A stretch of DNA of 64,000 nt, from NCBI GenBank assembly GCA_951804945.1, contig OX638149.1, positions 111,848,001 through 111,912,000 on the forward strand, in the 5' to 3' direction. The notes beneath the pieces were generated by a model, which did not search any database, was not told the DNA's origin, and saw nothing but the letters and a program-made list of their open reading frames with translations. Below are positions 1 to 64,000 of the stretch, in pieces. A program made the translations under genes and the position numbers. Origin of the DNA: Podarcis cretensis. Taxonomy: Eukaryota. How positions within the stretch are numbered: position 1 is the stretch's first letter; each line of letters starts with the position of its first letter.

Positions 1-72
1 GGACTAGATGATCCACAGGGTCCCTTCCAACTCTACAATTTTATGGCTCTTGTGGATGCTGTAGTACTTGGC

Positions 73-108
<36 letters not shown>

Positions 109-867
109 TACTCCTCTCCCTTTTATCATAAGTGGTACCCATTTTTCAGGTGTGTTACGTTCTGCCATTTTCTTCACACTGGTGTTAAATTTCCCAAAAC
201 AAGATGTCACAGGGCGTTGCGTCTAGATCCTATCCTATCCTGTCCTCCCCCCACATTTTATCTTTACAAGAACCCAGTGAAATAAGTCCAGTTGAGAGAT
301 AGTGAGCAGCCAAAAGTTGCTCAATGAGTTTCATGGCTGAGTGGAGATTTGAACCCGGGTTCTCCCTAGTCTTAATCCGACACACTAACTTGCTATGCCA
401 CATTGGCATAGTGACAAGAAATCCTGGCATCTTCTCTGGATGCCTGAACCACTAACCCACATTTGCGGTGGGGGGAGGCAGTTGTGAACTGTGATCTGCA
501 AAAAAGGCACTCTGCACATGCTTAAACTCACCCCAGTGCCCTAAAGATCCAAGACTCAAATGACACCTTGCCTCTGGTTTAAAATAAGTAGGAGATTAGT
601 AACAGCAGATTCATATTTGTGGCCGTACATCATGGCTATCAAATTGACTTATATATACCTCACATTGACATGAGGCCACTTCATAAAATTGTGGTGAAAG
701 CATATCATGTTCCTTGTGGGAGGCAAATGTATGTTTTAAAAGGCATGTACCCTGGTGCCAAGAGACATGCACGTGCGATAGGGAGCCATGATTTACTGGC
801 ATTTCTCACTTAATGTACATGCCTTTAACCCCCCCACACACATTTGTCCTTAGTTTGAGCGTGTCTT

Positions 868-1269
868 TTTAAAAAATATTTTTATTGGTTTTTCCTTGTA
901 TACATCCTCTAACAATATTTCTCTAACAATTTTCCATATCCCCCCCAGACTTCCCTCATATTCCCATTTTGTTTTATTTCCATATTACTCACCCTGCATG
1001 TTGTTTCCCCAAATTTTCCCAATACATATAATCTTACTTTTTGTTATATACAATTGTGTTTGTTTATTCAAACCGTGCCAGTGAGTCCAAATATTTATGT
1101 TGTTTCTTCATATATGTTGTAAATGGTTCCCATTCTCTTTTAAAGTCTTTGTTATCCTTTTCATGTAATTTATCTGTTAATTTTGCCAGTTCTGCATATT
1201 ACATAAGTTTCCCTTGCCATTGTTCTTTCGTTGGTATTTCTTCTGTCTTCCAAGCTTGTGCTAATATAA
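868..1269 (-). mobile_element. L1 3' fragment (degenerate ORF2 C-terminus plus 3' UTR)
   Basis: Minus strand reads ILAQAWKTEEIPTKEQWQGKLM*YAELA, similar to the C-terminus of the larger L1s; 16-bp TSD agtttgagc(g/a)tgtctt at 852-867 and 1270-1285. Confidence 0.75.
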
Positions 1270-1581
1270 AGTTTGAGCATGTCTTGAGACGGCTACATGG
1301 GTTGGTTCTCCAAAGTGTCAGAGGCCCTCCTGGCAAGGGCTGAAATCAGCTGTGATTGTTGTGTCCATTCGGATGGGCAAAACGGGAAGGCAGGGAATCT
1401 AAGTCGATGGTGCCAGAGTGGGTGACAGGTGGAGCCAAAGCCAATGGCAAGCAGAGCCAGCTAATTCTAGTTTTGTTCCCATCTTCCTCCCTGGTGAGTT
1501 CTCCAAAGGCAACATGGTGGTTAAGGAGGAGAGAGCTGACAGGTAGTACTACCCTGCTGACTAGTTGTAAGTCAGAAGGCA

Positions 1582-1730
1582 TGCTGGACAGCTCAGTTGG
1601 TTAGAGCATGGTGTTGATAATGCCAAGGTTGCAGGTTCGATCCCCGTATGGGACAACTGCATATTCCTGCGTTGCAGGAGGTTGGTCTAGATGATCCACA
1701 GGATCCCTTCCAACTCTACGATGCTGTGAA
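1582..1730 (+). mobile_element. SINE with tRNA-Ile-like head and CR1-like 3' tail
   Basis: A box AGCTCAGTTGGTTAGAGC and B box GGTTCGATCCC, followed by ctagatgatc...cccttccaactctac (also seen at 1-45). Confidence 0.75.
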
Positions 1731-1889
1731 TAGTCTATGAATAAGGCAGGAAGGTAGGGGTGGCTGAGGGCAGGCTGAAGTTGATGGGCCAGTGCCCCAT
1801 GTACCCTAATAGATTTGCCCTCTGCTGGCTGAAATTCAGATCCAGTCTTGCTAGAAACTGGGCCAGTTCCTCTGAAAGGGTATGGATTT

Positions 1890-2138
1890 TACATGGGTAG
1901 GCAAACTAAGGCTCTGGCCCAATCGCCTTCTCGATCGGGCCCGCGGACAGTCTGGGAATCACCATGTTTTTACATGAGTAGAATGTGTCCTTTTATTTAA
2001 AATGCATCTCTGGGTTATTTGTGGGGCACAGGAATTTGTTCATTCCCCCCCCCCCAAAAAAAAATATAGTCCAACCCCCCCACAAGGTCTGAGGGACAGT
2101 GGACCGGCCCACTGCTGAAAACGTTTGCTGACCCCTGG
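1890..2138. mobile_element. hAT-type non-autonomous DNA element
   Basis: Ends catgggtaggcaaact...gtttgctgacccctg form an imperfect terminal inverted repeat. Confidence 0.55.
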
Positions 2139-2949
2139 ATTAGAACTTCCACTTTAAATCTAAGGGCCAAGCCTGAGGCGATGGAAGCAGGCCTGTTTAC
2201 CTGAGCTGACATAAGCAGAGGGTGGAAGGGGAAACTGGCAAAACAAGGTGCTTCTTCATACATAATTTGATATGGCTATCATAGCTAATAATCACAATCC
2301 ATTTACCATCCGATGTAGCGATGGCCCAAAGCTTAGATTGCTTTTGTACAGGGGCAGGAGGAAGATTAGACATGTTCAGGGAGCCCAGGTCTAGGGACAT
2401 GGGCTGAAGGCACCTTGCAGATCTGGGTCAGGTCAGTGCTGAGATGGGTGACCAACTGGGAACCACACGTGCATCACCTTGTGTTCCATTGTAGAAGAAA
2501 GGCGGGATATCTGTGCAGGAAAGAGGGAAGGTTTTTGTTTTAAGTTGTCAGCCGCAAGAACCAAATCCACCTCCAGCGGCAGCCCCAGACGAAGGCTCTT
2601 GCCATCAGGTCATAAGAAGTGTCAGTTGGAACAATTGTTCCATCTAGATTGGTATTATCTATGCACCAACTGGCAGCAGCTCTCTGAGTCTCAGCCAAGG
2701 AACTTCCTGCTCTATTAGGAGGTGGCAGGTTTTGGGAACATAGGAACTGGCCTTGTACTGAATCAGATGACTGATTCATCTAGCTCTCCAGAGTTTCAGA
2801 CGGGGGACATTCCCAGTCCAACCTGCAGACGAACAGAGCTGGGGACTTTCTGCCTGAGCCACACCTGTTTTGCCTTGCCTTGTTTTGTTTTTTGGCATGG
2901 TAGTGCCTGAACATCCCAAGCTATGACCAGGATTCAGCGATGGCTGATT

Positions 2950-3051
2950 CAGAGTAGGCTCACAGGAAGAGAAGGAATAATCTCCCTGTAGAATATCTTT
3001 CAGAGTAGGCTCACAGGAAGAGAAGGAACAATCTCCCTGTAGAATATCTTT
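2950..3051. repeat. Tandem duplication, 51 bp x 2
   Basis: cagagtaggctcacaggaagagaaggaa(t/c)aatctccctgtagaatatcttt twice, one mismatch. Confidence 0.9.
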
Positions 3052-4754
3052 TGTACGTTAAACACAGAGGGAAAGTGAGGAAGCAGTGCCCATACTCCCC
3101 CTCTCCAGTTCTCTGTTGACACCTAAACTGGAATTCCGACACCATCCATTCTCTGCATTTGTTCATCAACATTTTTAGCAGTTCAGGATGACTAATCCCA
3201 TCTGTAGCTGTGGCTTAGCATTCTCAGGTGACACAGCAAAAGGACCACCGGATAGGATTCAGCAAATGCCTCTCCTTAAGCAGGAGCTCTTAAATGAAAT
3301 GCCTGCCGGCCAGTCCAGGAAAGGCAGGGAAGGCTTTGTTCCTGTTTGCAAACTTTTAACGTCTCTCTCATGCAGCTTGCTACACACACTTGACCCATCC
3401 CCCAACTGCAATATCAAAGTGGACTCTTTAATCCATTCTGCACAGGGCTGGTTTTCTCGTTTGCACATCAAAGGTATATTTGTTGTGCGGCCTGCACATT
3501 TTCTTCACAAGAGCAAAGTACTATATTATGTGTCTTTTTAAAAAATGGCAGTGCTTCCCCTTCCCCCAGCATTCTTTGCAATTGCGCTTGCAATATACAC
3601 CTACAGTTTTGTGGTATCATTAGTTACTTAGCAGCAGTCCATAGTTTCTTCTTCAAATCACTTTCGTGTCATGCTATTTTTTTAGTATTCTTTTAAGGTG
3701 GGTGTTTTTTTCCTTAGGTAGTTTTTAGTTGTTTGGGATAGGGATGCACACTTTGCAGTATTGTGATTTGTGGCAGGCTGTTTGTTTGCTTTTTTGCATT
3801 TTTCAGTGGAAAACAGCACAACTATCTTATTGTCACTGAAAGGTCTCTTATAGGAGTTGCTCATCTCCAAGACTAAAATGCAGTCAGTGCATGCTTTTGA
3901 ATGGTCCTGTGGAAACACCCCTGGCTGCCCCCCCCCCCAGCAACTGGAGTCCAGCACCTTCAACAAAGGCCCAGCAGGCAGAAACCTAGCAAGTGCGACT
4001 TTTATCTAGCATGAGTTATTCGAGGGTGTGAAAAGTGTGCAGTTCCTGAATTTCCACATCATTGAAATCACCTTGTTGGAAACAGAGTCACACCAGCTGA
4101 ATTCCTGCCTGCAACACGTCAGACAAATAAAACGGGCAGCCAACTAACCACTCCCTGAAATTTAAAAGGTCACACTGTGTGTCGAAATGGGGTGTGGGTG
4201 GGGAGAATAGCCAGGGCCAGAGTTGACCCCTATATGTGAGAGGAACACGGCAAGTATGTGGTAAAATCCTGTTTTTTAAAAAATATCAAAAAAAAACAAA
4301 ACAGAAAAACACCCCAACACCCAGCAGATATGGGAGGCTGCACAGTTAGGCAATTTCAAACCCTTAATGGTTTTATGGGAAGCAGGGCTCTTTAGACACT
4401 AAGTTACTTACCTACTACATTTGGAAGTACTCCTGCTTCTTCTGCAGAGTGGCACCCTTGATATCTGCTCCAGGGTCCTGCCTGGACATTGAGACTGCAG
4501 ATGTGCTGCTCTCACAGGCAACATCTCTTCATCCTGTGGCTGCAAAGGGGGAAATAAGAATCTGATGCACACCATACAAAGTGTACATTCTCTAAGCCCC
4601 ATTCCACTGTTCCCCAAAAGAACTTTTAAGCTACCAAAGGGATTGCATCTTCATCATTTAACAATTCGCGGTGAGGAATAAATTGCCCCTCTCAATTCAA
4701 GGGATTTTGGGTGAAGGGTACAGAACTAAGCTTGGTTCACCCACACTCCTCCTC

Positions 4755-4893
4755 CAGAGTATTTCTCAAATGTGGGTCTCCAGCTGTTGTTGGACTGCAG
4801 TTCCCATCATCCCTGGACCCCTGGTCCTGCTAGCTAGGGATGATGGGAGTTGTAGTCCAACAACAGTTGGAGACTCAAGTTTGAGAAACACTG
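4755..4893. mobile_element. ~140-bp palindromic hAT MITE
   Basis: Same internal core as the copies at 12708, 20519, 35351 and 37330; ends in ...gagaaacactg. Confidence 0.7.
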
Positions 4894-5630
4894 TAAATGT
4901 GAAGAAGAATGTGGTTTCATAGGTTTAAGGACCATGGGGGTAAATGGATATGTGTATATCTGAGTGCAAATGCTGATCTACCTGTTCTGTATGGTTTTCA
5001 ACTGAATGCACAAGTTACCATCTACATCAAGATCGACATTTGAATCTATATCCAAGTGCATGCATTGTGGATAGGCAGCATCCCTACTGAAGCACACACC
5101 TGATTTAGGCCTGCTGCCCTTAATCCAGCAAATGGTACCCAAATGGCTGCTTACCTGCATGGCGATCAGGCAAGGAGGATCTTCTCATGGTCCCGTCAAC
5201 AAGTGTAGCCTGTTGTATGGTAAATTGTCTTAGGGTCTTCTCTGCGGTGCCCCCCACCCCCGGTGATTTTTCAACATCAGCTGAAAACATATTTTCACAT
5301 AGGCATTTGGTGCGAGCCTAGATGGATATATTTTTATGCATGCCGCTGAACTGCTTCAATGGTTGGGTGCTGTCTTTTTTTAATCTTGTTTGAAGTCATG
5401 CTTCATATTGTTTTGGAGTCTTTGTTGAATCCAAGGAGATGGAGACCAGTAGCCTTCCATGTATGGCTGCATGCAAGAGCCACCTAAACAGAATGACTAT
5501 TTATCATGTTTGAAAATGACAAGTCTGAATCCTGCCAAGTGCCCCAATTTTAAAAAGGGGGGTCTGTTTACTGCAATACAGGGAAGGGAAGGATGACTTG
5601 CATATTCAGCTGCTGCTATTGCATTTGTTT

Positions 5631-5971
5631 GCTGTGGGTAAAACCTCAGCGCCTAGGACTTGCCGATCGCGTGGTCGGTGGTTCGAATCCCCGCGGCGGG
5701 GTGCGCTCCCGTTGTTCAGTCCCAGCGCCTGCCAACCTAGCAGTTCGAAAGCACCCTTAAGTGCAAGCAGATAAATAGGGACCGCTTACCAGCGGGAAGG
5801 TAAATGGCGTTCCGTGTGCTGCGCTGGCTTGCCAGCTTGTCACGCTGGCCACGTGACCCGGAAGTGTCTGCGGACAGCGCTGGCTCCCGGCCTATAGAAT
5901 GAGATGAGCGCACAACCCTAGAGTCTGGCAAGACTGGCCCGTATGGGCTGGGGTACCTTTACCTTTACCTT
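5631..5971 (+). mobile_element. Sauria SINE (5'-truncated)
   Basis: B box GGTTCGAATCC, (ACCTTT)n tail, 14-bp TSD tattgcatttgttt. Confidence 0.9.
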
Positions 5972-7127
5972 TATTGCATTTGTTTAAGCCTTCCTGGTTA
6001 GCTTGTTGTGCCAAATAAATGTTAGAATCACCAATAATGAATAATAAGAGGCAATTGCCTAACCCAGTAACATTGAGACCGTATGTGCAGCTGTCGTTTT
6101 CTACCTCTTTTAGCTTTCCTCTAGAGCTCTGAGGGAAGCTGATGTTAGCATTATCAGCAGCGGAGGTCAACTCTAATGACTTTCCCCCTTTTCTTATCCA
6201 TTTTTAGGTTCATTTGCTTGAGCCATTTAGGTTTGCTGCGCTAAACCATAGCAATCTTGCCTAAGCTGCCCCTTACGCATTTCTGCCATCAGTGCAGGGT
6301 TAGAATAAAAGAATTGTAGAACTGGAAGGGATCCCAAGGATCATCTAGTCCTGCAATGCAGGAATATCAGCTAAAGCATTCGTGGCAGATGACCATCCAA
6401 CCTCTGCTTAAAAACCTCCAAGGAAGGAGAGTCCACCACCTCCCGAGAGAGTCGCTCCCACTGTCTAACAATTCTTACTGTGTTAAACCCAGGGAGGTGG
6501 GCTGGAAAATTTCCCTTGACTCCATTTTTCTGCAGAAAATGTCCTAGTTTTAGAAAGTCATTGGCCTCATTTGCACATCACTTTAAACCACAATGAAAAC
6601 TGAACTAAAGTTTAAATATGTACATGCAGTGTGCGAGTACAAGTACACACTGGTGAAATCATGGAGACTTTGCTCCTCCTAGGAGTGGAGCATGCTTTAG
6701 CTTAGCATTCCTTCTGAACCCCGGGCTTGTGGTTTGTTTCCCACAAATAAACCATGAGTGGTAAACAAGAAGAAATCTTGTGGCTAGTCTGAAGAGACGC
6801 AAACACCAAGCGCAGGTTTACTCGTAACACTAAGCTAGACCATGACTTACTCCTAGGCGAAGAACAGCAGAAGAAGGGGAGCAAAGCATGTACAATTTCC
6901 ACAGTCTGCATCAGCCATGCTGCCTGTTCACATTTAAACCATAATTTTGTGCAACTACAGATGAAGGTGATGTGGAAATGAGGTCAATTTTTCATAAAAT
7001 TAACTAGCAGCGCAACAAACGAGCAAAACAGAATGTCAGGTTGGGCAACCAGGATAGATATAATACCAATAAAATCTAAAATAAAAGTTGCAATTAACTT
7101 TTTCAAGGTTGCTATACCTAGGAAGCA

Positions 7128-7490
7128 GGACGTGGGTGGCGCTGTGGTCTAAACCACAGAGCCTCTTGGGCTTGCCGATCAGAAGGTTGGCGGTTCAAAT
7201 CCACACAATGGGGTGGGATCTCGTTGCTCGGTCCCAGCTCCTGCCAACCTAGCAGTTAGAAAGCATGTCAAAGTGCAAGGAGATAAATAGGTACCACTCC
7301 GTCGGGAAGGTAAACGGCGTTTCTGTGCACTGCTCTGGTTTCGCCAGAAGCGGCTTAGTCAGGCTAGCCACATGACCCAGAAAGCTGTCTGTGGACAAAC
7401 GCCAGCTCCCATGGCCAGTAAAGTGAGATGAGCGCCGCAACCCCAGAGTCGTTCGCAACTGGACTTAACTGTCAGGGGTCCCTTTACCTT
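7128..7490 (+). mobile_element. Sauria SINE
   Basis: tRNA-like head, ACCTTT tail, 13-bp TSD tacctaggaagca. Confidence 0.9.
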
Positions 7491-9118
7491 TACCTAGGAA
7501 GCACATCTATTTATGCATGCGGCTCTTCATAGTCATGTTACAATTAATATGATGACTATTTCCAGTGCCTTCATTTGGGTGTAAAGGTGGCATGCAACGC
7601 TGTTGTTCTGCCCGTGCTGCAGACTTCTGCTCATGCCCTGTAACCTTCCCTTTCTATTCTCTGTGCATCCTCAAAATCTGCTAGAGTGTTGGTGTACAGT
7701 GCTGGATACAACCCTAAAAATCTAATGTGAAGGAAATGCATGCTACGGAGTTGTCGTATTTTTAAAATATTTACAAGCATACCAATAAATAAATAAGTTC
7801 CCAAGGCAAAGTTTGGATTCCTTTGGCCATAATGCTTCAACCACAATGTGGTTCAAATCCTATGCATGTTTACTCTCACTGTGCTCAAGAAGGTATGTTT
7901 AGGATTGTAGCCTGTGCATTTTATGGGTTCCACCCCTGCCCCATATAGTTCAGTTCAACAACTTTTGACGGTTGGGGCAGGGGGACTTTTCCACATGTCT
8001 CACTATACTACAGCTTGTAAAATTTGCATCTTTTTAAAGTTTTGCTTTCTAAATGCAAGTACAATTAAAAATGCAAAATCAGTAACTCATCAGGTGAGAT
8101 GGTGGAGAGGATCACAAAATCCAAACCAATACTTATACCAGGTCAGACTAGTTCATATTCCACAAGTGTCTTGGAAAGAAAACAGAAGACACCCCGTTTT
8201 GGCCCACGAGAGCACAGCGGTGAGAGCACCGTGATCTTGCGCAATTCCATACTGAGATCTTCCCTCAAATAAAGCACTTTTCCAGGCTGCAATCTTGCAC
8301 GGTGCCCCAAAACATACATTTTTTTGGTGCCGTACTCTCATGCAAGAGCATTGACCCTTCCAAAAAAGTGTGTCTTTTGGGTTCTGTGATCTCCTGCACA
8401 TCACATGACTCCTGCAGGAACACTGCTGGGAAGGCATGCATCCCAGTTTTGGGACTCAACATATTGAAGCATATGCTATTTGCTTGTTTAGCCTAGCAAG
8501 ACCTACTCTGTCAGTATCTCTCTAAGGTCTTTAAAACTGGGGATGCTCAACATTGAACCTGGAACCTTCTACGTGTACAACGCGTGGTTTGTTCCTGTGT
8601 AGATTATGAGTAAGGAACCTGTGGCCCTCCATGTGTTGTTGGGACCACAACTCCCATCATCCTTGAACATAGGCTAGGCCAGCTGGGGCTGATGGCAGTT
8701 GGAACCCAACAACGTCTGAAGAGGCACAAGTTCTTCATCCCTGCTGCAGATGGCTGGTGTATATGCCTCAGCTGGTAGCTATTCTCAAGGAACAGAAAAG
8801 CCATGAGATACACAACACAAACCTTCCAACAAGTCCCTGAGCAGAGCACAACTTGCATCCCACTTAAAGCATTTGCAGCGGCTCCACATTGCCATTTCTC
8901 CCAGTGAGTGCATAATAGACGCTATTTTATATATCTGTGCTCATGATGCAGGTATGAAGATTTATCAGCCACCCATTTGTTTGCTTGTACCCACAGCATT
9001 GTACAGCACAGGGCAAGTATTCATGTTCATTCCATAAAGCCATCCTAACTTCCATCCTGAACACACAGGGGCAATGAACATGAAAGTTACATTTTAAAGA
9101 CCTTTTGTAAAAGAAAAA

Positions 9119-9158
9119 GAAGGAAGGAAGGAAGGAAGGAAGGAAGGAAGGAAGGAAG
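9119..9158. repeat. (GGAA)n microsatellite
   Basis: Direct reading. Confidence 0.95.
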
Positions 9159-10939
9159 AGACATTGATAGCAGCATGTGGCCCAAATTAGGAATGGATCT
9201 CTAGAGTGTTTCTCTGGGCTGATTTCTGAGATACACAATCACACTAGCTCCTTGATAAATGTCAGTTGTTTGCATGATTGGCTTTAGGCTCCTGCTCTGT
9301 ACTTGTTAGTGATGTATTCTGGAACAGATGAAATAAAAGGGGTCCCCTCCCATTGATGTGAATGCCCATTCTGATAACAAGCAGGTGTAATATTATCCGC
9401 TAGCACACATGTGGCTGTAGATATTTTTGAACAATTTCCGCATTCACATTGCAAATTGTGGGTACTCTTAAATATATCATAGGTCTGCAGTTTTGTTCCA
9501 GCCCTAGCTAATATTGATTGCTATGGCCTAAAAAAAAAAAAGCTACTGTGAAATGGCTTTTACCATCTTCAGATTTCTGAAGAATCTGCTCACTCTTTCC
9601 ATACACAAGCTGCTACCCTCACCAACTGCTTGCTACAGAATACAAAGTTCTGTTTTTCTGCTCAGACAAAGTGAAAGGCCTCTGCGCTCACAGATGTTTG
9701 GATGTTGCAACCCAGGAGTGTGCATGGATTGTGGATGATATACAGAAGAAGCAGGCTGAAAATCCAGATAATCTTTAGACAGCAACATTTCCTTCACTGT
9801 AGGCTGCTGGATTGTTTTAAAATGGATTTTAAAACATATTGCAGGACTTGCCCACCCAAACGGTATAATTGCCACATTCTACCTAAGCAATGCAAATTTT
9901 TCGATTCTTGTATTCTATATCCACTGTTCTCTCACACTCCAGAGTGCACTTCCTGCCATTTGAGTTTAAATTGCCACCATCTGTCTTATTTATTTTGCTC
10001 AAAAATTAAGACCAGACTTTACTCTCAGAAGGGTCATGTGGCTTTCCCCATTTGGGGGGTGGGGGGTGGTGGGAGAAAAAAAAGCACGGTTGTTAAGACT
10101 CTTAAGATTATCCATGCAGAAAATAACACACACGAAGAGATTCGGTTTTAACTCCCACAGAAATGCAGGTCCATACATTAATAATCACTCAGCTTTCCTT
10201 ACGTAACTCTTGAAAATTAACTACCTCGGGGATAAGCAGTTCTGTATTTCATCATGCCTATTGGACAGCCCCAAAAGTGCTTTCTGCAGAGAGACAGTGG
10301 TTTCTGCAATAAGACTATCCTCTTTTCCCCCTATTTAAAAACGTGATCCTGGTTTAGTTCCTGTTCTTTTTTCTCTTAGCTGCCCACCAGTCCTCTTCCC
10401 ACTACTCTCTATCCATCTTGCTTTGTTGTCAAAGCAACAGGACATAGAGCTATGGAGACAGACAAAATTGCTAGTTTAAGTCCCTTAACCAACCAGAAGC
10501 TGAAGTGAAGGCAGGCAAAAATCAATAAGAAAACCTGCCTTGTCATTGGCATACCCAAAAAGCATATAATAGCTCTCCTGTCTACTTCTTGCCTTTAACT
10601 GTGAAGTGCAATTAAGACTGAACTTTAAACAAGTTTGATTTTATTCTTCTAACCTGACTAACCAAGTCTCAGTGACATATCAGGAGATAACATCTAAAGA
10701 GCACCCACATACTGATGGATTTCTTATTTTGTATGAAGGAACAGGCAGGTAGGCTCCTTCAGGAGAGAGGGCTCCATTCATTCTTATGCACTTCTCTCAG
10801 TGTATATCCCACCATATCCTGAAGATCTGGGACAGCCAGTATACTAGAAAGAGAAATGTACAAATACCCTTTTGTATTCTGTTATTGTTGTTGTTGTTAG
10901 TAATATTCTGTTATTGTTGTTGTTGTTAGTAATACTGTA

Positions 10940-11195
10940 AAGATAAAACCTGTATACAGCCCTTCATCCAAAGATCACAGGGTGGTTCGCAACATAAAAA
11001 TAAAAAATGAGAACACAAAAAAATAACAAAAACAAAACAAAATCAATACCCCCCCAGCCACATTTAAAAGGCCATAGAATAAAAAATGAGAACACAAAAA
11101 AATAACAAAAACAAAACAAAATCAATACCCCCCCCCCAGCCACATTTAAAAGGCCTGGTTAAAGAGAAACGTTTTTGCCTGGCACCTAAAGACAT
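10940..11195 (-). mobile_element. L2-type 3' end with an internal ~79-bp tandem duplication
   Basis: Reverse complement of the L2-like tail at 17050-17230; the unit taaaaaatgagaacac...atttaaaaggcc occurs twice (11001-11155). Confidence 0.6.
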
Positions 11196-12654
11196 GTAAT
11201 GAATTAATCTGGACTGAGCTTTAGTTTGTTGGCTCTCGTCCAGTCCATTACCAGGGCACAACATTAAATAGCTAGAAATGCAAGAAGCATTTAAAACCCA
11301 CACATTTCCTCTGTATCTTTTTAAATTGATGTTTATTGCAAATTTATTAGAGAAGAAAGAAAACCACAAAACTAGAACAAAAATACAATACAATAAGCAT
11401 CTACATATCTTATAACCATAGTTCCCAAAGCCAGCCCAGAAAGAACCACAAGACATTGCTTGTAAACACTCCTTGGGGACACACACAGGTTGTTGGAGCT
11501 CCCTGGAGAGGAAATTCCATAGTTTTATACATTTCCTTGATGTCAAGAGACAGAGAGAGGGGGGGGGCAGAACATTGTGCATGGGAGATATTGTTAAGAA
11601 GTCTCTCATGATCTCTGATTTCTGCCAGACATGGATGCCTGCCCCATGCCATTTAAAGCTGTTGCATACACTGACTGGAGCAGTTGTTCCATCAAAAAGT
11701 GGACTATCACAATCGGCAGCTGATGAAACTTCTAGGCCAGCGGTGGGGAACTTGTGGCTTTGCAGATGTCACTGGACATTTAACCTGCATCAGCTTCCAG
11801 CCAGCAGAGCCAATGATCAATATCTGGACATCTGCGAGTTTTCCACTGTGTTAATCAAGGGCTCCGCTATGTAAAGTGTATCGCGGTGGCACCTGTACAC
11901 AACCCTCTCCAACATCGCCACTATCTCCAGACAAATAAAAAAGGCTATGTAGTGCCATATCGAGCATCACCAAATGTCACCACTCAGCATGAATTGGAAG
12001 GAACAGCCAATAGGTCGGCAAGCCTGGCTTCTCTCGCCAGAGTGCAGCAACAGTCCAGGCACCCACACCCTCCACCACCTATTGTGATGTGGAGCACACA
12101 ACAGCACAAAGATCCAGCTGCACTGTACTATTATTCCTGGTCTCTGGAGCCTGATGATGAGTACGCAGTGCAGTCAGACGGGCTCTAGAAAGTCACTACT
12201 CCATCATTTATGGCAAGGGATGCTTTTTAGATTCCCTGTTAACAGGGGTTTGTTTTTCTCCTCATGCGATGAAATCCATGAGTGCACAGGAGGTTTCTGA
12301 TGGGGGAAAGCTTTCATTCATTTTTATTTTTTCCCCAAGAAAATGAAGAAGCACAACTTAAGTCTCCACAAAAATAGATGCTGCTGTGTGCAGTTGCACC
12401 TTGCAAAAGGAAGGATAGCTTACAGCGTGTATTCCAATCTATATGTAAAAGCAACGGGAGGATAAAGATTAGCATAAGTTTCAGCGCTACTACAAATTTC
12501 AGTGACTTTTCCTGCAGGCAGCAGGAGGAGAGGCCATCATCACAGCTTGTGGCAGCGAATCCCATACTTCATTATAAATAGCGTTAAAGAAGTAAAGAGT
12601 TTTTTCTCCCCTGTGTGATGTGGGTGGCAACACGTTGGAGCATCTTAATATGAA

Positions 12655-12920
12655 TCACAGAACCACAGAATTGTAGAGTTGGAAGGGAACACGAGGGTCA
12701 TCTAGTCCAGTGTTTCCCAACCTTGGGTCTCCAGCTGTTTTTGGACTACAACTCCCATCATCCCTTGCTAGCAAGACCAATGGTCAGGGATGATGGGAAT
12801 TGTAGTCCAACAGCAGCTGGAGACCCAAGGTTGGGAAACACTGATCTAGTCCACCCCCTAAAAAGCTGGAATCTTTTTTTGCCCAACGTGGGGCTCCAAC
12901 CCACGACCTTGAGATTGAGC
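12655..12920 (-). mobile_element. SINE remnant with tRNA-Lys-like head and CR1-like tail, interrupted by a MITE
   Basis: Minus strand ctcaatctcaaggtcgtgggttggagccccacgttgggc resembles the 3' half of tRNA-Lys(CTT); same CR1-like tail as the element at 1582. Confidence 0.65.
12708..12843. mobile_element. hAT MITE
   Basis: Perfect TIR cagtgtttcccaaccttgggtctccagctg and perfect 8-bp TSD atctagtc. Confidence 0.9.
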
Positions 12921-13089
12921 CTCATTTCTCTTTCTTCCCCATGCACCATTTGAACTGGAAAGCCCTCCAAACACCGTGCCATATTCCACATTAATTCCGA
13001 CTGATCCTCAGACTGCAAACTACCCGCTCCGTCCACCCTCGTCTGCTAATCAGCTTCACGTACATCTTTCTTGTTTGTTTCTGGTGAAC

Positions 13090-13960
13090 CACGGTGCATC
13101 GTTCAGGAGCTTTTTTGGGGAGCGTAAGAAAACGCCTCCCCCTTAAAACCCTTCCTTTGAAACCCAAAAGCCTCAGGGCTTGAAAAACACTCAGATCTGG
13201 GAGGCTTCTTCCAGCGTCCCCCGCAAAGAGGTCTCGCCCAACGCCTTGCGATCGCGTGCGCGCGCGCGCCACCTTGTGGAGTTTCTAGCGCCGAGTGGCC
13301 CCTTCTTTGCACAGGAAATGCTCGTTTTTACTTCAGTAACCAAGATCCTTTAAGCAGGAAGTTAGGTGTGGTCTGTTGAAGGAGAATCACATTAAAAAAA
13401 AAAAAGCAACATCACTACTCGCCCCACCCCATCACCACCCCCCGCGCACAAAATAAAGAAGAAGAAAAAAGGGATGGTGGCGTTTTTGCTGCATCTTCAC
13501 GAGGATGCCAAACCCCCATAAGTGAACGATCCTATAATAAGGGTAATAATGCATGACTTATGCATCTGCAGTCTTGACAAAAGGACCGTGTGTGTGCGCG
13601 CGCGCGCTGTTTCCTAGACATGGTTTTTTACCCACTTTCCCATTTTTATTGCTAACGTTCCCGTCGCCGCCTTTTTGCACCGCGCATGTTTTGCCTGTGA
13701 CAGAGAACCTTTGCACATCGGAGGCGCCGCAGGTGCGCTTCGTCCGCAGCCCCAAAACCTGTTTTCCTGGTGCACACCTGCAGGAGTGTGGTGTGTTTGT
13801 CTGTGTTACTGGAGACTGAGAGGGAGGAGAGAGAGGCTGCAGCTAATCCCCAGAGAGGAGAACTCCGAGGCGCGAAGCCGATGGACACTTGTTTTGTATA
13901 TACCTTGGGGGCGGGAGATAATTTTTTAGGCTGCAGACTCCTTCGCCGCGTGCCATATTC
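13090..13960 (+). promoter_or_regulatory. SCN2A: CpG-rich promoter/TSS region
   Basis: Abrupt CpG enrichment, including (CG)n runs near 13254-13269 and 13597-13607, in otherwise CpG-poor non-repeat DNA; surrounds the putative non-coding first exon. Confidence 0.65.
13300..13542 (+). other. SCN2A: Non-coding 5' UTR exon (start approximate)
   Basis: ACAGGAAATG...TTACTTCAGT...CAGGAAGTTAGGTGTGGTC..TGAAGGAGAAT plus an A-run resembles my recollection of a mammalian SCN2A 5' UTR exon; ends in donor AAGG|GTAATA at 13542/13543. Confidence 0.7.
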
Positions 13961-14456
13961 ATCTTATCATTGCTATTCCGATAGGTCATCTGGCACTCAA
14001 GCTGTTGATCTTCTGTTGCTGTTACTATTTAATTGTTTGGATAATGTGCTTTGCTTATTCAGGGTGGTTGGGTTGATTTATATATATGTATATAAAAACA
14101 AAAATAGGATGTGGCACAGATTACGCTTTGGATTTAAGCTTTAAGCATCTTTTTCATCGGATTATTTTTATTTTTCAGCGACATATGCGTTGAAGAGATT
14201 TCCATTCTCAGTTCTGGGAGGAAAAAAATTAAATGCTTACATTTGAAAGTAATAGGCTTAATTTTTAAGAATAGGGTTTGACTGTTGTTATTATAGGAAG
14301 CCCATAATTCAATTAAGGATTCCTCCCATCCCTAAATCTATGTACTGTAAAGTTTTTTGGTGGGACGGTGCTGTATTCAAGTGTCCAAGCCTTATTCCTT
14401 GCATATATATCACATTCCTCGGGGTGCAGCAGGAGTGCTATACCACTGAATCTTTT

Positions 14457-14806
14457 AGGTAAAGGGGACCCCTGACCATTAGGTCCAGTCGCGGACGACT
14501 CTGGGGTTGCGGTGCTCATCTCTCTTTATTGGCCGAGGGAGCTGGCGTACAGCTTCCGGGTCATGTGGCCAGCATGACTAAGCCGCTTCTGGTGAACCAG
14601 AGCAGCACACGGAAACACCGTTTACCTTCCTGCCGGAGCAGTACCTATTTATCTACTTGCACTTTGACATGCTTTTGAACTGCTAGGTGGGCAGGAGCTG
14701 GGACTGAGCAACAGGAGCTCACCCCGTCGCGGGGATTTGAACCGCTAACCTTCTGATCGGCAAGTCCTAGGCTCTGTGGTTTAACCCACAGCGCCACCCG
14801 CGTCCC
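14457..14806 (-). mobile_element. Sauria SINE
   Basis: TSD actgaatctttt(aggt) at 14445 and 14808; AAAGGT tail. Confidence 0.9.
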
Positions 14807-15368
14807 TACTGAATCTTTTAGGTGACAGTAATGGCCTCTCTGTAGTGGCAGTGAACAGGAAATGACGCAAATCCCACCCCTCCAGCTCTCTAATAATATG
14901 GAAATGCTTCTTTGTAAAACACTTCCTAACTTAGCTGACTCAGCATACCAGCAAAGGTAGCTGCCAGACTATTTGCCAGATTTATTGGGGTGACCTTTTG
15001 TCACCATAGGCAGCTATTGCCCCCATCACTACACGTAGAAAATCCCCTCGCCTCAGGGCACTTATGTCTGACAGCTATTTTCCTAGGACAAAAACTGCTT
15101 GACCTGGTGGTTGAGGGGGTATTACTTACAGCCCCTCCAAGTGTCCCTATTTTCCAGGGACAGTCCCAGATTTACAGAATCTGTCCTGGTTTCTGATTTG
15201 ACCCCAGAATGTCCCACTTTTCCTTAGGACATCCCTTTTCATCAGAGGGTATGGAGTTAAGCGACCTCCAAGCCAAGGAGAAAAGTAACTATGCAACCTT
15301 TAGAAGACATCTCAAGGCAGCCCTGTATAGGGAAGTTTCTAATGTTTAATGTTTTGTTATGTTTTTTA

Positions 15369-15596
15369 TAGTGGTAACTGGGGTTACATACGCTTCAGTT
15401 TACAGACACTTCAGGTTACAGACTCCACTAACCCAGGTTAAGAACTTTGTTTCAGGATGAGAAAAGAAAACCTGCTCTGGCGGCGCGGCAGCAGCAGGAG
15501 GCCCCATTAGCTAAAATGGTGCTTCAGGTTAAGAACAGTTTCAGGTTAAGTGTGGACCTCCGGAACGAATTAAGTACTTAATCTGAGGTACCACTG
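15369..15596. mobile_element. Tc1/mariner (Tigger-like) MITE
   Basis: TA-flanked; ends (t)agtggtaac...gaggtaccactg. Confidence 0.75.
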
Positions 15597-15682
15597 TATA
15601 TGTGTTGGAAACCAGCCAGAGTGGCTGGGGCAACCCAGTCAGATGGGCGGGGTATAAATAAAATGATGTTGATGATGATGAT

Positions 15683-15719
<37 letters not shown>

Positions 15720-15724
15720 GAATA

Positions 15725-16077
15725 AAGGTAAAGGTAAAGTTACCCCTGACCATTAGGTCCAGTCGTGGACGACTTTGGGGTTGCGGCGCTCATCTCGCTT
15801 TATTGGCCGAGGGAGCCGGCGTACAGCTTCTGAGTCATGTGGCCAGCATGACTAAGCTGCTTCTGGCAAACCAGAGCAGTGCACAGAAACGCCGTTTACT
15901 TTCCCGCCAGAGCGGTTCCTATTTATCTACTTGCACTTCGTGCTTTCGAACTGCTAGGTTGGCAGGAGCAGGGACTGAGCAACGGGAGCTCACCCCGTTG
16001 CGGGGATTCCAACCGCCGACCTTCTGATCGACAAGCCCTAGGCTCTGTGGTTTAACCCATAGCGCTACCCGCGTCCC
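15725..16077 (-). mobile_element. Sauria SINE inserted next to a (TAA)n tract
   Basis: 13-bp TSD taataatagaata. Confidence 0.9.
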
Positions 16078-16399
16078 TAATAATAGAATAGGACATCCCT
16101 ATTTTCATCAGAGAAATGTTGGAGGGTATATGCATATATGCTATGCACTTCTGTAGTAGGCAGAAAGACAAGTTTGATGCTGTGCACTGCGTTCAATATG
16201 AGAAGATACTCAGTTATTATTTTGCTGATTCCAGAATTCAGCCTTTTACTCAGTAGTGGACCTCGGGGTCTCAAATGTCAGTGGAGACCTGTGCAGAGCC
16301 CAAACTCGGTGTGCTGCTTCTCGCTCCACTCCAAATCATAGTTGTGGTGCCCCTGAGGCTCCACACCCAGTGTGACCAAATCGGTTCCGGTCCCCTAAA

Positions 16400-17975
16400 T
16401 CCAGCTCTGGACTGGATGGGAGCCCATCAACTGAGGCTGAATCCCAATAAGAAAAACTGCTGTGGGAAGGTGGGTGGTTCCCATATCCTGGAACTAGGAT
16501 GTATGACTTGTTCTGGGCGGAGTTATACTCCCCACAGAAAAAAATGGGTTCATAATCTGGGATTATTCCTGCATCCCACTTTGTCAGTGATGTCTCAAGA
16601 GGATTCTGTGGCTAGGAATGTGTATGTCCAGATTAGACTGGTTTTCCAGCTAACTTTTGTTCCTGGGCTGGGATAGCCTGGCCTCAGTTGTCCGTTCTCT
16701 AGTGACCTGCTTGGACTACAGTAGCGTGCTCCACGTGGGACTGCCCTTGAAGACAGTCCAGCGGCTGCAGAATGCTGCTAGGTTAGTGAATGGGCAGCTT
16801 CATGAGACCATGTGCTACTGTGTTATTAGCATAGAGTTGTTGTGCTTGAGTGAATTTTGCAAACTGTATTGATTTCTAATCTGTAATGGGAAGAATAAAA
16901 TAGCACTTATTAGGAATGTTATTTTTATTCCCTTAAAATCCTTGTGATATAAATGATTACGCCTCATTTTACAGGCGAGGACTACAGCAAAGGAAAACAT
17001 CCACCTGCCTAGCTAACAAGCTGTTTGATAAGTTTTTAGGCAAAGGTTCTTCTTCAACCAGGCCTTTGGCTGATTAACATTCTATGTCCTTTTAAATGTG
17101 GGTTGGTTTTTTTTTGGGGGGGGAGGGGAGAGTATTGGTTTTGTTATGTTATTATTTTTATTATGTATTTTGTGTTCTCATTTTATATTTTATGTTGTGA
17201 ACCGCCCTGTGATCTTTGGATGAAGGGCAGTACAATCATGCCTTGGATCCTGAACGCCTTGCGAGTCAAAAGTTTTGGCTCCTGAACACTGCAAACCTGG
17301 AAGTGAGTGTTCCAGTTTGTGAATGTTCTTTGGAACCGGAACATCGGACGCGGCTTCCGATTGGCTGCAGGAGCTTCCTGCAGCCAATCGGAAGCTGCGC
17401 CTTGGTTTCCGAACATTTTGGAAGTCGAACGGACTTCCGGAAGAGATTCTGTTCAACTTCCGAAGTACAACTGTATACAAATTCAATCAATCAATCAATC
17501 AATCAATCAAAACAACCAGTGTGACAGCCAATGAGCTATCAGGCCCAATTTAGCGTGTTCATTGTCGCATATAAATCCCTAAATGGCTTGCGTGTGTCTT
17601 CCCCGATATAAACCATATTGGACCCTATAATTTGTAGATGAGGCCTTGTTGGTGATGCAGCCATTGGGGCCTGCTCAGTTGGTGTTGACCGATGACAGAG
17701 CCTTCTCAGTGGTGGCTCTCCATTTGTGGAAAGCCCTCTTTGGTGAGTTTGTTGCCACCATTATTAACTTCCAGCAATTGGAAAACATTCATGTTTACCC
17801 AGGCCATTGGTGGCTAAAGAATACTGCTCATGGCAACCCCGAGATTACTGGATAAAGCAATGTTTTTAACCACAACTGTTTTTAGACTGTCTTGACTGTT
17901 TTTAAAATGCTTTTTGAAATAAATTGGGGTTGTGTTTGCCATCCTGGACTCCTTTGGGAGGAAGGTGGGATTTAA
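16400..17975 (+). mobile_element. Degenerate L2 LINE fragments
   Basis: Translation LDWMGAHQLRLNPNK...VHNLGLFLHPTLS...LDYSSVLHVGLPLKTVQRLQNAARLV is typical of the L2 RT C-terminal region; (ATCA)n tail at 17484-17510. Confidence 0.7.
17233..17473. mobile_element. Tc1/mariner MITE inserted in the L2 tail
   Basis: TA TSD; internal palindrome gcttccgattggctgcaggagcttcctgcagccaatcggaagc. Confidence 0.7.
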
Positions 17976-17984
17976 ATCCAGACA

Positions 17985-17987
<3 letters not shown>

Positions 17988-18043
<56 letters not shown>
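17988..18043. repeat. (CT)n microsatellite upstream of the first coding exon acceptor
   Basis: About 28 units ending ~25 nt before the acceptor AG at 18066-18067. Confidence 0.95.
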
Positions 18044-18047
<4 letters not shown>

Positions 18048-18101
18048 CTATGTTTTGTGTCTCCTAGCACTTTTTTATACATGGGACACAACTGTAATTA
18101 A

Positions 18102-18431
<330 letters not shown>

Positions 18432-20299
18432 TGATGGGATGGAAATCCTGCAACCTTTCAGCTGAATGCTTTTTAGCCCGTGCAACTTACTGACGCTTAT
18501 TATCCAATATGTTCTGTTTTTCTTAATTGACTTCACTGACGCTGCCCATAAATAAGTGCTACATATTAGTGTTTATAATATTCCCCTCCTCTACATTTGC
18601 ATACAGTGAAGCAATTTTATTATATGATGCTTGGCAATTGTTGCTTACATTATCTTACACCTAGGGAAGGGCTTGAAAAATGAATGAACAGAGGTTTTAT
18701 TAATTTCGCTGCTAGCAGCACATCTTCCTTTAGTAATATTTTTTTAAATTATTAAATACATTCTGCAATTGCCGTTTGGCTCCTTTATGTCATTTCTATG
18801 CAACAAGGGTTTTTACACCACATATTTTGTTTCTGAGCTGTCCAGTCTTCAGCAAGGTTTGATTTTATTTATTTATTTGCAAAATAATTCTGTACCTCCA
18901 ACATTAAGAAAAACTAATAATATCATTGTGGTAAATAGCATAGCAGTAGCTGCAGAACAGTACTCTTAGAAGGACTAAGGCAGCTTTCCCATGATGCAGT
19001 GTGAAACTGTTGTGTAAGGCAGTCGATTCCATAGATGGCAGCATTTCCTTGCTTCCATATTCAGAACAATCAGGACTGGCCTTCCCATGAAGCAGTGTGA
19101 AGCCGTTACTTATTCCACGTATTACGTCCTTGCCTCTGGGTGCTATTCCATAGGAGCAGGGCATAATTTTACCCATTAATTTCCGCTTTGAAAATGTTTA
19201 AGGGCTGAACTGTACTTCTCCCTCCTATGCAATCTGTATATTAAGCCCCGCTCAATGAAGAATCGTTAACTTTCAAAGGTTATGTCTTTCAGATGACTTA
19301 TTCTGAATCAAGTTGTTTTACTGTGGGGAACAAATGGTAGGTTGCAGTTGAAAGGTAGATAAGGTTCCTCGCTTACCCTCTGCCTGGCCCTCTCCCGCAA
19401 AGTAAAAGGCAACTCAACCATGAGGATTTTAATCTTGGCTGGAAATGTCATTGATTTGATTAGATGTAGATGTACCATTTCATTAGAAACAGAGAGGTGA
19501 CGCTTTCACTTAACTCTGCTTAGCTATACATGGGCAGATGCATGGATAATTTCTGTGATTTTTCCCATGAACCCAGATCTTCCTGTTTTGAGCATAAAAC
19601 AGCCCTCAGACATGGCATCTCAACAGAAAACACTATATTAGGAAAGACTTCTTTTAAAAAAGTATATGAAACAATCAGACTGGAAGTGAAACATCAGACC
19701 AAGTCCAGCATTTTGCAAAGACAGATATCTTTCAGAGCTCACAAATGTGTAGGTCTCCTTTTGTTGTTTTCCCTAGTATTCCTTAATTTCAGGTGGCGTG
19801 CCTCTGTATGTGGAGGTTCCACTAAGTTCTCAAGAATCATTGCCATTGATAGGCCTATCTGCTCTGATTCTCTTTTAAAGTGGCTATATATAGCAATGAA
19901 TTTTGAAGTTCACATTGTATGAAGAAGGTGTGTATCTCCTTTGTTAAAGAGTAACCCTTTGGAAACTAATTAGGCTCTTGAATTATTTGTTCAACAATAC
20001 AGAAGCTGGGAAAAAAGAACAATGGCAGCCCCACTTAGGGTGGTTGTTGCTTGTTGGCTTGTATGTTTTTTTTTGCAGGTAATTTATGCAACATGTCATC
20101 GACACAAAAATAGTGTGTTAGTATTGGATGTATACCGCACCATCCATTTGCCATTTTGCTTTCATAATTGTTCTGCAGTATTTCTACATTATTGCCATAT
20201 GGAGGGGCACTCTTGTTCTATAGCACAACGAAAATAGGACAATAGAAACTCAGGATATATGTGGTATGAAAAGTTATAGGAATTTAGCAGGAAATTATG

Positions 20300-20930
20300 A
20301 GACATGCACCTATTGCAAACAAAGCAGCTTGATTGTTACAAGCTTGGTGGATCAGGGGAATGCTGTTGATGTAGTGTATCTTGATTTCAGTAAGCCTTTT
20401 AAAAATGTCTCCCATGATATTATTGTGGAGAAGCTGGTAAAATGTGGGCTGGATGAGGTAACTGTTTGGTGGATTTGTAGATGGTTGACTGACCAAATGC
20501 AAAGAGTACTCACTAATGCTGGCATGGCCAGACTTGACCCTTCAGATATTTTGGGACTACAATTCCCATCATCCCTGACCACTGGTCCTGTTAGCTAGGG
20601 ATGATGGGAGTTGTAGTCCCAAAACAGCTGGAGGGCCAGTTTGGCCATGCCTGCGCTAATGGATCCTCATCATCCTGGGGAAAAAGTGACAAGTTGGGTG
20701 CTGCAGGGTTCTGTCCTAGGACATCATTGTTCAAGATCTTTATAAATGACTTGGATGAAGGAATTGAGGGGATGCTCATCAAATTTGCAGATGACACCAA
20801 ACTGGGATGGGTCACGAATGCCGCGGAAGACAGAATTGGGATTAAAGATGACTTTAACAGATTGGAGAACAGGCCACAAACTAACAAAATGAATTTCAGT
20901 AAGGACAAGTGTAAAGTTCTACACTTGGGA
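20300..20930 (+). mobile_element. CR1 LINE reverse transcriptase fragment
   Basis: VDVVYLDFSK...HDIIVEKL and FINDLDEGIEGMLIKFADDTKLG motifs; interrupted by a MITE. Confidence 0.9.
20519..20653. mobile_element. hAT MITE inside CR1
   Basis: TIR c(t/a)ggcatggcca; 8-bp TSD cactaatg/cgctaatg. Confidence 0.85.
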
Positions 20931-23170
20931 ACTTAGATGGTCTTCAGCTGCCTCACCTTTTGTAGCTCCCCCAAACCAGGAGCTGAAGCTGTTTTCTTCT
21001 AGATACGTTTTATGAGGAAAGATGGGGAGAAAGTGGATGAGGCTTGAAGAATAAAACACCTGCGAGAGGGAAAGACATTGTGAAAAATTAAGTGCAAACA
21101 TTCGGGGCTCAGAGATGATCAGAAGGAGCAACTTCTTGTTGCTACAGAAAGAGTCCTTTATGCTTCCAAGGATTCAGATTAGGCCACCTACTTGCTAATC
21201 CTTTGGCCCTCCTGTTTTAAGTGAATGGGTCCAGATTGCCTGCTTACGCTTCCTCAGGGATGTGCAGGGCTCCGGGTCACATCATGGCTGTCTTCAGAAC
21301 AAGAGGGAAGGGCACTCCTTTCACCTCACCCTGTCTCTGAGCAGAGAGGAAGCCCTAGTTCTACCTCACCCCATATATGTGTATTCAGGATCAAACCTAG
21401 ATGTCCCTTGGAATTCAGGGAATTATTGCTTGCTGAAATCAAAAGGCAAAGCTTCTCGAGCATAAATTTGGTGTAAAGTTTTAACTGCAGATTTCCCACC
21501 CACCCCTTTGCTGTTTCTAAATGAGAAGGCATTTTTTTTATTTTAAAAAAAAATGTGATGGAGCTGTTATAGGAGGATTGTGAATAAAATATAAATGGTT
21601 ACTTGATTGCTGTTGATGGCTAAATGTAGGCATGAGAGCACAAGCAATTCATAAAAAGAATGAAATAGGAGGATTAAATGTATTAGCGGCGGCAAAAACC
21701 TGGCAGAGAAACAAAACTTGCAATCTTGGCAGGCATGAAGGAAAACAGCCATTGTAGTTATGCAAGTGTCTACTCTCTTGTCGGGGGATAGACAAATATC
21801 TCAAGTGCTTCCTATAGCACCTGATAGTAAAAGCAAACCAGCCCTTGTGGCCTGAGTTTGTGAGGTACGTTAGACTTGAACACGTGCAAGCAATTATTCT
21901 AAACTCTTCATATTTGAATGTATTACTGCAGCAAAGCAGATGTCACTGAAGGTTTGAGGGACAGCTTACCAGTTCATTCCTTCTCTTTTTTGAACAAAAC
22001 AAGGACTGAAGGTTTTAAATGCAGTTAGATAAATAAGCTAAGCACTTGCACCCTAATGCAGTCAGATATGACTTTGCTTCAAAGGCGGTGGGACCTTACA
22101 GCGGAATCCTAAACAGGTATACTCAGAAGTAAACCCCATTGCGTTCAATGAGACTTACTCCCTGGGAAGTGAGTGTAGGGTTCACTCCTAAGCACACTTA
22201 CTGGGTTGTAAGCCTCACAGAGTTCAGGAAACCTCTGAGTAAACCTGCAGGCGGATTATGTTGTTAAAACACATAAAACTGCAAACCTGAAGACGTTGCA
22301 AAACTGCAGGCCTGAAGTTGTTGCTTAGGAACACAGGGAACTGACTTTTACTGAGTCAGTGTTGTCTACCCTGACTTGCCAGTGACTCTCCAGGATTTCA
22401 GACAGGAGACATTCCTAGCCTTGTCCTGGAGGACGCCAGGGATTGAACCTGGAACATTTTGTGTGCCAAGCAGATGGTCACCCACTGCCAAGCTACCGCT
22501 GTGCAGTTGTAGGAAGCCATTTCTAAGCATCAACAGGGCCGATGAGGTAATAGGGATGAGGGGGCCGTAATAACAAGCTGTATCTATTCTGAATCCTCAT
22601 GCTGTTCTGACCAAATGCCGCACTGCTCTACCTGCATGCAGACTAATCCTTTTTAAAAAAACAACAGCAGCTGTCTTGAAAACAACTGCAAGGACAGAGC
22701 CAGTAAAACCCAAATCCAGTTCTCAAGTGGAGGCTCTATCTTTAAAATTCACACACAGTGATCTTTCAGGTCCTGGCTGGAAGTTAAATGCAGTGCCGTG
22801 CAGCCAGTTGCCACAGAGGGTTACATAAGAATATAAAAACAGAAGAGCCCCACTGGATCAGGCCAATGGCCCATCGAGAGCAGCATCCTGTTCTTACCGT
22901 GGCCAACTAGATGCCTATGCAATTCCCAGCAACCAGTATGTAGAAGCAGTTTGCCGCTGACACGGGAGGTAATATAGCCATTGATGGCCTTACCCTCCAC
23001 AGATTTCTCTAATCCCATTTTAAAACCAACTTGGTGTCAATCACTAGGTGTTGTGAAAGCAGAGTTCATAATTTCACTATACGCTGTGTGATGGAGTCCC
23101 TCCTTAAGTATTAAGTTAGTCGTGACTAACGTAAATCCATCGTTTTCAACTGATCTAACTCTGACTATGA

Positions 23171-23547
23171 GGGATGCAGGTGGCGCTGTGGGTTAAAGCC
23201 TCAGCGCCTAGGGCTTGCCGATCGAAAGGTCGGCGGTTCGAATCCCTGCGGCGGGTTGCACTCCCGCTGCTCGGTCCCAGCGCCTGCCAACCTAGCAGTT
23301 CGAAAGCACCTCTGGGTGCAAGTAGATAAATAGGGACCGCTTACCAGCGGGAAGGTAAACGGCGTTTTCGTGTGCGGCTCTGGCTCTGGCTCTGGCCAGA
23401 GCAGCGATGTCACGCTGGCCACGTGACCCGGAAGTGTCTCCGGACAGCGCTGGCCCCTGGCCTCTTAAGTGAGATGGGCGCACAACCCCAGAGTCTGTCA
23501 AGACTGGCCCGTACGGGCAGGGGTACCTTTACCTTTACCTTTACCTT
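23171..23547 (+). mobile_element. Sauria SINE (full length)
   Basis: 15-bp TSD taactctgactatga; (ACCTTT)4 tail. Confidence 0.92.
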
Positions 23548-24050
23548 TAACTCTGACTATGACTTTTGGGCTGCAGCCCAGGATGCTTAAAAGTCACCAG
23601 GTCCTTGCATTGTTTTCCATATCAGGTGTCGCGAAGGAGAACAGCAATATTACATTTATATTTGTAAACTTATTTTTAGGCTCCCTTTTTAGGCCCACGC
23701 ATAAAAACACAATGCATCTGAAAACAAAAACTAGGTGTTTTAAATGGCAGCAGTACAAAATTGTTTTAAAATATAGGCCACTTTAGAAAACAAAATAAAA
23801 TGGCAGTGTGGATTCTAGCAGCTAAAAAAGTATGCATTCTAAAAAAAAAGGTCTCTAGGTTAAAAAATATATAGGCCTAATTTGGCCTATATATATAAGG
23901 CCCCATCCGGGGGGGGGGGGGGGGGCAACGGAGTCTGAAATAAATAGGGTTTTTTTTTTTAATTCACCAAGATTTGCAGAGTTAAAGCCACGTGAACTTT
24001 GAGGAGAGAGTATTCTCCTTCTACATGTGACCAGCAGTCTGGAGAATAGT

Positions 24051-24339
24051 TTTGTTGTTTAGTCATCGTAGTCATGTTCGAGTCTCCGTGACCCCATGAA
24101 CCAGAGCATGCTTTGGAAGCTCTCACTTTCTTCTCAAAGCTTCTCCTTTTTTATGTCCATGGAGTTTTCTTGGCAAAATACTGGAGTGGTTTGCCAGTTC
24201 CTTCTCCAGGTGGATCGCATTTAGTCTAAGCTCTCGGCTATGACCTGTCCGTCTTGGGTGGCCCTGCAGGGCATAGCTCATAGCTTCTCTGAGTTATTCA
24301 AGCCCCTTCGCCACGACGAGGCAGCGATCCATGAAGGAG
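24051..24339 (-). mobile_element. Short Bov-B/RTE-derived non-autonomous element
   Basis: 11-bp TSD tggagaatagt; 3' end matches the Bov-B tail at 59650-59730; the rest resembles Bov-B 5' UTR sequence. Confidence 0.7.
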
Positions 24340-26551
24340 TGGAGAATAGTAGTGCAGTGCTAAATCATGAAGTTCAGGAGCTCATCATGACAGCCTCCGT
24401 AGTCAAGGAAGCAGCAGCGTCACATGAGGACAGGCAGTGGCATCCTCCTGCAGTTGTGATGCACCTGGTGAGGATGGATGGGCTGAGGTGGCAGTGAGGT
24501 TGGAGGAACTCTGGGTTGCTGTGATTGGCCCACAGGTAAATGCAGCCCTCCCCATACTAGCGCTACTGGGAGCATCGCTGCCACTGTTCCCCCCTCATGT
24601 GCTGCTGCTGCAAGAAAGTGCTACCGTTTAAACTGCCCACATGAAGTTGAAACCCCAGCAAAGAAAATAATATCCGTCCTCTGCTTGGTTATTTTTCTCA
24701 TTTGTATTTGCTCTCTGTGTTCCAATCTGTCACAAGCCTCATTAGTGTATCCCCATTCATGGACCAGAGCAAGGAAGGTAGTTAACTTGGTGCTGCGGTG
24801 GCAGATGATATCAGTGCTCCCACTCTCAGGAGGGGAAGGCCTCTGAAGCAGAGAAGTCATAACGTTCTCGTACGTCGGGCAGAAAAAAAGCATCTGCTGT
24901 CCAGGTAGTTTTATACAGTTGGTGTATGATTGATTAGCTGAATTCGCCTCAGATCAAGTGTTAAAATGTTCGCCACACCGCTTGGCAGCTTTGTGAAAGT
25001 GGCCAGCTTATAAATGGTCATTTACGCTCATCAAGTAGCAGATCTCAGCCATCCTGATAATTCTATGTAGTAGATAGCAGACATAAGCCGCCTTCTGTTC
25101 TCCATTCTGTGTACGTTGCCAGCATTTTAAAATTTCATCTTAAGAGGGAACGTGACTGGAGCTCACCCAGTTATGTGATAAGGAAACAGAACTCATATTC
25201 TGAGTCCTTGAATATTTCTAAAGGAACCCAGAGCAGGGTCCAGGAGAGTGTTCATAACAAAACACTCCCCAAACATTATTTTACAGCAAAAGCCCCTTAA
25301 CGTGCTATATAGCTTAATGCTTAATTAACCCGGATGCTGTGAGAAGTGTTTCTTCTAATCCACAAGACAGGAGGTTGCTTAGGCAACCAGTCTGACTTGA
25401 TATCTGGTATAGCAAAGAAGCCATCGCAGAGTGAGGACCGGTCATTTGAATCCAGTAGATAACAGGCAAGATTAGGTGTTAATGCTGCTTGGGAATTTTA
25501 AGAAATCTGTATGTGTTCAAGAGGCCAGGCATCTCTCGCATGTGCGCATGCACTGCTCCAAAAGTCGCTGTACCACATCAGTTACTTCAGCAAAGCAGCC
25601 ACTTGAATTGTCTGTAGGGCAAATTCACGCAGGTGAATGACTTCAGTGTGACCCCTCCTGTCCGTTCCTTTCTGGGAAAATGAATTGTGTGAATATCAGC
25701 TGAGGAGATACCCAGCGGTTTCCCAAAAGTGGCCCTGAGGCCCTGGATATTGCAGCAGAATTATACCCTTTTCCTGCACCAAGCATTCCTTCATTCAGTT
25801 TGGAGTACAACCAGAACAGGCAACCTGTAGGTTCAGATGTTCAAAACTTTTTTGGCACGTTTGAACCTACACATTAGAACACACACACCCCATTCTTTTT
25901 TTTTTGACACATTCACTTTTTTGACACATTTGAACTTGAGCTTCCTAGCTATTGAGAGCCAAATCTTCCTAAAAGTTGATGTTGTAACCTTTCTACCTGG
26001 CCGGGTGGAGCTGTTCGGTTGCAGTGCTCCACAGAGCAAGGCCTGCCCATTGATCTCAGTCAACTTACCTGTGCCTGACTCCGAGTAGGACCAGGCTGTT
26101 GGGGAGGAACAGCTGAATGGCTGAGGCTGTTACCTGCCTGCAACACACTTCTGGTTCTATCTTCGCAAGAAACTGGTCTGCAGTCATAATGGTAGGAGGA
26201 AGCAAAACACACTTCTCCACAATGGCCTGAGGGCCTGGGCTTCGTGTGGTGTGCCCCAAATCTCCTTCCACTTTTAAAAAACGTTTTTAAAACAAAGTTT
26301 ATATGGCAGCTGGGCGCACTGCAAAGTGCAGTGCTGGGAAGCCACCCACCACCTTAATTTCTCAGAGCCTCAATTAGCATATGCAAATTTTATGCAAATT
26401 TCTGTTACGGACCAGCCAGCCAAAATCTAATTCCTAGTATTGGTTGGGAAGAGCTGATGCCTGCCTTGTATGTCTGGCTGTGCCTTGAGACTGAATCCTG
26501 AACCTGATTGGTTGAGTAGCCTTATGGAAATCATGGTATTAACTGAATTAG

Positions 26552-30569
<4,018 letters not shown>

Positions 30570-32176
30570 TAAGTTGAATCTAATCACTATTCAATGTGTT
30601 AATGAATATATGATGCATGTGTATGTGTGTGTGTATATATATATATATATAGAGTCATCCAAGGGGCAGTTCTGTTGGCAAGAAACCAACAATGCTGGTT
30701 CTTGTTACACGGGTTCCCACATTATGCAAGCATGCATTTGTGCCCAAGATTGACCCCGACTTGTTCACATTTTACACTTTTAAGCTAAAACAGAACTCAA
30801 GGATAATGCCTGACTGGACCATTTTCTGTGCTCAAGAACTGATCTTTGCTTCCCTCTGCCTCTTGCTATTTCCCAATTCAAAAGGCAATTAAAATGCATG
30901 ATGGTGATAGAATCAGATTTGTAATATGGTACCCAGGGATGTAACAACAGTCATGTGACTTCTTTCAATTTGGACACAACCCAATGTGGGTGGGAAGGTA
31001 AACCCCACACTTGCTGTCTGATAACAATGGCATGTGACCAAAGGTTGCAGACAATCAGCTACAAATTCACTCTTCGAAATGTCAGATCAAGCAGAAACTA
31101 TGCCACTGAAATTGGCAAGTGAGGAAAAGCTCCAGGCTAGAGGGGAGATCAAAGCTGAACACTCTAGGAAGGAGGACGAGCCACCTGCCCTTCTTTGCAC
31201 ACTGGTTTCCTTTTTCTTTTCTTCTTTTCTATTAAAATAGAATGGGGGAAATTTATTGGTTACTTGAGGACACATTGTAAACAAATCAGAACATTAGCGG
31301 GATTGATATAAATGCATTCAGTAAGAGATAATCAAGGGGAGGAAAAGGGGAAATTTATAAATATATTTGAATTGGATGTGCAGTAACAAAAAGATAGGAA
31401 ATGCCCCCAAAGTCCAGCATTACCTGTTCTTCTGCTGAACCATCATGGCGACATCTACCCCCAACAAAACAGCAGAAAGTGATTTTATCCTTCTGGCAGT
31501 CCTCCTCTATTTCGGACCCCAAGTATAGAATCACAGCCTTGGAAAGGGTCCAGGGAGGACATCCAGCCCCACTGCAAATCATACAACAATATAATTCCCT
31601 GGCCTGTCCTAAGACGGTTGGAGCATATAAAGCCAATTCTGGGCCCGACTGAACTGGCTGCCAATTAGTTTCTGACCCAATACAAAGTCCTGTTTGTAAA
31701 AATATAATTTTATTTTTCATTTTCAACTTTTACAAACATTTTAGCCAGAAAAAACAAAGTCTTTACACATCTAATTTACCTTCCCCTCAACTTCCCTCTC
31801 TTCTGCACACCTAGTTTACTCTGTTTTTGCATCTTCTTAGTAGCTGAGGAAGAAGTGAAATTAACCAGTAAGAAGACATGTAAACAGTAGAAGCCAACCA
31901 GTCAGTCTTCTCCCTCCTTGCCTATGTGACTTTGATCTCTCCCAGCTTTCTGCTGCTAGTGGTGGTGGTGAGGGGAAGCGTTAGGAATCCTGACACTGTG
32001 AGCATTGCATATAAACCAGCTCTGCCTCATACCTGCTTTGTGCACCTGGGTTGTCATCCAGAGACAGAGTTCATAGCTTTCCCTTTGGAAAACAATTCTG
32101 ACATCTCCCCCTCCCCCCGCCACCCGATTTTATAATTGTCAGTTTTCTGTTGGGAATGTTTTGTTGAAATCATTAA

Positions 32177-32347
<171 letters not shown>

Positions 32348-32725
32348 TAAGTATTTTTTTGCAGTATTTAAAGGGGGGGGGGGGTTGTTAGTCACTGGTA
32401 ACCTCAAGTTGAGACAGGGAGAACCTTTAGAGAAAGAGATATACAGTATTGTTGATTTTTAGCATCCCAGAATGGAGACTGTGCTGCAGAACCATATTAG
32501 AATTTCTGCCGTTTGTATTGTAACTAACTCTGGCTTAGCCCTCTTAAAATAAGCTTGTTTCATATCTTGTCTTCTTTTCTGTTCACTGGAATGGAAGCTA
32601 CCTCTCAAGTTCCCAAATTAGTTTAAAATAAAGCAGTGTGATTTGTTCGTTGACATTTTAATTTAATCTGAGAAAAGGCCCCCCCAAGCAAGTAACATAA
32701 AGTCTGCCTCAATTCTGAATAACTG

Positions 32726-32854
32726 NNNNNNNNNNNNNNNNNNNNNNNNNNNNNNNNNNNNNNNNNNNNNNNNNNNNNNNNNNNNNNNNNNNNNNNNNNN
32801 NNNNNNNNNNNNNNNNNNNNNNNNNNNNNNNNNNNNNNNNNNNNNNNNNNNNNN
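32726..32854. other. 129-nt N gap at the expected position of mutually exclusive exon 5N
   Basis: Run of N ending 78 nt upstream of exon 5A. The gap is seen directly; its content is inferred. Confidence 0.75.
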
Positions 32855-32855
32855 G

Positions 32856-33032
<177 letters not shown>

Positions 33033-33991
33033 TAGGTTAAACACGGAGGCTGACCTTTCAAAGCTCCATTAAAGATGAAACCACACTTTTAAGCATAAGC
33101 CGTGTTGCTTGCTGCACTGTATAAGCAAAAAGAAAAAGAAAAAAAAGCAAGAATCAAAAACTTTTGTTTTCAGCGATTCTTTGCTTTTTAACTATGGCAG
33201 CTTGATTATTATTATTTTTTTCCAAATCAGCCTTTGCGTTTAACAAATTCTTGCATGAGACATTTGCAGTAAGTGGCTATATGATTTGCATCTTATGACA
33301 TCAAGCTTTCCGCTTTTAAATTAAGAGTCAAGATTAAGGCTTTCATACTGATGCAAATTTTACCATTTGTTGCAGGCACTCCCAACCGAAACTTGCTATC
33401 AGTTGTGTTTGGGTTTTTATTTATTTATTTTTAAAAATTATGCATAAATAGATGCAAAATGTGAAAGTTAGCATGGGCTTTTTTCTATGCATGGGAATTT
33501 TCTAAAAAGATGTCCTTCTCCAAACCATCACCGATTTTTATTCCATAAAACTGAACATGGGATAATTGAAATAACTAATTAAATAAAAACACCTTATTTG
33601 TGTTGTTCAACAGTTCAAAAACCGACTCCACAATAATGGTTTGGGCAAGAGACACAAGAAAAATAAAACAATATACTTTTCTACACAGGGCTGAGATACA
33701 GCATGGATCGCAAAATTGCGTTTTTGCTTAGGCAAAGTGTTTCTCTGATTATGTACCACTGATACCTCAATATATCTGTTTTATTTTCATACACAGTTTC
33801 AAATCAGCATAAACCTAACAGCTTTTCATTCATGTTCACAGGCAATCAGGCTTTTTTCATTAAACTGTCACAAATATAAAAACCATTTTGTTGTCATTCT
33901 GCATGAAACATTAACTAAGTCAAGCACATTCACGTGACATACAGTATATTGAGCGTGCGACATCGCAATGAATTTCCCTTTCTGTTTGCAG

Positions 33992-34264
33992 GCCTGAAGA
34001 CCATTGTGGGGGCCCTAATTCAGTCAGTGAAGAAGCTTTCGGATGTCATGATCCTGACTGTGTTTTGTCTGAGTGTATTTGCATTAATAGGGCTCCAGCT
34101 TTTCATGGGGAACTTGAGGCATAAATGCCTGATTTGGCCGCCAGACAATTCTACTTTTGAAATCAACATAACTTCCTATTTCGATAGCACAATGGGCGAT
34201 AATGGTACCTTTGTTAATAGAACTGTGACTACGTTTAACTGGGATGACTACGTCAGTGATGACA
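33992..34264 (+). CDS. SCN2A: Coding exon 6, DI S5 and extracellular loop
   Basis: [15 protein letters not shown]...WDDYVSDD; 273 nt; AG/GT boundaries. Confidence 0.95.
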
Positions 34265-34303
34265 GTAAGGCCTGGTGACACATTATTACTTTTTCATTGA
34301 TTT

Positions 34304-34345
<42 letters not shown>

Positions 34346-35350
34346 ATCTTAATGTTTTGCTGATCGCAGCTGGATTGTTGTCAATAGGCACTAAAATTAT
34401 GCAGCACAGCCTAGCCTATAGTGCTGAAACTGAGTCCTGGGTTTGCAGGCACTGATGATGAGCTGATTGGCGGAAAAAAAAACACACACCGATAAATAAA
34501 TTTTAGAACACACAAAGCATTTTTTAAAAAAGACTCCTTGCACACTGCTCCTCTCCCCCTTTCTTCCTGCCCAGGGCAGTCCTACCCTCCGACTGCCCCT
34601 CAGAGCCGCCATGTCACACGAGGCTGGACCTCAGTGGCAGCAGTCTCTTCTTCTCCTTGCCCTCTTCCCAGCAGCCACTGCCAGCTGCCCAATGGGAGGA
34701 GGCCAGCAGCAGCAGCAGCAGCCATGGAGAGGCAACACGATGCTCCCTCACCACCACCATTCAGGACAAGTGCTGGCTCATCCTCCTCTGTGAGCTCAGT
34801 GGCAGGGGAAACAGGGACGTTCTGGGATCAAATCAGAAACTGGGATGGCTTTCGTAATTCCAGGACTGGCCCTGGAAAATCGGGACACGTGGAGGGTGTG
34901 CTTTACCTATGCTAACAGAGAAAACTGCAAGGCTTTGTGCTGGCATTACTAAATGAAGATAAATCACTTAACTTTAAATGTCTAGTCATTTTAACGTCCT
35001 TGAGTTTGCCTATGTATTTACCCACACAGCTGAGTAGTGCGTTGTGGGTTGTACAAGCTTTACACACGAGAGGTATGAATCACCAATGCATCATCCCAAG
35101 GCCATTTCTGTCATGAGGTACACTGGTGCAGCCCAGCGCATTTCTTGTTTTCCTGTGACCTCTTATAATGGGGTTTCAAGCTGTATGACAGAAATGCATC
35201 GGTCTCACTGATTGGACACTGTACTTATTTTAGCACAAACTATTTTGCAGCTTTCATACCTTGCTTTCATCTTCTCTCCCCCTTTTCCTTTTGTATTATG
35301 TCTAGCAGATTGCAAGACTGCAGGCAGGAACATATCTATATCATCTATAT

Positions 35351-35487
35351 CAGGCATGGCCAAACTCGGCCCTCCAGCTGTTTTGGGAGTACAACTCCCA
35401 TTATCCCTAGCTAACAAGGACCAGTGGTCAGGGATGATGGGAATTGTAGTCCCAAAACATCTGGAGGGCCGAGTTTGGCCATGCCAG
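35351..35487. mobile_element. hAT MITE
   Basis: TIR c(a/t)ggcatggccaaactcggccctccag; TSD atctatat/atctgtat. Confidence 0.88.
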
Positions 35488-35718
35488 ATCTGTATATCTG
35501 TATATCTAGATCTGTACAGCACTTTGAAAAATTCAGGCCCTTTTAAAGCGCATAGTAATAACGATAGTAATAATAATTCACAGTATCTATAGGACTGCTG
35601 TGTTGGCACACCATGCACAGACATTACATGTAATCTGGTGCTCAGTATAGTGCAACTTAGATTCCGAACAGGTCACTGGAGTAAGCACCCCAGTTTATAA
35701 TTTACCTTACCTAGTAAT

Positions 35719-35757
35719 ATTTATTTATTTATTTATTTATTTATTTACAAACATACA

Positions 35758-35790
<33 letters not shown>

Positions 35791-35836
35791 TCCTTTCACT
35801 AACTGGGTCCCAAAACAGTTTTAAAAAATTAAAAAC

Positions 35837-35877
<41 letters not shown>
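35719..35877. repeat. Compound microsatellites (ATTT)n, (ACAT)n, (TA)n
   Basis: Direct reading; probably the tail of a minus-strand L2-like remnant at ~35930-36130. Confidence 0.85.
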
Positions 35878-35885
<8 letters not shown>

Positions 35886-36409
35886 AGTATGGATTTAACA
35901 TTAGAGATCAAAACATCAGAGATTAAACTATCAAAGCAGTGTTCATGATGCAAAGACCTCCTGGAATAAAACAGTTTTAACCAAACACCTGAAACTTAAC
36001 AGGGACAGTGATTGATTTCTGCTAGGAGAGAGACCCATAGAGTAGGGCTCACTACACTGAAGACATGATTCCTTGTTGATGTCTTTTGTGCTTTTGGTCT
36101 ATGGGGGACTACCAATACTGTTTCATAACTAAGCTGAGGGGCTTGTGCCACAATAATTCTATTGGATGATGTATATCGTGCCAAATATTCTTTTGGTGGG
36201 TGTACCCTCTGAGTGGAGATGTATTCATGGGATGCTTCTGTCAGAAGGGAAGCGGTGACTTTCACAGGCAGAACTGAGAGCTACATGGGGAAAGAAGGAA
36301 TTGGCAAAAATTACTTTATCTGCTTTCCACTAGTGGGAATTCCCACTGGAGCATCCCAGTTCTATCCATGAGCCTGTTCATAAATGCCTAGTTAGGATCC
36401 AAACCTTAA

Positions 36410-36547
<138 letters not shown>

Positions 36548-36837
36548 TGAGAGAATGGTCCATTACACTTTATTCAAGAGAGTGGGTTGCCTTTAATATC
36601 CACAGCATTTCAGATCGCTAGCATTTTGGGCTCAGAAGCCTACTGTCTGGATGTCAGCATCTACATTTATGGGGATATGAAAGAGAGGGCGATCTTTGAT
36701 ACGGAGAACATGTCTTTCCCTAACAACTCCCCCATCCACCCAATCTTTCAATGTTCTTTTTACACACTTTGAAAACACTCCTAAGATCAATGAGAGGCAT
36801 CTCCCTCACTTTCAGTACCTCTCTTAAGTGTTACACT

Positions 36838-37204
36838 AGGTAAAGGTAAAGGTACCCCTGCCCGTACGGGCCAGTCGTGTCCGACTCTGGGGTTGTGCGC
36901 CCATCTCACTTAAGAGGCCGGGGGCCAGCGCTGTCCGAAGACACTTCCGGGTCACGTGGCCAGCGTGACGAAGCTGCTCTGGCAAGCCAGCACCAGCGCA
37001 GCACACGAAAATGCCGTTTACCTTCCCGCTATAAAGCGGTACCTATTTATCTACTTGCACTTAAGAGTGCTTTCGAACTGCTAGGTGGGCAGGAGCTGGG
37101 ACCGAACGACGGGAGCTCACCCCGCCGCGGGGATTCGAACCGCCGACCATACGATCGGCAAGTCCTAGGCGCTGAGGTTTTACCCACAGCGCCACCCGCG
37201 TCCC
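36838..37204 (-). mobile_element. Sauria SINE
   Basis: 14-bp TSD taagtgttacacta. Confidence 0.92.
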
Positions 37205-37329
37205 GTAAGTGTTACACTAAAGCATGATAAATTCAAATGGTAACACTTTGTGGTGGTATGTTAAGGATTTGGGCAAGACAATGGCTAGTTTTCCCTAGGT
37301 AATGTTGAAAAGGCAATGACCCTGTAGAC

Positions 37330-37467
37330 CAGCCTTTCTCAACCTGTGGGTCCTCAGATGTTGTTGAACTACAACTTCCATCACTCCTAGCAAGCAAGGC
37401 CAGAGCTCATGGATGATGGGAGTTGTAGTCCAACAACATCTGGGGACCCACAGGTTGAGAACCGCTG
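37330..37467. mobile_element. hAT MITE
   Basis: TIR cagc..ttctcaacctgtgggtcc; perfect 8-bp TSD ctgtagac. Confidence 0.88.
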
Positions 37468-38044
37468 CTGTAGACCTAAGTAAAGAACCTGCAGTTCAAG
37501 GCAGTGGTGGACTTTGGACCCTGTGTGATGCTAAAATTCGGGGGGGGGGGGGGTTGCGTCTCACGCTCGGTTCAACATCATTGTTTTGGTGCCCCCTGCA
37601 GGGTGATGCCCAAGGCGGCTGCACCAGTCGTGCTACCCTAAAACCCCTCATTTCAAGGATCACATGGGACCCTTAGTTTAATTCCATGCGTCCCTCCTTA
37701 TCATTCAGCTCTCTGGACACTGTAGGTTCGCTCTTGCTCTCCAACTCTCCTCTCTGGGAATCTCTTTCTCTTTCACTTGAGGTGTGTGTGCAAGAGGCAG
37801 ACAAGAGATCATGAAGCCCCACCCACTATCAGATCTGGCTCTAACCACTATTGGCTGCAGCCCCAGTTGACCTTTCCCATAGGTCAATGGCCCCTCATAG
37901 GAAGAAGGCTTCTGATCTCTGCTGTAGACCTTTGCCTGAAGTTGGCTTTCTTGAATTGTTCCATAGAGTAAAATCACAGTTGAAAAGCATTTTCATTCTA
38001 CTGACAACTGGCAGACTATTTGCTCAAGAAAACACATTGATTGA

Positions 38045-38254
<210 letters not shown>

Positions 38255-38490
38255 TAGTAATACTACAGAGGTTGATTATATAAACAGGGGCAGCCAACAA
38301 GGCGCCCTCCAGATATGATTGCACTCAAATTCCAATCAGCAGTAGACAACATGGCCAATGATCAGGGATGATGGAAATTGTAGTCTCATAATATCTGGCA
38401 GGCACCACACTGAGTACCTCTTATTACTGTTACCATAGTAATAATAAGAGCAATGTATTACTATGAATACTTCAGTGTATTTCAAAGGTA

Positions 38491-38718
38491 GATGAAGAAG
38501 AAGAGGAGTTTGGATTTGATATCCCGCTTTATCACTACCTGAAGGAGTCTTAAAGCGGCTAACATTCTCCTTTCCTTTCCTCCCCCACGACAAACACTCT
38601 GTGAGGTGAGTGGGGCTGAGAGACTTCAGAGAAGTGTGACTAGCCCAAGGTCACCCAGCAGCTACATGTGGAGGAGCGGGGAAGTGAACCCGGTTCACCA
38701 GATTATGAGTCCACCACA
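38491..38718 (-). mobile_element. CORE-type SINE (Squam3/MIR-like)
   Basis: CORE-like segment ctgtgaggtgagtggggctgagag...cccaaggtcacccagc and an L2-like (CTT)n tail. Confidence 0.65.
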
Positions 38719-39556
38719 CTGGCTCATGGTCTGTGTTACCATGTCACAGATAGAACAATCAATCTCAGCAGCATAAAATTGCATGTTTCAAGTCAAGGGC
38801 ATAGTTTGCCATCTTGCCACAAATGGTACAGTCCATTGGGATTTGTTGCATTCATGCTCAGGAACAGGGAAGCTGTAATAGCACAACAGGAGGAATAATA
38901 ACTGGCGCAAGGTTAAGACCGTCCACAAAACCTAATGGTTTTCAAACCATACAAGTTGTTTCGATGTGCGGCCATGACTCCAGCTGACAGAACTGGCTAT
39001 TCCAGTGAGCAACAGGGGGAAAGGTGACTCGGGTGCTTTACAAAATGTCTCCGCTGAAGTGAGTCGCAGTGTTGCATAAAGAACATTTCAGTGTTAGTAC
39101 TTTGCCTCCCCCCACCCCCAACCAGCAATATGGCTGCTGCAAAGCAAATCGGCTGCGTACAGAATGGCTTATACAGAATGACTGTACAGGACCTTGAATT
39201 CCCATTCAGGCAGCTGGCATATGAAAAATATGCAGGGGGCCAGTTCTGTCGTCAGAAGTCGACTATGGCAGCTGTTCCTCTCCCTTTCAGATAGAGGAAG
39301 CACATCTTGTATTAAGCATGAATAAGAGGTGAGGTCTAACTGTACTAACTGGTGTGTATATCCACTTGTAAAAAAGGAATGCAGCGGTTGTTATTACAGC
39401 CTCTTATTTACAACATAGTTTGACATGTGAACTTGTACATATAGCTCATGTACATAAGACCAGCATGTACTAAGTTTCTCAACCATTTAACTTATACCCA
39501 TTTTGAACATGTTCCTTGTCACTACGGTATAATAAAGAGGCCATTACATTTTATAG

Positions 39557-39826
<270 letters not shown>

Positions 39827-41015
39827 TAACAATCATTTTTATTGACTATTCAGCACAGGAACAAAAAGCTTAGGTACATTTCCGATGGAAAATGTTTGGA
39901 CAGTTTAGCATAGCTTTAAGGTTCTAGCTAATCATAGAAAGCAGCCGCTGCTTTAAAGCTGTAATCTCCATTTCAACCAGCTTCTCAGAAGATATTTTGA
40001 GGAGAAAGCTACCTGTTATTTTTATCCATATTTGATTAAAAATAACTTTTGTTTTGTTTTTGGCTTATTCTCATACAGGATGGCATGTAAAATCTGTGAA
40101 GGTGCTTTTAGCTAGTTAACACCACCTGCATGTGAGCTTGAAGCATTTCAAGATGGCGGCCGGGTAGTAGGCATTTACACATACATTATGACAAGTAAAT
40201 TAGATTATGACAAGTAAACCTTTAGGGTAGGGGTCAGCAACCTTTTTAAGCCCATGGATCTCATTTCAGAAGTGGAGACACTATTGTAGGCATATCCACT
40301 TCACTCTGGAGAAAACCAGACGCACCCACACAAGCCTACCCAGGCAACGTTCCCTCTCCTCAAAGCACAAAACCACCCACACAAAACCAACCAGGCAACA
40401 TGCCCCACTCTCAAAACCAAACTCCATACAAACACCCCCAGGCAACACAGCACATCCACACACCTCACAAAATTGAAACAGGCAATAATGCCCGCTATCA
40501 CCCTCCCTATCTACCCTGATGCTTCTCTGCGCCCTGAAGCTTACCAGTTTGCCACTATTCCCCACTTCCCATTTTCTGAAAATCAACAAACAGGCAGCTT
40601 AGCTGAGTAAGCTTAAAAGCAAAGTACCAGCTCCAGCTGCCTACACTTTCTTTCCTATGTTAAGAATGTATCTGGGCCCACATGGACCCAGAAGCATCCC
40701 AGGGGAAAAAATATTGAAACGACTGTTGCTGGAAGCTACAGCTGCTTCCAAATGCTTTCTTTATTTTTTTTAAAAACAGCTTCAATTGCCTGCCCTCAAA
40801 CCAGAAAACTCAGTAAGGGCTGAGGGCATTGAGGGCACCAAATGAGGTTTTCATGGGAGCAGCAGGGTTCCCACATGCACCACACTGACAGCTCCAGCAT
40901 TAGGGCAAAGTTATCAGGATGAGTCAATGGTTCTAGGCCTTCCCTCGCTCAGTCACAAAATGATTGAACGATTCCTCCCCCAGGAAAACAAAAGGTGGCT
41001 AGGAAACATGAAGTG

Positions 41016-41726
41016 CAGTGGTGCCTCGCAAGACGAAATTAATTCGTTCCGCAAGTTTTTCATCTTGCGAAGCACGGTTTCCAATAGGAATGCATTGAAA
41101 ATCAATCAATGCATTCCTATGGAAACCGCCTTCAGACCAGGTCCGGGGACAGTCTGTCCCCCGACCTCTTCTGAAGGCTGGGGGGGGAGGGACAAGGGCT
41201 TTTCTCCCCACCGCCAGCCTTCAGAAGGCTGTTCTGAAGGCTGGCGGTGGGAAGAAAAGCCCTTCTCCCCACCTCCCGCCCCGCAAGCTCCGGGGACAGG
41301 AGGGCTTTGCTGCCGACCGCCAGCATTTTAAAAGCCCCTGGGACAGCGGAGGTCTTCTGAAGGCAGGCGGTGGGCGAAAGTCTTTGCTCCGGCCCGCCTG
41401 CCTTCAAAAGCCGTCCGGGATAGCGGAGAAACGTGCTGCGCTTCTCCGCTATCCCGGGAAGGCAGGCAGGGGGGAGCAAAGACTTTTGCCCCCCGCTGGC
41501 CTTCAGAAGAGGTCCAGGACCTCTTCTGAAGGCCGGCAGTGGGCGAAAGTCTTTGCTCCCGACGGCCAGCATTTAAAAGAGGTCCCCGGAGATTTCCCTA
41601 TGGGCTTGCTTCTTGCGAAGCAAGCCCATAGGGAAATTCGTCTTGCGGAACGACTCAAAAACGGAAAACTCTTTCGTCTTGCGAGTTTTTCGTTTTGCGA
41701 GGCGTTCGTCTTGCGAGGCACCACTG
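41016..41726. mobile_element. Tc1/mariner (Tigger-like) non-autonomous element
   Basis: Perfect 22-bp TIR cagtggtgcctcgcaagacgaa; GC-rich internal repeats. Confidence 0.88.
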
Positions 41727-42624
41727 TATGTTTTCTATACGGCAGTAAAGCTGGAATCTAATTTGGTTTCGTTTATTTTGTTTTACCCATGTTGCCCTTC
41801 TGTTAAAAAAGAAAAATAATAAGAAGAAAAGAATAGATTGTGAAGCCTAGGCTAAGAAACAAGAATAGTCGTGGCAATTTCTTTTTCCTGCTGCAAAGGA
41901 CTTGTGTCTCCCACATGTTTTGGGGCCAGGTTCAATACTCTTTTATACTCTTATTCCGTGGAGAGTTATGTTCACAAGAGGAAGGAAGGTGCACACCGTT
42001 GCTCTGGAGTGTATTTTTCTTCTCTTGTAGGGCAAGACAGTCATGCTGAGAATTAGGCACCACACGTCCTCTTCTGAGCAGCTTTCAAGGAATGAGGCGT
42101 TTGCAGTGATTCTAGCCTGCTGGGTTTAAGTACTGGTGCCTGGGACAGTGACTAAGGCCTCTTCATCCCTTACCCATAAGGAAAGATTCCTCAAGTGAAA
42201 TTCAGCCATGTTAGGGTGTACCTGGTGAGGGCAAGCTCCGCCATGTGGCAGGGTGGCATAGCCTGTTTCAGGTGGCGCCATGAGTGGGGGGGGATAGATG
42301 AAGTCAGGAACTGGTGTCTAAATGTTGCACAATACTTTTTAAAGTGTTGGCCAGAGCCTGGGAGAAGGGGTGCCTCACTTCAGGCAGAAACATGCCAGCA
42401 CCAAATTTTCTGAGGTAAATTTGGCGAGGTCCTGGAAGGCCTTTTGGAATTTGAAATTTGCTATATTGCCTTGTTGAGATGCTTCTTCTTATGTAGTACA
42501 TGGGATTAGTGTGAGGAACATCAAACTCATCTGCTTTTTTAAAAATAGAAACCCTGGGAATACAGTAGTATTAACGGATTAGTATTGTGTGCCTTAAATG
42601 TGTTTAACTTTGGTTACTCAACAG

Positions 42625-42918
42625 GCAGCTGCTTTAGCCGCCGCCACAGGTGAATCTAGAGAGTTCAGTGAAGTTGGTGGTGTCGGCGGGTTCTCGGAGA
42701 GCTCTTCAGTGACGTCAAAGCTGAGTTCAAAGAGTGCTAAAGAGAGAAGGAACAGGCGGAAAAAGAGGAAGCAGAGAGAACAATCCGAAGGAGACGAAAA
42801 AGATGAGGATGAATTTCACAAATCTGAATCAGAGGACAGCATCCGAAGGAAGGGCTTCCGATTCTCTATTGAAGGGAACCGACTGACTTATGAGAAAAGA
42901 TTCTCTTCCCCACACCAG
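42625..42918 (+). CDS. SCN2A: Coding exon 10, loop 1 ([11 protein letters not shown]...KRFSSPHQ)
   Basis: 294 nt; aacag| and |gtaggg. Confidence 0.93.
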
Positions 42919-43134
42919 GTAGGGAGAAAGTATCCTGGCCTGTGTGTACCAACTAATATCGGGCCAGGTGGAAATTGCTCAGCCTTCCTCATGTATGTAT
43001 ATTAAGGGGGGTTTTGACCCCAAAGGTCCAATGATTCTTTCCAGTCTTTGGTGGCATGGAATTATGGATCTGCTGGACATGTTTTTGAGCTATTTTTAAG
43101 GAAAATCAGCAAAAATGACACTGCCAATATGGTG

Positions 43135-43660
43135 TTGTTGTTTTTTAACTTTATTTGCATTAGCTAACGGCCATAGCAACATAAAACAAGCAATATATAC
43201 AATTAAAAGGACAACAATGGGTAAAAAGGACAATCAGATGACCAAGATTATCGTTCAGATAGTGGCCCTTAATCTCATTACACCCTCGATAAACCGGGCA
43301 ACCTTTGCTGTTGTCTGATCATTTTTGATCTGATAAAAGAAAGAACAATGTGGCCGCAGATGGGCGGCCTGGGATGGTAAGTAAGAGTGGGGTGATGATC
43401 TCATTCCTCAGGTCTTTATAAAGAGGACAGGACAGGAGAACATGACCCACTGTTTCCAAATTGCCATCTCCACATGGGCAGAGTCGTTTCTCAGTTGGAA
43501 TCTTTTGGTATCTGCCCTCAAGTACAGCAGAGGGCATCACAGCCAATCTGGCCAGTGTGAAGGCACATCTGTATTTTGGGATAGTTAATTTATACAAATA
43601 TGGTGTCAGGGAATCAAACTGAGAAGGGGGGCGGGGAGGCATACGAAGGACAGAGTTTCT
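43135..43660 (-). mobile_element. Non-LTR retrotransposon 3' fragment (RTE-X-like)
   Basis: ORF 43319-43642 carries RLCPC...ETVGHVLLSCPLY, a C-terminal zinc-knuckle motif. Confidence 0.65.
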
Positions 43661-44775
43661 TTATAATGGCCAGATTGTTCTGTTGCTCTAAGTCCTTCAG
43701 ACGCTGTCCAATTAGCCTTTTTGCCGATATGGGTTGTCATTTGACATTTCCACCCAGACACTGCTTCTGACTGCAGTATTCCGGGTACTTCTGGGAAATT
43801 CTGGATGTATGGCAACCCTATTTCAGCAAGACACTCCCTTCCTGAGTGCACTCACTTCATCCTCCTCATGACCTTTGCTGCTGTCCCATTCACTGACTTT
43901 TCCCTCTGGGCTTAATTGTGCCCAGAGAATGAGGCATGCAGATGGCCACCCATCTCAGTGCTTGCTTGCTCTGAGAGGGTGAGGAAACAAGGCAGCAATA
44001 GCAAGGAGCAGGAGCATCGGTGGCAGAGGGCTCCAGTGGTCAACAGTGGCCCCTTTGCTCACTGACACCATCCTGGGAGCAAGCCATGGTTAGCTGGGAT
44101 TTTGTCCATTTATTGTTTCCCTTCTAAAGAATGGAGGGCGATGAGAAACAGTTCCACTAGGCAGAGACGTTCACTGTAATCAAGTAGAACTGCCTAATAA
44201 ATATTCATTTAATATTTTCCTGTGTTAACATTGATACAGATCGCTCAGGTGCTCTGGGGCAAGTCCCTAAAAAGCATCTGTGTTTCAATCATTCCTCTGT
44301 AAATCAGTGGAGGGAGGGAAAGAGTTTTTCAACACAGTCATTTCATTGGTAATAATTTCTAGGTAATTGGGTTTGGTGATTACATGTGGTGATTTTAATG
44401 GTAGCCTATTGATGCAGCTGCAATGGTTCTTTTGATTTTCCTACAATTTATTTTCAGATTTTTTTAATTTTTCGGATAATTTTATCTGTAAGGTTAATGA
44501 TTATGATTCCTTCCTCCCTTCTTTCTGTGATGTTCTTAGTGTTGTTTCCATGATATTTAAGTGATGTTTCTTTCTGGGTATTTTACAACTGCTTTGTAAT
44601 ATGAATTGTTATTTTCTTCTTAATCGTGTTCCAGTGGCGTCTTACAGTGTTGTAAACATTGGATTTCAGTGTACATGTCAATCAGAGGCATTTCACTATG
44701 CTTACGATGCCTTGGCCTTGCACATGGCTTTCAGGAGTTTCTGATTTGGGGTTGCTCCCTCATTTTCCCTCACAG

Positions 44776-45123
44776 TCTCTGCTGAGCATCCGTGGCTCCT
44801 TGTTCTCCCCAAGGCGCAGCAGCAAAGCGAGCCTTTTCAGCTTCAGAGGCCGAGCAAAGGACATCGGGTCGGAGAACGACTTTGCCGACGACGAGCACAG
44901 CACCTTCGAAGACAACGAGAGCAGAAGGGACTCTCTCTTTGTCCCTCACAGACATAGTGAGAGGCGCAACAGTAACATCAGCCAGGCCAGTCGATCATCC
45001 AGGATGGTACCTGTGCTTCCAGCAAACGGGAAGATGCACAGCACCGTGGACTGCAATGGGGTGGTCTCCTTAGTTGGTGGGCCTCCAGGTCTGATGTCAC
45101 CCACTGGGCAGCTTCTGCCTGAG
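44776..45123 (+). CDS. SCN2A: Coding exon 11, loop 1 ([10 protein letters not shown]...GQLLPE)
   Basis: 348 nt; cacag| and GAG|gtaata; PKA-type motifs RRSS, RRDS, RRNS. Confidence 0.94.
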
Positions 45124-45707
45124 GTAATAACAGCAGCCACCGATTTGAAACTGTGCAGTCATTCGGCCAAGGAACTTCATTCCTTTCTGTGGAATGAAGT
45201 TTGCTTGGACAATTGCAATGCGCCCTACGGGGGGGGGGCAAGCAGTGGCAGAGCTTCATGCTCTGGCACTGGGGGGTGGGAGGTGGTGGAGAGCAGGCAT
45301 GTCCTGGGGCATGGCATGCTGCCTGCGGGGGGTGGCACCCAGCGTGGGCGGGGGAGCAGCCACGATGGCACCCCACCGCGATCACACTGCCGGGGTGGTG
45401 CGCTCCCCCCGCACTCCTCTTCCTCCGCCAGTGGGGGCAAGGTGGGGCTGCCCGGCGGTACCATTGGGAGTGCAAATGTGTCTCTGCAGCTCCCACCTTG
45501 CCACACCCTTCCAGGAGGGCAGTAGTGTAGCACTTTTCCACCACAATGGTTGCCCCTGCTGGATAGCATCAATGGGACTTACCGCCAAGTAATATTTATG
45601 ACTTGCAGCCTAAAGGAGATTTGGGTATCTTCATCTTCAGTTTGTGGGTATTCTTACGGGACCAAAGAGATGAGAACTGTTAACATTCCTAAGTATTTTG
45701 TTTTCAG

Positions 45708-45840
45708 GGCACCACTACAGAAACAGAACTAAGAAAAAGACGCTCCAGTTCTTACCATATGTCTATGGATTTTCTGTCTGATCCTACTGCAAGACAAAGA
45801 GCAATGAGTATAGCCAGCATACTTACCAACACAATGGAAG
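45708..45840 (+). CDS. SCN2A: Coding exon 12 ([16 protein letters not shown]...TNTMEE)
   Basis: 133 nt; ttcag| and |gtatgt. Confidence 0.95.
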
Positions 45841-46956
45841 GTATGTAGAATCTTTCCAAAATCCAGTGGACGAAAACTGAGATTACCATTTAGAAAACAA
45901 ATAACAAAATGTCCGCTTACAGTTATCTGCTTCTGTTTGGCTGCCTGTTATGTTCTCTGCATCCACAACCATTATTTTACTCTTCTGGTAGTTATACACC
46001 ATTATGTTATGGCCATTGACTTTTGTTCCCACAGCCATTCTAAATCTAGGAGGGAAGAAGCGCTTGTTTTACCAATTTTAGTAAATGTAAATACAGTGAT
46101 AATACACAAATTATGATTGACAAACATGGTGCAACAGGATACTCCTGTGGGCCAGAGCCACTGAGCTGCTAAGTCTCTGCTGAGCAAAGTTGAGCAGTGT
46201 TGAGTCACATTGATTTCAGCAACAGAGTTACATTACAATCATATGCATGCCTACTCTCAAGTAAGCCCCACTTTGTTCAGTAGGTAAATATGCATAAGGT
46301 TGCAACCTTAAGGACAGACAAGTGTCAAAGACTTAACCCCCTCATTTCTACCAAGGAGATTTCCTAGCAATGCTCTCTAGGTTAAATATCATATTGATAG
46401 CTAGGTGCCCAGTTTCTGGGCAATTTGATATTTGTATCTAGGAATCTGAGGGTAGCATCTAAGAGTTTCAAATATTTTTCAGCTTCTTCTTAGGCACTGC
46501 CAATTGTTTAGACAGCTAAAGCTTTGTCCTGGTGATATTGAGAGCTGAGGAAGTAAAGGAGGATTTTAATTGGCTCAGTTGAAATATCACATCAAACCAT
46601 GGTTTCTGCTATGCATAGTTAGGTACCCACACCATAGTTTAAGCTTCCAGACACACAACAGGGAATTAGTGGTTTAGAGTGCTTTCATTTTCCACATATT
46701 CACTCCCATCTCCAAGGTACAGCGGCTTCTTGAGACTGCAGTGACCCTATCTGGGATTTGTCTGCGGCTTGTGGATTCAGATATAACAGCAACCCACTAA
46801 ACCCAAACTGTGGTTTGCAAACCAGCATACAGCTTTGGTTTGATATCCTGGTTTGGTGAAGGTTAAACTGGGCTCAGAATGCCATCACCTTAATGAATCA
46901 TATCACGAAACATGCCTTGTAGGGGAAAAAATCTGTACCACATAATTATGAGTTGA

Positions 46957-47259
<303 letters not shown>

Positions 47260-47675
47260 TAGTATAATAAATAACAGAAAGCAAAAAAAAGAAAAAAAAA
47301 GAGCTAATTTATTTCACTTGCTTTACTCTGTTGGACTTAGTTAGATATCACCCACTGAAATAATTATGAAATTGCTTGGGTTGGATTGGGTCAGGATTAA
47401 AAGCCTAATTACAAATTACTTTAAATTTGCTGCTTGAAGTGGTGTCAGCAGTTTTGAAAAAGTAAAACCAAGCACCAGAACTTGTATGAGAAAAAAGATT
47501 GGGCCTGTATGAGGATTTAAGCCTGATCAAGTGGTTCACTTCTGGTGGGTTGTTTTTTTCCTTAATAAAACAATTTTTTTTTGATGCTGTAGCTCTTCGT
47601 CTCTGCTCGGCAAACATTTGATGAATGCGATCATTGTTATCTGAGGTGGATGACTAATAATGTATTTTTGTGTAG

Positions 47676-47882
<207 letters not shown>

Positions 47883-48284
47883 TGATTATATTATATATAC
47901 AGATTCATAATTTGATCGGTGTACAACAGGGCAGGCCCACCACATATGGAAATACCTGCCCCACTCTTGACAACCACCCTAACCTACAATCATTTTGGCA
48001 GAAAGTTTTTGAAGAATATTTTGCTGTAGTACTGGATATTATTCCAGTGGACCGAGGCTCAGTTCTGTTATCCATTTCCCGCGGAACCATGCAGAATATA
48101 AATTACGAATGTACATACTATACATTTTACTACACGTGCATGATTTTTTGAAAATTCGCTCAGGAACAAATCAGCAGGTAATAGTGTAATATTCTAATAG
48201 CGCACCCCCAAGCATGTTTCCTTAGAAGTTTAAGTGTTACTCATTCCAAAGTAAGTGTATATAAGATTGCAGCCTACAGCTATT

Positions 48285-51200
48285 TTTTTTTTTAAATATT
48301 TTTATTAATTTCCAATTTTTAACAGAAACAAAAAACAACAGAAAAAACAGACAAACAAAAAAAACTCATATTTTCATAACCTTATTTTCATAACCCTCTT
48401 TTCCCGGACTTCCCCATACCTTTCCCTTTTTGCATCCTTAGTTTAGTACCATTATTCAGCAACCTATCTTACCCAATTAAATAGAAATTCGTCGTCTTTC
48501 TCTATTCCACCCTAAATTTTAAACCCAATTATCGCTGCAATTCTACGTCTTCTTTTCCCTCAGCATTTTAACACTCCTCAGTTTTATAGTAATTCTTAAG
48601 ATACATCTTAAATTTCTTCCAATCTTCTTCCACAGTCTCTTTCCCTTGGTCGCGGATTCTGCCAGTCATTTCTGCCAGTCCCATAAAGTCAATCACTTTC
48701 GCCTGCCATTCCTCCAGCGTGGGTAGTTCTTGTGTCTTCCAATACTTTGCTAGAAGAATCCTTGCTGCCGTGGTAGCGTACAAAAAGAAATTCTTATCCT
48801 TCTTCGGCACCAGCTGGCCGACCATACCCAAGAGAAATGCCTCTGGTTTCTTGTTAAAGGTGCACTTAAGCACTTTCTTAATTTCATTATAAATCATTTC
48901 CCAGAAGGCCTTAATCTTTGGGCAGGTCCACCAGAGGTGGAAAAAGGTACCCTCAGTCTCTTTACATTTCCAGCATTTGTTATTGGGCAGATGATAAATC
49001 TTCGCAAGCTTGACTGGGGTCATGTACCACCTATAAATCATTTTCATTATGTTTTCTCGTAAGGCATTGCATGCCGTAAATTTAATACCTGTGGTCCATA
49101 ACTGCTCCCAGTCAGCAAACATAATGTCATGACCTATGTCCTGTGCCCATTTAACCATAGCAGACTTCACTGTCTCATCTATTGTATTCCACTTCAACAG
49201 CAAGTTGTACATTCTTGATAAGTTCTTAGTATTGGGTTCTAACAATTCTGTTTCTAATTTCGATTTCTCCACCTGGAAACCAATTTTCCTGTCTTGTTTA
49301 AAAGCCTCCATTATTTGAAAATAATGGAGCCAATCTCGTACCTTGGACTTTATTTTCTCATAGCTTTGTAGTTTAAATTCACCACCTTCTTGTTCTAAAA
49401 TCTCAGAATATTTTGGCCAATTGGTTGTCATATTAAGTTTCTTTACCTCCTTAGCCTCCATAGGTGAAAGCCACCTGGGAGTTCTATTTTCCAATAAATC
49501 TTTATACCGTATCCATACATTATATAGTGCTTTCCTGACAATGTGATTTTTAAAACCCTTATACACTTTAACCTTGTCATACCAGATATATGCATGCCAC
49601 CCAAAATTGTTATCAAATCCTTCCAAATCTAAAATGTCTGCATTTTCAAGAAGTAGCCAATCTTTTAACCAGCAGAAAGCTGCCGATTCATAGTAAAGTC
49701 TTAAGTCCGGCAGGGCAAACCCCCCTCTTTCTTTAGAGTCAGTAAGTATCTTAAACTTGATTCTGGGCTTTTTGCCCTGCCAGACAAATTTAGATATGTC
49801 TTTCTGCCACTTCTTGAAACAGTCCAGTTTATCAACAATTTGTAATGTCTGAAATAAAAATAACATTCTAGGCAATACATTCATTTTAATCACAGCAATT
49901 CGACCTAACAAGGAAAGCTTCAGGTTTGACCATATTTCTAAATCTTTCTTTATCTCAGTCCAGCACTTGTCATAGTTGTCCTTAAATAAGTTCACATTCT
50001 TAGATGTCATGTTAATCCCCAGGTATTTTACACTCTTTGCCACCACTAGCCCAGTTTCTTCTTGGAATCTTTCCCTTTCAACATTTGTTAAATTCTTTTC
50101 CAGTACCTTGGTTTTTTGTTTATTCAACTTAAATCCTGCGACCTGGCCAAATATTTGAATTAATTCCAAAGCTCTTTTGGTACTAGTGTCTGGCTCTTGC
50201 AAAGTCAGTACTAAGTCATCTGCAAAAGCCTTTAATTTGTAATGTCTGGCTCCGACCTGAATCCCTTTTACCAGCTGATCTCCCCTAATCATATTTAACA
50301 GGACCTCCAGGACCGATATAAAAAGTAATGGGGATATTGGGCACCCCTGACGTGTCCCTTTTTCTATAGGTAATTCATCCATAACCACATTATTTACAAT
50401 TAACTTCGCCTTTTGCTCAGAATAGATTGCACTTATACCATTTTCAAACCTTTGGCCTACCCCCATCCCATGGAGATTCTTTTTCATAAATTTCCAAGAT
50501 ATATTGTCAAAGGCTTTCTCCGCGTCCACAAAAATTAAAACTGCTTTTGTATTAATGTTCACTGACAGCATTTCTATAATGTCAATTATATTCCTTACAT
50601 TGGTAGATATATGCCTACCCGGGAGAAAGCCTGCCTGATCTTTATGAATCTCCTCCACCAACACCTTCTTTAGTCTTCTTGCCAAAATGTCTGCAAAAAT
50701 TTTGTAATCCACATTAAGTAATGATATAGGGCGGTAGTTCTTGATCTGTTTTTTATCAACCTCAGTCTTTGGTATAAGTGTGATGAAAGCTTCTTTCCAC
50801 GTCTCAGGTGCCCTTTTCCCCTCTAGTATCTCGTTGCAAACCTCCTTAAGTGGCTGAATTATCCAGTCTTTCAAAGCTTTGTAATATCTGGAGGTTAGTC
50901 CATCTGGCCCTGGAGATTTCCCCAATTGCATGTTTTGAATGGCACCCTCGATTTCTTGTTCGGTTATTTTCTCATTTAAAAACGCTGTACTTTGTTGCGA
51001 AATTTTTTGTAATCCATATTTCTTAAGAAATTCTTCCATATCTCTTTCGTTTTCCGGCCCTTGTGCATACAGTCTTCTGAAATAGCTCTGAAAACAGTTG
51101 CTGATCTCATTTGGTTTCGAAATATTCTTTCCATCTACCTCCAAACTTGTAACTGTGTTCAATTTCAATCTCTTCTTCAATTGCCATGACAGGAGTTTCC

Positions 51201-51540
51201 CACATTTGTCTGCCGATTCAAATGTCTTTTGTCTCATTCGTTTAATTTTCCATTCAATCTCCTGGTTCATCAATTCCATATATTGCTTCTGATACAGTTT
51301 GATTTGTCTCAAGATCTCATGTGACTTTGGGTTGGATCTCAGTTTCTTTTCACTGTCTTTTATCCTTTCCAAAATTTTATCTTTCTTCTCCTGTTGTTTC
51401 CTCCTTTTCAAGGAGTTCTGCTGTATCAAGAAACCCCTCATCACGGCCTTGCTTGCGTCCCAGATCACTCGTTTCTCCACTTCTGTCCTTAGATTTATCT
51501 CAAAATAGTCCTTCAAAGTCTTTTGGGCCTTTTGGTACAC
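48285..51540 (-). mobile_element. 5'-truncated young L1; uninterrupted 990-codon ORF2 (48568-51540) with RT and C-terminal CCHC, endonuclease domain missing
   Basis: KSPGPDG, NYRPISLLNVDYKI, DAEKAFD, GTRQGCPISP and FADD motifs; 8-bp TSD cagctatt; poly(A) tail. Confidence 0.95.
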
Positions 51541-52164
51541 CAGCTATTAATCATTCAAGTCACTGAGACCTATCTGCTTTGTTCCCTTAATGCAAGAGGA
51601 GTAAAAAAAAAATCACTGGCCAGAAATCAACTAAGCAGTTCTGCTAGTGGGAGACAGCACAGGAGCTCATGCTAGCACAATGGGGCATCCCTTCCTCTCT
51701 TTTCACTGCATGCCCCTTGTGCGCCTCCCCCCCCCCCAATATTTTTTGGGCTATGATGCACCCGAGAGCCTCCAGAACACAGCATTGGAACAGAAGAGGG
51801 AGGTCCTTCTGTCAGGCAAACAACAAGGCTTATACTGATCGAATGTCTGTTTCAGCACAACATTCAATTCTTCCCATTGCATCTAATGTTTTCCATATTA
51901 GAAACTGGCTTTTAAAGAAATGCAGCTTCCTAATTCTGCTACTAGGAAAATGTGCTCTGCTAATCAGATTTAGTCACTAGGAGAAGTCTTGCATATGTGT
52001 AAACCGAAATTACTTAATCTGCAATGCAAGTATTTGATTAAATATTTTAGGCTCAATTACCTATGAATAAAAAAATATACACTGTCAGCTTTCATCAACC
52101 TACTTCTTCCAGAAGACAGCTCTAATATTAATTGAAATGTAAAGATAATAAACACTAATAGTGA

Positions 52165-52632
<468 letters not shown>

Positions 52633-52977
52633 TGACCTCAGCTCTTATTGGTTATAGCTCACAAAGATTGACATGGCATAAGGCAGGAATCCAGTCATCA
52701 GACAGTCCACCTGTTGGCTGATAGCACCATCCAAACTTGAGTGTATGGATGACGTTGCAAGGCTTCTATGGAATCCGGGTCCACCAAGGTGCAAACCTAT
52801 ACAGTGTTCCCAATGTGCACCTCAAGAGTATGGCATCTGGGCCAACTCCCTGAGTTGGGTTTGGGTTGAGGCCCAAAGCAACACTTCAAGACCCCTTAAG
52901 AAGTTCCCCCCAGTGGGGAAAAGGATGCCCATCCCCATTTACCTCTGCTATGGATGCAGCCCAATGCCTCCAGGATA

Positions 52978-53223
52978 CAGTGGTACCTCTGGATGCGAAT
53001 GGGATCCGTTCTGGAGTCCTGTTCGCATCCTGAAGCGAACGCAACTCGCGTCTGCACGGATCGCAATTCGCCGCTTCCGTGCACGTGCGTGATGTCATTT
53101 TGAGCATCTGCGCATGCGCGAGTGGCAAAACCCAGAAGTAACATGTTCCGTTACTTCCGTGTCGCCGCGGAGCGCAACCCAAAAATGCTCAACCTGAAGC
53201 TACTTCAACCCGAGGTATGACTG
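52978..53223. mobile_element. Tc1/mariner MITE
   Basis: TA|cagtggtacctc...gaggtatgactg|TA. Confidence 0.8.
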
Positions 53224-53882
53224 TATAGGAATTACTGTGGTGGTTAAAAGAAACAGCTAAATAAAATGTGCCCCCAGGAAAGGATCAATCTGAAATGCAT
53301 CAGGCCTGAAATAAATCTTTCCTCAAGCTCCTGAAATTCCTTTCCCTGTTTCCTTTCCAGTGCCCGTAATAAGAAGTTGCAATAAGCGTGTAGAAAAAAA
53401 TAATGGATGAATGCTACAGGAACTTAGAAATGTGTGTGCAATAAAGAATGAAGAGAGCAGCGGTGAACAAACTCTTTCCCCTTCTAATTCTCAGTTTGAG
53501 ATGCCTTGTTAGTTTCATCTCAACAATGAAGTGGCTTCTCCATACAAAAGCTTTCTACCACATGTCCAGTACATGTTCTTTCCGCACGAAGAAGGAGGCC
53601 TTAGGTCATGTTTTGCAAATCTGAAACTTCATCTTCAGGTAGTAGACCCTAGGACACCTTCAGCTTAGAGCAGGAGTAGGGAACATGGGCTACAACTTCC
53701 ATCATGCTGTCTGGAGCTGACGGGAGCTGGAATCAAACAGCAGCTAGACTTGGAAGCATGACGTAAGAATGGCTTGGCAGGATAATAATTAGGATACAAA
53801 ATTGTTACACCGAGAAAAGAATTATTGTCATTTAAATTGTGCAAAATATGTAGAACCTCTTGTCGTCTTTTTGCCTTAATAG

Positions 53883-54422
<540 letters not shown>

Positions 54423-57400
54423 TGAAGTTCCCATTTGAAAACATGGCATTTTAGTGTTTTACCACCAGTGTGAACAAGTGATATACCTTGATATTTCATG
54501 TTTCCCAATGCAAAGGTAGAAGACAGTGATTTTTATTAACACGGTTGTTCGTTATGGCAGTTGAAATACTCTAACTCCTTCTTTGAAGATTACCATTAAC
54601 TTCATATGTTTAATATTCCCCACTTTTTTATTGTATCAAACCTATATAATAAATGAGAATCAGTGATAGTTTTGTAGCCTTGTAATTAAATTGCCCACAG
54701 TTAATCATCTAATTTATCTAACATGACCTCTACCTCACTGAGTTCTTGGTGTCAACTTGACCTGCCCTAGAATTCTAAGCTGAAAGAAGACAGGATATTT
54801 AGTACAAATATCTATGCTTTGGGAAAAACCATTTTTGGATATACGGTATACACAATAATTTGTTAAGTTAGCTTTAGCCTCCCTCAAACTGTGAACAACA
54901 CACACTGGATGCTAGAATGTGTTGGGGAATTTCCCCACCTACAGTAAATGCCTGAGATGTAGACATTTTGGGTTAGGAGGATAACCCCCCAGCCACCCAT
55001 TCCCTCAATATAGATTTTCTAGCACTTTCCTCAATAATATTTGGGATTGAGCAATGGCAGGTGGAATTCTGGGTGGCATGGACTAGTCTCATATTTTATT
55101 TTAGTTTTGAAAAAAACTAGGTTAGCCTTCAGCAACATGGCATCCTCCACATGTTTTGGTGAAACTTCATCTAGAGAATTATTTTGGGAATTGTGCTCAT
55201 TGTCTGCCTGGCTGTTATATTTGGAACTGGGGATATCCCCTCTGCACAAAGATAAAATTAGTGGCCCAAGGTTGCAGAGGGAAGGGAGGAATTTTTTCAC
55301 ATGTGATATGCTTCTTGCATTACATTCTTGGAGTTGTTGCTTTTTAAGCACTTCTGTGTTTAGGGTTGTCTGGTCCCCGGCAGCACAAAACCTTGAAATG
55401 TTAGACAGGGCATTGTGGGGAACTCAAACCATTATTTTGCTAAAATATTTTACTATTCATACACAATGTCAGGACACTCAGGACAGATTACAGCGAACTC
55501 TAAGCTACAACGGTGCCGCAGTCTGAGCCAACTACCCATTATGTGGGACTTCCATTGTTATAATTCCATTATTCCCCATTTCCCCCCTTTCTTATAAAAT
55601 AGCCATAGCCTGGCCCAGGCAAATCTGGGCTAAGGCGCTGAGGGGGTGATGTTTGAGACTTTGCTCTCACACCACAAACCCTATCCTAATAATAAGAGCA
55701 TAGCTGCTAGTAGCCACAGAGGGGGGAAATTGTGGTCATCACAACTGTACCTAATAATAGGGGAATAATTTCCTGTGCCAGCACAATCTGCTCAAGCTGC
55801 ATGGAATTTGTACGCTTGCATACCTCAAAACCCTTTAGCTGCCACCTACTTTCAGACAATTAACACCCAGGGCAAAAACCTGGAACCCTATCTGTTGTAT
55901 GCTTTCCGTATGTGGCCCAATGTAGCCTGGTTTGATTGGTGGAGGAAGACGGTGAGTTTGACTGGTGAATAGGTCTGCCTTAGGAAAAGCTGGTTGGGAA
56001 AGAAGATGGCCGCCCCCCCCCCCCCATTCTGTGACCTTGTTCACACAAAATGATAAAGTATAGTTATTGGAATTGAGCAGCTCAATACACAATCTAGTGC
56101 ACATTGCTCAATCACTCCCACTTTGTTTCTTCCCTAAAGCTCTGGCTTGTCATTACATTTGAACTGGGATTGTGCTTGTTGCTCCATAGTTAGCTATGAT
56201 CAGCAAGCTAACAACAAACCATGGCTTCATTTGGGCTTGTTAGGAAGAAACAGCCCACAATCATAGTCCATTCATAATGACAAGCCAAGGCTTCATGGCT
56301 TGCTGGGAGCAATCAGGAACAATCAAGCAGTGTGGCACCAGCACAAAGTTTTATCTAAATAAGCTGTTGTCCATGGTTTATTGGACTTCAGACTTATGAA
56401 TAACAAAAAGAAGTGTTGCTTTCCACAGTGTCATTTAAGGTGATTTTTTAAAAAATTGAATTCTAGGCATCCGGAGGAGTTATAATGTATTTGTTCAGAT
56501 TAAGAAATTTTAGAAGACATTTATTTATTAACTTTGGTAAAACTATTTCATAGTTTTGTTAAATGAAAACAGGAGGGTTCCATTCCAAAGGTACTTGTGA
56601 ATGTTCCAGCCTTGTGTGTGACCTTGAAACTAATTTCAGGTTTGTGATTTGAAAATCCAGTCCAGCGAGTCAGTGCAGCTTCTGCAGGAATCTCCTCTGT
56701 TTTAGGATCCAGCTTCTAATTTACCTCTGTACATTGCAATCAAATTCTAGCAACATTTAACAGTGCATGATTTTGAGGGACATTTTTATTAAGGCAATGA
56801 ATACACCTTTTCCCTGTGTTATTTTAGATGACGTGCAATTAGTACCTGTAAGCCAAGTCATACGTAATAATAATCCAAAATCAAAAGCAGAGATACTGTT
56901 TTATAAACTTCATGTCCTACCATTCTTACTTCTCGCAGGATTAAAATCAAGCTGGATCATTCAGGAATGCAGCTCTGGTGCTTTTTGTTTTTACCAAGCA
57001 GAGCAACGAGCAGCATCAATTTTACACAGGTTACTTAAGCAAGTTGTTCTACCTCTATATATGATACCTTTTAACTGGATATGGATTGGCTTGCATGCTA
57101 CTCAGCCATCTTCCTCCTCCCCTCCCATCCATTGCAATATTAGAAAGCTACACGGCTGCTCTCTGCCGAGTCAGGTGACTCGCATCACAGCATGGGCAGG
57201 CAGGATTGGCAAGTCCAACATTTGTAGGCGTTCAGACTCCAGTTAGGCCGCACTCTTTATTATAATGCAATTTTATAGCAAGCGGAAGAAGAAATGCATG
57301 TAATTTGTTCAACCTGAAAAGCATTTGTTTCACTAGGTGTAACTGGGAGACGAAGTACGTTGGGCAAGCAAAGGGATTAATTGCTTAATCCAAGGGTGGA

Positions 57401-59446
57401 GAACCTTTTCATCCTGCAGGTCACATTATCTCAAAGGAAACTTGCTGGAAGACAGAGGCCACTGGTGGGTGGGCATTTCTGCACAGCCTAGGAGAAGACC
57501 AAGGGCCCAAAAGGAAATCCTAGAGGGCTGCATTTGCACCCGGGTCTGAGGTTCCCCACCCCTGTCTTAATCAAGCCTAGGGGTATTTTTATACTACTGC
57601 ACTTACAATTAATGTTGTTGGGTGGTGTGCATGATTTCTGAGTTTATAACGAAAATAACTAGCTTTATTTCGCAAGCTAAAATGCCTGTGTGACCTTATA
57701 GCCTGCCATTAAGCTGTACAACGAATACAAACAGATAACACTTCAGCAACTTTTCAAAACTTTGTCATGCAAAACAAAATGCGGGGGAAATTAGACTAGC
57801 AAAACACTACCGCTGCAGGTTAAACAACACCCACCCTGCAGCTGCAAGCACAAAAATAAAATACCCTCTACCAGGTGCTATTTTCATCTGGAGGGAAGTC
57901 TGTTCAGAAATAATAGTTTCAGAAAAGGGGCAATTTTTTTAAAAAAGTTTTTTTAAAAAGTGAAAGCGGAAAACTTCACCATAGTCCCGATATTGATCCG
58001 TCCTATGTCTGCCATTTTAATTATTTTTAATGATTTACACAACGCCAAACTACACATAATATATAGTTTGGCCCTTTAAACATATGTCCCAGTCTTGGGA
58101 ATACAGTAATAAGCACTGGGGAAAATGGGTGGACTACTTTGCAGCTATGTAAACAGAACCTGAAAAGCATGCAAGGGGGTGCCACAGGCATTGCCCCCCG
58201 GAAGTGTTTTTCCTTCCCCTGTGTTTATTTACTACAGTGAAGCAACATGCATAAGTGTGTCGCTGATTGCTGTTGCCTGATATTGGTGTCTGTGCCACTT
58301 GTATGCGAAAAGGTTTGCTGCAAATTAAGAAATCACAACTTCCCTCAATTTAAGGGGATTTTTTTTTCAGTAGGTATATGATAAGCCCAAATCATTTAAA
58401 ATCAATTTGTATGTGTTTGTCTTCTCCTGCCATTCCTTTAATAGCTCCTTCCACCTCTTTCATTTAATTTCCATAGCATGGCAGGTTTCGAAAATCAGTT
58501 TTAATTAAAATAAGATATTGAGATCATTTGCAGATGCTCTGCTTAGTAGTTTTCCATTCCCCCACCCAAAAAATGCTTACATTTCAAAGGAGCATGCAAG
58601 TTATGTAAATAGATGCAAATGTGGGGTTCATGCGCAGTTGTTATTGTTTAAAACACTCTTATTAAGAGCATAATAAAATAGTCTTGGTTTTTTTGTTGCA
58701 TCCCAAAATAATTCCACGTTGACCATACTTATTTCTTATTTTAGTTTCAATTTTATAATTAAAAAAGCACTTCCCTTTAGCATGGTCAGATGAAAATGGA
58801 GACCAGATGCCTGTATCTTTAAGAATTGTGTAGAAGAGGGAATTTCAGCAGTGTGGCTTGCATGACAACCTTCTGAAATCCCCTCTTCTACCCAACTATG
58901 AAGGGGCCAGTATGGATTTGCCCACCCTACTTATTTTGTTATAGCATTATTACTGTATGAAACCATGATACAGCTACCAGCAAATCAGGTGTGTACACGA
59001 ATAACAGTACTGCCAAACCTCTTCGCATTTGTAAATCTTGTTTGGTATATTAAAGGCAGAAGGTATTCAGAACCAAAACCAATTTAGAATGTTTCTAGAT
59101 TGTGCTTATTTCTTCTGTTAGCAGCGTACCTTTTGATGCATCTAAGATGCCCCCCCCCCAAATACCCAGAATATTAAGGTTTGTACAATATCTGAACTCT
59201 AATAAATTAACCATCCTTTAAATTGTGGCATATTTTCCATAGCATATTGTTTTGGGGGAAGATCTTGCTTTATCATTATGTTTTTCCAAGGATGTTTATG
59301 GTTGACATTCTGTATTGCAAAGGTAGTAAGATGGGGCAGAAAAGTACTGTGCATGCTTAGTCACAAGTATATGCTGCTGAGTTCATCCTCCTGGGCTTCT
59401 TGCCCAGAAAATGGGCAAATGTACATAAAAGCAATGGGAACAACAG

Positions 59447-59734
59447 TGCTCACTGGAAGGACAGATTGTGAAGCTGAGGCTCCAGTACTTTGGCCACCTC
59501 ATGAGAAGAGAAGACTCCCTGGAGAAGACCCTGATGTTGGGAAAGATGGAGGGCACAAGGAGAAGGGGGCGACAGAGGACGAGATGGTTGGATAGTGTTT
59601 TCGAGGTTACCAGCATGAGTCTGACCAAGCTGCGGGGGGCAGTGGAGGACAGGAGTGCCTGGCGTTCTCTGGTCCATGGGGTCACGAAGAGTCGGACACG
59701 ACTAAACGACTAAACAACAACAACAACAACAACA
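59447..59734 (+). mobile_element. Bov-B (RTE) LINE 3' end
   Basis: LQYFGHLMRREDSLEKTLMLGKMEGTRRRGRQRTRWLD followed by a (CAA)n tail. Confidence 0.92.
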
Positions 59735-61517
59735 GCTCAACTCAACACTTGTGACCCTTTGGGCACCACCAACACAAAATAGTATATTTCCTTTCAAGAG
59801 GTGCTACTATGTGCCCTATTACACTCTCAATTCAAGTTCAGTCAATCAGACCCTTCTACCTAAAATCTGGAAGATGTCCCTTTTAGAAACTGGCAAATTA
59901 ACTGCGTGATATTCCCTGTGTATATTCATAATGCACATCCTCAAAAGACAAGTGACGTTGCAGTTCCTCTCTGTCACATTGCTACATAAGGGCTGGCTGG
60001 GCTTTTTTAGGAGGAAAGGTAGCAAATAAATAAATTAAATAAGGGATGATTTTATATAAACCATTATTTCTATATAGCCAAAGGTGCCACAATACAGAGC
60101 AACTCAGAAATGAAAACTCTTAATGACTTGCCTATAATTTTTGGCTCTGTTAGTATGTACTGAATGTATTTAACGCCTTATCACAAACTTTCCTTTTGAA
60201 GTACTGGAGATTCAAAATGGGCAGATTTAAAGAGAGTGCTTCCAGCATAACCAGTGTGCACTGTATAAATCTCTGAATGTGCCTCTCTTACTTTTAACAC
60301 CCACTCCCCCAATCCTGACCCCCGACAATCCCAGGCTTGCCTCATCATATGGGCAGACGGCATTCTCTGTTTTTAAGGATAAATGATATCTTTGAATAAG
60401 ACGAACAAATCTCGCAAACCTGGGGTGCTTTCTCTTTCTGAGTTGCTTGGGTGCTGCGCAGTGTCCACTTCAGGCTCGGTTAACTAATAAGATTGTTATT
60501 ATTATTACAGCCTGTTGCAAGAAACATGCCAATTTCTCACTGAGAAGAAACCTGAAAGGTTTAATTTACAATTCATGAAATGTAGACTTGTACCTCAACC
60601 AAGATGAATGTAAAGTGGCTGTTTGCGTTTCAGATAATGGTATCTTAGACTTTTGCCTGATCATTGTGTTTGCATGTGAAATGTCTAATATACTAATTTG
60701 ATGAATGAACTACACATAATTTCAAGGACTGAAAAAAGACTGAGATTCGTACTTGTTTATTCTTTGGACTTAGTGCTGCTCACAAGTTACTAAACAATTT
60801 TTTTCTTCCAAACAAAAAACAAACAAAAAAAAAACAACCTAAAGATTTCTCTTTATTTTCTGAGTAGACTCATCATGATTTTGGTTTGCTTTTTTTGCTT
60901 TTGGCTCTGCTAATTCTGCAGCATTAATGCTAAAAAACACATACCCACCCCTGCAGTTTGGAATGATGCAAGCAAAATATTTTACAATTTCAAACTATTA
61001 AAAAAATAGGATGTTATGGTTCTATATACAGCTATTGACTAAGCGTGAATTGCATAGATTACATATGATAGGTGTCTATCATTCAGTCTATCGGTGGTTT
61101 ATAAGCACAGGAGCTCCATTTATGTAGAAGCTCTACATGTGCGTCGACATCAGAATTCATTGCAACATGATCTGCATGTGCGTTCCATGTACAGATGGAC
61201 TAAGCCCATCAATTGGAAGGAACGGGGCAGTCAGTGCATACCAAAAATCTATTTGTGCATCTGATGTATTAAATTATACACTGTACTTATATGCTACTGG
61301 ATTTCTTGGGATTTAGGTATGCATAGCTGCACTATGTAAGTACCTGAGCCTGAACATCTTTACCTGGAAGCCATTCCCTTTGATTTTGGTTGAACTTCAT
61401 TTCTGAGCATATACTTTGTACCAATCTGTGAGAAGAATATAGTGTAATTTATGATTTGTGGCCATTTCTATAAAACAGTGCTTAGCCAAAGCCTTTTTCT
61501 AGTCTCCATTTAGGATA

Positions 61518-61880
61518 AAAGGTAAAGGTAAAGGTACCCCTGCCCGTACGGGCCAGTCTTGACAGACTCTGGGGTTGTGCGCCCATCTCACTTAAGAGGC
61601 CGGGGCCAGCGCTGTCCGGAGACACTTCCGGGTCACGTGGCCAGCGTGACATCGCTGCTCTGGCGAGCCAGAGCCGCACACGGAAACGCCGTTTACCTTC
61701 CCGCTGGTAAGCGGTCCCTATTTATCTACTTGCACCCGGAGGTGCTTTCGAACTGCTAGGTTGGCAGGCGCTGGGACCGAGCAGCGGGAGCGCACCCCGC
61801 CGCAGGGATTCGAACCGCCGACCTTTCGATCGGCAAGTCCTAGGCGCTGAGGCTTTAACTCACAGCGCCACCTGCGTCCC
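61518..61880 (-). mobile_element. Sauria SINE
   Basis: 13-bp TSD tccatttaggata; nearly identical to the copy at 23171. Confidence 0.92.
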
Positions 61881-64000
61881 TCCATTTAGGATAGAAGGCT
61901 GCATATCAAGGGATACTGTTGCAGTGAATTTCCTGCAACTGTTTTTTCTCTATTTTGCGGCAAAGAGTTATGATTTATATACATTTGCACTTTGTAAATG
62001 ATATTGTACATCAGTTGTTGCTAAGTACAAAATATATCCTTTGAAGCTGCACTCAAGAGTGTGCTGGATTTTCCCAACATTGATCCCTCACCTCCGGCTT
62101 GATAAAAGACCACAATATGCATTTTGCTACAAGGTGGCTAAGATCGTACTATCAGGAAACTGCTTACTGGTCAGTATTAGTAAGATTATTATTGATAAAT
62201 GATTAATCCCAGGTTTTATTGTTCTGAGATAAACAGGTATGTTGGAAGTACTGTACTGAGATAGCCTATTCCAATTTTGGATGGTGTGGTTACTATTTTT
62301 ATATTATCAGAAACTTCCTTTTGTCATTGAACAAGAGTGCAATGCTTGCAGTCCCCTTATACTATACTTGTGTGAATATTATGTTGTTTTATATGGTTCT
62401 ATACAGCTAGTGTACATGGGGATAGCATTCGTTCCCCATTGACCTTTATTTTGTTTATTGATATTAAAGTGCATTGAAAATTGAATGTGTGTTTCCTCTG
62501 GCAGTGTAAAACTAACAACAGTTTTTGTTTCCTATAAAAACAAGGGACTCAGATGAACAAAAAGATTATCTTTAATCTAATTCTGTTGCCCCTCTCCCTG
62601 CAAGTACCATTACACAGCCTTTTTATAAAAACAAAACAGAGAGCAGATTATAAATTATATTCTGATGCAATCAATAGAACCTGTTCATACCTCCTAAAAA
62701 TCGATTTTTAAAACCCATGAAATGGCAAATAGTCTTCTGAAGCAAAGTAATTTTATTGATCCAGAAGTTAGTGAAACCACCAGAAAATAGACTAGAAAGG
62801 GCTGATTGGTAGAAACAGCTTGAGGATAATCTGAGGCTTTTTAAAAAAATAGTAAATTCAGAATGGTAACCAATTCTTTCTGCTGCTTAAATAAAATTCA
62901 AACTGGAACACCTCAAAACTGGTAAAGTACTTTCTTCATCAAACTAATATTTTAGCTGGTTAAGAGTTCGTGAAAAAGCTTGATTCTGATGAATAATGCC
63001 GACAGCTTTGTTTTGGAGTATTATGTAAAAAATGATCTTTTTATAATAGTACATTGACACCAGTATGCGTTATTCACCATCTGCTTACATCATTCCCCAC
63101 ATAAAGATAGTTACTTACCAATGCAGCCATTTACTGATGTTATACACTACCATGGTAATAACATTGTAGAATGCTACAGAATGCGATTATCAGCTCTACT
63201 TTTATTCACTATGGTACTCATATTTGTCTACTGCTGCCAATGCAGCACCCTGCTAGCTTTCCTTAATCACATCAGGAAACCAGTTGGAAGTTTAGATGAC
63301 GTCAACTTTTCATGATTGGCACAATCGCTTTCCCTCCAAAAATAGCATTTTTGAAAAATTGTGTTTTAAATGCTATCGTAAAAATACACACAATTATCTA
63401 AGTACTAAAGAGGACACATATGTGTACCATGCAAGAATAAAAAGTTGTTTTAAAAATGCACACTCAGCTGTGCAAGTGCATTGGCAAAAGAGAATGCGAA
63501 ATAATGGCTCCCGCTCTGGAATTAATACGCTGCTTTCCTTTCTGAAACCTCAGAAACTTAGAAGTACTTATACACTGATAATTTGTCTTTTCATGTCAAC
63601 AGGAAGTAAAGGGTTAAACATAGTTTGCATCATATGCATACTGTACCTGCATCTGACATGAAAATGCTTCCTTCAGTTTTTGCCGTAACTTGGGGAAAAT
63701 GCTGCAATTCATGGTGCTCTCTCTCTCTCTCTATCTTACCAATTAGTGTTACTTCAGAACTGTCAGTTCGGTATGTGGCTTAGTTTCTTAGCAAATTGGT
63801 TCAAAAAGGTGGTTCCTTCTATGAATATACCGAAACCCTTCTATCATGGGGGAACCCCCCCCCCACTTGATGTGGTTAATAATACTTATGGCCTCACATA
63901 CAGGAAAGCAAACTGGCCTCCACAGTTCTGCTCTTCATTTGAGAGCTCTTAATTACACAGAGAGCATTTTGGAATGCATTAAGTGCAACCCAGTCCTATA

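Follow-up and report, generated by a model that had tools for sequence, protein, structure and literature searches.

Stop-bearing cassette exons have been described in several mammalian sodium-channel genes. Kerr and co-workers reportedly found in 2008 an exon 17A in Nav1.2, a 17A/17B pair in Nav1.3 and an exon 16A in Nav1.7, and their conservation is said to extend to chicken. Published work is cited here from extracts, and what is said of it holds for those extracts. The title of the 2008 study (Kerr, Holmes and Wynick, in the reference list of PMC5235321) refers to predicted two-domain truncated proteins of Nav1.2, Nav1.3 and Nav1.7. For human SCN2A, the list of Felker et al. (PMC9882217) has a single poison exon, 17A, for the intron that follows c.3399; it measures 84 nt (chr2:165357774-165357857) and belongs to the class NMD_in. 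The same source reports c.3399+3359C>A, a variant of uncertain significance located 170 nt past the 3' end of 17A (173 by its table).

A related exon is mouse Scn9a E17a, which bears a TAA and is lost in the NOVA double knockout (Eom et al. 2013, PMC3552424). The isoform containing E17a is raised by emetine (about 75%) and by Upf1 siRNA (PMC3552424). A NOVA cluster is placed upstream of E17a in the same paper, with its direction worded inconsistently. In SCN8A, exon 18N is the embryonic form and is replaced under RBFOX control, and a downstream UGCAUG promotes the inclusion of 18A; the extract of this 2026 review (PMC13011093) does not mention 17A.

Two surveys of splicing coupled to nonsense-mediated decay (NMD) speak against frequent use of 17A. 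The extract of Lim 2020 (PMC7347940) lists six SCN2A NMD events, 17A not among them, as well as an 82-nt SCN9A inclusion event without placing its intron, and no Scn2a entry was found in the searched supplement rows of a 2026 brain AS-NMD catalogue (PMC13078869). Since 17A is missing from both, its inclusion may be low or limited to certain tissues. Nothing on 17A was found in the extracts of Liang 2021 (PMC8383430), PMC4752963, PMC5008151 and bioRxiv 2025.08.16.670673, and a search of the open-licence literature returned no papers on the regulation of SCN2A 17A.

Here we analyse this intron in 64,000 nt of DNA from Podarcis cretensis (the window). Mammals are already known to have this element, and the main result is its confirmation and precise annotation in this lizard. 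Judged from the sequence, positions 56939-57029 in all probability form a stop-bearing cassette that keeps both splice sites in three sister genes, is the orthologue of 17A and would trigger NMD on inclusion, and two neighbouring candidates are probably not cassettes. The features are listed in Table 1.

Table 1. Features in and around intron 16 of the SCN2A-type gene; positions refer to the window, and paired identities to the two paralogues.
Feature	Positions	Strand	Remarks
Coding exon 16, SCN2A-type sodium-channel gene	53883..54362	+	480 nt; domain II-III loop; ends phase 0
Intron 16	54363..64000, on to 64048 past the window	+	9686 nt
Upstream TGCATG	56764..56769	+	Not conserved
20-nt microexon candidate	56828..56847	+	TAG at 56840-56842; probably a chance pseudo-exon
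3' splice site of the 91-nt exon, pyrimidine tract and CAG	56910..56938	+	Identity 86%, 83%
Poison cassette exon, likely 17A orthologue	56939..57029	+	91 nt; paralogous exons 85, 86 nt; 68%, 73% identical
In-frame TAA, codon 2 of the 91-nt exon	56942..56944	+	Same site in 3/3 paralogues
5' splice site of the 91-nt exon, CAG/GTTAC	57030..57041	+	Weak but conserved; 92%, 83%
Conserved block 3' of the exon, probable splicing enhancer	57083..57221	+	TGCATG at 57092, GCATG at 57190, four YCAY
31-nt candidate	57144..57174	+	Within the conserved downstream block, after a pyrimidine tract; exon use doubtful
Third RBFOX motif, TGCATG	57295..57300	+	Outside the alignable block; flanks 38%, 31%
Second ancient intronic block, YCAY-rich	63082..63220 (weaker 63477-63540)	+	May be a distal NOVA element or another exon

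The host gene and its cluster

Exon 16 has its best PDB match in human Nav1.2 (305 bits, vs 277 for Nav1.1 and 237 for Nav1.3). The 16 coding exons join into 3411 nt, or 1137 codons, of stop-free frame. Exon 16 closes codon 1137 in phase 0, the phase that an earlier sequence-only reading had given for the upstream exon. The length of intron 16 follows from the start of coding exon 17 at 64049, 49 nt outside the window in the sequence that adjoins it. Three paralogues are found on the same contig, one upstream and two downstream, all on the opposite strand. Their order, with the present gene included, is that of SCN3A, SCN2A, SCN1A, SCN9A on human chromosome 2. The third gene in this order is best matched by Nav1.1, and the names SCN3A-type and SCN9A-type are taken from gene order, the best PDB hits being equivocal: exon 16 of the SCN9A-type gene has Nav1.2 as its best hit, and those of the SCN3A-type gene are split. 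A tree of seven paralogues, built to date the exon and to test for a loss in SCN1A, gave no resolution at any of its four inner branches.

Several other characteristics of these genes were recorded. Exon 16 of the SCN9A-type gene (L021:9586-9963) has 378 nt, compared with 480 in the SCN2A-type gene, a difference that stays in frame and removes about 34 residues from the II-III loop. In coding exon 19, beyond the window (G000:C1:111915920-111916105), the SCN2A-type and SCN3A-type (L015) genes share 98.9% identity over 186 nt, compared with 75-89% in their remaining exons; this near-identity likely reflects recent gene conversion. Coding exons 2 and 3 are joined across an AT-AC intron (26817/26818 and 30478/30479, donor ATATCCTT), which we take to be the minor-spliceosome intron of the sodium-channel gene family. 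Dispersed repeats at 59445-59722 and 61510-61881 of intron 16 have many copies in paralogous regions and do not overlap the poison-exon region. The intron after coding exon 12 (45841-47008) carries a TGCATG at 46244; it corresponds to the intron that houses the other poison exon listed for human SCN2A, of 135 nt (Felker et al., PMC9882217).

A stop-bearing cassette kept in three sister genes

The comparison of intron 16 with its paralogous counterparts carries the identification. By blastn, positions 56874-57221 match the SCN3A-type intron (74% over 358 nt, E 6e-52) and positions 56915-57039 match the SCN9A-type intron (78% over 125 nt, E 1e-22), values that place the sequence similarity of the 91-nt exon above chance. 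As a control, the SCN3A-type gene was compared over 35.6 kb from intron 16 onwards: 56874-57221 is the sole same-strand, collinear, single-copy match in non-coding intronic sequence, and all others are coding exons or dispersed repeats. The SCN1A-type and SCN8A-type introns, which are short (about 640 and 1060 nt), gave no blastn match to intron 16. A three-block profile found nothing under E 0.9 in SCN1A-, SCN8A- and SCN4A-type stretches and in two C12 channel genes, one intron being spanned partly. A genome search with 56650-57350, in which very common words are skipped, returned the own locus and one paralogue only, in agreement with the view that the region holds no transposable element.

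The aligned SCN2A-, SCN3A- and SCN9A-type genes have in common the CAG/GTTAC donor, the acceptor and the TAA in codon 2. The TAA is kept although codon 1 varies among the three (GAT, GGG, GAC). The exon has a 5-nt insertion relative to both paralogues. Immediately 5' of the acceptor segment, identity over 56 nt is 48% and 45%. The donor obtains a matrix score of 3.7, with the 10th percentile of true donors at 3.4, and the strength of the two splice sites alone is ordinary, 20 AG-GT pairs as strong being present in intron 16, this one counted. These scores come from small home-made position matrices, trained on 45 donor and 34 acceptor sites of these genes, and differ in kind from MaxEntScan values. 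The donor region, 57020-57035 (CAG/GT), also scores as an acceptor, with 6.5 and 7.4 in the paralogues and 0.5 here, and resembles an AG/GT recursive or dual site.

Among the runs listed for 56500-57450, none is recorded as RNA. Two presumed-RNA runs (4 of 23 listed runs were examined) provided four short contigs with no spliced joints; one of them crosses the 56939 acceptor unspliced, and they may represent DNA or pre-mRNA. The close relatives, at about 98% identity, are too near for a test of conservation.

Conservation of this kind might also have another origin. The block could be kept as a DNA enhancer or for an RNA structure, or could owe its similarity to gene conversion, and be left unspliced in P. 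cretensis. The near-identity of exon 19 indicates that conversion occurs in the cluster, but an identity of 74-78% to two different paralogues is not that of a recent event. Furthermore, identity peaks at both splice sites, the TAA persists beside a changing first codon, and folding z-scores lie between -0.2 and +0.8. We therefore consider this explanation quite improbable.

The 91-nt segment is best understood as an exon. Its position, size, stop and paralogue pattern make it the very probable orthologue of 17A, in agreement with human SCN2A 17A and with the TAA of mouse Scn9a E17a. The sequence-only reading had proposed a counterpart to the 17A poison exon of rodents, acting as an NMD-type switch, and this is judged right. 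It had left the choice of cassette and donor open among three candidates; the 91-nt exon with its donor after 57029, the one kept in the paralogues, is the one retained.

The two neighbouring candidates

The cluster had been proposed to hold three cassettes, and every string on which the proposal was based is present: the 20-nt candidate at 56828-56847, GAT TAA at 56939, CAG/GTTACT at 57029, CAG/GTGACT at 57174 and the 31-nt candidate at 57144-57174. Two of the three find little favour in the comparison, and as separate cassettes they are probably not real.

The 20-nt candidate, separated from the 91-nt exon by a gap of 91 nt (56848-56938), is probably a chance pseudo-exon. Its acceptor is good, ranking 7th of 570, but its identity to the two paralogues is 29% and 39%, and the AG is absent in both. 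Across roughly 45 kb of introns of this gene, the sense strand has 28 AG-GT pairs of at least this strength and the antisense strand 30; intron 16 holds four, this one counted. The conserved, above-chance splice sites of a neural microexon are not seen in it when the paralogues are compared.

The AG of the 31-nt candidate aligns in all three paralogues and its GT in two, the third having GC. Here the donor is good (7.5, rank 8 of 486) and the acceptor weak (3.0, rank 59 of 570). In the paralogues the acceptor does not rise above 0 in either, and the donor falls to 2.3 in the SCN3A-type gene. Thirteen AG-GT pairs as strong, itself counted, are present within intron 16. Conservation extends past it on both sides (about 60 nt 5' and 47 nt 3'), with no peak at its ends.

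In a true cluster, either the 31-nt segment would be a second, 17B-like cassette and account for the conserved sequence downstream, or the 20-nt segment would be a cassette specific to SCN2A. The former is preceded by a pyrimidine tract and lies entirely inside the conserved block; Scn3a reportedly carries a 17A/17B pair, which is not seen here. In three close relatives the stop of the latter is retained as TAA. This retention says little, because those relatives are about 98% identical. The splice scores of the 31-nt candidate collapse in the paralogues, so a second cassette, the 20-nt candidate included, is rated unlikely. The human list likewise gives a single poison exon in the SCN2A intron after c.3399 (PMC9882217).

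The downstream block and its RBFOX and NOVA motifs

Downstream of the 91-nt exon, the block at 57083-57221 shows 75% and 62% identity to the paralogues, which drops to 25% and 14% just beyond it. Its two (U)GCAUG motifs are aligned in all three paralogues, at +64/+161, +60/+156 and +58/+155 from the donor, the proximal downstream arrangement of RBFOX-activated exons. Outside the alignable part, a further motif is placed at a comparable distance in each gene (GCATG at +267, +253 and +223, with TGCATG in both paralogues). TGCATG was confirmed at 56764, 57092 and 57295, as noted earlier, but the idea that these motifs bracket the region is not supported: in both paralogues neither TGCATG nor GCATG occurs within 400 nt 5' of the donor, so that the motif at 56764 has no counterpart, and only the downstream motifs are kept. 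The count of TGCATG is by itself not exceptional; three per 540 nt are reached at 0.9% of window positions, in three separate clusters on the plus strand and two on the minus strand. A 36-nt segment of the block, 57088-57123, finds another locus with 5 mismatches in DNA runs of two relatives, either by chance or as an extra copy of the motif block.

Two arrangements were considered and rejected. For a hairpin that would bring the two RBFOX motifs together, nine folds gave z-scores of -0.2 to +0.8, and other windows of intron 16 reach -4.3. A NOVA (YCAY) cluster directly 3' of the exon is not enriched, 19%, 42% and 21% of windows being equally dense.

A second ancient block is found at 63082-63220. 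Its only other match in the genome is in the SCN9A-type intron (L036 / G000:C1:112260649-112260778; 78% over 95 nt, E 2e-13), and it is absent from the SCN3A-type intron. With 8 YCAY per 150 nt, the SCN9A-type partner block is the top window of its intron, and 63082-63220, with 7, is joint second. The block also holds a donor-like ATG/GTAATA, without a good acceptor here.

Proposed function and significance

Most transcripts would skip the 91-nt exon, because its donor is weak. Inclusion would add one residue after codon 1137, followed by the stop. The TAA lies 85 nt from the 3' end of the exon, beyond the 50-55 nt that the NMD rule demands, and 10 coding exons follow. Because the stop precedes 10 downstream junctions, an SCN2A-type message with the exon would be expected to undergo NMD, by the exon-junction rule and the example of the mouse paralogue. 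Any product escaping decay would be a two-domain channel.

Such a channel could be the very purpose of the exon, as a stable dominant-negative or scaffold protein. The predicted truncated proteins in the title of Kerr 2008 and the position of the stop after domain II in all three paralogues are compatible with this role. The 10 junctions downstream of the stop, the rise of the mouse Scn9a isoform with emetine and Upf1 knock-down (PMC3552424), and an exon length free of frame (91, 85 and 86 nt) argue against it, and we hold it very improbable. Decay of the message is the preferred outcome.

As the RBFOX motifs are conserved downstream only, neuronal inclusion is predicted. The conserved (T)GCATG motifs may bind RBFOX and, together with NOVA, raise inclusion in neurons, to judge from motif position and the NOVA result; a role of RBFOX in raising inclusion is about evenly poised. 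Were both factors to act in this way, the exon would be a neuronal brake on channel dosage, not a non-neural off-switch.

We tentatively extend this to the family, as a possibility that we do not yet favour. The exon and its control module might predate the SCN2A/3A/9A tandem duplications and form a shared neuronal brake, composed of the proximal block, which spans +54 to +192 and keeps its pair of RBFOX motifs in all three genes, and the distal YCAY block (63082-63220, in two genes); the proximal block might be the enhancer struck by c.3399+3359C>A.

What the comparison adds is that three paralogues in one genome delimit the functional unit: it comprises the exon, its weak donor and, downstream, a block of 140 nt that holds RBFOX motifs. 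The search for the SCN2A 17A enhancer is thereby narrowed to the paralogue-defined downstream block, which may aid in reading the human variant c.3399+3359C>A. The downstream block and the distal YCAY block are candidate control elements of SCN2A 17A and constitute the part worth following. If the proposal is true, antisense molecules directed at the proximal block would offer a ready route to higher SCN2A output in haploinsufficiency.

Comparison with known systems

The 91-nt exon resembles human SCN2A 17A in the type of gene and in the intron that it occupies, which in both cases follows coding exon 16 (at c.3399 in human and at nt 3411 in the lizard). It has the traits of the 17A family, as an AG/GT cassette of roughly 84 nt with an in-frame TAA in the intron of the II-III loop. 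Human 17A starts 3103 nt into an intron of 10471 nt (30%), and the lizard exon 2577 nt into 9686 (27%). The sizes are 84 nt in human and 91 nt (3n+1) here, the latter with the 5-nt insertion relative to its own paralogues; this likeness is one of position and size. By distance alone, c.3399+3359C>A falls in the +54 to +192 span of the proximal block.

Mouse Scn9a E17a, likewise a cryptic exon with a TAA, is flanked by the corresponding pair of coding exons, and the SCN9A-type gene here holds a 78% identical copy of the lizard exon. When the primers of Eom et al. were placed on this gene, the forward one fell in exon 16 with 3 mismatches and the reverse one loosely in exon 17 (5/20). NOVA dependence and NMD are established in mouse Scn9a only. 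Copies in the SCN3A- and SCN9A-type genes, named by gene order, and none in the scanned SCN1A- and SCN8A-type stretches are the distribution of the 17A family, and the three-gene set (SCN2A-, SCN3A- and SCN9A-type) matches the Nav1.2, Nav1.3 and Nav1.7 of the Kerr 2008 title.

SCN8A 18N and SCN1A 20N are likewise conserved stop-bearing exons that cut channel output via NMD. Both presumably sit in a later intron, in domain III. For 17A-type exons the prediction is that neuronal factors switch the poison exon on, and their inclusion seems to be driven by such factors, unlike that of SCN8A 18N.
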